Below, one piece after another: positions 1-64,000 of a stretch of 64,000 nucleotides of DNA. The number at the start of each line of letters is the position of its first letter. Position 1 is the stretch's first letter. Source of the DNA: an uncultured candidate division Zixibacteria bacterium (GTDB taxonomy: Bacteria; Zixibacteria; MSB-5A5; UBA10806; 4484-95). The translations under genes and the position numbers were made by a program. The stretch is from positions 160,001 to 224,000 of the forward strand of contig CAXXKA010000001.1 in NCBI GenBank assembly GCA_963668625.2, read 5' to 3'. The notes under the pieces were generated by a model that saw only the letters and a list, made by a program, of their open reading frames with translations, was not told the DNA's origin and ran no database searches.

Positions 1-50
1 CGATCGTTAACGGTGAAATCGTATACCAGAATAAGGCGATGAAATTATGA
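1..50 (+). CDS. 3' end of an upstream gene, probably amidohydrolase/dihydroorotase family (partial)
   Basis: Frame from 3 reads IVNGEIVYQNKAMKL*, a typical amidohydrolase C-terminal 'TIVxGxIVY' strand; its TGA overlaps the next ATG (ATGA). Confidence 0.45.
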   Translation, partial: IVNGEIVYQNKAMKL

Positions 51-643
51 ACATCATAGATATAATCAAGAAACGTCAGACTGTCTCGAATTTCTCCTCC
101 CGGCCGGTCGAGAAAGATAAGATCGAGCGTATTACGGGCGCGGTTGAATTCAGCCCGATGGGCTCGGAGAAAATTCCGCTCAAGGTGATAGTGGTATCGA
201 AACCGAAACATAAACAGCAAATACGACTTCAGGCAGAACAGGTAGAGCGGGCTTATACGCATGGCGCCTCCGTGTTCGGCGAGGATAACGGCGATGAGCC
301 AGCCGATAGCAACGGCTGGAAGAAACCGTTTCTGGAGGAAGCGCCGTTTTTACTGGTGGTTTGCTCGCTGGCGGGTCAACCATATAACGCCGCCTCGACC
401 TGGCTGGCTCTGGGCAAGGTCATGATGGCCGCCTCGGAGGAGGGGCTTGGTTCCATGTGTTATTCTCCCCAGATGCCGACATTCCTGCGCAAGGTGCTCA
501 ATATAGCCGCTCGGTTCATGCCTATCGCTATCATCCCGGTAGGGTATTCCGCCGATGACCTGTTTCCGACACTGGAGCCGCAGGAGGAGAAGATGTTTCG
601 TAACCTGTTCTCGGGACGGTTCAACTGGCAGAGCGCGAATTGA
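47..643 (+). CDS. Nitroreductase family protein (iodotyrosine deiodinase-like)
   Basis: N-terminal IIKKRQTVSNFSSRPV, central WKKPFLEEAPFLLVV, C-terminal EEGLGS...IIPVGY nitroreductase motifs. Confidence 0.8.
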   Translation: MNIIDIIKKRQTVSNFSSRPVEKDKIERITGAVEFSPMGSEKIPLKVIVVSKPKHKQQIRLQAEQVERAYTHGASVFGEDNGDEPADSNGWKKPFLEEAPFLLVVCSLAGQPYNAASTWLALGKVMMAASEEGLGSMCYSPQMPTFLRKVLNIAARFMPIAIIPVGYSADDLFPTLEPQEEKMFRNLFSGRFNWQSAN

Positions 644-701
644 TTGGTATGGTTTATTACATGGTCACGATTAGAGAGCAGACATTCGTTAGGATAGTAA
701 A

Positions 702-848
702 ATGATGATCGATTTTGTTTGGGATACGATTTCGGATGTCATTGATTTCTTTTTCGGCCATAAAGTAAAAGTATTTGTCGTACTGATAATAGTAGTATTG
801 GCATATCGGCGTTTTTATTTCTTAGCAAACGAAATGCTAACTAATTAA
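702..848 (+). CDS. Small single-pass membrane protein (48 aa), below the ORF-track cutoff
   Basis: AGGA upstream of ATG 702; MMIDFVWDTISDVIDFFFGHKVKVFVVLIIVVLAYRRFYFLANEMLTN*; fills the gap between flanking genes. Confidence 0.55.
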   Translation: MMIDFVWDTISDVIDFFFGHKVKVFVVLIIVVLAYRRFYFLANEMLTN

Positions 849-895
849 TTTGCGCCAAATAACGGATAACCTTTAATAAGGTAAAATATAGGATT

Positions 896-3073
896 ATGGA
901 AAACAAATTTCTCCCTGAAATCAAAAGCACTCTGGCGAATCTCCCCAGCCCTCCGAGAGTGCGTGAACTCGCTAAAATGATGAATATCAGCCAGGCTGAC
1001 TATCGCGAGTTCAGGCGGGTCATTAAAGCTGCCGCACATGACGGCGAATTGGAGCGTCTTCGCGGTGGAAGGCTGGCGGTGCCGAGTTTCGTCGGCAGGA
1101 TAAAAGGCCGGCTGCTTATTGCCCGCTCGGGATTCGGTTTCGTAATGCCCGAGGATCAGCCCGAGGAGATATTTGTCAAAGAGCAGGATCTCGCCGGGGC
1201 AATGCATGGCGAAACCGTGATAGTCGAGCTAAAGAAATTCAAGCTCGGTAAAAGCATGGAGGGGCGAATCGTCAAGGTGCTCCATCGCGAGGGAACGCAA
1301 TTAGTAGGCAAGCTGAATAAAAACCGTTACGGCTGGCAGATCGATCCGACCGATCCCCGGATTGACCAAACTATCGAGGTCCGGGAAACCGGTAGTTTTG
1401 CCATAAAGCAGGATTACCTGGCAGTGGTCGTTCTCGATGAGTGGACAGCCGATTACCTTCCACCGACCGGCCGCATAGTCGAGGTGCTCGGTCCCGCCGG
1501 TTCACCCGGTGTCGATATTGACGCCCTGGTTATCAGTTCCGGCGTGCCGATAGAGTTTTCACAGCAGACGATCAACCAGACTAAACAAATCGGTAAAACT
1601 ATCAGCAAGTTCGAGAGAAACCGTCGCAAAGACCTGCGCGATCTGACCGTGTTTACGATAGACCCGGCCGATGCTAAGGATCACGATGATGCTGTCAGCC
1701 TGGAGGAGTTGCCTGACGGCACCTGCAGGCTGGGTGTTCATATAGCGGATGTTTCCCATTATGTCAAAGCCGATAGCTGGCTCGATCAGGATGCGCTTTT
1801 GCGCGGCAACTCGATTTATCTGGTCGACCGTGTCATACCGATGCTTCCCGAAAAGCTCTCGGCCGATCTATGCAGTTTGCACGAGGGTGTGGACAGGATG
1901 GCGCTGACCTGCTTTATCTATTACGATAAACGCGGCAACGTGAAAGACCAGGAGATGCTGGAGACAATCATAAACAGTAACGCCTCTCTCAATTATAACG
2001 AGGTACAGGATTGTCTCGATGGTAACCCAAACGACAAAACCGGGCAGTACGCCGAGCTTCTGGTCAAGATGGATAAGCTCGCCAAAAAATTAAAAGGAAA
2101 GCGCGTTAAAGCGGGCAGTCTCGATTTCGATTTACCCGAGGCCAAGGTAGTGCTCGATCCGGACGGTAATGTCGTGGAGATATTGAAATACCCGCGCTAC
2201 GACAGCCATCGACTGGTAGAGGAATTCATGCTGTCAGCCAACAAGGTCGTGGCTAAACTGTTGGAGGGTTTTGCCGCGCCGATTCTCTTTCGGGTACACG
2301 ATAAACCCGATAAACTTAAAGTGAAAAATTTCGCCGAGCTGATAAAGGAGATGGGTTATACTTTCAGCTTTAAAGGCGAGATAACCCCCAAGAAATTTCA
2401 GCGGGTGCTCGATGAGGTAACCGGCAAAGCGGATGAGGCTTTCGTTCATAAGCTGTTGCTCAGATCGCTTGCTAAGGCGGCGTATCAACCCAACAACCTC
2501 GGCCATTTCGGTTTGGCTTTCGATAGCTACGCTCATTTTACCTCCCCGATCAGGCGCTATCCCGATTTACACTTGCATCGCGTGGTGAAATTATTTATCA
2601 ATAAATTACTGCACGCCGGGATCGCCTCGAAACTCAGGGAGAATTTGAAAAATATCGGCAATCACTGCTCCCAGACCGAGCTTCAGGCGGACGCCCTGGA
2701 ACGCGAGTCGATAAAGATCAAGATGCTGGAGTATTTCGATAATCAAATCGGCGCGCGATTTGCCGGCACCGTATCGGGCGTCGTTCGCTCCGGTTTGTTC
2801 GTGCAAATAGATGAGATGATGGCAGAGGGATTTTTAGCGTACTCATCGTTCGGGGATGATTATTATATCTACGATGAGGTGAAACACGAGGCGGTCGGTA
2901 AGCGCACCAGGAAGAGATTTCGCCTGGGCGATAAAATAGAAATAATCGTAGCCGGGGTAAATCGCGAACGCCGCGAGATGGATTTTTACGCGGCCTCGAT
3001 GGTTGAACCCAAAGAGAAAAAAAACAACAATAAACCTAAACGCAGAGACGTTAAGCCTAAAAAACGAAAATGA
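896..3073 (+). CDS. rnr: Ribonuclease R
   Basis: Cold-shock domains (GFGFV), RNB motif FTIDPADAKDHDDA, HFTSPIRRYPDL, S1 domain, basic tail. Confidence 0.95.
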   Translation: MENKFLPEIKSTLANLPSPPRVRELAKMMNISQADYREFRRVIKAAAHDGELERLRGGRLAVPSFVGRIKGRLLIARSGFGFVMPEDQPEEIFVKEQDLAGAMHGETVIVELKKFKLGKSMEGRIVKVLHREGTQLVGKLNKNRYGWQIDPTDPRIDQTIEVRETGSFAIKQDYLAVVVLDEWTADYLPPTGRIVEVLGPAGSPGVDIDALVISSGVPIEFSQQTINQTKQIGKTISKFERNRRKDLRDLTVFTIDPADAKDHDDAVSLEELPDGTCRLGVHIADVSHYVKADSWLDQDALLRGNSIYLVDRVIPMLPEKLSADLCSLHEGVDRMALTCFIYYDKRGNVKDQEMLETIINSNASLNYNEVQDCLDGNPNDKTGQYAELLVKMDKLAKKLKGKRVKAGSLDFDLPEAKVVLDPDGNVVEILKYPRYDSHRLVEEFMLSANKVVAKLLEGFAAPILFRVHDKPDKLKVKNFAELIKEMGYTFSFKGEITPKKFQRVLDEVTGKADEAFVHKLLLRSLAKAAYQPNNLGHFGLAFDSYAHFTSPIRRYPDLHLHRVVKLFINKLLHAGIASKLRENLKNIGNHCSQTELQADALERESIKIKMLEYFDNQIGARFAGTVSGVVRSGLFVQIDEMMAEGFLAYSSFGDDYYIYDEVKHEAVGKRTRKRFRLGDKIEIIVAGVNRERREMDFYAASMVEPKEKKNNNKPKRRDVKPKKRK

Positions 3074-4500
3074 TAATTTACGTATACGGCCCGGATAAAG
3101 ACTACAACGAGTCCCTATCGGAAGCTTTAAAAAAGCTTTCGTTCGAGACCTCGGTTTATGATGATAAGCAGGCGCTCGGATCGGCAATTAAAAACCTGTC
3201 GCCGACCGGCCTGTTTTATGACCTTCGCTATGAAAACGAGATACCGCGAGTGCTAGAACGCATCTATCTCGAACATCCCGATATAATTCTACTCGGAGTA
3301 ACCGAACATCACCTGGAAATGTTCGAGGGGTACACCGATCAACTGTTTCTACCTCATCTCGATATCGCCCAAATGGCCAGCGCTTTTAACGAGCATTTAA
3401 AAGATAGAGAGCTCTTAGAGTCATGCGGTTTCGTCGGTCGTTCAATCGAGCTGATCGGCGTAGCCAGAATGATTCATCAGGTTGCCCCGACTGATATTAC
3501 CGTACTGGTAACCGGCCCCTCGGGAGCGGGCAAGGAGACAGTCGCCCTGGCCATTCATCGTACTTCCGGCAAGGCTGATGATAAATTCTACAGTATCAAT
3601 ATCGGTTCGCTGGCGCCGGGAGTCGTCGAATCGGAGTTGTTCGGCCACGAGAAAGGCTCGTTCACCGGTGCGGTCGCGAAGCGTTCAGGATATTTCGAGA
3701 TGGCCTCGGATGGTACTTTGTTTTTGGATGAAATAGGCGAGCTCTCGGCCGATTTGCAGGTAAAACTATTACGTGTACTCGAGGAACGTAGTTTCTATCG
3801 CGTCGGTGGCCAGAAAAAGATATCGACCGGGACCAGGCTTATTTTTGCCACCAACCGAGATTTGGGTGAGGAGGTGGCATCGGGCAATTTCCGCCAGGAC
3901 TTGTACTATCGCTTGAATGTCGTTAATATCACCTTGCCGCCGCTATCAGCCCGGCCCAAAGATATTTCACCGCTGGTGAAAGCGTTCATAAAAAGATCCC
4001 GTTATTATAACGAGGTGGTTTCCAATCCGATCGAGCCCGGCGCGCTCAAGCTTTTCATGCGTTATCATTGGCCGGGTAATATCAGGGAATTGAAAAACGT
4101 GGTCGAGTCGATGTTGATTCTTTCCAACAAAGGCGTGATTACCCAGGAATCATTCGAACGCTACCTGCGCGAGAAATCTCTTCACAATACCAGGCTGCCG
4201 GTGCCAACGGGCAGATCGACGACCAGCGCCGAACATCAATTGATTATTCAAGCGTTGCTGTCGATGAAAGATGAAATTTCGAGCCTGCGGCAGCTAATCA
4301 TGGAAAATATCGATAGTCCTTTGAATGATACCAACAGGCTGCCCGAACAGCAGGAAAGCCTGAATTTGGAAAATAACGAACGTAACCTGATCGAAAAAAC
4401 CTTGAAGGAGGTGAATGGTAATCGCAGGCGAGCAGCAAGGCTTCTGGGTATAGGCGAAAGAACGCTTTACCGCAAGCTCGACAAATACGGCATAAGCTGA
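3070..4500 (+). CDS. Sigma-54-dependent transcriptional activator (bEBP) with degenerate receiver-like N-terminus
   Basis: Walker [49 protein letters not shown], Fis-type HTH. Confidence 0.93.
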
Positions 4501-4508
4501 TCTGCTCT

Positions 4509-5987
4509 TTGTTAGTCTCGTTTTTGGTCATTTGCTTTTCAAAGGGTAACGCATCACCGGTATACAACATAGAAAATCTCGATGATTTATTCGATGCCTA
4601 TTATTCGGGCATGATAGACTACACGACATTTTCTATTCTCTATAATGCGTATGACCTCGGCGGATTAACCGGGGATGATCTCGAGGCTTTGAATATATCG
4701 GATCGAACCGAATTATACTTTCTGCTCAATCCCGAGGATAGCTCCGGCTTCTGGCAGGAGCTTTTAAACAATCGGAACGGACAGCTTGGTTTTAGGAGAT
4801 ATAGCCGCGATAAGGATTATATCTATAGTAATTACTACGCTGATTTTTTTCGGCATGGATTTAACCTCCGGTTCGATATCAGAAAGCTCGATGAGCAAAC
4901 CGAATTTCGCCGACGATCTATCGGTTGGCGTAATGAATATATCGAGCTGAAAACCGGCAATTATCTGGTAAAACAGATGTATGGCCTGACAATCGGCAGG
5001 TACGATTATCAGCCCTCGGCGGGATATGGAAACGAGAGTAAACTGAATTTACTTTCCCCCTCGAACAGCTACTATAACGGATTCGCGATGGAAATTAATA
5101 GAAGCAATTTTCATTCAGGTTCATACTATTCATATAAAGAATATGATAATTACGATAAAACGTTTGCCGGTGGATCGATAACCTATGAATCGAAGCGGTA
5201 TACGGTCAGTATCATCTCAGGCTGGAATAAAATATACAACGGAGATAAAGATGAAGAATACCTGGCTATCGGAACGGGTTTTGAAATCAACATGGATGAT
5301 TACTCGCTTGGCGGTGAATACGCCCTCGTCGAAAAGTCCGCCGGAGTGTACCTGAAAGCCTCAAAGCAAGCAGAAAAACTGCTGATACAATCGGAGTTCT
5401 GGCATTATGCCGATCATTTCTGCAATTTTAATTGCAGCGGCCCGGCAGCCTCCGATTACGAATCGTTTTACCCGCTGGATGATGAATTGGGTTTCAGGTC
5501 AACTCAGGCGGGGGAGACCGGCGTATCGATCAGCTATCACGTTACCGGCCTGGATGCCGGTTTACAGATGTGGAATCAAAGCGGCAGCGATTTTCCGAAC
5601 TCATCCATATATGCCCGTTCGTTTCATGATATCAGCGAGAGCATCAGGATTAAATATCAGCTATCATATAAGAATACCGAAACCAGTAGATATTTTTGGA
5701 TGAGAGTTTATCACGACATGGAACTTCCAGTGATTGACAGGCTGGGTTTAAAAACTTATTATGATGACGGCAACTTTATCAGGAAGAACAGCTACGCTTA
5801 CTCGGACCATCGCTATGAAATTAATAGGCAATTCGCATTAACTTTGAAACTGAGATTTTACATGGATAATCAAATATACTGGTATATTGGCGAATCACTT
5901 GAGACCGCGCCGCGTTTACGTCTACGTGGCGAAGTTTCTTACAGGGATTATGCCCGGATAAACATCAAAATAGAGAAAGCGCTATGA
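4509..5987 (+). CDS. Hypothetical exported/outer-membrane beta-rich protein
   Basis: Signal-like N-terminus, Tyr/aromatic-rich alternating strands; TTG start uncertain. Confidence 0.55.
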   Translation: MLVSFLVICFSKGNASPVYNIENLDDLFDAYYSGMIDYTTFSILYNAYDLGGLTGDDLEALNISDRTELYFLLNPEDSSGFWQELLNNRNGQLGFRRYSRDKDYIYSNYYADFFRHGFNLRFDIRKLDEQTEFRRRSIGWRNEYIELKTGNYLVKQMYGLTIGRYDYQPSAGYGNESKLNLLSPSNSYYNGFAMEINRSNFHSGSYYSYKEYDNYDKTFAGGSITYESKRYTVSIISGWNKIYNGDKDEEYLAIGTGFEINMDDYSLGGEYALVEKSAGVYLKASKQAEKLLIQSEFWHYADHFCNFNCSGPAASDYESFYPLDDELGFRSTQAGETGVSISYHVTGLDAGLQMWNQSGSDFPNSSIYARSFHDISESIRIKYQLSYKNTETSRYFWMRVYHDMELPVIDRLGLKTYYDDGNFIRKNSYAYSDHRYEINRQFALTLKLRFYMDNQIYWYIGESLETAPRLRLRGEVSYRDYARINIKIEKAL

Positions 5988-6844
5988 GGACGATTTTAAA
6001 AACGGTGATTTTTTTAATGATCTCTTATCGAATGGTTTCGGCCGAGATCATCTTAAGCGAGATACTGGCGAATGAACCTGGCAGCCGTGTACTGTTGGAA
6101 TGGTTTGAGATTTACAATAGCGATGATTCGACGATCAACCTAGATAATTACTCATTCATAGAAAACGGCGATACGCTGAATATTCCTGAAGGAGCGATTA
6201 TCGATGGCAACTCGTATGCCGTTATCTGCCGTCGACTCGAACCGCATGATGGCAGCGACTGTTTCGAATCGTACTGGGGCGATTCCTCCGGTGTCTGGGG
6301 GGATGCTCTCGATGAAAACTATCGAGTCTACGAGGCAGGTATGACTCTCTCCAACAGCAACGGATCTATTTATATATTACTCGCCGACAGTATCGGTATT
6401 GACCATTTCATCTGGGATAAAGCTACCGATGACGCTCGAAGTTACGAGCGCGACTGGGTGCTAGATCCGTTCTCGGACTGGCATGAATGCTATGATCCGT
6501 CCGGCTCGACACCCGGCAGCGAGAATTCGGTTATTCCATCCGATGATGCTCAGTATTTTCTGAGCGTGGAACCGGAGGCGGTCAGTTTAGCCCGTCATGA
6601 AAAAACGATGACCGTAACATACGGCGCGCCATCAGGTACCGAGGTTACTATTTACATATACGATGATTCTGCTCTTCGACGGCGAGTCATAGTCGAACAG
6701 TCTTCTAATTCCGTTGATGAGATAATCTGGAATCTCGAGGATGACAACAGCGATACTTTGCCTGCCGGGTTGTATTTCCTGTCGTTCAGGACATCCGGAG
6801 CTATCTCCGTTTTGAAAAACATTCCGATTGTGATTGCCCCATGA
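5984..6844 (+). CDS. Lamin-tail-domain protein with FlgD/T9SS-like C-terminal Ig domain
   Basis: Signal peptide; IILSEILANEP...EWFEIYN LTD motif, STPGSENS; C-terminal IYD...IIWN...LPAGLYF. Confidence 0.8.
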   Translation: MRTILKTVIFLMISYRMVSAEIILSEILANEPGSRVLLEWFEIYNSDDSTINLDNYSFIENGDTLNIPEGAIIDGNSYAVICRRLEPHDGSDCFESYWGDSSGVWGDALDENYRVYEAGMTLSNSNGSIYILLADSIGIDHFIWDKATDDARSYERDWVLDPFSDWHECYDPSGSTPGSENSVIPSDDAQYFLSVEPEAVSLARHEKTMTVTYGAPSGTEVTIYIYDDSALRRRVIVEQSSNSVDEIIWNLEDDNSDTLPAGLYFLSFRTSGAISVLKNIPIVIAP

Positions 6845-7614
6845 TTAGAACATCAATACTGCTCGTTTTGCTGCTGCCATTACTGGCATTTTGCCTTGAG
6901 GGACCTGATCTTATGCTCCTGGGCGACTGCTACATTCCAGGCCCGGGTGGTTTCAACCTCTGCTCGGCCGAACCGCAGACGGGAGGCATGAAACTGACAC
7001 TCCAGAACGCCTCGCTTTACGATATCCGTTCTTTGGATTGGAACTACGCCGGTATCAGATATTCTTCCGGTTGCTGGACAATAGCCGGAGATTTTCGAAT
7101 GTATGGCGTGAATAGTCTTTATGAGTCTGATCAATACCAGGTGATGATTCACTATCTGTTTGTCGAGCGCCTATCGATAGGAGCAGGTTACGGTCGCAAA
7201 GAGCTCAACTTCGGCGACGGGTTGTATAAAACATCAATCAATATACTCAGGTTCAGTTCAGGATTCAAACTCGATAATTTCAGCCTCGACCTGACTGTTG
7301 ATAATATCGCGCTAAATGATGATGACAAAGCCGTGGGTGATCCCGAATACCTGTTTTCCGGCGCATGGCCTGTTTACCGGGAACTTACGGTGTACAGCAT
7401 TTATTATAGAAATCCATATAAGCATGATAGATTTTTACTGGGGCAGGATTTAAAACTGAACAAACACCTGAACATTAATGCAGGACTGATAAGCGGCCCG
7501 GAGGTATATTTTGTGGGGCTTGAAATTGTTTACAAAGGACTTGTTTTCGGTTATACTTACTACGATGTAGCGGGCTTACCGGATTGCTCGAAATTAACTC
7601 TAAATTACAGGTAG
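6841..7614 (+). CDS. Hypothetical outer-membrane beta-barrel (PorV/FadL-like, tentative)
   Basis: Signal peptide, amphipathic beta strands, ends LTLNYR. Confidence 0.5.
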   Translation: MIRTSILLVLLLPLLAFCLEGPDLMLLGDCYIPGPGGFNLCSAEPQTGGMKLTLQNASLYDIRSLDWNYAGIRYSSGCWTIAGDFRMYGVNSLYESDQYQVMIHYLFVERLSIGAGYGRKELNFGDGLYKTSINILRFSSGFKLDNFSLDLTVDNIALNDDDKAVGDPEYLFSGAWPVYRELTVYSIYYRNPYKHDRFLLGQDLKLNKHLNINAGLISGPEVYFVGLEIVYKGLVFGYTYYDVAGLPDCSKLTLNYR

Positions 7615-7618
7615 AAAA

Positions 7619-8776
7619 ATGACAATTCGCGAATTGCTTGAAAAACAGGAACATGAAACGTTGGCGCCGTACGCCGCTAAATCATCCGAAAGCAGGGGAC
7701 GGCATTATAAGGAACGCAGCCACGATCAGCGAACCGAGTTTCAGCGGGACCGCGAAAGGATTATTCACACCACAGCGTTCAGGCGTCTCGAGTATAAAAC
7801 ACAGGTGTTCGTCAACTACGAGGGCGACCATTATCGTACGCGACTGACGCACACGATAGAGGTAGTGCAGATAGCGCGAGGAATCGCCAGGGCATTACAT
7901 CTTAACGAGGACCTGGCCGAGGCTATCGCATTAGCTCATGATCTGGGACATACGCCGTTCGGGCATTCGGGCGAAGCCGTGCTTAACAAGCTCATGAAAG
8001 AGCATGGTGGTTTCGAACACAATCGCCAGAGCCTGAAAGTGGTAGAAAACCTGGAGAAACGTTATCCCGATTTTCCGGGATTGAATCTCACTTATGAGCT
8101 TCGGGAGGGTATTTTAAAGCATGAGACGATTTACGACAATCCCATGTACCCGGCCGAGCTGTTCCCCACCGAAAGAGGTACGCTCGAGTGCCAGGTAGTA
8201 AATATCGCCGATGAGATAACCTATACGTGTCATGATGTTGATGATGGTTTGCGTTCCGGCTTAATTTCGGTTGAGGATTTGAAAATCATCCCATTCTGGA
8301 ATGAACTTCACGAGATAGTCATGAGCCAGTATCCATATATCGATAACACCCAGATTTATCGTCACCAGATGGTTAAAAACATGATCAACCTGATGATAGC
8401 CGATAGTATCGCCGCCAGTGTTAAGGCTCTCGACAAAGCTAAACCGGAATCGGTTAGTGATGTTCGCCGGATGGCGGAAAACCTGGTTTGCCGCGGGGAT
8501 GAGGCGTTGCGCAAAGAATCGCGGATAAAGCAGTTTCTTTTGGAAAAGGTATACCGTCACCATAAACTGGCCAGAATGGCCGATAAAGCCGAGAGAATTA
8601 TCACCACCCTGTTCGAGGTATATATCAAAAGCCCTGAACAGCTTCCACCGAATTTCCAAAACCGGTTAAGCAACGAGGACAAATACATAGTGGTGGCCGA
8701 CTACGTTGCCGGCATGACGGACAGGTTCGCCGCTACCGAATACAAAAAAATGATCGATCCGTTCGAGTTAATTTAG
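7619..8776 (+). CDS. dgt: Deoxyguanosinetriphosphate triphosphohydrolase
   Basis: RTEFQRDRERI, KTQVF, RTRLTH, AHDLGHTPFGHSGE HD motif, DYVAGMTD. Confidence 0.95.
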   Translation: MTIRELLEKQEHETLAPYAAKSSESRGRHYKERSHDQRTEFQRDRERIIHTTAFRRLEYKTQVFVNYEGDHYRTRLTHTIEVVQIARGIARALHLNEDLAEAIALAHDLGHTPFGHSGEAVLNKLMKEHGGFEHNRQSLKVVENLEKRYPDFPGLNLTYELREGILKHETIYDNPMYPAELFPTERGTLECQVVNIADEITYTCHDVDDGLRSGLISVEDLKIIPFWNELHEIVMSQYPYIDNTQIYRHQMVKNMINLMIADSIAASVKALDKAKPESVSDVRRMAENLVCRGDEALRKESRIKQFLLEKVYRHHKLARMADKAERIITTLFEVYIKSPEQLPPNFQNRLSNEDKYIVVADYVAGMTDRFAATEYKKMIDPFELI

Positions 8777-8926
8777 AAATAAGTTGAATATATTGTCCGT
8801 ATCAGTTAATAGATATATTGAAAGTATGGATTATCCGTTTACTTTCAGGCTTGGAATTACTGGTTATAATCAGGTTCCCGGCTATTAAACGAAACTTAAA
8901 GGACTGGATTTTAGTAATAGGGTATT

Positions 8927-10009
8927 ATGTCGGAGAATATGACAAAAAAGGAAGCCGCGGAGAAATTCACCCGCAATATGCTGCCCCAGGTTTCCCGGAC
9001 TTTTAACCTGGCTATAAAGTTTTTGCCCCAGAAACTCGGTAAACCGGTAGGCCTGGCCTATCTGCTGTGTCGTATCGCCGATACGTTCGAGGATTCGGCT
9101 GTGTTATCGCCGGGTGAACGTCAGGATATGCTGGGCAAATATGCCGGTCTTTTGGGTGGATATGGCAATTGCGATAAGGCATTGCTCGATGAAATACGGG
9201 GCTCATTTAAAAATAAACAGGCTAATTTCGAATCAGGCACATCCTCGTTTCCCGATCATATCCCCAGCGTAAATCTCGTTGAAAATCTCGACCAGGTACT
9301 TATAGCAGTGAACTCGATGCCGGATAGTTTCCGCGATCATATTTTTCCACGGGTGCAGGAGATGGCAACCGGGATGGCAAAATATACTACGCTTGCCAGC
9401 GGTGATCAGGCCAATGTCAAGTTTCTCAATGATGAATCCGACTGGGATAATTACTGCTATTATGTCGCCGGTACGGTTGGCCATATGCTAACCGATATTT
9501 TCTCCGACTACGCCGGTTTCTCGGAGGACACCCGAGCCAAGCTTCACCCGCTGGGCAGATCGTTCGGTCTCGGTTTGCAAAAAGTTAATGTCCTGAAAGA
9601 TGCCGTTATAGATACCAGCAGGGGAGTATGCTTTCTGCCGAAAACTTTCATCGAGCGGAATCATATCGCTTTTGGCAAGAAATCACTTCTCGATTTGCGG
9701 GGCGATATCACCGGGCTTGTTTTCGATGTCGTTAATATCTGCCACAGACATTTTCAGGATTCGCTCGAATATATCAGTATGATTCCCAAGAAACATTACG
9801 GTTTGAGGATGTTTTTAATCGTACCGATTATGTTGGCGGCCGCGACTCTTCGCCTGATTAGCGAATACCCCCATAAACTAGTCGATAAAGGTGATTTGAA
9901 ACTCGCCCGCTCCGAGGTCTGGAGCCTGGTGCGAAAGGCGTTCTTCCTGCGTTTCTCGGATCGTTTATTGACATATTCGTTTGCCAGAATCTATCCCGCT
10001 AATAACTAA
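8927..10009 (+). CDS. Squalene/phytoene synthase family, squalene-synthase-like
   Basis: VSRTF, YLLCRIADTFED, YCYYVAGTVG, GLGLQKVNVLKD. Confidence 0.85.
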   Translation: MSENMTKKEAAEKFTRNMLPQVSRTFNLAIKFLPQKLGKPVGLAYLLCRIADTFEDSAVLSPGERQDMLGKYAGLLGGYGNCDKALLDEIRGSFKNKQANFESGTSSFPDHIPSVNLVENLDQVLIAVNSMPDSFRDHIFPRVQEMATGMAKYTTLASGDQANVKFLNDESDWDNYCYYVAGTVGHMLTDIFSDYAGFSEDTRAKLHPLGRSFGLGLQKVNVLKDAVIDTSRGVCFLPKTFIERNHIAFGKKSLLDLRGDITGLVFDVVNICHRHFQDSLEYISMIPKKHYGLRMFLIVPIMLAAATLRLISEYPHKLVDKGDLKLARSEVWSLVRKAFFLRFSDRLLTYSFARIYPANN

Positions 10010-10196
10010 ACCGGGTATATCGAGACGCCTGTCATTGCCGGGAGACGGTAGCGGTGTCTGTTTATGGGATATTCTCAATACCTCAGTAATTTGTATTCTA
10101 TCAATCTGCCATTCATGACGGGTAATCTTATTGCGAATAATTATTCGGAGGCATTTTCCGGGTTCGGCGCATATATGGGAATCTACAACCTGACTT

Positions 10197-10430
10197 ATGA
10201 CTCGTGCCGATATCGGCGCATTCTACTACCATCAGTTATCTTTAATTGATAACATAACCTCATTACCGCAAGGAGTCAAACTTCACCAGAACTGTCCCAA
10301 TCCGTCAATGTATCCTGCGGGCGAGCACACTATTCGTTTTAGCGGCGCGGATTTGAGCTCCGGAGTTTATCTATAAAGAATTCAGACGAAAAATTGCGAG
10401 ATTGCTAAAAAACTAACGCTGATAAAATAG
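10197..10430 (+). pseudogene. Remnant of a T9SS-CTD secreted protein gene
   Basis: One frame reads TRADIGAFYYHQ...LHQNCPNP-(deletion)-YPAGEHTIRFSGADLSSGVYL*RIQTKNCEIAKKLTLIK* with an internal TAA at 10374-10376. Confidence 0.75.
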
Positions 10431-10592
10431 CCCTATCCGAGTGGTGATAACAAATTCATGTACTCAAACAAACCGTCAATCGGGCGGGGGAAAATCTTAT
10501 GTATGTTTATCGAGACAATAAATGCTTGACCTGGTTGTAGATTATATTATCTTCTTAACTAAGCGCGTTAAACCATCCTCAGGGAGGAAATT

Positions 10593-12170
10593 ATGAAGAG
10601 GTATAGAGTTTATTTTTTGATGGTACTGGTATTAACAATTATCACCTCGAGTGCTTACCCTATAAATACCAGACAACTGGATAACGGTGTGAAATATATC
10701 GCCAACCGTGTTATCGTGATGACTGATCCTGCATATTCTCATGATGTCGTTGCGGGCAATTTGCTAGCTATGGTTCAAGCGGATGATGATATCGTTAGTG
10801 TCGAGCCTTTTTACGATGGGATACTGAGGAAACAATCGATCAAGCAACTGGCCGACAGGTTATTTATTATCACAACCCGCGAGGATTCCGATTTATTCGC
10901 AGTTATCTCTCGCCTGGAAAACCGGGCTTGTATCCAATCGGCGGAGTTCCAGCCTATTCCCGATCTTTTATACACACCCGATGATCCTTATCTCTATCAA
11001 CAATGGCATTTAGAAAAAGTAGGAGCTTATATCGCCTGGGATTACGTTCGAGGCGAGCAAACCGAAAATGTCGTAATAGCTGTTAACGATGCCGGGATTA
11101 ATTACTACCATCCCGATATAGCGGCCAATATCTGGTACAACGAGAATGAGGATATAAACGGCATTGATGATGATGCTAACGGTTATATTGATGATTACAT
11201 GGGCTGGGATTTCGGCGAGGAAGACAACGACCCGATCGATCATCTCGGCCATGGTACGGGTGTAGCCGCCGCGATTGCCGAGGTTACCGATAACGCCACG
11301 ATGGGTGCCGGATTAGGTTATTCGACCCGACTGATGAATTTGAAGACCATTACCGATAACGGATACCTGGTTGAGGGTTATACCAGCATGTTTTACGCGG
11401 TTGAACAAAATGTGAGTATAATTAACATGTCCTGGGGTATGCCGGTTTATCGTGAATTCGAGCAAGCTATTGTCGATGCTCTCTGGGATGAGGGCGTTTT
11501 GATGATAGCCGCCGGCGGTGAGCGGGATGATCTAACTTATCCGGCTGCTTACAATCATGTTATGGCGGTCTCGGCAACCGATCAGGATGATCATATCGGA
11601 TATTTCGCGCCTTATGGCGAATATATCGATATTTGCGCTCCGGGCGTAGCTATCGGCTTGGCTTATTTCGAGGGTTTTTCTGTTATCACCGGTACCTCAT
11701 TTTCGGCGGGGATGGTTTCCGGGTTGGCCGGCCTGATCAAAGCTTACTATCCCGATTTTACCAACGAGCAGATCTGGCAGATGATTATCGATTCTGCCGA
11801 TCCCATCGATGATATCAATCCGGGTTATGAGGGGCTTATAGGCGCGGGACGGTTAAACGCGGCAAATTGCTTTACCACCGGCATTGAGGAAAACACGCGG
11901 CTACCTGAAAGTATAGCGTTGATTGAAAGCTACCCCAACCCGTTCAACGCCCAAACGCGCATGCGATTTCAGTTGATGAACACTGCCGATGTCGAGTTGA
12001 TTATATACGATATTCTTGGCCGCAAGGTGGAAATCCTGGAGCTAGGCGAGAGGCAAGCCGGCATGCATTCGGTAATCTGGGATGCCAAAGATAAATCATC
12101 AGGAGTGTATTTTGCCAGGTTATACTCCGGTGGGGAATCGGATATAGTGAAAATGGTATTATTGAAATAG
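10593..12170 (+). CDS. S8 subtilisin-like serine peptidase with T9SS-like CTD
   Basis: Signal peptide; triad IAVNDAG / HGTGVA / GTSFSA; YPNPFN...SSGVYF...KMVLLK; GGAGG RBS. Confidence 0.92.
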   Translation: MKRYRVYFLMVLVLTIITSSAYPINTRQLDNGVKYIANRVIVMTDPAYSHDVVAGNLLAMVQADDDIVSVEPFYDGILRKQSIKQLADRLFIITTREDSDLFAVISRLENRACIQSAEFQPIPDLLYTPDDPYLYQQWHLEKVGAYIAWDYVRGEQTENVVIAVNDAGINYYHPDIAANIWYNENEDINGIDDDANGYIDDYMGWDFGEEDNDPIDHLGHGTGVAAAIAEVTDNATMGAGLGYSTRLMNLKTITDNGYLVEGYTSMFYAVEQNVSIINMSWGMPVYREFEQAIVDALWDEGVLMIAAGGERDDLTYPAAYNHVMAVSATDQDDHIGYFAPYGEYIDICAPGVAIGLAYFEGFSVITGTSFSAGMVSGLAGLIKAYYPDFTNEQIWQMIIDSADPIDDINPGYEGLIGAGRLNAANCFTTGIEENTRLPESIALIESYPNPFNAQTRMRFQLMNTADVELIIYDILGRKVEILELGERQAGMHSVIWDAKDKSSGVYFARLYSGGESDIVKMVLLK

Positions 12171-12196
12171 CATATCTATAGACAAGACTAATAAAA

Positions 12197-12233
12197 GAGG
12201 GTTGCCTGGATATTACTGGCGGCCCTCCTTTTT
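12197..12233 (+). terminator. Rho-independent terminator after the S8 peptidase
   Basis: GAGGGTTGCC / GGCGGCCCTC stem followed by a T-run. Confidence 0.7.
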
Positions 12234-12647
12234 GCCTTTTCTGGATACTACAATAGTTGTTTTCAACCATTCTCATGGATTTATTACACGATAATACATT
12301 TAAATATCTAATAATAGCTACTGTTTTGCACAGTAATTATTAGCTCCGCAAAATAACAGACCAGGACTAATATGATTTACATAAATGTTTATTAATCAGT
12401 GCATATTCTTTTTCGGGTTGACTGGAACAAATAGCTCCTCTATACTGTTTAATTATTAAGGAATCCGTTGTACAACAGTGAAATATGCGGTAGTTCTTTG
12501 GCATATAAAAGGCGGGGGCATTGGTCTATTCAAGGAATATCAGGGGCCTGTGATTGTATATATTATTGGAGGGAAAGGCTGGCTGACCGATATAAATAGA
12601 TAGACTGGAGGCAGTATTGATCCAATGTCACAATTTTATCGTAAAAT

Positions 12648-12754
12648 AGCCCGGAATGTGAAAGGTTTTGCAGAGGTTGTAAAAGCCTAACACACGCTCA
12701 AAACCTCCTTCAAGGAAATCAGGTGTTTCGCATTCCCGGGCTTTTTTATTTTTT
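12648..12754 (+). ncRNA. Candidate structured small RNA (unassigned)
   Basis: AGCCCGGAATGTGAAA pairs with TTTCGCATTCCCGGGCT, enclosing AGGTTTTG/CAAAACCT; ends in a T-tract. Confidence 0.45.
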
Positions 12755-12844
12755 CTCAATTAATCTGTTGTAAAATAACACGTTACCCAAAAGGCGAATG
12801 TCTCGCCAGAAAATATCAAAAATATCACTTTCATTTATATATAT

Positions 12845-12860
12845 GGGCATGGCTTTTGCG
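12845..12860 (+). promoter_or_regulatory. Putative sigma-54 (-24/-12) promoter
   Basis: GGGCATGGCTTTTGC: GG-N10-GC with TTGC, about 40 bp before the ORF at 12902. Confidence 0.5.
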
Positions 12861-12901
12861 CTTTCTTAAGGGAAATCGTTCACGAGAGAAGGAGGCGGAG
12901 T

Positions 12902-13276
12902 ATGAAATGCTTTTTCCAGGGAGTTGTTAGAGACAACAATATCGAAACCCAGTTCAACAGCTTTGTAAGTTTCATCATACCCGAGCTTGGAATCAATTTC
13001 CGAGGCCAGTTTAAAGGCGACTATGAGGAATGCGAGTACGCCAGCCTTCTGGCCCTCCTGGAGTTCATTGAATTAAACAATCATCTCTTCAAAGATAAAC
13101 GAATCGAGATACTTGGCAATAACTACAGCGTAATCAGCCAGGTCAACTCGGTCGAGGAGCCCTCCACGGATTTGGAGCCGTTATGCAGTCTGGCGCAAAG
13201 CTATAAGAAGAAATTCCCGTTTATCCTGGACTGGATTCCTACCGAAGAAAATATGGCTCAGGATCGCTGGGTGTAG
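12902..13276 (+). CDS. Degenerate RNase HI-like protein
   Basis: CEYASLLALLE, IEILGNNYSVISQVN and WIPTEENMAQD resemble RNase HI motifs AEYxAL, GDSxLVxxQV and WIPRExNxxAD; AAGGAGG RBS. Confidence 0.65.
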   Translation: MKCFFQGVVRDNNIETQFNSFVSFIIPELGINFRGQFKGDYEECEYASLLALLEFIELNNHLFKDKRIEILGNNYSVISQVNSVEEPSTDLEPLCSLAQSYKKKFPFILDWIPTEENMAQDRWV

Positions 13277-13304
13277 CGTTTAAAATGAAAACCGGAAGCT
13301 TGTT

Positions 13305-13333
13305 TAAGGGTCATTCAATGGCCCTTATTTTTT
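13305..13333 (+). terminator. Rho-independent terminator
   Basis: TAAGGGTCAT/ATGGCCCTTA stem plus T-run. Confidence 0.75.
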
Positions 13334-13344
13334 GTTTATACTGT

Positions 13345-13372
13345 TTGACTAAACTCAAATACATGTTATATT
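13345..13372 (+). promoter_or_regulatory. Sigma-70 promoter (probably the original carboxypeptidase promoter, now upstream of the IS)
   Basis: TTGACT-N16-TATATT with extended -10 TG. Confidence 0.6.
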
Positions 13373-13448
13373 TAAGTAGGGTAGAGAACTTAAGCTTCAT
13401 AGAAATGGTTTATTTAATTGGAAACAAAGGAGATGGTACGATAAAAGC

Positions 13449-13668
13449 ATCTTGCTAATCTATTCTGTTGGTGTTAGAGCTTCGGTAATGAATTTCTAAC
13501 TGGAGCGGATAGGTTATAGGCTGAACTGAATGCTTGAGGCCAGACCTCGTAAAGGAGATTAATCAGACCTGTAACCGAATTGCCACCATAAGGCAAAGAC
13601 CTTGAATAGGAGTTTGGTAGGCGCCGACAGAGAGTCTGCTCCAGTGATAACCATAGAATGGAGCAAGA
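13449..13668 (+). ncRNA. Candidate IS110 bridge RNA (target- and donor-binding loops)
   Basis: Stems 13499-13510/13634-13645 and 13512-13520/13568-13576; loop segments AAAGGAGAT (13551-13559, equals target), ATAGGAG (13606-13612) and ACCAT (13585-13589) matching the donor junction. Confidence 0.72.
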
Positions 13669-13670
13669 AG

Positions 13671-14684
13671 ATGAGGTACTTAGGAGTAGACCTTCACACA
13701 AACAGTTTGACCGTGTGTTACCTGACAGCCGGTGGTCGGGAGAGGATCAAGGAGTATCGGCTAAAGGATCTAAAGGAATTTAAACGAGGATTAAAAAAGA
13801 CGGATTGTGTAGCGGTTGAGGCCACTGGCAACACTCGTTATTTCGTTGATGAGATATCGCATTTGGTCAAGCGAGTTGTTGTCGTCGATCCGAACAAATT
13901 TGAGATAATCAAATCATCAGTCAGTAAGACGGATGAAAACGATGCCAGGAACTTAGCCTATTTTATGAGCAAAGACATGTTGCCGAAAGCCCGATTAAAG
14001 ACGAAAGATAAAGCGCAGATCAGTTCACTTGTTGGGACACGGGACAAGCTGGTCAAGTTACGTACAGCTTTGAAGAATAAAATACACAACATACTCAATC
14101 ATCATGGTATCAAGAGTAAAAAGGAGGCCTACTCCAGCAACAAGAGTTTGGAGCGGGTTCTAAAGATGAATTTTGATGAGGTTGTTTCTGTTGAGCTTGA
14201 GGTATTGGTTGATCAGATTCGCAGTTTGAATGAGGGGATAAAAAAGCTGGACAAACAGATAGAGGATCAGGGTCGCAAGTTGAACGGGCATAAGAACCTG
14301 ACCAGCATCAAAGGAATCGGCAGCAAATCAGCTACAGTGTTGCTTTCGGTAATTGGTGATGTTGCTGATTTTTCGGACAAAGATAAATTGGCCTCATATT
14401 TTGGCGTAGTGCCGCGAGTTTCCAATTCAAACGAGATTCAGCATCATGGTCGGATTACCAAGCGTGGTTCTAAGATTGGTCGGACTACACTGGTGCAGTG
14501 TACGCTTGTTGCCATACGATATAACCATTACTTGAGTAAATATTACAATCGTATAAAAAACCGTCGTGGCAGCGGTAAGGCTATCATTGCCACAGCCAGA
14601 AAATTACTGGGAATAATCTATGACACCTTGAAAAATAATTGGGTGTTTGAAGATTTCCCTAACTTTGTGTTAGCAAACAGATAA
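13671..14684 (+). CDS. IS110-family transposase/recombinase (DEDD + Transposase_20)
   Basis: MRYLGVDLH, VAVEATG, KTDENDA DEDD motifs; SIKGIG HhH; PRVSNS...GRITKRG; KAIIATARKL; GGAG RBS at 13660-13663. Confidence 0.95.
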   Translation: MRYLGVDLHTNSLTVCYLTAGGRERIKEYRLKDLKEFKRGLKKTDCVAVEATGNTRYFVDEISHLVKRVVVVDPNKFEIIKSSVSKTDENDARNLAYFMSKDMLPKARLKTKDKAQISSLVGTRDKLVKLRTALKNKIHNILNHHGIKSKKEAYSSNKSLERVLKMNFDEVVSVELEVLVDQIRSLNEGIKKLDKQIEDQGRKLNGHKNLTSIKGIGSKSATVLLSVIGDVADFSDKDKLASYFGVVPRVSNSNEIQHHGRITKRGSKIGRTTLVQCTLVAIRYNHYLSKYYNRIKNRRGSGKAIIATARKLLGIIYDTLKNNWVFEDFPNFVLANR

Positions 14685-14721
14685 CTGAAATTTGGAGTAG
14701 ACTTTTATCATAGGAGATGAA

Positions 14722-16980
14722 ATGAAAAAATATCTATTGTTCGCGGTTGCTTTTAGCCTGATGCTTTCAGCATCCGCCATACATGCAAACGAGAATCCCT
14801 CATTGTTGCATGTTTACTTAATGAATAAAACCGATGTTATGAAGCTGGCCGATATGCCTCTGGATATTCCTTATTATACAGAGGATTATGTCGAGGTAGT
14901 TGCTTATAGTGATGATATCGCGGAAATAGCCGCGGCCGGATTGCATTATGATATAGTGCAGGAAGATATGGTTAGTTTCTATCAACAACGCAACCCGGTG
15001 ATTACCACGATGGGCGGATACCTGACCTATAGCGAAGTAGTGGACTCTCTTGATATGCTTCATATGCTTTATCCTGAACTGGTCTCCGAGAAATTTTCGA
15101 TCGGCCAGAGCTGGGAGGAGCGCGATCTGTGGGTGATCAAGGTTTCGGATAATGTCGATACCGATGAGGATGAGCCTGAGATTTTCTACAATGCATTAAT
15201 TCACGCTCGCGAACCTGCAAGTATGGCCTGGCAACTGAATTTCCTTTCCTGGCTTCTGGAAAATTATGGCATAGATGATGATGCTACCGAAATTCTGGAT
15301 GGACGTGAAATCTGGTTCCTGCCCGTTTTTAATCCGGATGGCTACGAATATAACCGTCAGACCAACCCTAACGGCGGCGGCATGTGGCGTAAAAACAGAC
15401 GTTCCGGTGGCGGAGTTGACTTGAACCGTAACTGGGGCTACATGTGGGGCTATGATGATGACGGCTCTTCGCCTTATTCCAGTGATGAAACCTATCGAGG
15501 CCCGGCGGCGTTTTCGGAACCCGAGACTCAAGCTGTCAGAGATTTCATTACCGGCCGCGATTTCAGTTTCATTATAAACGCGCATACTTATGGCAACTGG
15601 TGGTTGTATCCTTACGGCTATGATGATATTTATACTCCCGATCAGTCGATTTTCAGCGCTATCGGCGACTCCGTCGAAACGTTGACCGGTGGCGATTACA
15701 GACCCGGTACCGCCTGGGAATGTTTATACAATACCAATGGTGATGCCAACGACTGGCAGTACGGCGAACTCGGCCTGTTTTGTGCCACCCCCGAAACCGG
15801 CAATTCCTCGGATGGATTTTGGCCGGCGTCGTATCGTATAAATCCACTTAACGCCCAGATGTTACCCGTAGCTATCTATATCGCTCAGATTGCCGGAAAT
15901 GTCGAGACAATCTCGGCGCCGACCGCGCCCGTCTTGAACCCCATCGGCCAGCTCGATACATCATCGTATACCGTAAGTTGGACGCATGAGGATGAGGATA
16001 ATCCGGCTGTGGCTTATGAACTGGTCGAGAAATCGGGATATCTCAGAACCGAAGACGATATCGAATCGGGTGATGGTTTGTGGGAGTTCGATGGTTACGG
16101 AATCAGTACCAGCCGTTATCACTCCTCTAACCATAGTATATTTTCCGGGAATGAGAACTCATACCACGGCAGCGCTATTTTGGCTGATGAGCTGAACGTT
16201 TTAGATGATGACACTCTGTCGTTCTGGGTTTGGTTCGATGTCGAGGAAGATTTCGACTATGGCTATGTTGAAATTTCCACCGATGGCGGGGCTATTTTCA
16301 CACCGATCGAGGGAAATATAACCACTAATTACGATCCTAACGGCTCCAACCGGGGTAATGGTATAACCGGCTCCTCCGCAGGTTGGATCGAGGCCTCGTT
16401 CCCGCTGGATGCTTACGCCGGTATGTCCGTCCAGATCAAATTCAGCTATGTTACCGATAGCTGGATGCTGGAGAGTGGTATATATATAGATGATGTTTAC
16501 CCGATTGAGACTTTCGAAAGCGAGATGGTTCTGGCCTCGGATATTGCAGATAACTTCTACGATATAACAGATCGGGAAAATGGTACTTATTTCTATCAGG
16601 TCCGGGCGAAAGATGCCGAGGATCAATGGTCGGGATTCTCCAATCGCGAGGCCGCTATTGTTGACGCTAACGTATCAATAGATGATAACAATCAGATTCC
16701 GGCCGAATTTAACCTGGCGCAGAATTACCCAAATCCGTTTAATGCCAGCACCGAAATTAGTTTTGCTTTATCGAGCGCCGGTTACATTACTCTCGAGGTT
16801 TACGATATCGCCGGCAGATTGGTAAGAACTCTCCTGAGCAGCGATATGACGGCAGGCGATCATACCGTAATATGGAACGGCTCGAATGATAACGCCGAAT
16901 CGGTTTCTTCCGGCATATATTTCTATAAGCTCACGACCGATCAAAAATCGGAAACCAGGCGGATGACCTTACTCAAGTAA
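14722..16980 (+). CDS. M14 zinc carboxypeptidase (carboxypeptidase T-like) with InhA-like/Fn3 modules and T9SS-like CTD
   Basis: Signal peptide, IHARE, NPDGY, WRKNR, GVDLNRN, FSEPET, NAHTY; QNYPNPFN...SSGIYF...RMTLLK. Confidence 0.93.
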   Translation: MKKYLLFAVAFSLMLSASAIHANENPSLLHVYLMNKTDVMKLADMPLDIPYYTEDYVEVVAYSDDIAEIAAAGLHYDIVQEDMVSFYQQRNPVITTMGGYLTYSEVVDSLDMLHMLYPELVSEKFSIGQSWEERDLWVIKVSDNVDTDEDEPEIFYNALIHAREPASMAWQLNFLSWLLENYGIDDDATEILDGREIWFLPVFNPDGYEYNRQTNPNGGGMWRKNRRSGGGVDLNRNWGYMWGYDDDGSSPYSSDETYRGPAAFSEPETQAVRDFITGRDFSFIINAHTYGNWWLYPYGYDDIYTPDQSIFSAIGDSVETLTGGDYRPGTAWECLYNTNGDANDWQYGELGLFCATPETGNSSDGFWPASYRINPLNAQMLPVAIYIAQIAGNVETISAPTAPVLNPIGQLDTSSYTVSWTHEDEDNPAVAYELVEKSGYLRTEDDIESGDGLWEFDGYGISTSRYHSSNHSIFSGNENSYHGSAILADELNVLDDDTLSFWVWFDVEEDFDYGYVEISTDGGAIFTPIEGNITTNYDPNGSNRGNGITGSSAGWIEASFPLDAYAGMSVQIKFSYVTDSWMLESGIYIDDVYPIETFESEMVLASDIADNFYDITDRENGTYFYQVRAKDAEDQWSGFSNREAAIVDANVSIDDNNQIPAEFNLAQNYPNPFNASTEISFALSSAGYITLEVYDIAGRLVRTLLSSDMTAGDHTVIWNGSNDNAESVSSGIYFYKLTTDQKSETRRMTLLK

Positions 16981-17000
16981 ACGGATAAATTAAGAATAAT

Positions 17001-17030
17001 AACGGAGCCTCTAACCCGGGCTCCGTTTTA
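17001..17030 (+). terminator. Rho-independent terminator
   Basis: AACGGAGCC/GGCTCCGTT stem plus T-run. Confidence 0.75.
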
Positions 17031-17074
17031 TATTTGTATTGTCATAGAACTCGAATTGTATTAGTAATAGGATT

Positions 17075-18079
17075 ATGGGAATTTTATCAAAATTAAAAAG
17101 GTATTACTTCTTCCATGGCGAGGATGAGTATCTCAAGTGGAAGAGAATAAAGAACCTGGTTAATTCGGTGATAGACAGTGGTTTCAAAGATTTCGATTAC
17201 ACTTTCTACGAGGGCCGTGGCCTGGATGGCGCAACCCTGATAAACACTGTTTCCTCGCCGCCATTCGGCTCTCCGCTACGGGTGACGGTTGTCAGGAATT
17301 TCAACAAAATGTCGCCTAAAAACCAGGAACTGGTCATAAAGTTCATCGATAAAGTGCCGGAACACTCGACAATGGTGATAACCGCCGGCAAACTTGATGG
17401 CAAAGACAAGCGCAAGAAGGTTTACAAGGCGCTACTGGCAAATAAAAGCAATCACAAAGAATTCAAGCAGTTAAGCCCGGCCGAGGCGGTAATTGCCATG
17501 ATTGAATATGCCAAAGAACTCGAAATTACCGTTTCGGAAAAGGCACTTGACTATCTGGTTGAAACAGTTGGCTGTAATATCGGTATATTAGAACAGGAAC
17601 TACAAAAACTGGCAATTTATGCCGGTGATGTAAAAACGGTTAGCCGGGAGGATATTGCCAACCTGATCGGGGCTGGTACTCTGGGTACAGTGGCCGATTT
17701 GCCGATACGAATAGCTGAAAAGGATATCTCCGGAGCTTTGAGGCTTCTGCATAAGTTATTATTAACGAAGGAATCGGAGGGGACGATGTTATTTCGGATC
17801 AAAGATTTCTTCCTGAAGCTGAATACGGCCAAGATGTATAATGCCACGTCATTTGTTCTTATGAAAAATTTACATTTTTCAAAAACAGTGGCCGATACTA
17901 TAAGTCGTCTCGCGCCTTTAATATCGAGCGATACTTTAAACGATTGCTTGCATGATATTTACGAGGCTGAGATAAGTCTCAAATCGGCCGGGATGCGCAA
18001 GGATATTCTTCTGATTAATCTGGTATCGAGTCTGGGGTCTAAGATTGCGGGGAATAAACAGCCGAGTAATTTGTATTAA
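17075..18079 (+). CDS. holA: DNA polymerase III delta subunit
   Basis: YFFHGEDEY, SPPFGSPLRVTVV, LEQELQKLAIY, C-terminal EISLKS. Confidence 0.85.
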   Translation: MGILSKLKRYYFFHGEDEYLKWKRIKNLVNSVIDSGFKDFDYTFYEGRGLDGATLINTVSSPPFGSPLRVTVVRNFNKMSPKNQELVIKFIDKVPEHSTMVITAGKLDGKDKRKKVYKALLANKSNHKEFKQLSPAEAVIAMIEYAKELEITVSEKALDYLVETVGCNIGILEQELQKLAIYAGDVKTVSREDIANLIGAGTLGTVADLPIRIAEKDISGALRLLHKLLLTKESEGTMLFRIKDFFLKLNTAKMYNATSFVLMKNLHFSKTVADTISRLAPLISSDTLNDCLHDIYEAEISLKSAGMRKDILLINLVSSLGSKIAGNKQPSNLY

Positions 18080-18089
18080 AGTTAGAGCG

Positions 18090-18683
18090 ATGGGTAACAA
18101 TACGATAAAAGATGAGGACCAGATCGTAATCGAACGTGTACTCGATGGCGAAGTAAAAGCGTTTGAGGTGCTGGTGAAAAAGTATCAAAGAAAGATATAC
18201 TTTTTGGCTTTACGTATGACTAAAAACCACGATGTTGCAGATGAATTGGCACAGGAAAGTTTCGTGAGAGCTTACATGTCTCTTTCCACTTTCCAGAAAG
18301 GCCGGAGTTTTTACACCTGGATATATCGCATAGCGGTTAACCAGATTTTAAACTACCTCAAGCACAAAAGTTTCACGGTCTCGCTGGATACGCCCTCGGG
18401 AAGGACTTTCTTGGAATCCGTACCCAAATCGCCGGATCAGTTGAACAGGTTGGTTAACCAGGAGCAGATGATAGTTTTTCAGGAAGCGCTGGACAAATTG
18501 CCCTCGCCACAAAAGACTATTTTTATGTTAAAAACTTATGATAATTTTTCATACGAGGAAATTTCAAGGATCATGGGCTGTTCGATCGGCACGGTGATGT
18601 CGCGGTTGTTCCGCGCCCGCACGAAGCTGAAGAATGCCCTGTTGGAGAGCGATAAGAGTAAAAATGGGAAATTGCAAAAATAA
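18090..18683 (+). CDS. ECF RNA polymerase sigma factor
   Basis: AFEVLVKKYQ, ELAQESFVRAY, FYTWIYRIAVN, SYEEIS...GTVMSRLFRAR; ATG 18090 preferred over TTG 18045. Confidence 0.92.
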   Translation: MGNNTIKDEDQIVIERVLDGEVKAFEVLVKKYQRKIYFLALRMTKNHDVADELAQESFVRAYMSLSTFQKGRSFYTWIYRIAVNQILNYLKHKSFTVSLDTPSGRTFLESVPKSPDQLNRLVNQEQMIVFQEALDKLPSPQKTIFMLKTYDNFSYEEISRIMGCSIGTVMSRLFRARTKLKNALLESDKSKNGKLQK

Positions 18684-19605
18684 GAGACTGATTGGACCTT
18701 ACCTCGATGGCCACCTGGGTGAGTGTAAATGGCTGGAGGAGCACATTGTCGAGTGCTCTGAATGTCTGGCCGAGTATGAGGCGGTGCAAAGACTGGCTCA
18801 TCTGGCCGATAAAGCCGATTATCCTCCGCCGGAGGGGAATTACTGGCAGAAATTCGGCACCAGGGTTATTGCCCGAATTGCCGCCAGGCCGCAGCCGAAG
18901 CGTTATCCGAGGTTTATCGAAAGCCTGTTTGCCAATAAGATGGCTTTTAGGCTGGTTACACCACTGATGGCGGTGTTGATAGCCGTATTGGCCTTAAGGA
19001 TTTATATACCGCTGAGTAATACGCCATCGATTGAGCCGGTTGCCGCGATAGAGACAACCGAGACATCCCGGATAAATACCGTTATGGGTGAGATGGCAGA
19101 TATGCCTATCCTGGCCAAAAATCAAGCTGTAAAACAGGATAACGATACGCAGCCTGTGGTTGTTGAATTGTCTGAGCAAGCGAGGGAAATAGAGCCCGAA
19201 CAAATACAACCGGCGATATATGCAGTGGAGCAATCGTTAAACGATATCGAATCATTGATGCAGGATTATCTGAGAAACCGTGAGGTAAAGGTTTCGCCAA
19301 CCCGCCTGGCCGCGCTGGATAACGGTTTCTGGGCTGAGATATCGCAGGATTACAGTTTTCGGATATTCGATACCGATAATGTCCTGAAATTCCAGATTAT
19401 CTCCGGTTCCAACCCCAGTCTGGCGCCGTTAAGCTCTTACAGAGAGGCGGCCGGGAAATTTTTCGCGCCGGAGATATCAAATTCGCGAAATTCCTTCGAG
19501 GAAAATATTCCCAATCGATGGGGCTATGCTAGAGGTGATGACAAGTATAATAAGGAAAGACAGCAGCATCTGGAGTTAGAATTCGATTTATCTCGTGAAA
19601 AGTAA
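18664..19605 (+). CDS. Zinc-binding (ZAS/zf-HC2) transmembrane anti-sigma factor
   Basis: YLDG...HIVECSEC (HxxxCxxC), one TM helix, overlaps the sigma gene; ATG 18664. Confidence 0.82.
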   Translation: MGNCKNKRLIGPYLDGHLGECKWLEEHIVECSECLAEYEAVQRLAHLADKADYPPPEGNYWQKFGTRVIARIAARPQPKRYPRFIESLFANKMAFRLVTPLMAVLIAVLALRIYIPLSNTPSIEPVAAIETTETSRINTVMGEMADMPILAKNQAVKQDNDTQPVVVELSEQAREIEPEQIQPAIYAVEQSLNDIESLMQDYLRNREVKVSPTRLAALDNGFWAEISQDYSFRIFDTDNVLKFQIISGSNPSLAPLSSYREAAGKFFAPEISNSRNSFEENIPNRWGYARGDDKYNKERQQHLELEFDLSREK

Positions 19606-19634
19606 GTAGCATACTCTAAAATTATTAATAAAGC

Positions 19635-19666
19635 AGGAGCATTTGATCAAATGCTCCTATTTTTTT
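19635..19666 (+). terminator. Rho-independent terminator
   Basis: Perfect palindrome AGGAGCATTTGATCAAATGCTCCT plus T7. Confidence 0.8.
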
Positions 19667-20118
19667 GGTGAATATGTTTAGTGAATGAAGTATGTCCTGA
19701 GAAAGCTTATAAGCGCCTTAAATATAAAAGGTTCAATTTAGCTATTAATAGTAAGCCGATTACTTGATAATGGCTCACCATTTTAGTAATGGTTGTCATT
19801 ACTGTACTGTATAAGATAGATAATTCGATGACAGATATGTGTTAGCTATGAATTTATCGAGGCTGAATTTTTCAAATAAGATAAAACATTTTGATCAGTT
19901 TTTGGGTTATGTTCCCGTTTATTTTGTCCTTCATCAGCGGGATGAGTAGTATTGGCATGCTGATCGGTAATTCATGCAAGGCAACGAGGTAAACGGAAAT
20001 ATAGTTACGAATTCAAGCTAATTGCCACACGGGTAAAATGCCCGTGATACGTATCCGTAAACTTTTAAGGATCGAAAATGCCTGTTTATATTTTTTATGC
20101 GTTGCCCAATAAAAACAT

Positions 20119-20147
20119 TTGCCAACCAATGACATATCATATATATT
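20119..20147 (+). promoter_or_regulatory. Putative sigma-70 promoter of the pgs operon
   Basis: TTGCCA-N17-TATATT. Confidence 0.5.
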
Positions 20148-20194
20148 GATTTCACCCAAAGTTTTCGTGGAGAGGAGCCAGGAAGAGATTCTTT

Positions 20195-21367
20195 ATGTGG
20201 CTCGTTTTTTTATTAGTCGTGCTTTTCACACTTTTCGGCGTCATCGAATTCCACAAGCATAAGCGGAATTTGAGCCGTATTTCTGTGCGTATCCATATTA
20301 ATGGAACACGTGGTAAGTCATCCGTGACCCGTTTGGTTGGCGGCGGTTTGAAAGGCGGCGGCAAACGCGTTTTTGTTAAAACCACTGGCACCAGTCCGCG
20401 TACTATCGATCCCACCGGTTATGAGGAACCCATAAGGCGCGTTGGCTCGGCTAATATTATCGAACAGCTTGGTATAGTGGCCAAAGCCGCCGACAACGAA
20501 GCCGATTTTTTCGTTGTCGAGTGTATGGCTTTAATCCCCAATCTTCAGTATATAACCGAGCATCAGATGATAAAATCGCAGGTGGGAATTATCACCAATA
20601 TCCGTGAGGATCATCTGGATGTAATGGGGCCTACTGTTGATGACGTGGCTGAAGCTATATGCAACACTATTCCTGAGGACGGCCTGCTTTTCACCACCGA
20701 GGAGCGCTATCTGGATGTTATTAAGAGACGAGCGGCAAAGGTCAATTGCAAGGTTGTAGAGGTCACGACCGAGAGTGTCAACCCGGAGGATTTATCCCGT
20801 TTCGGTCATCTGGAGCACAAAGACAACGTGGCGGTTGCCCTGGCGGTATGCGAGCATTTCGGTGTGGACAAAGAGTCTGCTCTTCAGGGAATGATCGAGA
20901 TAAAACCTGATCCCGGCGCTTTGAAGAAGTATACTTTGAAAATACACGGGCATACCTTAGAGTTTTTGAATGCATTCGCAGCCAACGATCCCGACAGTTA
21001 TCGGGCGATCTGGGATATGCTGCACTTACACCGGGGCAACGATAAAAAGCTGATGGTGCTGGTGAATTCCCGTCGTGATAGGGTACAGCGGGCCGAGCAA
21101 CTGGGCGAATTCATTGCCAGGGAGCTGGAGGCCGACTATTTTATTATAAGCGGCGAAGCTACCAAGCCGCTGGTGCACAAGGCACAAAAGAACGGCCTGG
21201 CAAGTTCAATGATGATGGACCTGGGCGGTAAGAACGTAATAGAGGTTTTTGATTTTATAGATACGATAGTTACCAGCGATACGATTATAGTCGGTATCGG
21301 TAACATCGTTGGCTTAGGAGACGAGATCGTGCGATATTTCATAAATAAGGGGAGGATGGTTGCCTGA
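20195..21367 (+). CDS. pgsB: Poly-gamma-glutamate synthase PgsB/CapB
   Basis: N-terminal TM; RIHINGTRGKSSVTRL, KTTGT, ANIIEQ, VVECMA, ITNIREDHLDVMGPT, NAFAANDPDS. Confidence 0.95.
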   Translation: MWLVFLLVVLFTLFGVIEFHKHKRNLSRISVRIHINGTRGKSSVTRLVGGGLKGGGKRVFVKTTGTSPRTIDPTGYEEPIRRVGSANIIEQLGIVAKAADNEADFFVVECMALIPNLQYITEHQMIKSQVGIITNIREDHLDVMGPTVDDVAEAICNTIPEDGLLFTTEERYLDVIKRRAAKVNCKVVEVTTESVNPEDLSRFGHLEHKDNVAVALAVCEHFGVDKESALQGMIEIKPDPGALKKYTLKIHGHTLEFLNAFAANDPDSYRAIWDMLHLHRGNDKKLMVLVNSRRDRVQRAEQLGEFIARELEADYFIISGEATKPLVHKAQKNGLASSMMMDLGGKNVIEVFDFIDTIVTSDTIIVGIGNIVGLGDEIVRYFINKGRMVA

Positions 21368-21824
21368 ATCTACTCTGATAATGCAAGCTATCGGACTGGG
21401 ACTTATCCTGAGCCTGGTATTTTCCGAGCTTCTGGGTTTGGCCGCGGGCGGAATGGTTGTCCCCGGCTATGTCGCGTTGATGATACATCAACCTCTCAGG
21501 ATTGTTGGTACAATTATAGTAGCGCTGCTGACATACCTTACTGTCAGATTGATGTCTAACCAGATGTTCCTCTATGGCCGTCGCCGCACCGTGATGATTA
21601 TCCTGGTGGGATTTTGTTTCGGCTGGGCCTCGAGAGAGCTTTTCGTAATGTCTCCCGATACCGTGCCGATCGAGTTTCAGGCTATCGGTTATATTATACC
21701 CGGCCTGATCGCTAACTGGATGGAACGTCAGGGTGTTATACAGACAATCACTATGATGATAGTAGCAGGTGTTTTAGTGAGGATGTTTTTGATGATATTC
21801 TCTGGCGGGGAGGTCATACTATGA
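21360..21824 (+). CDS. pgsC: Poly-gamma-glutamate biosynthesis protein PgsC/CapC
   Basis: GLAAGGMVVPGY, LYGRRR, IGYIIPGLIANWMERQG; start may be ATG 21381. Confidence 0.93.
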   Translation: MPESTLIMQAIGLGLILSLVFSELLGLAAGGMVVPGYVALMIHQPLRIVGTIIVALLTYLTVRLMSNQMFLYGRRRTVMIILVGFCFGWASRELFVMSPDTVPIEFQAIGYIIPGLIANWMERQGVIQTITMMIVAGVLVRMFLMIFSGGEVIL

Positions 21825-22963
21825 GGCGCAAAACAGGAAAGCCATCCCTGGCCTTGCTGGTGTTTCTGGCGATACTATCGATTTTATTCTTCTACTTAGC
21901 CGAGAAATCGCAAAAGCCACAGAAATCCCCGCATTACGATCAGAAAATAAAAGCGGCTGAACTGGCAAAAAGCGCTCAGGATATTATCAAGAAAGAACTG
22001 AGCAATCGCGGTTATGTCATCGATGTTCAAAATGATCCCAATATGAGCGGTATGATCGGTCCTCAATATTCGCTAATTACAACCGACCGAGGTTATATTC
22101 GCGATAAATTGATTTCGACCAATCCCAACAATGCAGCCGTTATAGTTGATCTTCTTAACCGAGCGGATGTCGAGCCGGGTGATAAAATTGCAGTAACGTT
22201 CACCGGCGCTTTTCCTGCAATGAACGTGGCCGTGATGGCCGCTTGCAAAGTAATGGGACTGAAACCGGTAATTATTACCTCGATTGGAGCCTCGACCTGG
22301 GGCGCTAACTGGGAGGAGTTCACCTGGTTGGATATGGAAAGCGCGCTTGTTGAGAGCGGTATCTGGGATTATAAATCGGTTGCAGCCTCATTGGGAGGCG
22401 GTAACGATGGTGGACGAGGCCTTTCACCTCAGGGAAGAGAACTTCTGGAGCAGGCGATCGCCCGCAATAATGTCGAATTTATCAGTTCTATCGATGAGAA
22501 CGATCTTTCCGGTTCACTCGAGGCCAATATCGAAAAACGTATCGAGATTTTCGATGAAGCGGCGGGTAGTGATGAGTATAAAGCCGTTGTAAATGTAGGT
22601 GGCGGACTGGCCGCTGTCGGCTCATCCCAAAACGGCAAGCTGATGCTGCCGGGATACAACGCTCATCTCTGGGATCGCGAGATGCCGGCACGAGGCGCCA
22701 TAAATATTCTGGCGGAGAGAAGGCTGCCGGTAATTCACCTTCTGCAAATTGATGATTTTGCGCATAAATACCAACTACCGGCAGAGGTAGTACCTGAACC
22801 GGTAATTGGCGAGGGATCGATTTTCGTTCAGGAAAGATATTCGATCACCACGACCGTCATATATACCGTTATTTTACTGCTTATACTCTACGGAGCTATC
22901 AGGTTGGATTTCAGGTACTATATTTATCGTAACCGTCACTTATTCGTTAAGAAAAATGCTTGA
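21821..22963 (+). CDS. pgsW: Poly-gamma-glutamate system protein PgsW
   Basis: DPNMSGMIG...ITT...K..STNPN, TGAFPAMN, SIGASTWGAN, SLGGGND.GRG; N- and C-terminal TM; follows pgsBC. Confidence 0.85.
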   Translation: MRRKTGKPSLALLVFLAILSILFFYLAEKSQKPQKSPHYDQKIKAAELAKSAQDIIKKELSNRGYVIDVQNDPNMSGMIGPQYSLITTDRGYIRDKLISTNPNNAAVIVDLLNRADVEPGDKIAVTFTGAFPAMNVAVMAACKVMGLKPVIITSIGASTWGANWEEFTWLDMESALVESGIWDYKSVAASLGGGNDGGRGLSPQGRELLEQAIARNNVEFISSIDENDLSGSLEANIEKRIEIFDEAAGSDEYKAVVNVGGGLAAVGSSQNGKLMLPGYNAHLWDREMPARGAINILAERRLPVIHLLQIDDFAHKYQLPAEVVPEPVIGEGSIFVQERYSITTTVIYTVILLLILYGAIRLDFRYYIYRNRHLFVKKNA

Positions 22964-22973
22964 TGGGGGAACC

Positions 22974-23918
22974 ATGAATCGTAGAATATTAATATTTGTG
23001 TTGATGATTTCAGCTTTCGTTTTTACTGCGGAGTCTTTCGCTCGCACTACGGTTATGCCGTTTGGTCGCCCGCGAGCTGTCAATTATCAAAATTCCAAAG
23101 GTAAAACCTATAGCTATTATTGCCTGGTTAAAGGCCAATCGATGGGGTTCGCTGTCGAGGGACCGGTTCAGGTGGATGTTCGCACCAGGGCTGGTTTGTA
23201 CCAGAAAGATGTAACGGCGGAATATCAAGTGCAAGTTTGGGAGGAAGAATACCTCGTCGCTGCCGAGCAATTTAAAAGTAAAAACAGTGGCAGTAAGGTA
23301 TTGGATTCCGAATTGTACCCGGCCATGTACAGGAAAATGGAATTCGAATCATCGGCGGGAATTCATAATTATCGCCTGTGGCTGGTTTCGGATAATGTCG
23401 ATACGGTTTTTGTCAGAATTTATAAATCCCAACCGGAAACCATATCGCCTAAAAAAGTCAGTATGTACCCGCTCCAATATTTCAAACGAGTACACCTCTA
23501 TTCCAAGAAAAATCAGACTCCTTATTATTTGATCTCGAATGATGAAGGAGTCAAGCTCAGGATTAACGGCCCGGCCGAGTTTATAGTCAGGGCCAGGGCT
23601 AATTTTACGGAGGAGATGGTCGGTAGAATAGGTTTCACTATCTCGATGTTCGAGAACGGCTCGGAGATCAACACGCTCTCGGCCACTACCTCGAAATCGC
23701 TGACCATGGCTTATCAGGATTACACCGGAGTCGTGCCCTCGCGGCCGACAGAGTTTATCGTCGAGGTACCGTCCGGCAGCCACACTTATGATTTTCTCCT
23801 GAAAGAGTCCACCGCTGAGACAATCAGTATTCGATTCAGTCTGCCCAAACAAGAATCCGATCAGGATATAGATCAGGATATTCAGGGGATCGAGGATGAC
23901 AATGAGGAAGAAGAATAG
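22974..23918 (+). CDS. Hypothetical secreted protein with two repeated beta modules and an acidic tail
   Basis: Signal peptide from ATG 22974 (GGGGG RBS); repeats YY...V/I.GP..V/F.VR.RA...S.G.H.Y. Confidence 0.7.
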   Translation: MNRRILIFVLMISAFVFTAESFARTTVMPFGRPRAVNYQNSKGKTYSYYCLVKGQSMGFAVEGPVQVDVRTRAGLYQKDVTAEYQVQVWEEEYLVAAEQFKSKNSGSKVLDSELYPAMYRKMEFESSAGIHNYRLWLVSDNVDTVFVRIYKSQPETISPKKVSMYPLQYFKRVHLYSKKNQTPYYLISNDEGVKLRINGPAEFIVRARANFTEEMVGRIGFTISMFENGSEINTLSATTSKSLTMAYQDYTGVVPSRPTEFIVEVPSGSHTYDFLLKESTAETISIRFSLPKQESDQDIDQDIQGIEDDNEEEE

Positions 23919-23920
23919 CA

Positions 23921-24958
23921 ATGACGACGAATAATGCCGTTAGGCTTATCATAGTTTGCATGTTGGTATCGGGATGGCTTACCGGGGCGACTACGCTTTC
24001 GGCTAAATCTCCGTTCGATATCGATATCGAGATTCAGACTATCTACGATGATAATATCCTCAACTACTCCGATTCCGACCTGGATCAGATGGATGATCCG
24101 GGCGCGCCCGATAATAAGTTCGCCGTGGAATCAAAAGATGATGTCATCATTAACCCCGAAATCGATATAGTTTACAAAACCAAACTGCTCAAGCACAGTT
24201 TCCACCTCGGATTTAAAACCGACTACTATTATTACAACGAGAACGATGTCAAACGTCACTGGCGGTTTGAGACTTATTTCAAACGCTATTTCAAACGTGG
24301 CACATTTTTCCAGGGTTCGGTGTCGTACCTTCCCGATTACTACTATCGTAACAGCTTCATAACGGGGGATGGGTATCACGAGGCGAAATTCGATAAGATA
24401 TCGCTTAACGCCAGGATGGTTTATAGATTGTTCAAATCGACCAGCGTCAGCGTTAATTACACATATTCCGATAAAGACTTTATCGAGATATTCGATGAGC
24501 GCGATATCTACGAACATGAAGTTGGCGGAACACTGGTTTATCGCCCGGTTAAGCTCTGGAAAGGCTGGATCGGCTACGAATATTCGCACGCCGTTGGCGC
24601 GGGCGCCGATAACTCATCTCACACTCGCGATACCTCGTATGACGGCAACAAATTCACGCTGGGAAGCAGGTTCTATCTCAAAGGCCTGGGGCGAAAGAGT
24701 TTCCAGATAGCCGGCAAGGTATCCTATGAGCTGGTGCAGTTCCAGACCATGAAAATCACTGACATTTACCGCCTGGGGCGCGAGGACACCCGCTTGTATT
24801 TTTACGGTATGTTAAAACATTACTTGAAGCGTGGAATTAGTGTAGAGGCGATATTCAAAAGCTACGACAAATCTGTCGAGATACCGGCTGATTATCTGAT
24901 AGATCAACTCGAGTCATCATCCAACACTTTCTACCTGGTATTCAACTACTCGCTTTAG
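23921..24958 (+). CDS. Outer-membrane beta-barrel protein
   Basis: Signal peptide, YDDNI first-strand motif seen in polysaccharide-export barrels, alternating strands, terminal YLVFNYSL. Confidence 0.72.
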   Translation: MTTNNAVRLIIVCMLVSGWLTGATTLSAKSPFDIDIEIQTIYDDNILNYSDSDLDQMDDPGAPDNKFAVESKDDVIINPEIDIVYKTKLLKHSFHLGFKTDYYYYNENDVKRHWRFETYFKRYFKRGTFFQGSVSYLPDYYYRNSFITGDGYHEAKFDKISLNARMVYRLFKSTSVSVNYTYSDKDFIEIFDERDIYEHEVGGTLVYRPVKLWKGWIGYEYSHAVGAGADNSSHTRDTSYDGNKFTLGSRFYLKGLGRKSFQIAGKVSYELVQFQTMKITDIYRLGREDTRLYFYGMLKHYLKRGISVEAIFKSYDKSVEIPADYLIDQLESSSNTFYLVFNYSL

Positions 24959-25036
24959 TAGACTCCTGGCTGGATATAAACTGCTGGATATAGTCATGGC
25001 AGTGAAGATTATAATTATAATGAATGATATTTCTCT

Positions 25037-25133
25037 CTGGATTCCTGGCGATGCTTGGAAACTTTTTTGCGGCATGTAGAATGATCATTCTACCAGCAGG
25101 CGGTTGCGTTGCGAAACAGCGCTCCGCAACGAG
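25037..25133. repeat. Dispersed ~97-bp palindromic repeat (REPIN/MITE-like), copy 1
   Basis: Aligns by eye with 34554-34651; central perfect palindrome GTAGAATGATCATTCTAC. Confidence 0.75.
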
Positions 25134-25345
25134 GAAACAGGAGTAGTTACTTAGTTCTAAATTGGCTGTAGCGTCAGAAATCTTTGATTTCAAATGGGAT
25201 GTCACCGGGAAAGAATGCACAGAGAACTTCATCCCTCCCGGTGACTCGTGAAATAGACTTTTTCAACAATCCCAGCGCTTCACACCGAGGATGTAGAGGG
25301 TAGTTACTTCATTTAAGTTATTAACTTATCCGTAAAGGAGTAATT

Positions 25346-26062
25346 TTGGGCTTTACGCTTAAGTATTGTTGGCTTATCTTTATTATCATGATGGGCCAAA
25401 CCGATGACAAACATGCCGCCGATACCACCGATGTATATTTTAAATATCGCCAGGTGATGGTCGATTCACAGATAATCGTCCGAGGTGTGAAAGATAAACG
25501 AGTGCTCGAGGCTATGCGCAAAGTACCCCGTCATGAGTTCGTGCCTGAATACGTTCGCCGTTATGCCTACGAGGATGAACCTCAGCCTATAGGCAATGAT
25601 CAGACAATCAGCCAACCTTATATAGTTGCTTTGATGACCGAGTTATTGGAATTGGAGCCTGATTCCAAAGTGTTGGAGATCGGTACGGGTTCCGGTTACC
25701 AGGCGGCTATACTGGCCGAACTTTGTGATTCGGTGAGCACGATAGAGATTATTCGCGAGCTGGCCGATCGAGCCGATTCGACATTCACTGCGCTGGGCTA
25801 TGATAATATCGAGGTTAGGTGTGGAGACGGATTCCGGGGTTGGCCGGAGAAAGCGCCGTTTGACGCCATAATCGTGACCGCTGCCCCCGATGAGGTGCCC
25901 GAGCCGCTTATCGAACAACTGGCCGAGGGGGGACGCCTGGTGATACCGGTAGGGACTTACCATCAGGATTTAAAACTCATTCGCAAAACTGAGGGTGAGA
26001 TAAAGACCATGAATGTCATTCCGGTAAGGTTCGTTCCGATGACCGGCGAGGCGGATGAGTAA
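25346..26062 (+). CDS. pcm: Protein-L-isoaspartate O-methyltransferase
   Basis: VPRHEFV, QTISQPYIVA, VLEIGTGSGYQAA, APFDAIIVTAA, VRFVPM; AAAGGAG RBS before TTG. Confidence 0.95.
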   Translation: MGFTLKYCWLIFIIMMGQTDDKHAADTTDVYFKYRQVMVDSQIIVRGVKDKRVLEAMRKVPRHEFVPEYVRRYAYEDEPQPIGNDQTISQPYIVALMTELLELEPDSKVLEIGTGSGYQAAILAELCDSVSTIEIIRELADRADSTFTALGYDNIEVRCGDGFRGWPEKAPFDAIIVTAAPDEVPEPLIEQLAEGGRLVIPVGTYHQDLKLIRKTEGEIKTMNVIPVRFVPMTGEADE

Positions 26063-26105
26063 CGCCTGATATTATCTCCACGATATCTATCATTTCATAT
26101 TAAGC

Positions 26106-26197
26106 GTAGGGGTAAAGTTAATCTTTACCCGGAAACCAGCAGACCGTTAATTTAATTCATTCTGCGGGCTTCAGGGTAGAGCGAGTTCTGCCTTTAC
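26106..26197. repeat. GTAG-type REP-like inverted pair
   Basis: GTAGGGGTAAAGTTAATCTTTACCC and AGGGTAGAGCGAGTTCTGCCTTTAC hairpins. Confidence 0.45.
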
Positions 26198-26326
26198 AAA
26201 AAAACGATACTTTGTAACGAGGGGACAATAGCCCCGAAAATTACTCTTGAATTATCTCGTAACAAATAGTAAGTCTAATCCGTAATATGAAGCGGATATC
26301 GCAATTCCTTACCAGGAGGTTACAAT

Positions 26327-26794
26327 ATGTCCAACAGGAAACTTTATCGTTCCCGTGAAAACGCCATGATTGGCGGCGTATGCGCGGGATTGGCTGATTA
26401 TTTCAACATAGACTCAACCATCGTCAGGCTGGCTACGGTTATTTTGATATTTCCCGGCGGTCTGAGTATCTGGGCGTATATTATCGCCTGGATTATTATT
26501 CCCCAGAAACCGCTTTTGGGAGCCTCCGAAATGGCAAGTGACGGAAGTGCCACTACGGCGGAGGGGGAGGTATCCTCAATGTCCGAGGATGAATCACCGC
26601 TCGAGGAAAAGGACAAGTCACGTTTTATTGTCGGTACGGTATTGATCGCGCTGGGTGCGCTTTTTCTACTGAATGCGTTCGATGTTTTCTACTGGTTTTC
26701 GTTCGGTAAGGTCTGGCCTGCCATATTGATTATTGTCGGTGTAGTGGTTTTGTTTAAAGCCGTAAACAAAGGCGGTGAAAAAGATGAAAGTTAG
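26327..26794 (+). CDS. PspC-domain membrane protein with C-terminal LiaF/DUF5668-like TM hairpin
   Basis: LYRSRENAMIGGVCAGLADYFNIDSTIVRL...YIIAWIIIP; WPAILII. Confidence 0.88.
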   Translation: MSNRKLYRSRENAMIGGVCAGLADYFNIDSTIVRLATVILIFPGGLSIWAYIIAWIIIPQKPLLGASEMASDGSATTAEGEVSSMSEDESPLEEKDKSRFIVGTVLIALGALFLLNAFDVFYWFSFGKVWPAILIIVGVVVLFKAVNKGGEKDES

Positions 26795-27710
26795 CTCATT
26801 ATGCTGGGGTGTGATTTTCATCGGAATCGGCGCCTTTTTCCTGGGGATAAACACCGGCTATCTCAGTCACTATGTCTGGCTGAAACTTATCTCACTATGG
26901 CCGGTAATTCTGATCGCGATAGGCATAGCTCTGGTTTTCGGCCGCACTAAAATGAAATACCTGGCGTTACTCGCGCCGCTTTTATTCGCTCTAACATTTA
27001 TCTATGTAGCCGTGGATGGCTGGGGAGCGCGCGGTTATTATAGCTACGACTACGATTACTCATCTAAATATTCGCGCGAGGTATACGAATATCAGGTCGA
27101 TTCCGATTCGGATGTTAAGGAACTTGATATCGAGATTGATTTCGGCATGGGCGAGATGTGGATAGGCCCGAGTAACAACGAATTATTCAGCGGCGATTTC
27201 GAGTATCGTACGAAAAGACCGCAGATCAAATACGCTGTCGATAACGGTGTTGGCGAGCTAAGAGTTAAATCGCGCGATTTGCAGAAATTGAACTTCTTCA
27301 AACGCCGTAATTTCAAGAATGATGCCCGGGTGTTTATCGCCGACTACCTGCCACTGGATCTCGACCTGGATATCGGGGCCGCCAGGGTGGAGCTTGATCT
27401 GGCAGATCACAAGCTGAGAACACTATATCTCGATACCGGTGCGGCTGATATCGATATCAAGCTGGGCGATAAATCCAAATCGCAGAAAATCGATATAGAC
27501 TCGGGCGCGTCCTCGATCAGTATCAGGGTGCCACGCGATATGGCGCTGGAGATCGATTCCGATATCGCCCTATCGGAAACTAACTTCAATTCGGCCGGTC
27601 TGGAAAAATATCATGGCAAGTTCCGATCCGATAATTTCGGAACGGCTTCCTGTACCGCCTATATCGAAATCGACTCGGGCGTATCCGAAATAAAAGTATA
27701 CTATTATTAA
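26784..27710 (+). CDS. DUF5668-type membrane anchor plus beta-helical (toast-rack/adhesin-like) domain
   Basis: WGVIFIGIG...LWPVILIAIG; repeated L.LD.GA..I.I motifs; ATG 26784. Confidence 0.7.
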   Translation: MKVSSLCWGVIFIGIGAFFLGINTGYLSHYVWLKLISLWPVILIAIGIALVFGRTKMKYLALLAPLLFALTFIYVAVDGWGARGYYSYDYDYSSKYSREVYEYQVDSDSDVKELDIEIDFGMGEMWIGPSNNELFSGDFEYRTKRPQIKYAVDNGVGELRVKSRDLQKLNFFKRRNFKNDARVFIADYLPLDLDLDIGAARVELDLADHKLRTLYLDTGAADIDIKLGDKSKSQKIDIDSGASSISIRVPRDMALEIDSDIALSETNFNSAGLEKYHGKFRSDNFGTASCTAYIEIDSGVSEIKVYYY

Positions 27711-27755
27711 TTTCCGCGTTGCTTGATATACGTTTTATGAACTAAATATATATTT

Positions 27756-28658
27756 ATGGTTGAATTCCCGATAAGCGGAGTGGAGACATACTGGTGGTTG
27801 CCGGCCTTGGTGGCTTTCATGATCTCTGCGTTCGCCTCCACCGGCGGGCTCTCCGGAGCATTTTTGCTTCTGCCGTTCCAGATGAGTATACTCGATTACA
27901 CCGCCATTTCAGTCAGCCCGACAAACCTGGTGTTTAACATAGTAGCCATACCCGGCGGCATATATCGGTTTATTCGCGAAAAACGTATGCTCTGGCCACT
28001 GGCTCTCATTATCATTATCGGCACGACTCCCGGTTTGATATTAGGAGCTTACTTACGTACTACCATATTCTCCGGGACCGAGGATTTCAAGCTTTTTGTC
28101 GGACTGATACTTCTGTACATTCTGATCAGGCTGATTTTCGAGATCATCAAAAAGAAAGATAGAACCGGGACTGAATTAAAAGATCAATCCGATTTTCGTG
28201 CTCATACTATTCGTTTTTCGCTATTGAAATACCAGTATGAGTTCGAAAAACGGGTTTACACGGTCTCGAATCTGCCCGTGTTCATTCTAGCCTCCGTGGT
28301 TGGTATAATCGGCGGAGCCTATGGCATAGGCGGTGGCGCGATAATCGCTCCATTTCTGGTGACAGTATTCGGTCTGCCGATTTACACCGTTGCCGGCCCG
28401 GCGCTTCTGAGTACGTTTTTCACCTCCATAGCCGGCATATTCGTCTACAGCCATTTACTGCCCGCTATTTATCCGGCTCAAGCGGCGGTGATACCCGATT
28501 GGTATCTGGGATTGTCGTTCGGTATAGGCGGGTTGGCGGGTATTTACCTCGGTGCGAGGTTACAGAGATATTTACCGGAGCGGTTGATCAAAACGATCAT
28601 GGCTACCGCTTTATCCGTTGTGGTTATTAAATATGTTTTCAGCTATTTTATGGGCTAA
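27756..28658 (+). CDS. Sulfite exporter TauE/SafE family
   Basis: GGLSGAFLLLP, SPTNL, GIGGGAIIAP, multi-TM. Confidence 0.88.
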   Translation: MVEFPISGVETYWWLPALVAFMISAFASTGGLSGAFLLLPFQMSILDYTAISVSPTNLVFNIVAIPGGIYRFIREKRMLWPLALIIIIGTTPGLILGAYLRTTIFSGTEDFKLFVGLILLYILIRLIFEIIKKKDRTGTELKDQSDFRAHTIRFSLLKYQYEFEKRVYTVSNLPVFILASVVGIIGGAYGIGGGAIIAPFLVTVFGLPIYTVAGPALLSTFFTSIAGIFVYSHLLPAIYPAQAAVIPDWYLGLSFGIGGLAGIYLGARLQRYLPERLIKTIMATALSVVVIKYVFSYFMG

Positions 28659-28676
28659 TTTGCTACGTGTTTTCTG

Positions 28677-28705
28677 TTGACTTGAACGCCCTGCCCCGAT
28701 ATCAT
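28677..28705 (+). promoter_or_regulatory. Sigma-70 promoter giving a leaderless mRNA
   Basis: TTGACT-N17-TATCAT, 6 nt before ATG 28712, no SD. Confidence 0.65.
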
Positions 28706-28711
28706 TAAACC

Positions 28712-29140
28712 ATGTCCGAGAAAATATTACAATCCCGTAACTGCTTCGTTTGCGGAAGCGAAAATACGCGTGGCCTGATGGTGCCGTTTAACTTTCATGG
28801 CGATCTGGTAACCGCCGAGTTTACACCTTCCCGGTATCACTGTGGTTTCGATGGCGTCGTGCATGGCGGCATACTGTTCGCTCTGGCCGATGAGGCGATG
28901 ATGCATCTGATTCAAGGCAACGAAATTAAAGAGATCACCTCAGAGATTACCATAAGGATGGTCAATTTCGCCAGGGCCGATAGCAGGGTGAATATTGCCG
29001 CCGACTCGCTGCAGGCGGGGAGGCATCTGGTAACCTGTAAAGCAGTCATAAGTAACGATGACGGGATCACGATCTGCAAGGCCACGGGCAAGTTTTTATA
29101 CTATACCGAGGATCAACCTTTTAAAAAGAGCGGTTTATGA
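28712..29140 (+). CDS. PaaI family thioesterase
   Basis: CFVCGSEN..GL, GFDGVVHGGILFALADEAM. Confidence 0.88.
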   Translation: MSEKILQSRNCFVCGSENTRGLMVPFNFHGDLVTAEFTPSRYHCGFDGVVHGGILFALADEAMMHLIQGNEIKEITSEITIRMVNFARADSRVNIAADSLQAGRHLVTCKAVISNDDGITICKATGKFLYYTEDQPFKKSGL

Positions 29141-29892
29141 AAAAGATAACGATTTTATTGATAGCCGTAACGCTGCTGATATCATGTTCGGATGGCAACA
29201 AAACCGGTTATGATCGCCTTAAAGCTACCGGTGTTTTGCTTATCGGCACCGATGCCACCTACCCGCCATTCGAGTACAATGATGATAAAACCGGTGAACT
29301 GGTCGGTTTCGATATCGATCTGATGAAAGCCATCTGCAAGGAGTTGAAAGCCGAGCCGGAATTCATCGTAGTTCCGTTCGGGGGAATCATACCCGGACTT
29401 CGCAGCGCCAAATACGATTGCATCATCTCGGCAATGACAATCACCGCCGAACGCAAACAGGCGGTGAGTTTCACTATACCCTACTATGATGCCGGCCAGA
29501 CTATTTCGGTACCGCTGGATAACCTTACTATCAAGGGTATCGAGGATCTCGAGGGTTTGCGGATAGGCGTACAGCTTGGCACGACCGGCGAGTTGATGGC
29601 AAAAACCATAGAGGATGCCGAGGTGATCAGTTTCAACAATATCGGCGCAGCTTTCATCGATATGGAAAACGGCCGTCTCGATGCGGTTTTAAATGATGCT
29701 CCCACATCGCGGCGGGCTATTAAAGTTAGAGGTAATGCCAAAATCGTCGGCCCGCTGTTGTCATCAGAGCAATACGGAATAGCGGTTGCTCAATCCGAAA
29801 ACAAATTGCTGGGTGAAATAAACAAGGCTCTTCAAAAGCAGATGATAGAGGGTGTCGTGGATTCGTTAAAGGCCTACTGGATCGGGGAATGA
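29137..29892 (+). CDS. Polar amino acid ABC transporter substrate-binding lipoprotein
   Basis: Lipobox LISC, ATYPPFE, GFDIDL, MTITAERK, GVQLGTTG. Confidence 0.93.
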   Translation: MKKITILLIAVTLLISCSDGNKTGYDRLKATGVLLIGTDATYPPFEYNDDKTGELVGFDIDLMKAICKELKAEPEFIVVPFGGIIPGLRSAKYDCIISAMTITAERKQAVSFTIPYYDAGQTISVPLDNLTIKGIEDLEGLRIGVQLGTTGELMAKTIEDAEVISFNNIGAAFIDMENGRLDAVLNDAPTSRRAIKVRGNAKIVGPLLSSEQYGIAVAQSENKLLGEINKALQKQMIEGVVDSLKAYWIGE

Positions 29893-30572
29893 TCTTGGAT
29901 TTTATTTTAGAGCAAGCCCGACTGTTTTACGGTATATTCAAATTCCTCGTCCCAGCGATTCCAGCCACTCTGAAAATCACTTTCCTGAGTTTCTGTTTCG
30001 CCTCGGTACTGGGGCTTTTGACGGCTTTCTCGAGATTAAGCAAGTCGCCGCTACTCAGGTATCCGGCCAAAATCTATATCGATATCGTTCGCGGTGTGCC
30101 GCTTTTAGTTCAGATATTTTTCATCTATTTCGGGTTGGGGAAAATCATCAGCCTCGATCGTTTCGTCGCCGGGGTGGTGGCGATAAGTTTCTGCTATGCC
30201 GCCTATCTGGCGGAGGTGTTCCGAGCCGGTATTCAGGCTATCCCGAAAGGGCAGACCGAAGCGGCGCTCTCACTGGGGATGACAAAGTTTCAGCTCTGGC
30301 GATATATAATCGTGCCGCAGACAATCAGGCTGATAGCTCCGCCGCTGGTTAATGACTTTATCAGTTGCTTAAAAGACAGCTCGCTGGTTTCGATTATCGG
30401 CCTTCGCGAGCTGACCCGCGCCGGCACCGAGTATTACTCGCAGCATTTCGTCGATTTTCAAACCTGGCTATTAGTCGGCTTAATATACCTGGCTATTACG
30501 GTGAGCCTGACCAGATTCTCCTCATACCTGGAACGTAAATACCGCATACCCGGCCTGGGGATACATCACTGA
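29889..30572 (+). CDS. Polar amino acid ABC transporter permease
   Basis: [35 protein letters not shown]. Confidence 0.93.
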
Positions 30573-31303
30573 TGGCCATTATAAATGCATCGCAAGTCAG
30601 TAAATCGTTCAAAGAGAACAAGGCGCTGAACAATGTCTCGTTCGAGATCGAGCCAAGCGAGGTAGTTGTCATTATCGGGCCGTCAGGTTCGGGCAAGTCC
30701 ACGCTTCTAAGGACACTTAACGGACTGGAGTTGATCGATTCGGGAGAGATCACGATTGATGATATTACATTGGATAGCTCCGGTAAGAACGCTCATGAGG
30801 CCCGCTTGAAAATCGGCATGGTGTTCCAGCAGTTCGAACTTTTCGTTCATCTGAAGGTATTGCAGAACTTAATCATCGCGCCGGTAGTTGTAAGCAAGCT
30901 GGAGAAAGCCGAAGCCGAGAAAATCGCCCGGTACTATCTCAAGAAAGTCGGCCTGGAGCATAAATGCGATTCGTATCCCAACGAACTTTCCGGCGGTGAA
31001 AAACAGAGGGCGGCAATCGCCAGGGCATTGTGTATGAAACCCGAAATTATGCTTTTCGATGAGCCGACCTCGGCGCTCGATCCGGAGATGATAGGCGAGG
31101 TTCTGGCAGTGATGCGTCAACTGGCGAACGAGGGAATGACCATGATAACGGTGACTCACGAAATAGGATTCGCCCGTGAGGTTTCCGACAGGATAATATT
31201 CATGGATAAAGGGCAAATAATAGAGCAGGGGCCGACAGGTGAGTTACTCGATAAAGCTAAACATCCCAGAACAACCGAGTTTTTAAGCAGGGTATTAAAA
31301 TGA
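30572..31303 (+). CDS. Polar amino acid ABC transporter ATPase
   Basis: [29 protein letters not shown]. Confidence 0.95.
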
Positions 31304-34300
31304 AAAAAGCGATTACGATAATAATTTTGATATTAATTAACATAGCATCAGCCTCGGATTATTTTCAACAGCAGGTCGACTACCGTATCTCGGCCCAACT
31401 CGTCCCCGGCGAAAATATGGTAAAAGGTACCGAGGAGATAGTCTATCATAATAACTCGCGCTCGAAACTCGATACCTTGTATTTTCATTTGTATCTGAAC
31501 GCATTCAAGCCCGGTTCCAATTTCGATACCGAGCTCGACCGTCGTGGCTCTCATCGAATGGCCGACTTTTCGGCTTTCATGCATGGCGGTATGATTATTA
31601 ACCGGATAATGATTAACGATCATGAACCGGATGGATTCATTATCGATGACACGATATTAAAACTGCCGCTTGCCGGTTCGCTTTTGCCGGGTGATTCGCT
31701 GTTATTATATTTCGATTTCGAATCGATCATTCCTGCGCGTGGTTATCGTCTGGGCAGGCGCGGCTCTCATTTCGATGTCGGCCAGTGGTACCCCAAAGCG
31801 GCGGTCTACGATAACTACGGCTGGCATATCAACCAGTTCCAGAGTATGAGCGAGCAATATTCCGATTTCGGCAATTATGATATAAGAGTAACCGCGCCTG
31901 AAAATTATATATTGGCTCATACGGGCAGCCATCTTAATGAAACCGAAGTTTTTGGCGGTATGCTTAAAACCCCGAAAGAGGGCCGGGTGATTTACGATCT
32001 GTTAAACGAGATCGATGATCATAACTCCGCCGCCGGTTTCGATGATTTATTCGATAGCATTATGCTCGATTGGCCGTTTAGAAACCTGACTGACTATAAC
32101 GACGATGAAACGAAAACCTGGATATTCCGGGCGGAGAACGTTCACGATTTCGCGTTTTCGGCCGCTACCGATTTCGTGCTGGATCGGGCGGTCGTTGATG
32201 GCGTAATAGTCGACTGCTACTACAAGAGTAACCACCGGCGTAACTGGAGCCCCCGCGCGATCGATACGGCGGTTGAGGCTATGCGCTATTTCAATAACCT
32301 GGTCGGCCCCTATCCGTACGATCATTACACGCTGGTATCCTCGACCGTATACGGCGGCATCGAATACCCGTCACTTTCGATGGTGATAATGTATGGCGGA
32401 CGAGATATCGATGACCACGGATTCGAAAACGTGATCGCCCATGAACTGGCACATAACTGGTTTTTCGGAGCGATTGCCTCCAACCAGGCCGAACAGGCTT
32501 TCATCGATGAAGGATTTACCACCTACCTGACCACTCGTTTCATCGAGCATAAGTATGGTCGTTACGATAACAACCACAACTATCAGGATAAATGGAAAAA
32601 ACGGCTCGTACCTACCGGCGACTATCGTAACGATATGTTCAAGAATTACGCCGAATCGATATATGAAGGCTATCAGGAGAAATCCAATCAGCCCGCCAAC
32701 CGTTTTAAAACCATGACAACATATCGCAATGCTACCTATAGTAAACCGACATTGCTCGTGTATCATCTTCAATATATTTTAGGCGATGAGAAATTTAACG
32801 AGTTTTTGCATGAGCTATATGCTCGCTATAAATCAAAACATGTTTATCTAGGGGATATCGAAAATTTGGCGACTGAAATTTACGGCGGTAATATACGGTA
32901 CTTTTTCAACCAGTGGTATGATGATACCGCGTATCTCGATTTCGGCTTGAACGGAGTTAAACTCAGGTTAGTCAGCGATCACGGCGTAAACTGGTACCAG
33001 GCGGATTTCAAACTCAAACGTTACGGAAAAGCAATATCGCCACTCGATATCGTAGTTAGTTATGAAAACGGTGAAACCGATACGGTCATGATATCGGAAA
33101 GAGTCTGGGCGGACGGTCGCATCAATTATATACACACGGTCAACTTGCCTTTAAAACCGATCCACGCGGAGTTAAATCCCGATTGCCTCATTCCTGATAT
33201 AAACCGAATGAATAATAATTGGAAATGGCCGAAAGCCAGATTCCAATTCGATACGCCGCGCATTTTTTTCGAGGATGCATATATCGAGCATTACCCGGAA
33301 AGCTACACGTTATACCATCAGCCGAAATTCTGGTATAACGAGGTGGATGGCGTCAAGCCGGGATACTCACTCGATGGCTCCTATCTAGGGGTGAAACACG
33401 ATATGGAAGCGCGAATGGATATCGGTACACTGAGCGGTGAGATAGATTATAACATTCATTATGGCGATATACTTTCCATGAAATATCCCACATTGAGATA
33501 TATAGCAAGCGCCTCTAAACGTGATGGCAGATCGAATCAGGGAGTGGACCTGAGCTACCGTATGCCGGTAACCAACCGCACCTCTACTTTCGAGGCTACT
33601 CTGTCGTTGAACCGCCTCAACTTTTTCGACCGGGACTACCTTGTTTCGCCGTATAGCTGGGAGACCGGGGATATCGTGACATTCGAATTGAACCTGAAAA
33701 GACATCGCGATTACTACCGGATGTCTACCGACTATAGGGCGCATCTCATGAGCGCCGCACCCGGCTCGGAATTCAATTTCAACCGTCTGACACTGGCTTT
33801 CGATTTCAGTGGCGAGCTATCGAGGCATGGTAAAGTATTGGTTGGGTTAATGCATGGTTACAGTGAGGGCGAGGTTCCTGTTTCCCATTTGTTCAATAAC
33901 GCCGGCGCCTCGGCTCTGGATTACTACGGCAATAACTGGTATTCCGCGCGGGGAACATTGCCCGGAGCCTGGTACAGGAACGGCCATCTATTTTTGGATG
34001 ATGGTTTTTCTATGCCGGGGTATCTAAATCGGGGAAACTCCGGCAAGAAAAAACTGGCCGCCAGGATAGAACTCGAATTGGCAAACCCGCTTGTTTATTT
34101 CGATCTGACAGGCAACCCGGTAACCGATCAACTGGCGAAAATTACCAACCGTGTATATGTCAATCACGGCGCTATCTGGAATGATGGCGGATTCCCCGGC
34201 TCGGATGATTTCGATGCCGAGGGTGGATTACATTTTCTCTACGAGTTGCCATATTGGGAGAGGCTGTTCGGCGATCAGAAATTACATCTATACCTGCCGT

Positions 34301-34371
34301 TATTGGTATCCTCGCCATACCAGGATGAGAACACGTTCAAATTTCGTTGGGCTTTGATGATTGCTCGGTAG
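31300..34371 (+). CDS. M1 family metallo-aminopeptidase with C-terminal beta-barrel-like region
   Basis: Signal peptide, YFQQ.VDY, QWYPK, GGIEYP, HELAH...DEGF; beta-rich C-terminal ~350 aa. Confidence 0.88.
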
Positions 34372-34553
34372 TTTCTTGTTAGTGTCAAATTGAAATGCTT
34401 TCATTAGATAATTCAGGTCATTAGTGTCCGGTGTTTTTCGGTAATTATTAAATTTCTCCTTGGAATTGTTAGTGAAAGAATTTTTCCGATATAATTATTA
34501 TATTCAGCGTATTATGCATCCTGATATGTCCTGCCGATGTTAGGCTTAGTTTC

Positions 34554-34651
34554 CTGGTTTCCAAGCGCTGCCTGGAAGCCTTTTTGAGTCATGTAGAGTG
34601 CGCATTCTACAGGCAAAAAAGCCACATTGCGAAGCAGCGCTTCGCAACGAG
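34554..34651. repeat. Dispersed ~98-bp palindromic repeat (REPIN/MITE-like), copy 2
   Basis: CTGGTTTCCAAGCGCTGCCTGGAAGC...TGTAGAGTGCGCATTCTACA...TTGCGAAGCAGCGCTTCGCAACGAG. Confidence 0.75.
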
Positions 34652-35008
34652 ATGGAAAGGCCGGACAGTAGTGAATTCAGGTAAAGAAATATAATTGTGA
34701 CAGCCTCTCCGCGTCTGCCATCTTTTATTTACAGCTATGCCGGTTGGGACACCTTCTGGGTAAGCGAGGATATACCCCAACCACAGCCCCGAGGATTCCG
34801 CCCCGCTCATTGCATATAATAGATGTAAAATGTTTTCTTTAATTAGTATCGTCCAGGTCCATTACTTAAAGGAATATACGAAACTCAGTTAATTTTGCCG
34901 GATGGAATTCTTTCCCTCCGGCGGCTTTACTGGAAGAAATCCCTGATTATCCGCCTAATTAGCCTAATCCCGGAAATATAATTATTTGGTTATAAATGCC
35001 GGTGTTTC

Positions 35009-35037
35009 TTGACTAAAACCTGCTAATATATTACAAT
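35009..35037 (+). promoter_or_regulatory. Sigma-70 promoter of lysS
   Basis: TTGACT-N17-TACAAT. Confidence 0.65.
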
Positions 35038-35060
35038 TACCATCTTAAATTGGAGGTAAT

Positions 35061-36521
35061 TTGGAACAGATACCGGAACATATTCAACACAGATTGGATA
35101 AGCTTAAAGCGCTAAAAGAGATGGGAGTGAATCCCTATCCTTATCGTTATGATAAAACTCATAATTCAATAACGTTAATAGACGATTTCGAGAAGCTCTC
35201 CGAGGAGGGCTCGAAAGTAAAATATGCCGGGCGGTTGATTAGCCTGAGAGGACACGGCAAAACATTGTTTGCCCACGTCATGGATGACGCCGGCAAGGTG
35301 CAAATTTACGCCCGCAAGGATGCCATGGGGGAGAGTTTCGAGATATTCAAGAAACTCGATATCGGCGATTTCGTCGGGATTGAGGGCACGATGTTCAAAA
35401 CCAAGACCGAGGAGATCACGATAAAGGTTGAAATTGTCGAGATATTGGCGAAATCATTACAGCCATTGCCCGAAAAATATCATGGGCTACAGGATAAAGA
35501 GCTTCGCTACCGTCGGCGTTATCTAGATATGATTGCCAATCCCGAGGTTAAGGATGTTTTTATCAAGCGAGCCATGATTACCAAAGAAATTCGCGATTTC
35601 ATGGATCAACGAGGATTCCTGGAGGTCGAAACCCCGGTACTTCAGCCGATATACGGAGGCGCCGCCGCTCGCCCGTTCGTGACTCATCACAACGCACTGG
35701 ATATCGAGTTATACCTTCGTATTGCAGATGAGCTTTATCTCAAACGCCTGATTATCGGCGGTTTCGAGAAAGTCTACGAGATGGCCAAAGACTTTCGCAA
35801 CGAGGGTATGGACAAAAGCCATAACCCGGAATTCACCATGCTGGAGTTCTACTGGGCTTACGCCGACTACAACGATTTGATGGAGATGCTCGAGGAGATG
35901 TACCGCGAACTGGCGCGTAAAGTAACCGGCTCACTTCAGGTAAAATTCGGAGAACATACTATCGATTTCGAGAAACCGTTCGCCCGCTTGCCGTATTTCC
36001 AGGGCATTAACGAGGCCTGTGGTTGTGATGTGGCTACTCTCGATGAGGCTGCTTTGAAAGAGCTGTGCAAAAAACACGGCATCGATGCTTCGAAATTCAA
36101 AGGTAACGGCGATTACTATGACGCGATGTTCGAGCATTTCGTCGAACCCAAACTTATCCAGCCGACATTCCTGATCGATTTCCCTAAAGAGATTTCACCG
36201 CTGGCTAAGGTTCATCGCGAAAACCCCAAACTGGCCGAGCGATTCGAGCTGTTTATTTGTGGATTCGAATTCGGCAACGCTTTTACCGAGCTTAACGATC
36301 CCCAGGATCAGCGCAACCGTATGGAGGCGCAATCGAAACTGATCGATCGAGGGCATGAGGAAGCGCAGCCGGTGGATGAGGATTTCATATTCGCCATGGA
36401 ACACGGTATGCCGCCGACCGCCGGTTATGGTGTTGGAATAGATCGTGTGGTTATGCTCCTGACTGATTCACTCTCAATCCGAGATATTATTCTTTTCCCA
36501 ACTATGAAACCGGAGGAATAA
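35061..36521 (+). CDS. lysS: Lysine--tRNA ligase (class II)
   Basis: PLPEKYHGL, RYRRRYLD, FLEVETP, GGAAARPF, FRNEG...HNPEFT, GMPPTAG.G.GIDR; GGAGG + TTG start. Confidence 0.97.
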   Translation: MEQIPEHIQHRLDKLKALKEMGVNPYPYRYDKTHNSITLIDDFEKLSEEGSKVKYAGRLISLRGHGKTLFAHVMDDAGKVQIYARKDAMGESFEIFKKLDIGDFVGIEGTMFKTKTEEITIKVEIVEILAKSLQPLPEKYHGLQDKELRYRRRYLDMIANPEVKDVFIKRAMITKEIRDFMDQRGFLEVETPVLQPIYGGAAARPFVTHHNALDIELYLRIADELYLKRLIIGGFEKVYEMAKDFRNEGMDKSHNPEFTMLEFYWAYADYNDLMEMLEEMYRELARKVTGSLQVKFGEHTIDFEKPFARLPYFQGINEACGCDVATLDEAALKELCKKHGIDASKFKGNGDYYDAMFEHFVEPKLIQPTFLIDFPKEISPLAKVHRENPKLAERFELFICGFEFGNAFTELNDPQDQRNRMEAQSKLIDRGHEEAQPVDEDFIFAMEHGMPPTAGYGVGIDRVVMLLTDSLSIRDIILFPTMKPEE

Positions 36522-36528
36522 CTACTCC

Positions 36529-37758
36529 ATGTCATTTGAATATAATATTGCCAGACGCTACATGAAATCGCGTTATCGCTATAGTATTGTCTCGGTGATA
36601 ACGCTGATTTCCATTCTCGGCGTGGCTATCGGCTCGGCTGCTTTGATAGTCGTATTGTCGGTGATGAACGGATTCGAGGATGAGATCCGGTCGCGAATTA
36701 TCGGCACCGGCTCGGATATAATCATAACTCACGTCACCGGCGACCCTATTCAGGACTGGCAGCAGTTGATGGATACGATTATGACAGCCGAGGGAGTCAC
36801 CGCGGTTGCGCCAACCGTGCAAAGCAAATGCGCCATTGCCAGCAAATACGAATCCGATGGAATCGTAATTCGGGGGATAGTCCCGGAGATGGAGGATAAA
36901 GTATCCCGGGTGCGTGAATACCTGATCACCGAGAATTTTTCGTTCGATACCTCCGATACCGCGGCGGTCGGAATCTGGCTGGGCGCCGGCGTCGCCGACA
37001 GGCTGGGAATCGGTGTTAACGATAAAGTTAAAGTGTTTTCCTTAAGTGATGCCGTTACCAACCTGACAGGCTTGATGCCCAAAGCCCTGGCCTGTAAAGT
37101 GGCCGGGATATTCGAGACAGGCATGTTCGAGTATGATGCCAACCTGGCCTATATGCCGCTCGAGGCCGCCCAGGACCTGTTCAATCTGGATGGCGCGATC
37201 ACCAACATATCGGTAAAAACATATGATATCTACCAGGCCGATAAAATTGCCATCGAGCTGGATAAGATTATCGGATTCAAATACTATTCTACCGATTGGA
37301 AGATTCTCAATCGCAACATATTCTCCTGGATGGAACTGGAGAAATGGGCGAGTTTCATCACCCTGTCACTGATTATCGCGGTGGCCGCATTCAATATCAT
37401 CTCCTCGCTGATTATGGTGGTGCTGGAGAAAAAACGCGATATCGGAGTATTGATATCGCTGGGCATGACGCCCGCCCGAATCAAAAAGATATTTATCTTC
37501 CAGGGTATAACAATTGGGGCAATAGGCTGTATCGGGGGATGCCTTCTGGGATTTATTCTAAGCTACATTCAGTTAAAATTCGGGATTATTTCGTTGCCTG
37601 AGGAGTATTACTTTATAAAGGATTTACCGGTTAAGATGCAGGTGCTCGATTTCGTGTTCGTGTCGCTGGCCGCGTTTACCTTATCCTTTCTGGCAACGCT
37701 CTATCCGGCTACCCGGGCATCCGGCTTGAATCCGGTTGAGGCAATAAAGTATGAATAG
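36529..37758 (+). CDS. lolC: Lipoprotein-releasing ABC permease LolC/E
   Basis: GVAIGSAALIVVLSVMNGF, FETGMFEYD, VAAFNIISSL, YPA.RAS.L.P. Confidence 0.88.
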   Translation: MSFEYNIARRYMKSRYRYSIVSVITLISILGVAIGSAALIVVLSVMNGFEDEIRSRIIGTGSDIIITHVTGDPIQDWQQLMDTIMTAEGVTAVAPTVQSKCAIASKYESDGIVIRGIVPEMEDKVSRVREYLITENFSFDTSDTAAVGIWLGAGVADRLGIGVNDKVKVFSLSDAVTNLTGLMPKALACKVAGIFETGMFEYDANLAYMPLEAAQDLFNLDGAITNISVKTYDIYQADKIAIELDKIIGFKYYSTDWKILNRNIFSWMELEKWASFITLSLIIAVAAFNIISSLIMVVLEKKRDIGVLISLGMTPARIKKIFIFQGITIGAIGCIGGCLLGFILSYIQLKFGIISLPEEYYFIKDLPVKMQVLDFVFVSLAAFTLSFLATLYPATRASGLNPVEAIKYE

Positions 37759-38464
37759 GTTAAACATGGAAGATCATAATACTCAGAAAATCATTTTATC
37801 TGCCGAGAATATATATAAAAGATACACCTCGGAGGGAGAGAATCTCGAGGTGCTCAGAGGGGCTAACTTGGTTTTGACCACAGGCGAGATGGCGGTACTT
37901 TTGGGCGATTCCGGCACCGGCAAATCTACCATGCTTCATATTCTTGGCACTCTTGATAAACCCGAAAGCGGAAAGGTGATATATAAAGGCATTGATGTTA
38001 CAACATTTGACACCCGAAAACTTGCCCGATTTCGCAACCGGGAGGTTGGTTTTGTCTATCAATTCCACCATTTGCTGCCGGAGTTCAGCGCCCTTGAAAA
38101 CGTTATGATGCCTGGGCTTATTGATGGAATGGACAATAAAAGCGCCGGCGATAGAGCAGCCCGATTACTCGATGACGTTGGCCTCTCTCGTCGTGTGAAA
38201 CATTACCCGAGGCAGCTTTCGGGGGGCGAGGCGCAACGAGTTGCGGTTGCCAGGGCGTTATTTAATAAACCCAGGGTGATATATGCCGATGAACCTACTG
38301 GGAACCTTGACATTAAGACAGGCGACCGTTTAATGGAGCTTTTCGAGAAACTTAACCGCGAGTTGGATCAGACATTTTTGATCGCAACTCATAATCAACG
38401 GCTAAGCGATAGAGCGACCCGGAAGTACGTTATTGAGGATGGAGTAATCGAAAGCATCGCATAA
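37751..38464 (+). CDS. lolD: Lipoprotein-releasing ABC ATPase LolD
   Basis: GDSGTGKST, GFVYQFHHLLPEFSALENV, LSGGEAQR, ADEPTGNLD. Confidence 0.92.
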   Translation: MNRLNMEDHNTQKIILSAENIYKRYTSEGENLEVLRGANLVLTTGEMAVLLGDSGTGKSTMLHILGTLDKPESGKVIYKGIDVTTFDTRKLARFRNREVGFVYQFHHLLPEFSALENVMMPGLIDGMDNKSAGDRAARLLDDVGLSRRVKHYPRQLSGGEAQRVAVARALFNKPRVIYADEPTGNLDIKTGDRLMELFEKLNRELDQTFLIATHNQRLSDRATRKYVIEDGVIESIA

Positions 38465-38538
38465 ACTTAGCGATACGAAGACAACTGTGGTGAAACTGTT
38501 TGACAGCTTTTTAAGTTGTTGATAGCAAGAGGTGTTAC

Positions 38539-39066
38539 ATGCTATGCCAGGATTGTAATAAAAAGGATGCCACGATTCATCTGACACAAATTGTCAATAA
38601 TGAAAAAGTGGTTTTGAATCTTTGTAAGAACTGCGCGGAAAAAAGAGGGTTCCATTCGCCTTTCGAGCAGATGCCGTTCCCTCTGGCCGATATAGTTTCA
38701 GGAATGGTAGGGCCGATGATGCCGGAGAGCAAAGGAAAAAAGAAAAAAGAAGCCAAAGGCAATATGAAATGCCCCAATTGTGGCTTGACTTTCAGCGAAT
38801 TCGGAAAGATTGGCCGACTGGGCTGCCCCAATTGCTACACCGCATTCAAACCGGAACTGTCCAACCTTCTGCGAAGAATTCACGGCTCGGCCGATCATCG
38901 CGGCCAAATAGCTGATACACCAGCCGAGGATGCCAAATATCTCCGCGAGGATCAACGCCTGCGCGAGGAACTTCGCAAAGCCATAGAGGACGAGAATTTC
39001 GAGATGGCCGCCGAGTTGAGAGATCGTATCCGTGAACTTACCGGAAAAGCGAAGGGGGATGATTAA
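38539..39066 (+). CDS. mcsA: McsA, protein-arginine kinase activator
   Basis: Four CxxC motifs, GRLGCPNCY, C-terminal UVR domain ENFEMAAELRD. Confidence 0.92.
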   Translation: MLCQDCNKKDATIHLTQIVNNEKVVLNLCKNCAEKRGFHSPFEQMPFPLADIVSGMVGPMMPESKGKKKKEAKGNMKCPNCGLTFSEFGKIGRLGCPNCYTAFKPELSNLLRRIHGSADHRGQIADTPAEDAKYLREDQRLREELRKAIEDENFEMAAELRDRIRELTGKAKGDD

Positions 39067-39068
39067 TC

Positions 39069-40118
39069 ATGTTTGAGGAAATGGCTAAAAAGCCTGCTGC
39101 CTGGCTGACCGGCGAGGGACCCGGTTCTGAAACCGTACTCTCCTCGAGAATCAGGCTGGCCCGCAATATATCAGAATTCAAATTTCCACCATCCGTGGAT
39201 ACCGATACTCGCGACGAGATAGTGGAGTTCGTCCAGACCTCGTTCGAGGCCGCCAGCATTCTCGATAACGGCGGATTTTTCAAATCCAACGATATCAATT
39301 CTCTCGATAGAAATTTCCTGGTGGAAAGACATCTGATTTCGCCCGAGTTCATGAAAGACGGTGGGATCGGACGCGGCGTATTTATCGATAATTCCGAGCA
39401 GCTTTCGATTATGGTAAACGAGGAGGATCATATTCGACTCCAGGTTATATCATCGGGGCTGTCCATGGATAAGTGCTGGGAGATGGCGCGCAATGTCGAC
39501 TCCAAGCTATCGCATAAGATGGATTTTGCTTATGATGATAAATTCGGCCATCTGACATCCTGTCCTACGAATGTCGGTACCGGCTTAAGGGCCTCGATAC
39601 TCATTCATCTCCCCGGACTGGTGCTTACCCGCGAAATCGAACAGGTGATCAACAAGATTTCGAAAGTCGGTCTGGTAGTTCGCGGTTTCTATGGCGAGGG
39701 CACGGATGTTTTAGGCAACCTGTTCCAGATATCCAACCAGACTACTCTTGGCCGCTCCGAGGAGGAGATCATCGATTCGCTGGCTAAAGTGACCGAACAG
39801 ATTATCGAGTGGGAAACCAACGCCCAGGAGAAAATGATGGAGGATGCCGCCGACCAGATCGAGGATAAGGTATGGCGTTCTTATGGCATACTCAAATACG
39901 CCCGGGTACTCAACTCAGGCGAGGTGATGAATTTACTTTCGGCCTTGAGGTTGGGGATTTCTCTTAAACTGATGGATAAAATTAAATTGAAAGATATCAA
40001 CGAGCTGTTGATTATCACTCAACCGGCGCATTTACAAAAATATTACGATAAAGAGATGGATAATGATGAACGCGATATGGTTCGTGCCGAGCTAGTTCGC
40101 GAACGATTGAATGTTTAG
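39069..40118 (+). CDS. mcsB: Protein arginine kinase McsB
   Basis: SSRIRLARN, LVERHLISP, MVNEEDH.RLQ, TSCPTNVGTGLRAS, QISNQ.TLG. Confidence 0.95.
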   Translation: MFEEMAKKPAAWLTGEGPGSETVLSSRIRLARNISEFKFPPSVDTDTRDEIVEFVQTSFEAASILDNGGFFKSNDINSLDRNFLVERHLISPEFMKDGGIGRGVFIDNSEQLSIMVNEEDHIRLQVISSGLSMDKCWEMARNVDSKLSHKMDFAYDDKFGHLTSCPTNVGTGLRASILIHLPGLVLTREIEQVINKISKVGLVVRGFYGEGTDVLGNLFQISNQTTLGRSEEEIIDSLAKVTEQIIEWETNAQEKMMEDAADQIEDKVWRSYGILKYARVLNSGEVMNLLSALRLGISLKLMDKIKLKDINELLIITQPAHLQKYYDKEMDNDERDMVRAELVRERLNV

Positions 40119-40144
40119 CAATATAACTGACTGGGAGATAGATT

Positions 40145-42634
40145 ATGAATGAAATGTTCACTGAAAAAGCTAGACGGGCAATAGAGTATGCTCGTGATGA
40201 GGCCGCCAGGCTAAAACACGATTATATCGGCACCGAGCATTTACTTCTCGGTCTGGTCCGACTCAACGAGGGCAAGTCGATCGATATACTGCAGAATATC
40301 GGTATCGAACTCGGCGAGCTCAAAAAGAGCGTTGAGGATATAGTACAACCCTCGGGCGGTACCATGCAGATGGGTCAGTTGCCGCTTACGGCCCGGGCTA
40401 AAAAAACTTTGGAGATTTCCGGTAACGAGGCCAGAGCGCTTCGTTCTAAAGATATAGATACCGAGCACATACTGCTCGCGCTTTTGAAAGATGAGGAAGG
40501 TGTCGCCGCCCAGGTGCTTTCGATGTATGATATCGATTACAAAGAGGTGTACGAGGAACTGCGCAATATCCAGCAGGGCAAACCCTCATCGTTTGGCAAG
40601 AAACGCAAAAAATCGAAAACCCCGGCGCTCGACCATTTTGGCCGCGACCTGACAGAGCTGGCTCGCAGAAGCAAGCTCGACCCGATCATCGGCAGGGATG
40701 ATGAGATCGATCGTATCATCCAGATACTTTCGCGTCGTAAGAAAAACAATCCCGTGCTTATCGGCGAACCCGGCGTTGGTAAAACCGCCATAGCCGAGGG
40801 CCTGGCCCAGAAAATAGTCGAGGCCAAAGTGCCGCAAATCCTCGAGGATAAGAGGATCGTTACCCTGGATATGGCCTCGCTGGTGGCCGGTACCAAGTAC
40901 CGTGGCCAGTTCGAGGAACGCTTGAAAGCGGTTATGCAGGAGATAATGAACTCACAGGATGTGATTATCTTCATTGATGAGCTTCATACGATTGTCGGAG
41001 CCGGCGGGGCAGAGGGCAGTTTGGATGCCTCTAATATATTCAAACCAGCTTTATCTCGTGGCGAACTCCAGTGTATCGGCGCCACCACCTTGAACGAGTA
41101 CCGCAAGTATATCGAGAAAGACGGCGCGCTGGATAGAAGATTCCAGACTGTCATGGTTAACCCGCCCAGCGCCGAGGATACGGTGGAGATATTGAAAGGC
41201 CTGCGTGAACGCTACGAGGATCATCACAAGGTTAAAATCACCGATGAGGCAATCAAAGCGGCGGTTTCGCTTTCCGATAGATATATTTCGGGTAAATTCC
41301 AACCGGATAAATCCATTGATGTTATAGATGAAACCGGCAGCCGGGCCCATCTGAACGCTTTCACCAAGCCCGATAGTTTCGGCAATCTCGAGGATGAGAT
41401 AATCGAACTGACCAAGCAGAAAGATACCGCCGTAAAATCGCAGGAATTCGAGAAAGCCGCCCATTTGAGAGATCAAATAAAACTCAAAAAAGAACAGCTC
41501 GAAAAAGATAAAAAAGAATGGGAAGAGAAACGCTCCAATAAAAAAGTGGTAATCAAAGAGGATGACATAGCCTCGGTTATCTCCAAGATTACCGGTATTC
41601 CTCTGTTCAAACTCGAGGAGAAGGAATCGAAAAAGTTGCTCAGGATGGAGGAGCAATTGGCCGAGCGTATCGTGGGTCAGGATCAAGCTATCCGTTCGAT
41701 TGCCAAGGCAATCCGCAGAACCCGTGCCGGTTTAAAGGATCCCAGTAAGCCTATCGGTACTTTCATATTCTTAGGCCCTACCGGTGTAGGCAAAACCGAG
41801 TTGGCAAAAACGCTGGCCTCGTTCTTGTTCGAGGATGACGATTCGCTGGTCAGGATCGATATGTCGGAATATATGGAGAAATTCGCGGTATCGCGTCTCA
41901 TAGGCGCGCCTCCCGGATATGTTGGCTATGAGGAGGGCGGTCAGCTTACCGAAAAGGTGAGGCGTAAACCATACTCCGTAGTTCTTCTGGATGAGATCGA
42001 GAAGGCCCATCCTGAGGTATTCAACATCCTTCTGCAGCTTCTGGATGAGGGACAACTTACCGACTCGTTTGGTCGCAAGGTTGATTTCCGTAATACGGTG
42101 GTAATCATGACCTCTAATATGGGTACCCGTCAGGCAAAAGCAGGCAAATCGCTTGGTTTCCAGAAAGCGGATGATAAAACCCAATATGATGGTATGAAAG
42201 ACCGGATCATGGAGGAGGTCAAGAAGACTTTCAATCCCGAACTGGTTAACCGTATCGATGAAATGATTATCTTCCACTCGTTAAGTCGCGAGAATATCAT
42301 GGAGATCATCGGTATTCTTCTTAAAGATGTTGAAACTCGTCTCAGAGAGAAAGATATCATTTTTAATCTTCATGATAGCGCCCGTGATTTCCTGGCCGAT
42401 AAAGGCTTTGATCCCAATTACGGCGCTCGACCGTTGAAACGCTCGATCCAGCGATTCCTGGAGGATCCACTGGCAGAGGAGATTCTGAGGGGAGAGTACT
42501 CCAACGGCTGTAACGTGGAGATATTATTTAACGAGGGCGATGATAATCTATCGTTCAATCTCTCTCCTTTAGAGAAAGTCGATTCCGAGGAGGAGTCCGA
42601 GGAGGAGAACACTGAGGCTGAGAAAACAGTCTAG
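40145..42634 (+). CDS. clpC: ATP-dependent Clp protease ATPase ClpC
   Basis: Clp-N repeats ([10 protein letters not shown]), two AAA modules (GEPGVGKT; GPTGVGKT), UVR coiled coil, LGF loop. Confidence 0.96.
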
Positions 42635-42660
42635 TAAACTTAAGTAGTGATAGAAATCCA

Positions 42661-42688
42661 TTAAGCCCGCCTCTTCAGGCGGGTTTAA
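42661..42688. terminator. Hairpin/terminator after clpC
   Basis: TTAAGCCCGCCT/AGGCGGGTTTAA. Confidence 0.65.
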
Positions 42689-42717
42689 TATTGGTTAAAA
42701 ATTTGTGGGTTTAGGAC

Positions 42718-42745
42718 TTGACATTAAGGCCGAAATCATTAAATT
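42718..42745 (+). promoter_or_regulatory. Sigma-70 promoter of rpmA
   Basis: TTGACA-N16-TAAATT. Confidence 0.55.
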
Positions 42746-42779
42746 AAGGGTCTGAATTTGAGCGAAAGGAAGTTTTTCG

Positions 42780-43031
42780 ATGGCACATAAAAAAGGTGTT
42801 GGATCCTCAAGGAACGGTCGTGATTCGAATGGTCAGCGCAGAGGCGTCAAACGATTCGCCGGTGAGCGTGTAACCGCCGGTAGCATAATCGTCCGCCAGT
42901 GCGGTACCCGTATTTACCCCGGCGATAATGTCGGCATGGGGAAAGACCACACTCTGTTTGCCACCGCCGATGGCGTTGTTAAATTCATCAGAGTTGGCCG
43001 CGACCGCAAGAAAGTATCCATAATAGACTGA
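42780..43031 (+). CDS. rpmA: 50S ribosomal protein L27
   Basis: [16 protein letters not shown]...[20 protein letters not shown]. Confidence 0.98.
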
Positions 43032-43094
43032 GTTTATACCCGGTTATCGAGTGTATCCGGGTTCTTTTGTTCTTTATAACAGAAAATTGTAATA

Positions 43095-43742
43095 ATGCCT
43101 GAATTACGCAGCAAAATTCCCAAAAGGATCGGCGTTCTACTCTCGTCTGAGTCCCTTTGGGAAGTTATTTTTTGTTTCCAGGAAGTTGAAAAAAACGGCT
43201 ATATGCGTTTACCGGTGGCTCTCTCGCCTGAGAAAGCCGAGCCTGTTGATGTCGAAAGGCGTTTTGATATTTTACATAAACTCGCCCGCATAGAAATAGT
43301 CGATGCCGACGAGATGAAAACGGGTTCTATCAGTGCTTTATTGATTTGCGCCGGTAAAAACGAGTTCAACTCGCTATGTAATTTCGAGAATAAGGGCGAG
43401 GCGTATGGCATCGATATACATTTACGTTCATTTATCCGCACAGTCTATCGCAAGGGTCTGCCTATCGGCGCTTTCGGTTATTCGGTTCCGCTTCTGGTCA
43501 AAGCGGTACAGGGGATAACCAAGTCCGGCCCGGTAGTCACTGTCGGCAACGATCCCAAGCTCCAATCGGGTATCGAGGCCACCGGCTCCCAGGCGATAAC
43601 CACCCGCCCAACCGAAGTCATAATCGATAATACCAATAAATTAGTTACCTGCGGTGGCCAGCTTTCCTCAACCAGATTAGAGGAGGTCGCCGATGATTGT
43701 AAGAATATGTTCCAAGCGATCTTAGAACTAATAAAAGGATAA
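43095..43742 (+). CDS. ElbB/ES1 (DJ-1 superfamily)-like protein, degenerate
   Basis: ARIEI, LCNFENKG, KGLPIGAF, VTVGND, IIDNTNKLVT resemble ElbB; nucleophile Cys absent. Confidence 0.65.
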   Translation: MPELRSKIPKRIGVLLSSESLWEVIFCFQEVEKNGYMRLPVALSPEKAEPVDVERRFDILHKLARIEIVDADEMKTGSISALLICAGKNEFNSLCNFENKGEAYGIDIHLRSFIRTVYRKGLPIGAFGYSVPLLVKAVQGITKSGPVVTVGNDPKLQSGIEATGSQAITTRPTEVIIDNTNKLVTCGGQLSSTRLEEVADDCKNMFQAILELIKG

Positions 43743-43746
43743 GCTT

Positions 43747-44586
43747 ATGCGAGAAGTTGATGTCAGGGAGATAACCCGGGCGGTTAAAAAAATGTGTATG
43801 GACGCCAACTACTACCTCGGTGATGATGTCTTGAATGCAATCAAGAAATACGAGGCTACCGAGGAATCGCCGCTGGGAAAAGAGATTTTAAACCAAATTA
43901 TCCAAAACGCTGATATTGCCAAGAACAACCAGATGCCGTTATGTCAGGACACGGGCCTGGTAGCGGTGTTCGCCGAGGTTGGCCAGGAAGTGCATTTCAG
44001 CGATAGTTTCAACGAGGCTATACACGAGGGCGTTCGCCAGGGTTATGGCGAGGGTTACCTTCGTAAATCGGTGGTCGAGGATCCGCTTCGCCGCAAGAAT
44101 ACCGGCGATAACACCCCCTCGATTATTACCACCACACTGGTACCCGGCGACAAGGTGAAAATCACCATATTGCCTAAAGGCGGTGGCTCTGAGAATATGA
44201 GCCGTATCGCTATGCTAAAGCCCGGTGATGGTGAGGAAGGCGCCAAAGATTTCATCGTCGAGACGATTCGTATCGCCGGTGGCAATCCCTGCCCGCCGCT
44301 TATTGTCGGTGTGGGTATCGGCGGCTTGTTCGATAAAGTCGCGCATCTGGCCAAAAAATCGCTTCTGCGCGAGGTCGGCTCGAAACATCCCGACCCATAC
44401 TACGCTGCGATGGAGGAGGAACTCCTCGAGCGAATCAACAATACCGGTGTCGGCCCGCAGGGATTAGGCGGTAGAACCACCGCTTTAGCCGTGCATATCG
44501 AAACTCATCCGTGCCATATCGCAAGTATGCCTGTGGCGGTTAACACTCAATGTCACTCTGCCCGTCATAGAACGGTCATAATTTAG
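43747..44586 (+). CDS. Fe-S hydro-lyase (class I fumarate hydratase) alpha subunit
   Basis: PLCQDTG, YLRKSVV, NTGDNTP, KGGGSEN, NPCPP, HPCHIAS, QCHSAR. Confidence 0.92.
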   Translation: MREVDVREITRAVKKMCMDANYYLGDDVLNAIKKYEATEESPLGKEILNQIIQNADIAKNNQMPLCQDTGLVAVFAEVGQEVHFSDSFNEAIHEGVRQGYGEGYLRKSVVEDPLRRKNTGDNTPSIITTTLVPGDKVKITILPKGGGSENMSRIAMLKPGDGEEGAKDFIVETIRIAGGNPCPPLIVGVGIGGLFDKVAHLAKKSLLREVGSKHPDPYYAAMEEELLERINNTGVGPQGLGGRTTALAVHIETHPCHIASMPVAVNTQCHSARHRTVII

Positions 44587-44596
44587 TGAGGTAGCC

Positions 44597-45151
44597 ATGG
44601 ATTATATAAAATTAACGCCTCCGCTAAAAGATGCGGACATAGAACAGTTAAAAGCCGGCGACCGCGTACTCATAAATGGCGTGATGTTCACCGGCAGGGA
44701 TGCCGCTCACAAGAAGATGGTTGATCTGATTGGGAAGGGTGAGAAGATGCCGTTTGATCCGGTCGGCCAGATAATTTACTTCGTCGGCCCGGCTCCGGCA
44801 AAACCGGGGCAGGTGATGAATTCCGCCGGCCCGACAACCTCAGGCAGGATGAACAAGTTTTCCCCGATAGTCATTGGCGCCGGCCTTAAGGGCATGGTTG
44901 GCAAGGGCGAGATGGGCCCCGAGGTGGTAGAGGCCATGAAAAAGAACAAAGCCGTGTACATGGTAGCAGTCGGCGGCGCGGGCGCGCTGATTGCCGACAG
45001 AATCACCAAAGCCGAGGTAGTGGCCTGGGAGGAGTTAGGTCCCGAGGCGTTGCGTCGGTTAGAGGTGAAAGATTTCCCGGCCATAGTAGCCCAGGATTGC
45101 CACGGCGGCAATATCTACATCGAAGGCAGAGAGAAGTACAAGAAAGAGTAA
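44597..45151 (+). CDS. Fe-S hydro-lyase (class I fumarate hydratase) beta subunit
   Basis: TGRDAAH, AGPTTSGRM, GKGE, GGAGAL, LGPEA. Confidence 0.92.
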   Translation: MDYIKLTPPLKDADIEQLKAGDRVLINGVMFTGRDAAHKKMVDLIGKGEKMPFDPVGQIIYFVGPAPAKPGQVMNSAGPTTSGRMNKFSPIVIGAGLKGMVGKGEMGPEVVEAMKKNKAVYMVAVGGAGALIADRITKAEVVAWEELGPEALRRLEVKDFPAIVAQDCHGGNIYIEGREKYKKE

Positions 45152-45165
45152 CTGATATTCAGCAA

Positions 45166-45646
45166 AGCCGTCGGGAAAGGATTCCCAACGGCTCAAGGAA
45201 ATAGATTTTCAAAAGGGCGTATTTTGTACGCCCTTTTTTAGTGGTATAATATCAAGCATAGCACCACCTCGTTCCTAAACTGAGTTTAGGAACGGGATTG
45301 TCCGAGAAACTCCAGTTTCTAGTATTAGTGGGTTAGTTAAGCCAGGTGCCCCATCCCGGTTACTGCAGCGATGGGATAGTTGATTAGCTGCAATCATCCA
45401 AACCCCGCCGCCCCCGGGCAGCACTGGTGTGCTATCCCCACATCCCCTTCTTGTAATTAATCCAAGCACATATCACAAGATTGTTATCGCCGACTGAGAT
45501 GTATAATTACACCAGAAAAATCAAATTGTCATCCCGGCAGGGGGAGCCGGGATCTAGAAGGGGGGAGGGGGTATTCGCTGTCACATGCCAACCACGTTTG
45601 TAATTACCACCGAGGGTTAGTCACGCTCCAAGTGAGCGTGACCTAC
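45166..45646. repeat. Mosaic of REP-like palindromes between convergent genes
   Basis: Hairpins at 45166-45193, 45268-45294, 45304-45320, 45527-45554, 45620-45646. Confidence 0.6.
45211..45240 (+). terminator. Rho-independent terminator after fumarase
   Basis: AAAAGGGCGTA/TACGCCCTTTTTT. Confidence 0.8.
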
Positions 45647-45660
45647 AAAAATAGCACAAC

Positions 45661-45684
45661 AAAAAAGGCGGCCAAATGGCCGCC
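45661..45684 (-). terminator. Terminator of the RRM gene
   Basis: GGCGGCCA/TGGCCGCC stem with an A-run on the + strand. Confidence 0.75.
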
Positions 45685-45707
45685 CGCAAATAATCTTCCG
45701 TTTATTA

Positions 45708-46001
45708 TTAGAAACGTCTATTATTGCTGCCTAAGCGATCGCCACCGAAATTTCTGCGGGGCTTGTCGCTGCGAGGCTTAGCCTCATCGATTTTCATGGT
45801 GCGACCCTGATAATCGGTACCGTTCAAGTTTTCCTGTACCTTCGTGGCATCCTCAGGTGAGGACATTTCCACGAAACCGAAGCCTTTACCGTCAATGATA
45901 TTAACTTCTTTTACCGTGCCGTGTTCTGAAAATAACTCTGATAAACCTTCTTTGGTTACATCATAACTGAGATTGCCTACGTAAAGTTTGCTACCTTGCA
46001 T
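45708..46001 (-). CDS. RRM (RNP-1) RNA-binding protein
   Basis: KLYVGNLSY (RNP2), KGFGFVEM (RNP1), Gly/Arg tail; ATG 46001. Confidence 0.93.
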   Translation of the reverse strand: MQGSKLYVGNLSYDVTKEGLSELFSEHGTVKEVNIIDGKGFGFVEMSSPEDATKVQENLNGTDYQGRTMKIDEAKPRSDKPRRNFGGDRLGSNNRRF

Positions 46002-46525
46002 TCTTTCCTGTTCTTTCTTTTCTTTGTTCAAAGTATTCTCTGGGAGAATGAAACAAGATAGCCGTTCTTCTTCTCTTGACTGAATATTAAGAAACAAAAT
46101 TAATTATTATCTAAACTGAATACTTGTTCTCTTTGCCTTTCCACCTCCATTCATATAAATATGATTGTCGTGATTATTAGTTCGTTCAGTATCTAATATA
46201 TGCTAAACGTATATGAATAGCAACAAGTTTCATCGATTTGTAAAAAATATTTTACGGGCCGCCCCGACGATAGTTAACTCGATACGGAATATGGGGTAAG
46301 GGGGTGTATTTATTTTAAATAGCAGCGCCTTATCCCGAATATTGCCTGGAACGGGGATAGGCCATCCTCGGCGGTAAGCCAATTAGCCCTGCCGTCCCCG
46401 GCCAGACACGGCGGGGTTGACTCGTCATCCCCCCGACCGGAATGCCAGCTTATATCTTATGCAGACTACGTTTACTCTTTACGGCGCGGGTTCGTTGGGA
46501 GACACGGCTCACCGATCTACACATG

Positions 46526-46555
46526 AAAAAACCGTCCCCCTTATGAGGACGGTTT
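46526..46555 (-). terminator. Terminator of the pilin operon
   Basis: AAACCGTCC/GGACGGTTT stem followed by T6 on the - strand. Confidence 0.75.
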
Positions 46556-46648
46556 ACCCTTGTAGCGGCCTGGTATTCACCCCCGATACCAGGCCTATTC
46601 CGTGCAACTATCAGCGCGTGAGTTTTCTATGGCCAGATCCAGCCTCCC

Positions 46649-47296
46649 TTAGCGCGACCTGGCGCTCAACTGCGCTTTTCTTTTCGGCCTGGGTTTCGGC
46701 GCGACAGCTTTAGTCGACCGTGTTTTCTCTTTCTTTAATTCAGCGTTCTTTCTTCTCTTGTTGGCCGATACGACCTTGACTGCCAGTATCCCAATGACCG
46801 CGGCTATCGCAAAATACAGCAATGTAGTTTTGCCCTGCGGCGCTACGATGGCTACACTTATCGGCACTTTCTCATCACCCAGCGTGGCTAATATCCTCGA
46901 ACCGGTGGCGACCTGCATGTAGTAGTCGAGTTGATCTCCGGTTAAGGCGGCGCCCAGTATCTTAAACTGGAAGTTGCCCGAGGGTGATTTGCGCATGGCG
47001 CGCTTGTAATAATGATCATCACCATCGAAACGGTAATAGATAATCGGTATACCGTTGCCCAGGTTGTTTATCTGGGCGTCGATGAAGAAATCATCTGTTG
47101 ACTTGATCTGCAACGGAGGATTGTGGATAATCTCCGGCAGAAGTTCTTTCTTTGCCTGTTTCACCTGTACCGTCTGATGGTACGAGTGTTGCGAATATCC
47201 GCCTCGGCCATCAAGGGCTTTCACACCCCAGCCGGTGCCGGCGGTAAAAGCCAGGATGAGCAAGGCCAGAATCCCTGTTTTTGCTAATTTATTCAT
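46649..47296 (-). CDS. Hypothetical protein: signal peptide, Ig-like domain, C-terminal TM anchor and basic tail
   Basis: I.H.P...IYYR...M...LDYY Ig-like pattern; hydrophobic helix followed by a K/R-rich tail. Confidence 0.7.
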   Translation of the reverse strand: MNKLAKTGILALLILAFTAGTGWGVKALDGRGGYSQHSYHQTVQVKQAKKELLPEIIHNPPLQIKSTDDFFIDAQINNLGNGIPIIYYRFDGDDHYYKRAMRKSPSGNFQFKILGAALTGDQLDYYMQVATGSRILATLGDEKVPISVAIVAPQGKTTLLYFAIAAVIGILAVKVVSANKRRKNAELKKEKTRSTKAVAPKPRPKRKAQLSARSR

Positions 47297-47313
47297 TATT
47301 CCCCTCCTGAAAA

Positions 47314-49242
47314 TTATCGAACTGATTTATCTTCCCAACTGACAGTTGAGTAAGCCTTGGTTAAAGGCACGTACATGTTCATATCCATTAAGTCCTGGTA
47401 ATTCGAGGACAGTCTCTCATCGTGATTTAACTTTACGTCACCGCTTGTTAAAATCATCGATTCGTTACGAGCCACGACCGAGCCGTTGAACTCGCAGCCG
47501 CCCTGGAACCATCCAGCCAACGCATGGTTGGTGTAGAAAACGCCGTCCATATCGGTAACCGATGAACTGGACATATCGCTGTAGGAACTTACACCGGCCG
47601 GCAGGTTATAGAAATTCGACAGCGAGACATCGAAACCTATATCATCACCGTAACTGTAAGTGCCGCCGTACTGACCGTCACCGTCGATATCCTCGCCGGT
47701 GCCGGCTACGATATGGTAACCGGACGGCACCTGGGCCTCGCCGCCTACGATAGGCAGGTCAACCTGCTGTTGATGACCTTCGTTATCGGCGATATTGACC
47801 GTGAAATAGCCGTCGCTTTCTTTCTGTGAGGCCTGATACGGATTGCTGCTGCTGGTCAGGTCACCGAATACACCATCAACACCGACATCCTCCTGACCGT
47901 TATTACGATAATCACGTAACCATCCGCCGCTACTTGTGATATAATTCTGCCAGCTCGAACTCGTGTGGTTGCCGGCCACGATATTGTTAACGGTCATGAA
48001 AGCGACCATATCAGCATCGGCGTTGTCGGTTTTCCACTGCTCGAGACGGGTTTGATAGGCTTCCGGAGTTTCTGTCGGGTAGTTATAAGTCGGCCGGGCG
48101 GTAAGTTGATTTTTATAAGATACGCCACTTCCCACATATGTATTTCTGCCCACGTAGAACGAACCTTTGCCCTCAACCACGCCGGTAATAGCCAGGTTGT
48201 TGGTTACGGCTACGGTACCCTCGATAATAACCGGGTTTGTGGATGTACCGACCAGGGCCAGATCGCCGCTTTCGCCGGCATTGTCACCAAAGGCGCCGTA
48301 TACCACGACCTCGCTGGATTGCAGTACGCCGTCGCCGTTCGAGTCGATACCGACCTTGCCCTGCGGATTGCCGTAATCGCCATTAGCCAGACCTATATAG
48401 TAAGGATTCAATTCCTGGACGATTCCATCGCCATCGAGGTCAGCCGGATCGTTCAAGTTAGGCATCTCGATAATCGCGCGATCGTTCTCGGCGTTATCCG
48501 TACCGCCGTAGCTATGACGATTAACCGCATCGGAGGCCATACCCTGATAACCCGAACCGCTCGTTGGGAACGTATAGCCACCGGCGTAAATGCCGCCGCC
48601 GTCAATCATCTCACCCGTTACGGGGTCATATCTTGGATTACCGTTACCGGTAAAATATCCCGAAAGAAGGTCGAAATGGCCGTTAGCCCTGACATTACCG
48701 TTAGCTACGGCTCGTCCGGAACTAAAGCCAGACCACCAACCGAAGTGGTTGATAAAATATGCGTAATCGAAAACCTCAGCCGGTAAAATGCCGAATCTCA
48801 TTTTTGCCTGAAGAGTAACTTTCTCGTTACCGCCGGCGGCCGTACCCTCGGCTACGATAGTAACATCGCGGCAATCGATAAACGGCGATTGTGCGCCTGG
48901 ATTTTCTATCTCATCCACATAAACGGTGTAACTGCCCTCGGCGCCTAAGTCGATATCCTGGTAAAACGCCGAATCGCTCAAGTTATCCAGCCAGCCGAAC
49001 GGATTGGTAATAGGGGAGACATTCTCATCATAGAAGTTGCCCCAGATATACTCGTTAATCGCTCGCTCTAGACCGGCCTCGGCTACGTAAAACGTCTGTG
49101 ATCCGCGTTTGTTACTGCCGGATATATCAATACCGGTGTTAGAGTTCATTACCGCGGCTATTCCCAGAAGAGTAATCATCAGAAGTATGGGAAGAACCAC
49201 GATCATGGCCATACCCTTATTGTTATTCAATGATTTTTTCAT
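47314..49242 (-). CDS. PilX-like minor pilin with large C-terminal domain
   Basis: Class III signal NNKG|MAMIVVL lacking Glu5, TFYVAEAGLERA; DxDGDG loops; ATG 49242. Confidence 0.8.
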   Translation of the reverse strand: MKKSLNNNKGMAMIVVLPILLMITLLGIAAVMNSNTGIDISGSNKRGSQTFYVAEAGLERAINEYIWGNFYDENVSPITNPFGWLDNLSDSAFYQDIDLGAEGSYTVYVDEIENPGAQSPFIDCRDVTIVAEGTAAGGNEKVTLQAKMRFGILPAEVFDYAYFINHFGWWSGFSSGRAVANGNVRANGHFDLLSGYFTGNGNPRYDPVTGEMIDGGGIYAGGYTFPTSGSGYQGMASDAVNRHSYGGTDNAENDRAIIEMPNLNDPADLDGDGIVQELNPYYIGLANGDYGNPQGKVGIDSNGDGVLQSSEVVVYGAFGDNAGESGDLALVGTSTNPVIIEGTVAVTNNLAITGVVEGKGSFYVGRNTYVGSGVSYKNQLTARPTYNYPTETPEAYQTRLEQWKTDNADADMVAFMTVNNIVAGNHTSSSWQNYITSSGGWLRDYRNNGQEDVGVDGVFGDLTSSSNPYQASQKESDGYFTVNIADNEGHQQQVDLPIVGGEAQVPSGYHIVAGTGEDIDGDGQYGGTYSYGDDIGFDVSLSNFYNLPAGVSSYSDMSSSSVTDMDGVFYTNHALAGWFQGGCEFNGSVVARNESMILTSGDVKLNHDERLSSNYQDLMDMNMYVPLTKAYSTVSWEDKSVR

Positions 49243-49252
49243 GACTACCCCC

Positions 49253-49651
49253 TTAATTGGCTTTCGTCGTGAAAGTTCTATAATCGACCGACCTCGGTAG
49301 GTCATTGTGATCCACCCAGGTGACGTTTACGTGCAGACGGTAAACACCGCTGGGGACTGTCGCATCCGACTCCGAACCATCAACGGTGGTTACGATATTG
49401 TATTTGTTATTGACATTATTATCGAATTCCATGTAAGGCAGAGGACTGAAATTCGGTGTATTAATCAACGATTCTATCTTGTCCTGGGCGAGCGTGTTGG
49501 CCTCGGTCAATTCGTTGGCAAATGAGTTGGCGTCAATAGTGATGACCATAAGCGGCGCAAGTCCGAGAACACCCACGGCCAGAATCAACATAGCCGCCAT
49601 AACCTCTATCAGGCTCATTCCCTTGTTATTTAATTCCCTCAGTATCTTCAT
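49253..49651 (-). CDS. PilV-like minor type IV pilin
   Basis: NNKG|MSLIEVMAAMLILAVG, LAQDKIE, VNVTW; ATG 49651. Confidence 0.82.
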   Translation of the reverse strand: MKILRELNNKGMSLIEVMAAMLILAVGVLGLAPLMVITIDANSFANELTEANTLAQDKIESLINTPNFSPLPYMEFDNNVNNKYNIVTTVDGSESDATVPSGVYRLHVNVTWVDHNDLPRSVDYRTFTTKAN

Positions 49652-49669
49652 GGTAATTAACCTCACTCC

Positions 49670-50200
49670 CTAATTGATATTTCTAAGACTTACTATTTGA
49701 GTAAGCGTTCGTTCGAATTTATGGCCGTTCATAACCTGGTCATCGAATTTTACCGAATTTGCCGTAATACTGACCTCGATTGAACTTGCGCTAACGACAT
49801 CGATTTGCATATCGCTGATCTCATCCGCGTAAATTTCCGAATTACCGTTGACCGCTTTCATCAGCATCGGGTGAAGCGTATCGGATTTATCGACATAGTA
49901 TTTGATTGCCAGTGTATCGCGATTGATTGTCAATGTATCAGCATTACCGGTGAGATCTACTAACTCGTAGGCGCCGACCGTATCGGGTGTATTAAATCCC
50001 GCCATCCTGATCTCGCGGCACAATTCCTGTAATGAGGCTCTGGCGTTCTGCTGCATCTCAGTTATATCTTCCTGTGACATATATTGTTGATTTACTCGTA
50101 CGAAGAAATGGAAGCCTGCCGCAGCCACGATGCTTGTCATCAATGCGACAATCAGCAACTCTATTACAGTCATTCCCTTTTTATTTAAAAGCTTCCTCAT
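49670..50200 (-). CDS. PilW-like minor type IV pilin
   Basis: NKKG|MTVIELLIV, MQQNARASL..L.REIRMAG; GGAGG RBS, ATG 50200. Confidence 0.85.
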   Translation of the reverse strand: MRKLLNKKGMTVIELLIVALMTSIVAAAGFHFFVRVNQQYMSQEDITEMQQNARASLQELCREIRMAGFNTPDTVGAYELVDLTGNADTLTINRDTLAIKYYVDKSDTLHPMLMKAVNGNSEIYADEISDMQIDVVSASSIEVSITANSVKFDDQVMNGHKFERTLTQIVSLRNIN

Positions 50201-50240
50201 TTTTCCTCCTGCTTCGTTAATCATTTCACGATTCTATACT

Positions 50241-50258
50241 ATGCAGATTGTATGCCAA
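50241..50258 (-). promoter_or_regulatory. Sigma-54 (-24/-12) promoter of the pilin cluster
   Basis: Minus strand TTGGCATACAATCTGCAT = TGGCA...TGC, GG-N10-GC; AT-rich upstream region. Confidence 0.7.
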
Positions 50259-50650
50259 TCCGATTAAACTCTTCCATCATTATGAGACATAAGAATTTAG
50301 GGGGAAGTGGTAAATATTTGAACGCACCCATTTAGCCCTAATATCTTTTTGAACTTTCGTGTATTAAAAACACCCTTGATTATCTAATTGTAGATATAGT
50401 AACAAGATACGCTTTATAAAGGCTATGTTTGTAATATTTTATGAATTCCATCATGTATGGGATTTAGGCCATAAAATTATTCAGTCTTTTACCCTATCTT
50501 ATTTTAGACTTACATTTGTATATGTTAGACATTGCATTTCCTGACAATTTCTTCTAAATGAAAAATAAAGCCTTCCGAATTTAAATAACAAAGATAGTCT
50601 TTGTATGGTTTTTCAGCAAATTGTTAATCATCAAGAATTTTCATCTTTAT

Positions 50651-50696
50651 AGCCCGGTATAGCTCAAGAGGGGCAGCTATATTCGGGCTTTTTTTA
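50651..50696 (+). terminator. Terminator-like hairpin upstream of dinB
   Basis: AGCCCGGTATAGCT/AGCTATATTCGGGCT plus T-run. Confidence 0.7.
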
Positions 50697-50731
50697 TTGT
50701 TAAATTATTACGTTTTTATCCGATAAATATC

Positions 50732-50759
50732 TTGACACTGTAAATATGTGCAGTATATT
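50732..50759 (+). promoter_or_regulatory. Sigma-70 promoter with overlapping SOS-like operator
   Basis: TTGACA-[CTGTAAATATGTGCAG]-TATATT; the spacer is CTG-N10-CAG. Confidence 0.7.
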
Positions 50760-50770
50760 AATGTTCAGTT

Positions 50771-52006
50771 ATGAGGCCAGTGATTGCGTTAATAGATATG
50801 GATGCCTTTTTAGCCTCGGTTGAGCAGGCGCTAAACCCCGATCTTCTGGGCAAGCCGGTAATAGTAGGCGGAATGCCGGGTACGCGGGGCATAGTGATAT
50901 GCGCCTCTTACGAGGCCAGGCAATTGGGTGTAAAATTCGGACTATCCCTGGCCGAGGCACATCGTAGATTGCCGCAGGCTACCTTTTTAAAAGGCGATAT
51001 CAAGATTTACCGTGATTTCTGGGCGGAGGTTTGCGACATATTCTACGACTATTCGCCGATAATCGAACCTGTTTCTATGGATGAGGCATATGTCGATCTG
51101 ACTGGTTCGTTGACCTTATTCGGTTCGCCCGCAGAATTAGCCGCAAAGATCAAACAGGCTATCTGGGATCGTTTACATATAAGGTGTTCTATAGGCGCGG
51201 GTCGGTCCAAGATGTTTGCCAAGATTGCTTGCGGGATCGCTAAACGCGCCGCCCGAGCCGGCAGGGAGGGAATCATCCTGATAGATGAGGCTGAGGAGTT
51301 ATCGGTACTCGATAAATTAACCGCCGATAAACTTCCTAATATTGGCTACAAAACCCGCGATTTATTGGCTGAATTAGGCGTTTATACGATCAAGCAATTT
51401 CGCGAGATACCATTGCCGGTGTTGATAGAGCTTTTCGGTAAACGGGGTAGGGAGTGGTTCGATAACGCCCGGGGAATCGACAAACGCGAGGTTAAGGCCT
51501 CGTTGACGCCGAAAACCATATCTCGCGAGACAACGTTCAATGCCGATTCGGTAGACCGCGAATTTCTCGAGGGCACGCTTTATTATTTGCTGGAAAGGAT
51601 TTGTTTGGAGTTGCGGCGAATGAAAATCCAGACTCGCCGAATTTCCGTAAAAATCCGCTATGTCGATTATGAGCAAAACGAACTGGCGGCCACGTTAAAG
51701 TCGTATGCCGATAGTGAGCGCGAGATATTCCAAACCGCTAAAAAACTTTTCGATGATATCTATACCCGCAAAGTCGGCATCCGTCATGTGGGAATAACCG
51801 CCACCCGGTTGGTTCCGGCTGTCAAACAATTCGGTTTTTTCGACCAGGAGAAAGATAAATACGCCGGCCTCAATGCCGGGTTGGATAAACTTCGCCGAAA
51901 CTATGGTTACCACGCCGTTTATTTCGGCAGAACCATGCCCTTAAGCGATAAATTCAGAGAGGTTACAGATGGCTACGAGTTACGTACCCCTTCGCTGTCA
52001 CTCTAA
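50771..52006 (+). CDS. dinB: DNA polymerase IV (Y family)
   Basis: IDMDAFLASVE, ASYEAR, SMDEAYVD, SIG....K..AKIA, clamp-like QFGFF. Confidence 0.92.
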   Translation: MRPVIALIDMDAFLASVEQALNPDLLGKPVIVGGMPGTRGIVICASYEARQLGVKFGLSLAEAHRRLPQATFLKGDIKIYRDFWAEVCDIFYDYSPIIEPVSMDEAYVDLTGSLTLFGSPAELAAKIKQAIWDRLHIRCSIGAGRSKMFAKIACGIAKRAARAGREGIILIDEAEELSVLDKLTADKLPNIGYKTRDLLAELGVYTIKQFREIPLPVLIELFGKRGREWFDNARGIDKREVKASLTPKTISRETTFNADSVDREFLEGTLYYLLERICLELRRMKIQTRRISVKIRYVDYEQNELAATLKSYADSEREIFQTAKKLFDDIYTRKVGIRHVGITATRLVPAVKQFGFFDQEKDKYAGLNAGLDKLRRNYGYHAVYFGRTMPLSDKFREVTDGYELRTPSLSL

Positions 52007-54974
52007 TTTCTCATTCCTGTACGGGGCAATCGATTTAGACCGGTTGTTGGATACGGCTGTTCAATATAACTGTAGAACGCTGGGGCTGACAGACAATGAC
52101 GGTTTATACGGCCTGGTGGAGTTTTTCAATCGCGCCAAAAAACGCGGGTTAAAACCGATTCTTGGTTGCGAGATACGAACCGAGGTCGGGCTATGCGTGT
52201 TCTTGGCCAAATCGATGGCCGGCTATGGCAATCTATCGCGGCTGTCGACTATCAGGACTCTCGAGGAGCGGATGCCGGGCTTGGATGATATCGAAAAACA
52301 CGCCGAGGGTTTGGTATTGCTCTATCTCGATACGCGTTGTCTTAATCAACTGAAAGAGATTTTTAAAGATGATTTATATCTGGGTTTGGAATCATTTACG
52401 GATTTGGAGACTCGCCTGGCCACTCGCGAACGCGCCCGCCGCGCTGCCGAACTTGATATCAAAACAGTGGCTGCTGACCCGGTATATTTTATCGAGAATA
52501 ATGATATTAAAACGCATCGCGCTCTCTCGGCTATTAAAAATCTGGTAACTATAAGTGAACTGACACCGCGAATGGTCGAGAACAATCAGGCGTTACTTTA
52601 CCCGGCTCACATGATGAAAAAACGCTATGATGAGTATCCCGGGGCTTTAAGTAACACTTTAGAGATTGCCGAAAAATGTGAACTGGAACTTCCCGTTGGC
52701 AAACTTAATTTCCCGGAGTTTTTGGGTTGCGCCCGAACCTCCAATTTCAAATTCCTTAGAGGAAAAGCCGAAAGCGGTCTTCACGAACGATACCCGAAAT
52801 TGAACGGCGAGATTTATTCACGGTTCGAGACTGAACTGGCGGTTATCGGGCAAACCGGTTTCGTTGATTATTTCCTGATTGTCGCCGAGATCGTCGAGTT
52901 CTGTAAAAAACAGGGCATACCGGTGGTGGGACGGGGCTCGGCGGCGTCCTCGGTTATATCATACGCGCTGGGGATCACCGAGGTTGATCCGGTCGAGCAG
53001 GATCTGTATTTCGCCCGTTTCCTGAACGAGGCGCGTTCCGATCCGCCCGATATCGATCTCGACCTGTGCTGGCGCAGGCGGGATGAGGTACTGGAGTTTG
53101 TCTACGAGCGCTATGGCCGGGATCGGGTGGCGATGATCTGTACTTTGAACACCTTCGCCGCTCGCGGGGCGTTTCGCGAACTGGGGAAAATTCACGGTAT
53201 GTCCGGGGATGAGATATCCGATTTCACCAAACGTCTGCCCTGGGGGCATCTCCGCGATTTGCATGAAACCCGCGAACGTTATCCCGAATGCCGTAGCCTG
53301 CCTTTGGATACCGAACCCTACAGGACGATTATCGATATGTCTTACGCTATCGAGGGCTATCCCCGTCACCTTTCCATACATTGCGGCGGTATCGTTGTCT
53401 CGCCCGGTGAACTGCTAGACCTGGTACCGCTGCAGATTTCGGCCAAGGGAATCGCCATAACCCAGTACGATATGCGCTCGATAGCCGAATTGGGGTTGGT
53501 GAAGATCGACCTGCTGGGGCAGCGCGGGCTTTCCACTATAGTGGATGGCGAAAAGTTAGCCGCGCGCAAAACCGGGCAAGCGGTAAAATACGATTTCGAT
53601 GATAAACGAACGTTCGAGCTTTTACGGCAAGGCCGTACTATCGGTGTATTCCAGATCGAATCACCCGGCCTGCGTTCGCTTCTCATAGAGATGCAGCCCA
53701 AAACCATAAACGATATCACTCTGGCGTTGGCGCTTATCCGTCCGGGGGCATCGGAATCCGGCATGAAAAAAATATTTCTGGAACGGCTTTCCGGGAAGCG
53801 GTCGGTGGAGTACCCGCATCCCAATCTCGAGCCGGTGCTGGCCGAGACTATGGGCAACATAATCTATCAGGAGCAGGTACTGCGTTGCGCCGAGGCGTTG
53901 GCCGGTTTCTCGCCCGAGCAGGCCGATTTGCTGCGCCGGTCTATCAGCAAAGGGCGAGACCGAGGGCAATTCAAATCATACGCCCGGCAATTCGTAGCCC
54001 AGGCCGTGGGCAGGGGAGTCCCGCGCGAAAGCGCCAGACAGGTATTCGAGCTTCTGAGCCAGTTCGCCGGTTATGGTTTCTGTAAGGCGCACGCGGCTAC
54101 TTACGCCATATTCAGCTATCGGGGAAGTTTCCTCAAGGCACATTTCCCGGTGGAGTACATGACCGCTATGCTCAACAATTTCGCCGGGTATTATCGGTCG
54201 TATGTTTATGCCGATGAGGCTCGCCGTTATGGAGCGAAACTGCTGCCGCCCTCTGTCGATACACCCTCGAAACTATGCACCACCGATGGTAAAAAGCTAT
54301 CTGTCGGCCTGGCCTTCGTTAAGAATTTATCTGAGGCGACTATGGATAAGATGATACAGAAGCGTGTCGAGGCTCCGTTCGATTCATTGCCGGATTTCCT
54401 GATGCGCGTGCGCCCCTCGATAAACGAGGCCGTCAGCCTTATCAGGGTGGGAGCGTTCGATTACCTGGGGCAAACTCGGCCGGCGCTGCTATGGTATTTG
54501 AAACTTCACGGTGGCAAATTGCTGAAAACCGAATCCGCCACGCCTCTTCTGGGGAGCATGTATCCGCCCGGGCCGGCTTTCGCCCCGAATCTTCCTGATT
54601 ACGATATGAACGAACGCCTGGCCGCCGAACAGGAGATACTCGAGATGGCTGTCTGTTGCCATCCAACAGAGCTGATTCATTCGGCTAACGGCCATGTGAA
54701 ATCGTGTGAACTGCAATATCATCAGGGTAAGAAAGTGAAAATCATCGGGCAGGTAGTGGATCGTAAACGGATAAAGGTGGCCGGCAACAAGCTGATGGTG
54801 TTCCTGACGATGGAGGATGCTTTCGATTACTTCGAGGCGACATTATTCCCTGAGACATACCGAAAATATGGCGAAAGCATTTACCGTAAGCCGCTTCTGG
54901 ATATTCACGGCCGGGTCGAGATGCAGCATGGAGTCGTCTCGATAGTCGTGGAGGATTTACAGCCATGTATCTGA
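51969..54974 (+). CDS. dnaE2: Error-prone DNA polymerase III alpha (DnaE2/ImuC-type)
   Basis: PHP HSNFSFLYG, GRGSAASS, PDIDLD, HLSIHCGG, KIDLLG, GFCKAHA; coupled to dinB. Confidence 0.85.
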   Translation: MATSYVPLRCHSNFSFLYGAIDLDRLLDTAVQYNCRTLGLTDNDGLYGLVEFFNRAKKRGLKPILGCEIRTEVGLCVFLAKSMAGYGNLSRLSTIRTLEERMPGLDDIEKHAEGLVLLYLDTRCLNQLKEIFKDDLYLGLESFTDLETRLATRERARRAAELDIKTVAADPVYFIENNDIKTHRALSAIKNLVTISELTPRMVENNQALLYPAHMMKKRYDEYPGALSNTLEIAEKCELELPVGKLNFPEFLGCARTSNFKFLRGKAESGLHERYPKLNGEIYSRFETELAVIGQTGFVDYFLIVAEIVEFCKKQGIPVVGRGSAASSVISYALGITEVDPVEQDLYFARFLNEARSDPPDIDLDLCWRRRDEVLEFVYERYGRDRVAMICTLNTFAARGAFRELGKIHGMSGDEISDFTKRLPWGHLRDLHETRERYPECRSLPLDTEPYRTIIDMSYAIEGYPRHLSIHCGGIVVSPGELLDLVPLQISAKGIAITQYDMRSIAELGLVKIDLLGQRGLSTIVDGEKLAARKTGQAVKYDFDDKRTFELLRQGRTIGVFQIESPGLRSLLIEMQPKTINDITLALALIRPGASESGMKKIFLERLSGKRSVEYPHPNLEPVLAETMGNIIYQEQVLRCAEALAGFSPEQADLLRRSISKGRDRGQFKSYARQFVAQAVGRGVPRESARQVFELLSQFAGYGFCKAHAATYAIFSYRGSFLKAHFPVEYMTAMLNNFAGYYRSYVYADEARRYGAKLLPPSVDTPSKLCTTDGKKLSVGLAFVKNLSEATMDKMIQKRVEAPFDSLPDFLMRVRPSINEAVSLIRVGAFDYLGQTRPALLWYLKLHGGKLLKTESATPLLGSMYPPGPAFAPNLPDYDMNERLAAEQEILEMAVCCHPTELIHSANGHVKSCELQYHQGKKVKIIGQVVDRKRIKVAGNKLMVFLTMEDAFDYFEATLFPETYRKYGESIYRKPLLDIHGRVEMQHGVVSIVVEDLQPCI

Positions 54975-55047
54975 TAAACCGTAAGTATCATGGAAAACTT
55001 GCGAAACTCTATAACTTTAAACTAATACCATAAGCAAAGGAGAAACG

Positions 55048-55281
55048 ATGAACAAATTCTGTCTTTCCTGCGGAGCGCCGCTCGATATGCCTGATTTCAA
55101 AGGGCCGGCGGATGATTACTGCAAGTACTGCACTGATGAGTCGGGCAAATTGAAAGCCCGGGATGAGGTAAAACAGGGAGTCGCCGAGTGGTTCAAAGGC
55201 TGGCAGCCGGGTATCGATGATGCCAAAGCGGCCGCCCGAGCCGACCTGTATTTACGTTCGATGCCCGCCTGGGCCGAATAG
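55048..55281 (+). CDS. Small zinc-ribbon protein
   Basis: FCLSCGAPL...YCKYCTDE.G, C-terminal MPAW; AAAGGAG RBS. Confidence 0.8.
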   Translation: MNKFCLSCGAPLDMPDFKGPADDYCKYCTDESGKLKARDEVKQGVAEWFKGWQPGIDDAKAAARADLYLRSMPAWAE

Positions 55282-55334
55282 TACGACAATAAAATAAAAA
55301 CTCCCCGTATACTTACAACTCGATCACACGGGGG

Positions 55335-55366
55335 AAGGCCCGCTTTTATGGCGGGCTTTCTATTTT
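55335..55366 (+). terminator. Rho-independent terminator
   Basis: AAGGCCCGC/GCGGGCTTT. Confidence 0.65.
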
Positions 55367-55408
55367 AATTCGGTAAACTACCACCGGTTTCTAACCTCTC
55401 AAGATTAC

Positions 55409-55490
55409 GTGGCTGGCAGACATCCTCGTCTGCCGCATTCACCAATTCAAATCTACTGCTAAGGGGCACACGCGGACGTGTGCCGCCCAC
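55409..55490. repeat. Inverted REP-like doublet (GTGG foot)
   Basis: GTGGCTGGCAGACATCCTCGTCTGCC and reverse-complement GTGGGCGGCACACGTCCGCGTGTGCC. Confidence 0.65.
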
Positions 55491-55679
55491 AAAAAGTCTA
55501 TAAGATTAGTTGCAGCTAAGTCTAAAACACTTAATCAACGCGAATCCGAAGGCTCATATACGAATACTTCGCTTTAAGCGCGCACACCGGGTAAAAAGGT
55601 GGTTTTTAGGATCAATAAAAAACGGATGGCGTTTGTTCAACGCAATCCGCTTTGAATAGAATAAATATTCGACAACCTG

Positions 55680-56486
55680 TTATCTCAATATTGTCATCTT
55701 ACGAGTGAGATTTCCCTCCGCCGAGCGTAGCTGGTAAAAATACATTCCCGAAGGCAATTCACTGCCATCGCTGTTTAAACCGTTCCAATGAAATGTATAA
55801 TGCCCCGGTTGGGCATTGGCTATCGAGATAAGTTTTACTCTTTGCCCGAGTATATTGGATACCTCGAAGACTATCTCACCGGGTCGTGATACGAACGCGT
55901 GTATCGAGGTCGACTGGTTAAACGGATTGGGATAGTTTTGTTCGAGCGAAAAAACGTTTGGAAGCTCAGGCATATAGTCGACGCTGTTGAACTCCTCGCC
56001 GGCGTGCAATAATATCTGCTGGTCGGCGCCGACCGAGCGCGTACCCTGCAATCCGGCCCAGAATAAAGTTACCGGCCCGGTATAAGCAGTCGGGGCGGTC
56101 CAGGTAAACGTACCCGAATCTTTATAGGTCGTATTCCAGTGAACTCCCTCCAACTCGTTGGCGGTGCTGTATGTCTCCATGTTCGTGCCGGCAACTATCT
56201 GGCCGGCTATCGAGGAATCCGCATCCGCGCGGATTGAGCAGTTGAACTGGCATATCGCCGAGCCGCCGTCATGATTGACCCTGATAATATATTGCTGACC
56301 GGGAACGTAATTATCCGGGAAACCTTGCACGCTGCAATTTGCCTCGAATGAATTTTGAGCATGGCACGACTGTGCACAAGTACCGTTGGAGGCCGGGGCG
56401 CCGGAAAAACCGGTGAAACTCGGATTCGCTGCCAGGGCGCTACAAATACTTAAAACGAAAAGGATAATCATTAACTTTACTTTCAT
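55680..56486 (-). CDS. Reeler/choice-of-anchor-V-like secreted protein with T9SS-like CTD
   Basis: Signal peptide, SGAP...TCAQSCH, P.NYVPGQ.Y, FTWTAP, QNYPNPFN...SGMYF...KMTILR. Confidence 0.8.
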   Translation of the reverse strand: MKVKLMIILFVLSICSALAANPSFTGFSGAPASNGTCAQSCHAQNSFEANCSVQGFPDNYVPGQQYIIRVNHDGGSAICQFNCSIRADADSSIAGQIVAGTNMETYSTANELEGVHWNTTYKDSGTFTWTAPTAYTGPVTLFWAGLQGTRSVGADQQILLHAGEEFNSVDYMPELPNVFSLEQNYPNPFNQSTSIHAFVSRPGEIVFEVSNILGQRVKLISIANAQPGHYTFHWNGLNSDGSELPSGMYFYQLRSAEGNLTRKMTILR

Positions 56487-56677
56487 AAACTCTCCAGTAG
56501 CGGTTTGTTATTATATGTTCTTTTGATGAATTATCGTCCCAAATCGTTATTTTATAAGAAGAAAAATGTTGCCGAATGCCGATATCTTTACTATAAATTA
56601 AAATAAGCAATAGCTTGAGACTGCAAAAGACATTTGTAATGTCATAAGCATGCTGGATGTAATCTTGTGAGGTAATT

Positions 56678-56998
56678 ATGCCTGCTAAAAAAGCAGCGAA
56701 GAAAACAGCTAAAAAAACCGCCAAGAAAGCGGTGAAGAAAACTACTGAGAAAACAGTGAATACGACCGCGAAGAAAACCGCCAAAGCCGGTAAGACGGTA
56801 GAGTGCGAACATTGCCGAGGTGTAGGAAAATGCACCTATGGTGATCTGTACGATCAAGGTCGTCATCAGGGAGTATTTGCTCAAAACCGCCTGACAAGCT
56901 GCAAAGCTTGCCTGGATGTCGCCGGCAAAACTCCCAATTCGAAGAAGCTGGTAACCTGCAGTTTATGCGGGGGCAGCGGCGAGGTTGATGCTAAGTAG
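56678..56998 (+). CDS. Histone-H1-like Lys/Ala/Thr repeat fused to a Cys-rich DnaJ-type zinc finger
   Basis: PAKKAAKKTAKKTAKKAVKK...; CEHCRGVG, CKAC, CSLCGGSG; GAGGT RBS. Confidence 0.75.
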   Translation: MPAKKAAKKTAKKTAKKAVKKTTEKTVNTTAKKTAKAGKTVECEHCRGVGKCTYGDLYDQGRHQGVFAQNRLTSCKACLDVAGKTPNSKKLVTCSLCGGSGEVDAK

Positions 56999-57131
56999 CT
57001 GCGCTCGGTTAGAATATTAGAATAACCTCGAACCAGTTATTGCTTGATATTCTTTACATTAACCTTTTATTGTATTATTGCCGATTGATATTCAAGTAAT
57101 GTTACATGGCGAGTTCGCCGGAGGTGTTTAT

Positions 57132-57776
57132 ATGCCGCTTCTATTCAAACGAACGAAAATTATTGAAAAACAAATCGATGAGTTTCTTGATGCCATCAGC
57201 CAGGGCGCTATCGTTTTCAATAGGGGCCTGAAAAATTATCTGGAAAATGACCAGGTGAAATTTCAAACAAGATTGAATACTATAAACGAGCAGGAAAAAA
57301 CCGCCGACAATCTGAGGCGCGAGGTCGAGAACGCGCTGTACTCACACTCGTTAATTCCTGAGCAGCGCGGCGATGTGCTGGGCCTTCTGGAAAACATGGA
57401 TGATGTAATTGATATGCTCAAGGAAGCCCTTACGGTATTCTCGATCGAGTCGCCCGATATTTTTCCCGAATTTCATGACGATTTCCTGGAGCTTGCCGAT
57501 TGTTCCGCCAGTGCAGTCGAATCCGTGGTGCAGGCGGTCAGGGCGTTTTTCACCGATGTCAACTCCGTAAAGAACCATCTGCATAAAGTTTACCTATACG
57601 AAAAAGAGGCGGATAAAATATCATTCACCCTGAAAAGAAAAATATTCAGCGCGAACTCCGATCTCTGTACCAAGATCCATCAAAGATACTTTGCCACCTA
57701 TGTCGATTCCATAGCCGATGTCGCCGAGGGGGCAGCCGATAGGCTTTCCATTTACACTATTAAACGAACAGTTTAA
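57132..57776 (+). CDS. DUF47 family phosphate transport regulator (PhoU-like)
   Basis: E..AD.LRRE......L.P..R.D...L...MDDV.D, IAD.AE..AD; adjacent to PiT; GGAGG + ATG 57132. Confidence 0.88.
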   Translation: MPLLFKRTKIIEKQIDEFLDAISQGAIVFNRGLKNYLENDQVKFQTRLNTINEQEKTADNLRREVENALYSHSLIPEQRGDVLGLLENMDDVIDMLKEALTVFSIESPDIFPEFHDDFLELADCSASAVESVVQAVRAFFTDVNSVKNHLHKVYLYEKEADKISFTLKRKIFSANSDLCTKIHQRYFATYVDSIADVAEGAADRLSIYTIKRTV

Positions 57777-57793
57777 GTTATACAGGCGGTATT

Positions 57794-58840
57794 TTGTTTA
57801 TTTTTCTACTCTCTAGTGGATTATTTTTAGGCTGGTCTTTAGGCGCTAATGATGCCGCTAATGTATTTGGCACGGCAGTCGGCAGCAAGATGCTGCGATT
57901 TAAAACCGCGGCTTATACCTGCTCGGTGTTTGTCATTCTTGGGGCGGTGATTAGCGGTGGAGGCACCTCCAGCTCAATCAATCATCTAGGTTCTATTCAT
58001 ACTTTAACCGGCTCGTTTCTGGTTGCTTTATCTGCTGCGCTTTCCGTATTCTTGATGTCGAAATTCAAGCTGCCCGTATCAACTTCTCAGGCTCTGATTG
58101 GCGCAATTATCGGTTGGAATATATTTGCCGGAATGCCGGTCAGGGCCGAACAGCTCAGCCCGTTCGTTTCCGCCTGGGTGTTTTCTCCAATACTGGCAGC
58201 AATTTGCGCGATAGTGATTTACCTGATTTTGAAAAAATCTCATGTGGGACGGGGGATACATCTGCTGCGCCTGGATGTTTACACCCGATTGGGATTCGTC
58301 TTAGTCTGTATCATGGGAGCCTACACTCTCGGCGCGAATAATATAGCTAACGTTATGGGCGTTTTTATAAGTGTTAATCCCTTTCACAGCCTTTCTATAG
58401 GGGAGGTTACGTTGTTATCCGACATACAATTACTGTGTTTGGTAGGTGGTTTGGCCATTGCCGCCGGTATTATCACATACTCGAATAAAGTCATCGAGAC
58501 CGTGGGCAAAAACATATTCAGGCTGTCGCCCGGTTCGGGACTGGTAGTGGTTCTTGCCAGCACGATCGTTTTATTTTTGTTCTCCTCGGCTAAATTGGAG
58601 ATATTCCTGGCCTCCCATGGCTTGCCCTCATTACCATTGGTGCCGCTTTCAAGTTCGCAATCAATCGTTGGCGCGATAATCGGTATCGCTATCGTTAAAG
58701 GAGCTCGAGGTATTCGGTACAGGATACTTGCCGAGATCGCGCTCGGCTGGGTGATAACCCCGATCATTGCCGGTTTGATCAGTTTGATCTCTTTATACAT
58801 AGTACAGAATGTATTCGATGTTAAACTCCTGGCTTCTTAA
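57794..58840 (+). CDS. Inorganic phosphate transporter (PiT family)
   Basis: GANDAANVFGTAVGS, PVSTSQ, GANNIAN, PLSSSQ. Confidence 0.9.
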   Translation: MFIFLLSSGLFLGWSLGANDAANVFGTAVGSKMLRFKTAAYTCSVFVILGAVISGGGTSSSINHLGSIHTLTGSFLVALSAALSVFLMSKFKLPVSTSQALIGAIIGWNIFAGMPVRAEQLSPFVSAWVFSPILAAICAIVIYLILKKSHVGRGIHLLRLDVYTRLGFVLVCIMGAYTLGANNIANVMGVFISVNPFHSLSIGEVTLLSDIQLLCLVGGLAIAAGIITYSNKVIETVGKNIFRLSPGSGLVVVLASTIVLFLFSSAKLEIFLASHGLPSLPLVPLSSSQSIVGAIIGIAIVKGARGIRYRILAEIALGWVITPIIAGLISLISLYIVQNVFDVKLLAS

Positions 58841-59016
58841 AATATTAATCGTTGAGCCAAATCCCCTATCTTTTTATCCCCGGTGTATAGTTTTTATTTG
58901 CCGGCACAAGTATTATCCCGCGTTTTGGAAACACTGCGTAACTTTCCTTGCTTATTGTATTTAAAGCGTGTTCGAGCATCTCCTGTCGAATTCGTTGCTA
59001 TAATCTTACACAGCGG

Positions 59017-59045
59017 TTGACTTAATACTAAAACCAAGATATGTT
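59017..59045 (+). promoter_or_regulatory. Sigma-70 promoter giving a leaderless tilS mRNA
   Basis: TTGACT-N17-TATGTT, 7 nt before ATG 59053. Confidence 0.55.
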
Positions 59046-59052
59046 AGTACCC

Positions 59053-60426
59053 ATGTTCAAAATTTTAGAGAAAACGCGACTGACTATACAACATTATGAT
59101 TTATTGAGGCCGAATGACAATGTCCTGATAGCCTTATCAGGAGGGCCGGATTCTGTCGCGATGTTTCATATTCTAAATCTGTTAGCCCCTGAATACGATC
59201 TGAATATCTCTGCAGTACATATCAACCATCAGCTTCGCAAGGAGGCCGATACCGATCAATTGTTCTGCAGACAACTCTGCAAGGCTTATAGATGTAAATT
59301 TCACTCGCGTAAGGTTGATATAAGTAAACTGGCTAAACGCTTGAAAATCGGAACGGAGCAGGCTGGGAGGGAATACCGTTACGGCTATTTCCGATCATTA
59401 TGTGAAAAATATGGCTATAACAAAATAGCTACCGGTCATACCGCTGATGATTCGGCTGAAACTTTCATTTTGAATCTCATCCGCGGCGCCGATTTAGGTG
59501 GGCTCAGGGGCATACCATCAAAACGCGACAATATTATCAGGCCGTTAATAGATTTCCCCAAAAATGAGTTGTTGGTCTTTTTACGGGAAAATAGACTTTC
59601 CTACAGAATCGATAAGTCGAATCAGGGACTTGATTATAATCGTAATGTGGTTCGCAATATTATTATTCCTGCTATGGCAAAGATTAATCCCGCCGTTTCG
59701 GATCATATTAACAAATCCTCCTCCAGCATTAATAAAAACTACGAATTTATCATGGCGGAAACCGAAAAAGCCTATCAAACCTGCCTTGTCAGTAAGTCTA
59801 AGCGCCAAATTGTACTTGACTTAAAGAAACTACCGGTCTATTATGAAAGTTTAGAGTGCTGGGTCCTGTTAGTAGCGTATTCTCAACTAACAGAATCATT
59901 TACGAGGCCCGGAGCGAATAAATTGGAGAGCGTTTTAAGGCTTACGAGAAATGGTTCAGTTGCTTTCCTTGGCGATGGCGTGGTGGTTTGTTATCATGAT
60001 AACAAACTAATTTTATCTAAGCCATCCAGCCCGCTTAAGCGTATAAAACTTAAGAGGAACAGCATTAATAAGTTAACTCGAACCGAATGGCGTATTAAGA
60101 CGGAGATATCGGAGAGGTACGAATTAGAGGCAATCAAAATCAACAGGGACGAAAGTATTGCCTATTTAGATGATGAACTTTTAGGCGAACTTGAGGTAAG
60201 AAGTCCTGAAAAAGGAGATAAATTCAAGCCGTTGGGATTCAGGGGGACTAAAAAGCTAGCTGATTATCTGAATGATAAAAATGTCCCTCACATAAATAAA
60301 CAATCGGTGCCTGTTATCGTATCGGATGGTAAAATCGTCTGGGTGGCCGGTTTCGGTATTTCCGATGATTGCAAAGTAACTGGAACTACTAAACGAGTTT
60401 TGAAATTACAACTTATTAACGGGTAG
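59053..60426 (+). CDS. tilS: tRNA(Ile)-lysidine synthetase
   Basis: ALSGGPDS, HINHQLR, TGHTADDSAET, IIRPL, RNVVR, C-terminal TilS domains; start 59053 or 59041. Confidence 0.95.
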   Translation: MFKILEKTRLTIQHYDLLRPNDNVLIALSGGPDSVAMFHILNLLAPEYDLNISAVHINHQLRKEADTDQLFCRQLCKAYRCKFHSRKVDISKLAKRLKIGTEQAGREYRYGYFRSLCEKYGYNKIATGHTADDSAETFILNLIRGADLGGLRGIPSKRDNIIRPLIDFPKNELLVFLRENRLSYRIDKSNQGLDYNRNVVRNIIIPAMAKINPAVSDHINKSSSSINKNYEFIMAETEKAYQTCLVSKSKRQIVLDLKKLPVYYESLECWVLLVAYSQLTESFTRPGANKLESVLRLTRNGSVAFLGDGVVVCYHDNKLILSKPSSPLKRIKLKRNSINKLTRTEWRIKTEISERYELEAIKINRDESIAYLDDELLGELEVRSPEKGDKFKPLGFRGTKKLADYLNDKNVPHINKQSVPVIVSDGKIVWVAGFGISDDCKVTGTTKRVLKLQLING

Positions 60427-60433
60427 GCAGAGA

Positions 60434-60964
60434 ATGAAAGTATTGATATCGGAGGAGAAATTAGCCTCGAGGATAAAAGCTTTAGCAAAGAAAATCAGGG
60501 CCGATTACAAAGATGAGGTGCCGATTTTCATTGGTATCCTGAAAGGAAGCTTTCTGTTCATGGCCGACCTGGTACGCGAATTCGGCGAGGATTGTCAACT
60601 CGATTTCATGGCAGTAGCCAGCTACGGCGCAAATAAAAAAGGATCGGGGGTTGTCAGGTTAATTAAAGATATTAATATAAATATCAAGAAGAGACGTGTA
60701 TTGATAGTCGAGGATATAATAGACTCTGGACTGACCTCCACCTATGTGAGGCAGTACTTGAAATTAAGAAAACCGAAATCTATTGATTTCGTTACGTTAT
60801 TGGATAAACCTGACGCCAGGAAGATTAAAATTGACTTGAAATATATAGGCTTTAAAGTGCCCAATAAATTCGTAGTCGGGTATGGACTGGATTATGCAGA
60901 ACGATTCCGTCAATTACCTTACATAGCAGAAATGGAAGATGAAGAAGAGGTAAAGAAACTGTGA
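60434..60964 (+). CDS. hpt: Hypoxanthine phosphoribosyltransferase
   Basis: [28 protein letters not shown]. Confidence 0.96.
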
Positions 60965-62904
60965 GTTTTAATAAATCGAATAAAAACGAACCGCCGCATA
61001 ATGACGGCCCCGGGAGCAAGAAACCACCGGAGAAAGATCCGCAGTTCAAGTGGCAGAAAAGCTTGCGACCGCTTTTATTCTGGGCCGTGATTTTCATGAC
61101 CGGCTTGCTGTTCTACCAGATACTGGCGGGCGGCGATAAAGACCGTCTGACCGTAAACTATTCCGAGTTTCTCGGTGAGGTCGAGCGTGATAATGTCAAT
61201 AAGGTGACATTCGTGGAAAAGGATATAAACGGCGAATTCCGCGAGAATTTCACTAAAACTATCAATGGCCGAGAGGTAAGCGGAATGAATTTCAGAACCC
61301 GCATACCACTCGAGGATCCCGATCTGGTAAAGTTATTGGGAAAACATAATGTCATCATCGAGGCCGAAACCTCCAGCCATTGGGGAGGCCTGCTCATAAC
61401 AGCCTTACCCTGGCTCATACTGGTGTTCTGGATGATGTTCATGCTCCGGCAGATGCAGGGCGGCGGGCCCAAAGGCTTATTCTCGTTCGGTAAATCCAGA
61501 GCCAAACTCCTGACCGGCCAGCGACCTAAAGTAACGTTCAACGATGTTGCCGGTACCGATGAGGCCAAACAGGAGCTTCAGGAGATAATAGAATTTTTGA
61601 AAGACCCGGCTAAGTTCCAAAAACTCGGCGGTAAGATTCCCAAAGGAGCGCTTCTACTTGGTCCTCCCGGATCGGGCAAGACTTTGCTCGCCAGAGCAGT
61701 CGCCGGCGAGGCGGGCGTGCCGTTTTTCTCGATGTCCGGTTCGGATTTCGTCGAGATGTTCGTAGGCGTTGGCGCTTCGCGAGTTAGAGACCTGTTCGAT
61801 CAGGGCAAGAAAAACGCGCCCTGTATTATTTTCATAGATGAGATCGACGCGGTAGGCCGTCATAGAGGAGCCGGTCTGGGCGGCGGTCATGATGAGCGGG
61901 AACAGACATTGAATCAATTACTGGTTGAGATGGATGGTTTCGAATCCAACGAGGGGGTTATTCTCATCGCTGCAACCAATCGTCCCGATGTTTTAGACCC
62001 GGCTTTACTTCGCCCCGGACGTTTCGACCGTCAGATCGTAGTCGACCAACCTGATGTCAAAGGCCGCGAGGGTATTCTTAAAGTACATGTTCGTAAAATC
62101 AACATATCCGATGAGGTGGACTTGAAAATCCTGGCTCGCGGTACGCCGGGACTCTCCGGCGCCGATCTGGCCAACCTCGTCAACGAGGCGGCATTACTGG
62201 CTGCTCGAAAGGAACATGATAAAGTAGTCATGGATGATTTCGAGGAAGCCAAGGATAAGGTCATGATGGGCACCGAGCGTCGTTCTATGGTTATTTCGCC
62301 CGAGGAGAAAAAGATCACCGCCTATCACGAGGCCGGTCACGCCCTGGTGGGCAAACTGATCAAGAACTCCGATCCGATTCACAAGGTGACAATAATACCG
62401 CGTGGTATGGCTCTGGGCGTCACTCATTACCTGCCCGTGGATGAAAGGCACAATTTATCGAAAGAATATCTCGAAACCAAATTGGTGCACCTGATGGGTG
62501 GTCGTGTTGCGGAGACGCTCGTTTTTAACGAACTAACCACCGGCGCAGGCAACGATCTCGAGAGGGCAACGGGCTTGGCGCGCAAGATGGTGTGCAATTG
62601 GGGAATGTCGGAGAAACTGGGGCCGCTCACTTTCGGCAAGAAAGAAGAGCATATTTTCCTGGGTAAGGAGATTTCCCAGCAACGAGATTTCTCCGAACAG
62701 ACGGCGTTAGATATCGACAGCGAGATAAAGAAGATCGTAATCGCGGCTCAAAAACAGGCCGAGGAATTGCTTTCCGGTAATTTAGATAAACTTCATACTC
62801 TAGCCCAGGCATTGCTGGAGCAGGAAATGCTGACCGGCAATCAGATAGATGAAATATTAAAGGAGAACGAGGAAACTGAAAAAATCACAGAAGAAAAAGA
62901 TTGA
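60961..62904 (+). CDS. ftsH: ATP-dependent zinc metalloprotease FtsH
   Basis: Two [37 protein letters not shown]. Confidence 0.97.
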
Positions 62905-63457
62905 TAAAAAATCTATCGAAGAGGGCGTCAAGCTAATATTAAAGGGTTTGAAGTTAAACGGCGATGAAGAGGGATTGAAAGATACCCCGAGACGTATCGC
63001 AGAGTTCTACGAACAATTCTTTACGGGATTGCAAAGAGACCCGGAGGAAAAGTTAAAACTGTATCGCGCGGAAAACAAGGATGAGATGATTATCGCTCGC
63101 GATATTCATTTCTTCTCCATGTGCGAACATCACTTTTTGCCTTTTTATGGTTATGTGCATATCGCCTATATTCCGGAAAACAACACTATTACGGGTTTTT
63201 CTCGTTTGGTTGATGTTATCGAGACGGTAGCGCGCAAGCCGCAGATACAGGAGCGCATGACTACAGAGATCGCTGAGATTATCATGGATGTGCTTCACCC
63301 AAAAGGCGTGCTCGTTATAGTCGAGGCCGAACAGCTATGCTTGACTATGCGTGGTTTCTCCCAGCCGGGATCGAAAACAGTCAGTTCCGCGATAAGAGGA
63401 ATTTTACGTAAGGATGCCACACGCGCCGAGGCGCTGGCATTGATAAAATCAAAATAG
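62900..63457 (+). CDS. folE: GTP cyclohydrolase I (start upstream of the track's 62948)
   Basis: [31 protein letters not shown]; in-frame upstream [16 protein letters not shown] matches the FolE first helix. Confidence 0.92.
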
Positions 63458-63505
63458 TCCGATACGCAGCCGGCGCTCGCATCATTTTGGGAACTATATA
63501 CTATT

Positions 63506-64000
63506 ATGAATCAACCGTTACGTTCAGAAAACAGGCCTATGGTAATGGGCATATTAAATGTCACGCCCGATTCGTTTTCGGATGGTGGCAAATTTTACCT
63601 TGCCGATAACGCCGTGGCTCAGGCTCATTCGATACAGGAGCAGGGCGCTGATATTATAGATATCGGGGGCGAATCGACTCGACCGGGCGCCGCGGAAGTG
63701 TCGGTTGAGGATGAGATCAGCCGCGTGGTTCCGATTATCGAAACACTGAAAAAAAAACTCAGCATTCCCGTCTCGATCGATACGCGCAAAGCCGAAGTTG
63801 CCGAGAAAGCTTGCCTCGCGGGAGCATCGATCATAAATGATGTTTCGGGATTGGTTAATGATGAGGATATTGCAAAGGTCGCGGCTGAATTCAATACATA
63901 TTTGGTGTTGATGCACATGCGGGGTACCCCCGGCGATATGCAAAGTGATCTTCACTATGATGATTTGATCGGCGAGATTTCAGAATTTCTGGCAGATGCC
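63506..64000 (+). CDS. folP: Dihydropteroate synthase (partial, runs off the window)
   Basis: VMGILNVTPDSFSDGG, IIDIGGESTRPG, SIDT.K, INDVSG, LMHMRG. Confidence 0.95.
   Translation, partial: MNQPLRSENRPMVMGILNVTPDSFSDGGKFYLADNAVAQAHSIQEQGADIIDIGGESTRPGAAEVSVEDEISRVVPIIETLKKKLSIPVSIDTRKAEVAEKACLAGASIINDVSGLVNDEDIAKVAAEFNTYLVLMHMRGTPGDMQSDLHYDDLIGEISEFLADA

Follow-up and report, generated by a model that had tools for sequence, protein, structure and literature searches.

Locus and limits of the element

Within the window, the 64,000-nucleotide stretch of DNA analysed here, an insertion sequence is found between a promoter-like site and the coding region of a secreted carboxypeptidase gene. 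The features of this segment, including the two ends of the element, are as follows.

13305-13327, + strand: terminator-like hairpin (10-pair stem, then the T-run TTTTTTGTTT) closing the upstream gene (ORF 12902-13276)
13345-13372, + strand: promoter-like site TTGACT-N16-TATATT with TG extension, 10/12 consensus matches
13426-13432, + strand: left target half, the host Shine-Dalgarno (SD) sequence AAAGGAG (LT-7..-1); (A/T)AAGGAG precedes all 11 copies
13429-13432, + strand: GGAG, shared core region, within the left target half
13433-14716, + strand: IS110-family insertion sequence, 1284 bp, the shared core being assigned to the right end
13437-13442, + strand: -10 half of a junction promoter (left-end +5..+10), consensus match
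13440-13446, + strand: left subterminal inverted repeat GATAAAA (complementary partner TTTTATC, 14703-14709)
13671-14684, + strand: gene of the 337-aa transposase/recombinase, preceded by a GGAG of its own (13660-13663)
14698-14703, + strand: TAGACT, -35 half of the junction promoter, consensus match
14709-14716, + strand: right end CAT-AGGAG, identical in 11/11 copies
14712-14716, + strand: AGGAG, the SD left to the downstream gene; the 5 nt between it and ATG 14722 belong to the host
14722-16980, + strand: host gene for a secreted M14 carboxypeptidase with MAM-like and type-IX-secretion sorting domains

A genome-wide comparison found 11 near-identical copies of the element (99.9-100% identity over 1276 bp), all in sense orientation to the downstream gene, and defined a conserved span that begins ATGGTACG and ends TTATCATAGGAG. 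In 11/11 copies the left junction reads (A/T)AAGGAG followed by ATGGTACG, and the right junction reads CATAGGAG (CAT-AGGAG), with an ATG after a further 5-7 nt. The limits 13421-14724 given in the preliminary description are therefore corrected to 13433-14716. The 8-bp flanking repeat (AGGAGATG, found twice in the window, at 13428-13435 and 14712-14719) likewise shrinks to 5 bp, since AGGAG is the sole sequence common to both junctions across the 11 copies; the ATG that follows the right AGGAG consists of host bases in this copy only, the other ten having T or A and then unrelated sequence. Either pair of limits leads to one and the same reconstruction of the empty site, GGAAACAAAGGAG-ATGAA-ATG. 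Left-end positions 6-14 form an inverted repeat with right-end positions -13..-5, and the two co-vary across relatives. In metagenome contigs of four runs from other samples, pieces of the element stop at 13426 and at 14716; they do not cover the host flanks, and they revealed no empty allele from a nearly identical strain.

The promoter-like site at 13345-13372 was present as described, in the form of a consensus match facing the SD, the element and the peptidase gene, and the same hexamers are kept at the orthologous empty loci of two congeners (G001 and G002). A search of the + strand from 13433 to 14722 found no terminator-like site, in keeping with the earlier reading that none separates transposase and peptidase. 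That the peptidase gene retains an identical SD and spacing holds for AGGAG and for its distance from the start (ATG 14722, 5 nt past AGGAG), while the base preceding AGGAG, formerly A, is now T (CAT-AGGAG). Two further AAAGGAG sites cited as ribosome-binding sites (RBSs), at 25334-25340 and 55036-55042, do exist, but chance alone predicts 14.7 WAAGGAG sites in the window, where 14 are found, so that by themselves they are uninformative.

The recombinase

The protein encoded at 13671-14684 places the element in the IS110 family. It contains an N-terminal RuvC-like DEDD domain (PF01548, 5.6e-13) and a C-terminal Tnp domain of the Transposase_20 type (PF02371, 5.4e-22), and its score with the curated whole-protein model NF033542, 'IS110 family RNA-guided transposase', is 242.7 bits (cut-off 140). 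PDB chains of the IS621 and ISCro4 transposases are matched at E ~1e-12 with the D..E..D..D residues aligned; LGVDLH, VEATGN and SKTDENDA are among the segments aligned to ISCro4. At the position of the catalytic Ser (rmSKAG) of the ISCro4 transposase, an IS621 homologue (PDB 9t56), the alignment places a Thr (GRITKRGS). I-T-K is found there in 72/81 members of the clade formed by the element and its relatives, and a second IS110-family element of the same genome has RITRIG at the corresponding site. Clade recombinases are 52-64% identical and their guides, described below, are nearly the same, while the best plasmid matches outside the clade are ~33% identical.

A bridge-RNA-like structure and its guide-like segments

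The left end of the element, which is non-coding, is predicted to fold into a structured RNA (-81 kcal/mol, z -5.84) with two internal loops, as expected of the bridge-RNA type.

13502-13643, + strand: core of the bridge-RNA-like non-coding RNA (predicted fold, compensatory pairs)
13502-09/13635-42, + strand: outer stem (fold and covariation)
13512-23/13564-76, + strand: stem (fold and covariation)
13536-39/13545-48, + strand: hairpin (fold and covariation)
13551-13559, + strand: left-target-guide-like segment AAAGGAG+AU (within UAAAGGAGAU, 13550-13559), equal to the top strand of the left junction
13582-13585, + strand: tentative right-donor guide GCCA, complementary to left-end +2..+5 (TGGT)
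13590-93/13600-03, + strand: hairpin (fold and covariation)
13606-13612, + strand: left-donor-guide-like segment AUAGGAG, equal to the right end of the element (LD-7..-1)

Compensatory changes were observed in four helices among 47 distinct sequences. For the second helix RNAalifold gives an alternative register, AUAGG occurring twice in its 5' strand, and both registers covary; a further candidate stem (13582-87 with 13616-22) has three of its six pairs well supported. An Rfam search of the element returned no family, only a chance osmY match (E 0.88).

The guide matching the SD, as anticipated in the preliminary description, is located at 13551-13559, a segment comprising LT-7..-1 and the first 2 nt of the element, whose changes in relatives parallel those of the left flank. 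Across 56 related loci from many phyla it agrees with its own left junction at 9/9 positions in 46, the other 10 showing 1-2 mismatches, and position 13559 agrees with RD+2 in 48/48. Variant guides follow variant targets (TTAGGAG, AATGGAG, AGAGGAG, GAAGGAG, TAAGGAG, with elements starting AT or AC); inspection by eye adds a ACACGGAG guide that goes with a CCACGGAG target, and GAAGGAG+CT with the Tardibacter plasmid copy. The left donor guide matches the right end in 51 of the 52 loci, again from many phyla, in which it was compared, and A/G at 13608 tracks CATAGGAG versus CATGGGAG right ends with an agreement of 0.98 against a major-allele frequency of 0.81. These counts refer to related sequences that are not independent of each other, and raw mutual information between RNA columns and flanks, being mostly phylogenetic, was not used as such.

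The candidate right-donor guide mostly forms 4/4 pairs, with RD+4 seen as G:C, A:U, C:G and T:A, a signal partly confounded by the possible neighbouring stem. No right-target guide was found in the related loci, including on the 5' side of the first loop, and a handshake between the two bases after the donor guide (13613-14) and the first bases of the right flank was not supported, with 17/52 matches against 18.2 in shuffles. The detectable specificity is thus only about 7-8 nt, and a match of this length does not by itself explain a restriction to true RBSs.

Insertion sites in the genome and in relatives

The organism uses an SD of the AAGGAG type, as seen in its 16S rRNA 3' end (GGATCACCTCCTTTCT) and in a sharp peak at 5-8 nt in the spacing between WAAGGAG and start codons. 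Targeting of this signal, proposed from a single copy, is supported, and the pattern reaches well past that copy: all 11 genomic copies of this IS110-family element, of the RNA-guided type, lie inside an SD, 5-7 nt upstream of an ATG and in sense orientation. Among unoccupied [AT]AAGGAG[AT] sites of the genome 105/468 are so placed, and the enrichment that mapping of the copies had been expected to reveal is indeed found (11/11 against 105/468, Fisher p 1.2e-7). Downstream of nine of the 11 copies the ORFs encode 116-758 aa; those of 34 and 39 aa following the remaining two are putative genes only. As an internal control, the second IS110-family element of the genome (five copies) shows no SD at its junctions.

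Empty alleles match the reconstruction, with a single SD at both comparable loci (2/2) in the two congeners. The empty peptidase locus reads ggcaaAGGAGacgtgATG in G001 and gcgAAGGAGttgtaATG in G002, the peptidase orthologues having no element ahead of the gene, and the empty second locus reads ttaaaaAGGAGaaaaatATG and taaaaaAGGAGtcaggagATG, respectively; the locus of the copy C6:631133 had no DNA match in either genome. The same habit is seen in relatives, where, at 49/67 distinct right junctions, the start codon of an ORF lies 3-12 nt further on, so that RBS-adjacent insertion extends to them as well. The clade is present in at least ten phyla, its hosts including Acidobacteriota, Omnitrophota, Spirochaetota, Nitrospirota, Alphaproteobacteria, Planctomycetota and others, and SD targeting is a clade-wide property across phyla rather than that of a single element.

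Proposed mechanism

The element is very probably an autonomous, RNA-guided member of the IS110 family whose bridge RNA is aimed at the host SD. According to this model, recognition would occur by base-pairing: the AAAGGAG+AU guide (13551-13559) would recognise the target SD on its bottom strand, and the AUAGGAG guide (13606-13612) the donor junction of a presumed circular form. Target and donor share GGAG, within which strands are exchanged, and insertion into the SD takes a single orientation, sense to the downstream gene. The product carries an SD at both junctions, the host AAAGGAG on the left and the CAT-AGGAG of the element on the right, and leaves the host spacer and ATG intact. Since the guide spells AAGGAG, copies would land just upstream of starts and leave the gene a working RBS, from which translation is likely to proceed unimpaired.

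The ends of the element, if joined in a circle, would also create a promoter, with its -35 in the right end, a 17-nt spacer holding the core, and its -10 in the left end. In terms of consensus matches, on which all promoter calls here are based, this layout is conserved in position in 47/48 end pairs and reaches at least 8/12 matches in 42/48 distinct end pairs. Insertion would split this circle-junction promoter, so that an integrated copy would have to rely on the promoter of the host gene. The host-promoter transcript would then run through the bridge RNA and the transposase gene and, there being no terminator between, read through into the host gene.

Alternative explanations

An ordinary target-site duplication by a loosely selective cut-and-paste transposase, its match to the SD being coincidental, might be suggested by the 8-bp direct repeat AGGAGATG flanking this particular copy. 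However, only AGGAG is common to both junctions and it is the same at every site of the 11 copies, whereas relatives with a GGGAG right end keep AAGGAG at the left junction, so that the junctions (GGGAG right, AGGAG left) are not duplicates of each other and the exchange point falls inside GGAG. Added to this, the protein belongs to the IS110 family and is not a DDE transposase, and the association with gene starts has a Fisher p of 1.2e-7. This explanation is scarcely credible and was rejected on the shared AGGAG at all sites and the differing junctions of the relatives.

The restriction to RBSs is a separate matter. It is possible, though rather unlikely, that the guide specifies no more than (A/T)AAGGAG(T) in any context and that the restriction is one of survivorship, genic insertions having been purged and SD insertions being near-neutral because the SD is rebuilt. 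This would agree with the detectable guide/target match of just about 7-8 nt, with the 454 of 829 unoccupied WAAGGAG sites covered by ORFs of 100 aa or more, in which insertion would disrupt a gene, and with the fact that assemblies display persisting insertions only. Yet another 187 of these 829 sites are intergenic and not RBS-like, and none is occupied; the 99.9-100% identity of the copies suggests recent insertion, with little time for selection. The sequence around occupied sites also differs: flank AT content is 0.82 and 0.89 against 0.68 and 0.70 at other RBS-like sites, in an exploratory comparison whose thresholds were set after the data were seen, and T at +1 is found at 9/11 occupied sites against 20% of RBS-like sites, pointing to extra preferences at the insertion step. 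A layer beyond base-pairing that limits insertion to active translation starts, through ready melting of the AT-rich DNA at the SD, transcription across the site or a structural read-out, is a further explanation, judged unlikely in its own right. Along with the AT-rich flanks it draws on the occupancy of perfect AAAGGAGT sites (8/30 RBS-like sites against 0/75 others, p 2.1e-5), and on a target choice by sequence plus structure reported for the IS110 element ISPpu10 in a 2026 preprint. Against it, just 39% of unoccupied sites with similarly AT-rich flanks are RBS-like, so that AT-richness alone is insufficient, and survivorship could account for the remainder.

Comparison with known systems

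The natural target of IS621 is a REP-type repeat, whereas that of the present element is the SD. In other respects the system is reminiscent of the bridge recombinases of the IS621/IS110 group, as set out in Durrant et al. 2024 (PMC11208160) and Hiraizumi et al. 2024 (PMC11208158): a recombinase with DEDD and Tnp domains, a long non-coding left end with a structured RNA and two internal loops, left guides corresponding to the top-strand left target plus core and to the left donor plus core, a core common to donor and target, and short subterminal inverted repeats. There are also differences. The protein is distant (PDB match E ~1e-12 over the C-terminal domain) and carries Thr at the position of the catalytic Ser of the IS621 homologue ISCro4; the shared core is located inside GGAG and is not the CT described for IS621; the long guides follow their hairpins on the 3' side, while the left guides of IS621 lie 5' of theirs, in the order stem, left guide, stem-loop, right guide; and no right-target guide is detectable. 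Variant bridge-RNA architectures are described in a 2026 preprint. Target motifs may be listed in the supplements of that preprint and of Durrant et al. 2024.

Targeting of RBSs by an IS110-family element is known from IS900, where the orientation is the opposite one. Doran et al. are said to have reported in 1997 that IS900 targets translation initiation signals. The IS900 target motif CATGNNNNNNTCTCCTT, as given in PMC8141618, is the reverse complement of AAGGAGA-N6-CATG, with SD and start codon in the sites, and both elements insert at SD-N(4-6)-ATG sites. The IS900 transposase is apparently antisense to the gene hit, in contrast to the sense orientation of all 11 copies here, and a second ORF on the opposite strand, hed, borrows the host RBS. 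A hed-like antisense ORF is absent from the present element, the longest antisense ORF being 75 aa, and the SD is kept at both junctions, unlike in IS900. The literature searched offered no bridge-RNA explanation of IS900 targeting.

Documented site-specific targets of IS110/IS1111 elements are attC sites, transposon ends and REP sequences, from which the universal translation signal targeted here differs. IS1111/IS110 seekRNA elements find their own specific site via a short non-coding RNA (Siddiquee et al. 2024, PMC11187229), and the element resembles them in that a short non-coding RNA matches the target flanks. No description of a sense-oriented SD-targeting IS110 element or of an SD-aimed bridge RNA was found in a search that lay outside ISfinder, most subscription journals and supplementary tables.

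Implications

A broader proposition would hold that a bridge-RNA clade spanning at least ten phyla employs the SD as a universal attachment site and inserts itself into operons, with the restriction to RBSs set at the insertion step and beyond survivorship alone. Taken as a whole this is doubtful. The order host promoter, bridge RNA, recombinase gene, rebuilt SD, host gene would make the element an operon insert; a target conserved across bacteria would allow a single guide to serve any host without reprogramming. Melting of AT-rich start regions and coupling to transcription would be candidates for a second recognition layer.

The element also provides a natural example of a bridge-RNA program directed at a short motif that occurs hundreds of times per SD-using genome, at a site that leaves coding regions untouched and has a promoter ahead of it. 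Such a program would account for the host range of the clade, which occurs in many phyla with nearly the same guide. The safe harbour behind a host promoter that the preliminary description put forward is conjectural, the promoter being a consensus match. An RNA-guided mechanism becomes a candidate explanation for the 1990s finding of IS900 at translation-initiation signals. For engineering, the interest lies in a natural guide that is short and left-dominated, and possibly in a second specificity layer. In annotation, elements of this kind are to be expected between promoter and gene, and the gene is not necessarily inactivated.

Element boundaries and empty sites

The analysis supports the view that the IS110-family insertion sequence in front of the M14 carboxypeptidase gene is a member of an RNA-guided IS110 clade that takes the Shine-Dalgarno (SD) motif as its attachment site and lies in the sense orientation, and the underlying observation is real. 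The preliminary description, of an insertion sequence that enters an SD and leaves the host gene with one, is supported after correction of its boundaries. The octamer AGGAGATG is present twice in the window (13428-13435 and 14712-14719), together with two genes:

13671-14684, transposase ORF of 337 aa between the repeats (DEDD_Tnp_IS110, 5.6e-13; Transposase_20, 5.4e-22)
ATG at 14722, 5 nt past the second AGGAG, start of the M14 carboxypeptidase (752 aa, with a MAM-like domain and a type-IX-secretion sorting domain)

The 337-aa ORF scores 242.7 bits (cut-off 140) with the NCBI model 'IS110 family RNA-guided transposase', and its matches to the solved transposases of ISCro4 and IS621 have E values of about 1e-12. 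The own genome (4.30 Mb, 10 contigs; the window is C1:160001-224000) holds 11 copies of the element, with an identity over 1276 bp of 100% in eight and 99.92% in three. Alignment of their junctions revealed a constant part from ATGGTACGAT... through ...TTTTATCATAGGAG, a left flank ending in (A/T)AAGGAG at every copy and a right flank unlike at each site, AGGAG being the only sequence common to left and right junctions. Counting these shared bases with the right end, the element measures 1284 bp (13433-14716) rather than spanning 13421-14724 as first proposed, and of the proposed 8-bp flanking repeat only the 5-bp AGGAG is truly shared, 'ATG' being host bases at this one site. Four other studies yielded short metagenome contigs with identical pieces of the element, which end at 13426 and 14716, as is usual for assemblies at repeat borders. 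A diverged copy at another site in a wetland metagenome (run X5, record 5) has a left flank ...GATAAAGATGT followed by AAGGAG, and its right junction leads into an ATG with a plausible start of signal-peptide type.

The element was not found in 39 of the 40 related genomes searched, and the remaining one (G006, same family, other genus) has pieces of both ends at 82% identity, with the same right end followed by gag...ATG. Empty alleles, which the preliminary description had proposed to look for, are found at orthologous sites of two loci in both congeners (G001 and G002). The peptidase locus retains its arrangement and promoter hexamers there, with one SD and no element (ggcaaAGGAGacgtgATG in G001, gcgAAGGAGttgtaATG in G002), and so does a second locus, occupied in the own genome at C8:555117, show one SD without the element (ttaaaaAGGAGaaaaatATG and taaaaaAGGAGtcaggagATG, respectively). 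For a third locus no DNA-level match was found in the congeners. At only about 71% identity to the own genome, the congeners reveal what the orthologous site looks like and cannot stand for the precise allele that preceded insertion. An ORF upstream of the element (12902-13276, 124 aa) has no Pfam match, and both congeners keep it (DNA identity about 71%).

Association with ribosome-binding sites

The 3' end of the organism's 16S rRNA reads GGATCACCTCCTTTCT, and ORFs of 80 aa or more most often start 5–8 nt past WAAGGAG (counts 66, 72, 52 and 44, against 4 to 10 at 2–4 and 10–13 nt); AGGAG really is this organism's SD. All 11 copies are followed by an ATG 5–7 nt past the right AGGAG and share the orientation of the next gene, this ATG opening an ORF of 116–758 aa in nine cases and a short one (34 and 39 aa) in two. 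The copy with the 34-aa ORF (C10:184847, locus L005) is preceded by a non-coding stretch of roughly 205-nt repeats (L005 1-1500, C10:183334-184846) that contain inverted repeats (cctcaggatg...catcctgagg), and the 1.5 kb upstream of this copy has no ORF as long as 90 codons.

Unoccupied [AT]AAGGAG sites number 829, of which 161 are RBS-like (an SD placed before a start codon), 27 precede an ATG with a short ORF, 187 are otherwise placed between genes and 454 lie under long ORFs. The association of copies with RBSs far exceeds what the motif alone would yield, and the suspected enrichment at SDs before start codons is borne out:

Table. Occupied and unoccupied sites in the own genome
Motif; occupied; unoccupied RBS-like; unoccupied other; Fisher p
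[AT]AAGGAG[AT]; 11 (all RBS-like); 105; 363; 1.2e-7
AAAGGAGT (octamer, best guide match); 8; 22; 75; 2.1e-5

Further AAAGGAG sites in the window, cited earlier as support, carry no weight because WAAGGAG occurs there at chance level (14 observed, 14.7 expected). The element itself contains AAAGGAG at 13551-13557 (a guide-coding segment) and 14120-14126 (in the transposase gene), potential self-targets that are struck in none of the 11 copies.

A guide match of about 7–8 nt cannot by itself bar the element from the 75 non-RBS AAAGGAGT sites. Part of the restriction must come from survivorship, since insertions in genes are lost, but as a sole cause it is at odds with the emptiness of intergenic non-RBS sites and with the very recent age of the copies. 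These two points, together with the base composition around the insertions, make an extra preference at the insertion step plausible. T at +1 is found in 9 of 11 occupied sites against 20% of RBS-like WAAGGAG sites, and the AT fraction of occupied sites is 0.82 in the 12 nt upstream and 0.89 in the 8 nt downstream, compared with 0.68/0.70 for other RBS-like sites and 0.59/0.58 for the remainder, in a comparison whose thresholds were picked after the data were seen. Even among unoccupied sites of similar AT-richness, the RBS-like share is only 39%.

The SD association is specific to this element, because a second, unrelated IS110-family element in the same genome (five copies of about 1.47 kb, 98.5–99.9% identity) has no SD at its junctions:

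G000 C1:623595, C4:59867, C5:24687, C6:581509 and C8:131303, outside the window, second IS110 element (L116-L120)

Its left flanks end in ...CAG/GAA-like sequence adjoining palindromic sequence, and its transposase motif is GRITRIGK.

A predicted guide RNA matching the left junction and the element's right end

The non-coding left end (238 nt) folds at -81 kcal/mol, with a z of -5.84 against shuffled controls. Alignment of the RNA core from 80 related loci, collected from single-species genome representatives with recombinases 52–64% identical to that of the element (47 distinct sequences), revealed four helices with compensatory changes, and comparison with the junctions points to two guide segments and a candidate third:

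13502-09 with 13635-42, outer stem, compensatory changes
13512-23 with 13564-76, second stem, compensatory changes
13536-39 with 13545-48, first hairpin, compensatory changes
13590-93 with 13600-03, second hairpin, compensatory changes
13551-13559, first guide segment AAAGGAG+AU, equal to the left junction (seven target bases including GGAG, and the element's first two)
13606-13612, second guide segment AUAGGAG, equal to the element's last seven bases in 51 of 52 loci
13582-85, candidate right donor guide GCCA, complementary to element bases +2 to +5

Examples are pair 13517/13571 (U-A in 21 sequences, C-G in 18) and pair 13591/13602 (A-U in 28, G-C in 18). With AUAGG present twice in the 5' strand of the second stem, RNAalifold favours a different register there, and covariation is seen in both registers. 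Each of the two internal loops has one single-stranded segment, on its 3' side.

The proposal that a guide matches the SD is supported by the first segment, which agrees with its own left junction at nine of nine positions in 46 of 56 loci and has one or two mismatches in the other ten, although these counts, like those for the other segments, are drawn from related sequences and overstate independence. Variant guides accompany variant targets (TTAGGAG, AATGGAG, AGAGGAG, GAAGGAG, TAAGGAG; element start AT or AC), and position 13559 equals the element's second base in 48 of 48 loci, while base 13550, just before the segment, does not track the flank. By eye, the Tardibacter plasmid copy combines guide GAAGGAG+CT with left flank cgAAGGAG and element start CTGG. 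In Acidobacteriaceae bins (L089, L097, L098, L100) guide ACACGGAG is likewise seen with left flank CCACGGAG; this subclade lies in runs of CACGGAG-like repeats, with right flank ACACGGAGGGCACGGAG and not before genes, which looks like natural reprogramming away from the SD.

In the second segment, A or G at 13608 follows right ends CATAGGAG and CATGGGAG with a frequency of 0.98, against a major-allele frequency of 0.81. Since elements with a GGGAG right end still have AAGGAG at the left junction, the exchange point lies within GGAG. The candidate GCCA pairs with base +4 as G:C, A:U, C:G or T:A, a neighbouring stem being a possible confounder. No right target guide was found in the RNA-core comparison, and the two bases past the donor guide agree with the right flank no more often than in shuffles (17 of 52 matches against 18.2).

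Comparison with known systems

Reportedly, Doran et al. described in 1997 that IS900 targets translation initiation signals. RNA guidance of IS110 elements and the targeting of start signals by IS900 are already known, and the variant here is SD attachment in the sense orientation. The IS900 motif at translation-start signals is CATGNNNNNNTCTCCTT (PMC8141618). In IS900 the transposase is antisense to the struck gene and a second ORF, hed, borrows host signals, whereas the present transposase is sense to the host gene, long antisense ORFs are absent and, unlike in IS900, an SD is left for the host gene. The bridge-RNA mechanism was established for IS621 (PMC11208160, PMC11208158), whose left target and left donor guides carry top-strand sequence pairing with the bottom strand (PMC11208158), as do the element's two guide segments in carrying top-strand sequence; a 2026 preprint describes non-canonical bridge-RNA architectures (10.64898/2026.10.21.760802). 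No description of the clade or of an SD-aimed bridge RNA was found in the literature searched, which lay outside ISfinder, most subscription journals and supplementary tables, and an earlier one may exist.

Predicted transcription of integrated and putative circular forms

A consensus scan yielded the following signals upstream of the element and across a putative circle junction:

13305-13327, terminator-like hairpin
13345-13372, predicted promoter-like TTGACT-N16-TATATT, 3' of the hairpin
14698-703 and 13437-42, junction hexamers TAGACT and TACGAT (-35 in the right end, a 17-nt spacer that includes the core, -10 at left-end bases 5–10)

The right end joined to the left end would read ...CATAGGAG-ATGGTACG... 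and give a predicted sigma-70-type promoter, an arrangement shared with IS621 (PMC11208158). Of 48 distinct end pairs, 47 have the promoter at this position and 42 score at least 8 of 12. Because insertion would split this promoter, an integrated copy likely relies on the host promoter that precedes the SD. The same scan found no terminator-like site within the element on the + strand, in agreement with the earlier remark that none separates transposase and peptidase. A subterminal inverted repeat (left-end bases 6–14 with right-end -13 to -5) co-varies among relatives.

Distribution of the clade

Right junctions were usable in 67 of the 80 loci (the right end was not found in ten, and the flanks were too short in three), and in 49 of these a start codon 3–12 nt past the right end opens an ORF (at least 60 aa, or still open where the locus ends). 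Of the 18 exceptions, 11 have an ATG but a short ORF and four are aimed at CACGGAG repeats; the other three are a tandem right end, a false call and a locus that offers just a TTG with a tiny ORF. In the tandem case (L046) acaaacatcataggag occurs twice ahead of the host ATG, possibly a scar left when the rebuilt SD was hit again.

Hosts are labelled in their records as Acidobacteriota, Omnitrophota, Spirochaetota, Nitrospira, Alphaproteobacteria, Planctomycetota, Verrucomicrobiota, Thermodesulfobacteriota and KSB1, among others, and individual labels may be wrong since many are metagenome bins. In a cultured Tardibacter, a clade member lies immediately upstream of a gene start on a complete plasmid; other IS110 transposases on plasmids reach only about 33% identity, so the clade is distinct. 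In Robiginitomaculum (L059-L064, L073, L077) and on the Tardibacter plasmid (L115, 2236-2238) the transposase stop codon TAG falls inside the terminal CATAGGAG, so that the gene reaches within 3 nt of the element end. The threonine of GRITKRGS (window 14443-14466) aligns with the catalytic serine of the transposase of ISCro4, an IS621 homologue (PDB 9t56), and I-T-K is found at this motif in 72 of 81 clade members (loci L033-L112).

Follow-up and report, generated by a model that had tools for sequence, protein, structure and literature searches.

The 238-nt left end of an IS110-family insertion element in the window (the whole stretch of 64,000 nt from an uncultured candidate division Zixibacteria bacterium that was analysed here) very probably encodes, on the + strand, a bridge RNA for the DEDD recombinase of the same element. 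Bridge RNAs are a known class, the mechanism of which was described in 2024, and the element represents a variant of this known kind of mechanism and not a new principle. A structured + strand RNA with a target and a donor loop had been proposed for the left end in a preliminary description made from the sequence alone. All stretches of sequence named there were found at the positions given, and the comparison with homologous elements proposed there was carried out: across about 100 of them, one loop follows the host flank and the other the right end of the element. The target is the Shine-Dalgarno (SD) sequence of the gene encoded downstream of the element. The features of the element and its surroundings are as follows (all on the + strand, positions of the window).

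13426 to 13432, +: host Shine-Dalgarno sequence AAAGGAG, corresponding to the left target half plus the AG core; [A/T]AAGGAG precedes all copies
13433 to 14716, +: IS110-family element, the ends of which are set by flank divergence among 11 near-identical genomic copies
13437 to 13442, +: -10-like half (TACGAT) of a predicted junction promoter, formed only when right and left end are joined
13440 to 13447, +: left subterminal inverted repeat GATAAAAG, reverse complement of 14702 to 14709
13671 to 14684, +: transposase/recombinase gene, 337 aa (Pfam DEDD_Tnp_IS110 and Transposase_20; NCBIfam NF033542)
14698 to 14703, +: -35-like half (TAGACT) of the predicted junction promoter, computed on the joined ends
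14702 to 14709, +: right subterminal inverted repeat CTTTTATC, partner of 13440 to 13447
14710 to 14716, +: right end ATAGGAG, corresponding to the left donor half plus the AG core; it takes the place of the SD of the downstream gene
14722 to 16980, +: target gene, encoding a secreted M14 carboxypeptidase (Pfam Peptidase_M14 and Por_Secre_tail)

The boundaries were obtained by aligning the 11 genomic copies, which share 99 to 100% identity, and comparing their flanks. All 11 copies start with ATGGTACGATAAAAG and end with TTTTATCATAGGAG. The junctions of the window element, AAAGGAG/ATGGTAC on the left and TCATAGGAG followed by ATGAAATG on the right, are those given in the preliminary description, and the length is 1284 bp if the AG core is assigned to the right end alone. 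The non-coding sequence is distributed unevenly, with 238 nt upstream of the transposase gene (13433 to 13670) and only 32 nt downstream. The assembly unitig 13427 to 14716 has a depth of about 51 compared to about 7 in the flanks, and the element is approximately 7 to 9 times deeper than its flanks in the contigs of three DNA runs. Neither a circle junction nor an empty site was seen in these contigs. One 56-nt skip (13618 to 13675), supported by just 21 nt on one side, was present among them and probably derives from a related element of another organism.

The gene product of 13671 to 14684 contains both domains of IS110-type recombinases, the DEDD RuvC-like domain (PF01548, 5.7e-13) and the Tnp (Transposase_20) domain (PF02371, 5.4e-22), and matches NF033542 (IS110 family RNA-guided transposase) with 242.7 bits, compared to a cut-off of 140. 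D7, E50, D88, D91, S251 and S253 are invariant across 25 homologues. Related solved structures are those of IS621 and ISCro4, to which only the C-terminal domain (186 to 327) could be aligned significantly using phmmer, whereas the protein aligns end to end with the transposase of ISEc11 (26% identity, E 3e-24, 337 versus 339 aa).

Among candidates of similar length, 4827 protein relatives were found at E <= 0.001, the best 120 of which share 65 to 100% identity with the transposase. Loci were collected from species-representative genomes (80) and from metagenomes (80), with 171 loci in all; according to the record titles, the genome loci belong to Planctomycetota, Acidobacteriota, Calditrichota, Proteobacteria, Bacteroidota and others. 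Of the 171 loci, 148 had 270 nt or more of sequence ahead of the gene, and the remaining 23 were dropped. The 148 loci yielded 112 distinct left ends, which align cleanly. Two loci (L019 and L068) were left out as misaligned or degenerate. For comparisons with the flanks, 137 insertions were used, corresponding to 134 unique events from 102 distinct left ends; the junction of L055 is in the wrong register in the count of flank 6-mers and was scored as a mismatch. The junctions are nearly universal in the family, with xAAGGAG followed by [AG][TC]GG[TC]A[TC]GA on the left and ..CATAGGAG followed by the flank on the right. The closest clade has a longer left end (approximately 320 to 390 nt) with an extra palindromic hairpin, which the window element does not possess.

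The features of the predicted RNA are the following.

13468 to 13652, +: predicted bridge RNA, the extent of a covariance-model match; the termini are not fixed by the model
13479 to 13506, +: 5' stem-loop, GCTTCGG with CTGGAGC, 95.9% paired, 5 of 7 pairs changed on both sides
13499 to 13510, +: 5' strand of the outer stem, ACTGGAGCGGAT, pairing with 13634 to 13645
13512 to 13576, +: target-binding module, stem 13512 to 13524 with 13563 to 13576, hairpin 13535 to 13549
13551 to 13557, +: target guide AAAGGAG, 3' side of the loop, same sequence as left flank (top strand) plus AG core
13558 to 13559, +: AT after the target guide, equal to the first two bases of the element (handshake-like)
13580 to 13620, +: donor-binding module, stem 13580 to 13585 with 13615 to 13620, hairpin 13589 to 13604
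13585 to 13589, +: ACCAT, 5' side of the donor loop, complement of the element's first bases ATGGT (top strand)
13606 to 13612, +: donor guide ATAGGAG, 3' side of the loop, same sequence as the element's last 7 nt
13634 to 13645, +: 3' strand of the outer stem, GTCTGCTCCAGT, complementary also to a right-end motif (14693 to 14702)

The outer stem enclosing two modules, as drawn in the preliminary description, is part of the minimum free energy fold of 13436 to 13672, which includes all named helices (-80.5 kcal/mol, z = -5.0, none of 200 shuffles as stable), and is supported by covariation over 87 distinct left ends. The 41 pairs of this structure are formed in 89.2% of cases in the 87 sequences, compared to 83.5% after shuffling and 27 to 45% when slid; 24 of them are changed on both sides, and none of 500 shuffles reached any of the observed measures. 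The outer stem is 85.3% paired, with 9 of 12 pairs changed on both sides. In module 1, the stem (GGTTATAGG, 13512 to 13520, with CCTGTAACC, 13568 to 13576) is 90.2% paired (6 of 10 pairs changed on both sides) and the hairpin (T-GAGG-CCAGA-CCTC-G, 13535 to 13549), which is followed by AAAGGAGAT (13551 to 13559), is 99.8% paired (3 of 5). The corresponding values in module 2 are 83.9% for the stem (TTGCCA, 13580 to 13585, with TGGTAG, 13615 to 13620; 2 of 6) and 100% for the hairpin (T-AAGG-CAAAGA-CCTT-G, 13589 to 13604; 3 of 5). RNAalifold on its own recovered the outer stem, the module-1 stem and both hairpins from the 87 sequences; in 19 of the 34 pairs that it predicted, both partners have changed. 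Support for the 5' stem-loop (13479 to 13485 with 13500 to 13506) is even better than for the 41-pair structure. Since the stretch GGAGC is used by the 5' stem-loop as well as by the outer stem, these two helices are mutually exclusive.

Both 7-nt guides identical to the top strand are placed on the 3' side of their loops by the best-supported helices, which agrees with the preliminary description. Doubt about this placement could be raised from the modest consensus energy and from the two alternative helices at the 5' end. Such doubt appears scarcely credible, as the guides are held in place by the module-1 stem (6 covarying pairs, 90% paired) and by the two hairpins (3 covarying pairs each, 100% paired in rounded values), and no alternative pairing sets 13551 to 13557 or 13606 to 13612 on the 5' side of a hairpin in a closed loop.

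The strand of the RNA is evident from two observations. Covariance model R1 gives 168.6 bits for the + strand compared to 9.2 bits for the - strand, and the closing pair of both hairpins is U-G in all 87 sequences; the RNA thus has the same orientation as the transposase gene. No Rfam family matches the left end, and the region 12800 to 15200 holds sub-threshold matches elsewhere only. The same data bear on recognition at the level of DNA, in which the recombinase protein itself would read AGGAG-like sites and the internal copies would be co-evolving protein-binding sites. A GGAGTAGAC-like 10-mer is indeed found three times in many elements (two in the left end, one in the right end) and subterminal inverted repeats are present. 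This explanation is nevertheless very unlikely, given that the stems flanking the guides carry compensatory changes and strand-specific G-U pairs, which point to RNA, that the - strand scores just 9 bits and that the protein belongs to a family which NCBIfam calls RNA-guided.

[A/T]AAGGAG is located directly before the element in 11 of 11 copies (first base A in nine, T in two), and the ATG of a co-oriented gene follows 5 to 7 variable nt past the right end in all of them. The base after GGAG is T in nine and A in two of the copies, and the right flanks vary among identical copies. For the window copy, the gene downstream encodes an M14 carboxypeptidase with a type IX secretion tail. The orthologous gene is present without the element in two genomes of the same genus (G001 and G002), where a single SD is found ahead of the ATG (ggcAAAGGAGacgtgATG and gcGAAGGAGttgtaATG), in accordance with the empty target that had been reconstructed from the window alone. 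From the single SD of the element-free orthologues and the SD before all copies it follows that the target is the ribosome-binding site. Family-wide, an ATG begins 3 to 12 nt past the element (mode 5 to 7) in 103 of 119 distinct insertion events, compared to 13 of 97 when a control region 150 nt farther along is scored. Counting both strands, the 64-kb window contains 17 occurrences of the motif AWAGGAG (16.2 expected), five of them in or at the 1.3-kb element; the comparative evidence is far stronger than this count in a single sequence.

The target guide varies together with the host DNA into which the element is inserted. In 117 of 134 events, the base at RNA position 13551 is also the one found at flank position -7 (A/A 74, T/T 39, C/C 2, G/G 2), a match of 0.87 compared to 0.47 after permutation, and the match at -7 to -3 exceeds all 5000 permutations in which guides were shuffled among elements. 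Guides other than AAGGAG are found at an identical flank 6-mer in 16 of 20 events (GAGGAG 8, CAGGAG 3, GTGGAG 2, TAGGAG 1, AACCAG 1, ATCCAG 1), four of the 20 mismatch their own flank, and six events with the default guide are at a flank 6-mer with one or two mismatches. In an unbiased scan of 147 x 12 columns, the two strongest couplings were 13551 with -7 (MI 0.68) and 13552 with -6 (MI 0.50), and the top couplings lie on the diagonal expected of a guide identical to the top strand. Multi-copy elements behave in the same way: with T in the guide, flank -7 is T in 5 of 5 copies of each of two elements, and with A in the guide it is A in 4 of 4 and 9 of 11 copies. A plasmid relative outside the model (95 bits) has the guide GAAGGAG opposite the flank TCGAAGGAG. 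Shared descent of the elements cannot explain the correlation between guide and flank, because the flank is host DNA.

These results also bear on a cis-regulatory role, according to which the left end would be a 5' leader of the transposase mRNA, with AAAGGAG and ATAGGAG as ribosome-binding sequences that are sequestered or act as decoys. Both motifs do resemble an SD and form part of the 5' UTR of the transposase, and the two competing helices are typical of switches. A translational leader would, on the other hand, have no reason to covary with external host DNA; guides that are not SD-like (AACCAG and ATCCAG) sit at host sites of exactly those sequences, and -7, a position that does not belong to the SD core, agrees with the host flank in 117 of the 134 events. 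A leader function of this kind is highly improbable as an alternative to the bridge RNA.

Strand exchange would take place at a dinucleotide. In L060 and L084, target and donor have only AG in common; the two elements retargeted to ..AACCAG and ..ATCCAG share nothing but AG with their own right end ATAGGAG, which identifies the AG dinucleotide as the core. The preliminary description had regarded the whole of AAAGGAGAT as the match to the target. This holds for AAAGGAG, while the trailing AT (13558 to 13559) is not conserved in the target and instead matches the element start ATGGTAC. From their position, the pair of bases that follows each of the long guides may have a role like that of the handshake guides of IS621. 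After the target guide, the second base matches in 61% of cases compared to 38% after permutation, with both sides located within the element so that descent confounds the value, and the coupling of 13559 to the element's second base does not exceed that of unrelated columns. In the plasmid relative, CT is found opposite CT at these bases. As the signal is inseparable from the phylogenetic background, a handshake role of 13558 to 13559 is kept as a lead only.

In the 5' strand of the target loop, a search in fixed registers and in any register revealed no clear guide that would read the right half of the target, in line with a caveat of the preliminary description and with the right flanks that differ among identical copies. 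The mean longest run of complementarity between this strand and the right flanks is 4.44 compared to 4.18 (reached by 2 of 300 permutations), a weak excess, and among the fixed registers none is clearly distinguished, the best being reached by 17 of 500 permutations. An isolated coupling connects 13530 with flank position +1 in a gappy column. A right-target guide is not claimed on such a weak excess of complementarity and a single coupling in a gappy column.

In the donor loop, ATAGGAG is accompanied by variants that agree with the right end of the respective element, namely ATAGAAG (L049, L055) and ATGGGAG (L067, L069, L079, L082, L088); in L057, the loop variant contradicts the right end. 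These variants correspond to about two independent lineages with both partners inside the element, and the donor-guide covariation, as judged from the sequences, appears real but thin. On the opposite side of the loop, 87% of cells pair in the ACCAT register (wobble allowed, 102 elements) compared to 20 to 53% in slid registers; this signal is mostly conservation, with few compensatory changes.

The inverted repeat of the window element is 8 bp long and perfect. Perfect runs range from 3 to 10 bp in 91 elements, and the best inverted repeat is located at equal offsets from both ends in at least 73 of them. When the ends are joined computationally, a promoter-like arrangement of TAGACT, a 17-nt spacer and TACGAT is created; the two hexamers recur in 34 of the 91 elements, and all 91 score 7 to 10 of 12.

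Taken as a mechanism, these features would act in the following order. The excised circle would join the right to the left end and thereby assemble the TAGACT-17-TACGAT junction promoter, as proposed after the model of IS621, from which both the RNA and the recombinase would be made. The RNA would consist of the 5' stem-loop and two modules, each with a stem, an internal loop and a hairpin, which the outer stem can enclose together. Bound by the recombinase, it would hold the circular junction in one loop and the Shine-Dalgarno site in the other, and strand exchange between junction and target would take place at the AG core (CT on the other strand). The predicted product has the order SD-[element]-ATAGGAG-spacer-ATG, so that the right end would give the downstream gene a new SD. 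After insertion, a promoter-like site of the host (13345 to 13372) might read into the element, and ATAGGAG of the right end would lie at SD distance from the ATG of the host gene.

The architecture can be compared to those of IS621 and ISCro4 as far as these are described. In the accounts of IS621 (PMC11208160, PMC11208158), the guide-bearing loop consists of a stem, a left guide, a stem-loop, a right guide and a handshake guide, and the 5' side of the loop pairs with the bottom strand. With IS621 and ISCro4, the element shares a recombinase of DEDD and Tnp domains, an RNA encoded in the left end upstream of the gene, the order of 5' stem-loop, target loop and donor loop, guides that include the dinucleotide core (AG in this element, corresponding to CT on the opposite strand), a promoter across the joined ends (predicted here) and two bases past the core-pairing end of the 3' guides, at the position of the handshake guides. 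It differs from both in that just the C-terminal domain of the transposase (186 to 327) aligns significantly. In contrast to IS621, the 7-nt guides for the bottom strand are located on the 3' side of the loops, the order of the guides thus being reversed; in the donor loop, 5 nt on the 5' side pair with the top strand, the core excluded, and no second guide is evident in the target loop. If the DNA is turned by 180 degrees, the 3' guides can be read as counterparts of the right guides of IS621, with their end on a CT core and two handshake-like bases after it.

The architecture, called distinct in the preliminary description, is not without precedent. The seekRNAs of the IS1111 family, as presented in PMC11187229, have the complement of the top strand 5' of the match to the bottom strand, and the IS110-type ISEc21 shows the reverse of this guide order. 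In the donor loop of the window element, ACCAT (complement of the top strand) is likewise located 5' of ATAGGAG; the target loop shows the bottom-strand match only. According to the same source, IS1111 elements have subterminal inverted repeats, usually of 11 to 13 bp, with terminal extensions of 7 and 3 bp. Such repeats are present here too but are shorter (8 bp), and the extensions would be AG+ATGGT and AGG if the core is placed at the left, with an imperfect repeat from offset 5. The full-length alignment of the transposase to that of ISEc11 (26% identity, E 3e-24) may be a further likeness. The non-coding region, in contrast, is situated upstream of the transposase gene here and downstream in IS1111 elements, "a few" IS1111-type elements with an upstream non-coding region being mentioned in PMC11187229. 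Ends and guide order of the element are thus IS1111-like, and the position of its RNA is IS110-like. The repeats, together with an alignment that is full-length to ISEc11 and C-terminal only to IS621 and ISCro4, suggest a mixed IS1111/IS110 character. Homology of the RNA to IS1111 seekRNAs was considered and not retained, R1 having no match in the non-coding regions of ISEc11 (L182) and IS4321 (L183), which is a weak negative result.

Targeting of translation initiation signals is shared with IS900, an IS110-family element of Mycobacterium avium subsp. paratuberculosis (PMC8141618). The target motif reported there, CATGNNNNNNTCTCCTT, is the reverse complement of AAGGAGA-N6-CATG, and the hed ORF on the strand opposite to the transposase is aligned with the host signals; for this reason, the IS900 transposase is apparently antisense to the target gene. 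In the element described here, the transposase instead has the same orientation as the target gene, which receives a replacement SD from the right end. A search of the literature found no paper joining a bridge RNA to SD targeting. A preprint of 2026 presents 86 covariance models of bridge RNAs, many of them unlike that of IS621 (10.64898/2026.10.21.760802), and the family of the present element may already be among these 86 models.

A wider reading, in which the subfamily represents a third arrangement of bridge or seek RNAs, a link between IS110 and IS1111 and a case of target recognition by half-sites, is possible and is put forward tentatively as the less probable outcome. If it applies, IS1111-type ends and guide order would be combined with an RNA encoded in the left end, a single 7-nt guide plus core, acting without a right-target guide, would open every Shine-Dalgarno site of a genome to the element, and the right end would restore the SD of the gene that was hit.

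Bridge and seek RNAs are heavily studied for genome writing, with rules derived almost wholly from IS621, ISCro4 and a few IS1111 members. The family described here provides evidence from nature that a 3' position of the long guide is possible in both loops of an RNA encoded in the left end, and possibly a case of one-sided target recognition. It may help to explain how the IS110 and IS1111 arrangements are related, and it presents an element that enters the translation signal of a gene and replaces that signal.

The CTGGAGC segment of the predicted bridge RNA (window 13479-13510 and 13634-13645) has two alternative partners, one upstream in a 5' stem-loop and one downstream in the outer stem. 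Among the homologous left ends, 95.9% of the cells are paired in the 5' stem-loop vs 85.3% in the outer stem, and compensatory changes are found at the same column in both helices. This competing pairing may constitute a structural switch in the predicted bridge RNA. A motif resembling the outer stem is present at the other end of the element:

14693-14702, right end of the element: TGGAGTAGAC, a near-direct repeat of the outer stem 5' strand (13500-13509)

This motif is complementary to the outer stem 3' strand (13635-13644) over 10 pairs, one of which is G-T, and a -35-like hexamer forms part of it. It was found in most relatives and is missing from the clade formed by the homologous loci L022, L030 and L046.

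Two relatives, L060 and L084, are naturally retargeted to a non-SD site, GATA[AT]CCAG|ATCA. The 5' strand of their target loop ends with TGAT or TGGT, complementary to the right-flank ATCA, which is located directly after the junction in L060 and three bases farther in L084. This match, the sole hint of a right-target guide in the compared sequences, could be due to chance. Within the element of the window, a perfect target sequence (AAAGGAG) is located at 14120-14126, inside its own transposase gene. The SD of the transposase itself, AT followed by GGAG, mismatches the target guide.

In the closest clade (L013, L015-L018, L020-L029 and L093-L103, among others), the left end is approximately 100 nt longer than that of the window element. 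A long palindrome, GATATTTTTC...GAAAAATATC, about 230-330 nt 5' of the ATG, makes up the added length; it is often preceded by TTGACA and is not present in the window element. This palindrome might act as an internal module, either a promoter or a terminator. Contigs of X1 and X2, two DNA runs of the source sample, carry a related yet distinct left end (...CGCCACCATAAGGCCG...), with loose ends at window positions 13598 and 13696; therefore, a second family member is present in that community. Some loci are paired: L093 and L094 have one flank in common and differ in the other, and L085 and L090 overlap on a single contig, 3 kb apart. Such pairs might represent copies arranged in tandem or nested in one another, or might stem from the assembly.

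The host sequence upstream of the element contains two features:

13305-13327: terminator of the upstream ORF, before the promoter-like site
13345-13372: host promoter-like site TTGACT-16-TATATT (10/12 matches), 60 nt 5' of the element

The promoter-like site was also seen at the empty site of the same-genus genome G001. The element itself starts with ATG GTA CGA TAA (13433-13444), immediately 3' of the host SD, and the elements of relatives start with ATG GTA TGA. As a speculation, this early-stop tiny ORF might discharge ribosomes loading at the captured SD. The promoter-like site could be the source of a single transcript that spans the RNA, the transposase and the displaced gene.
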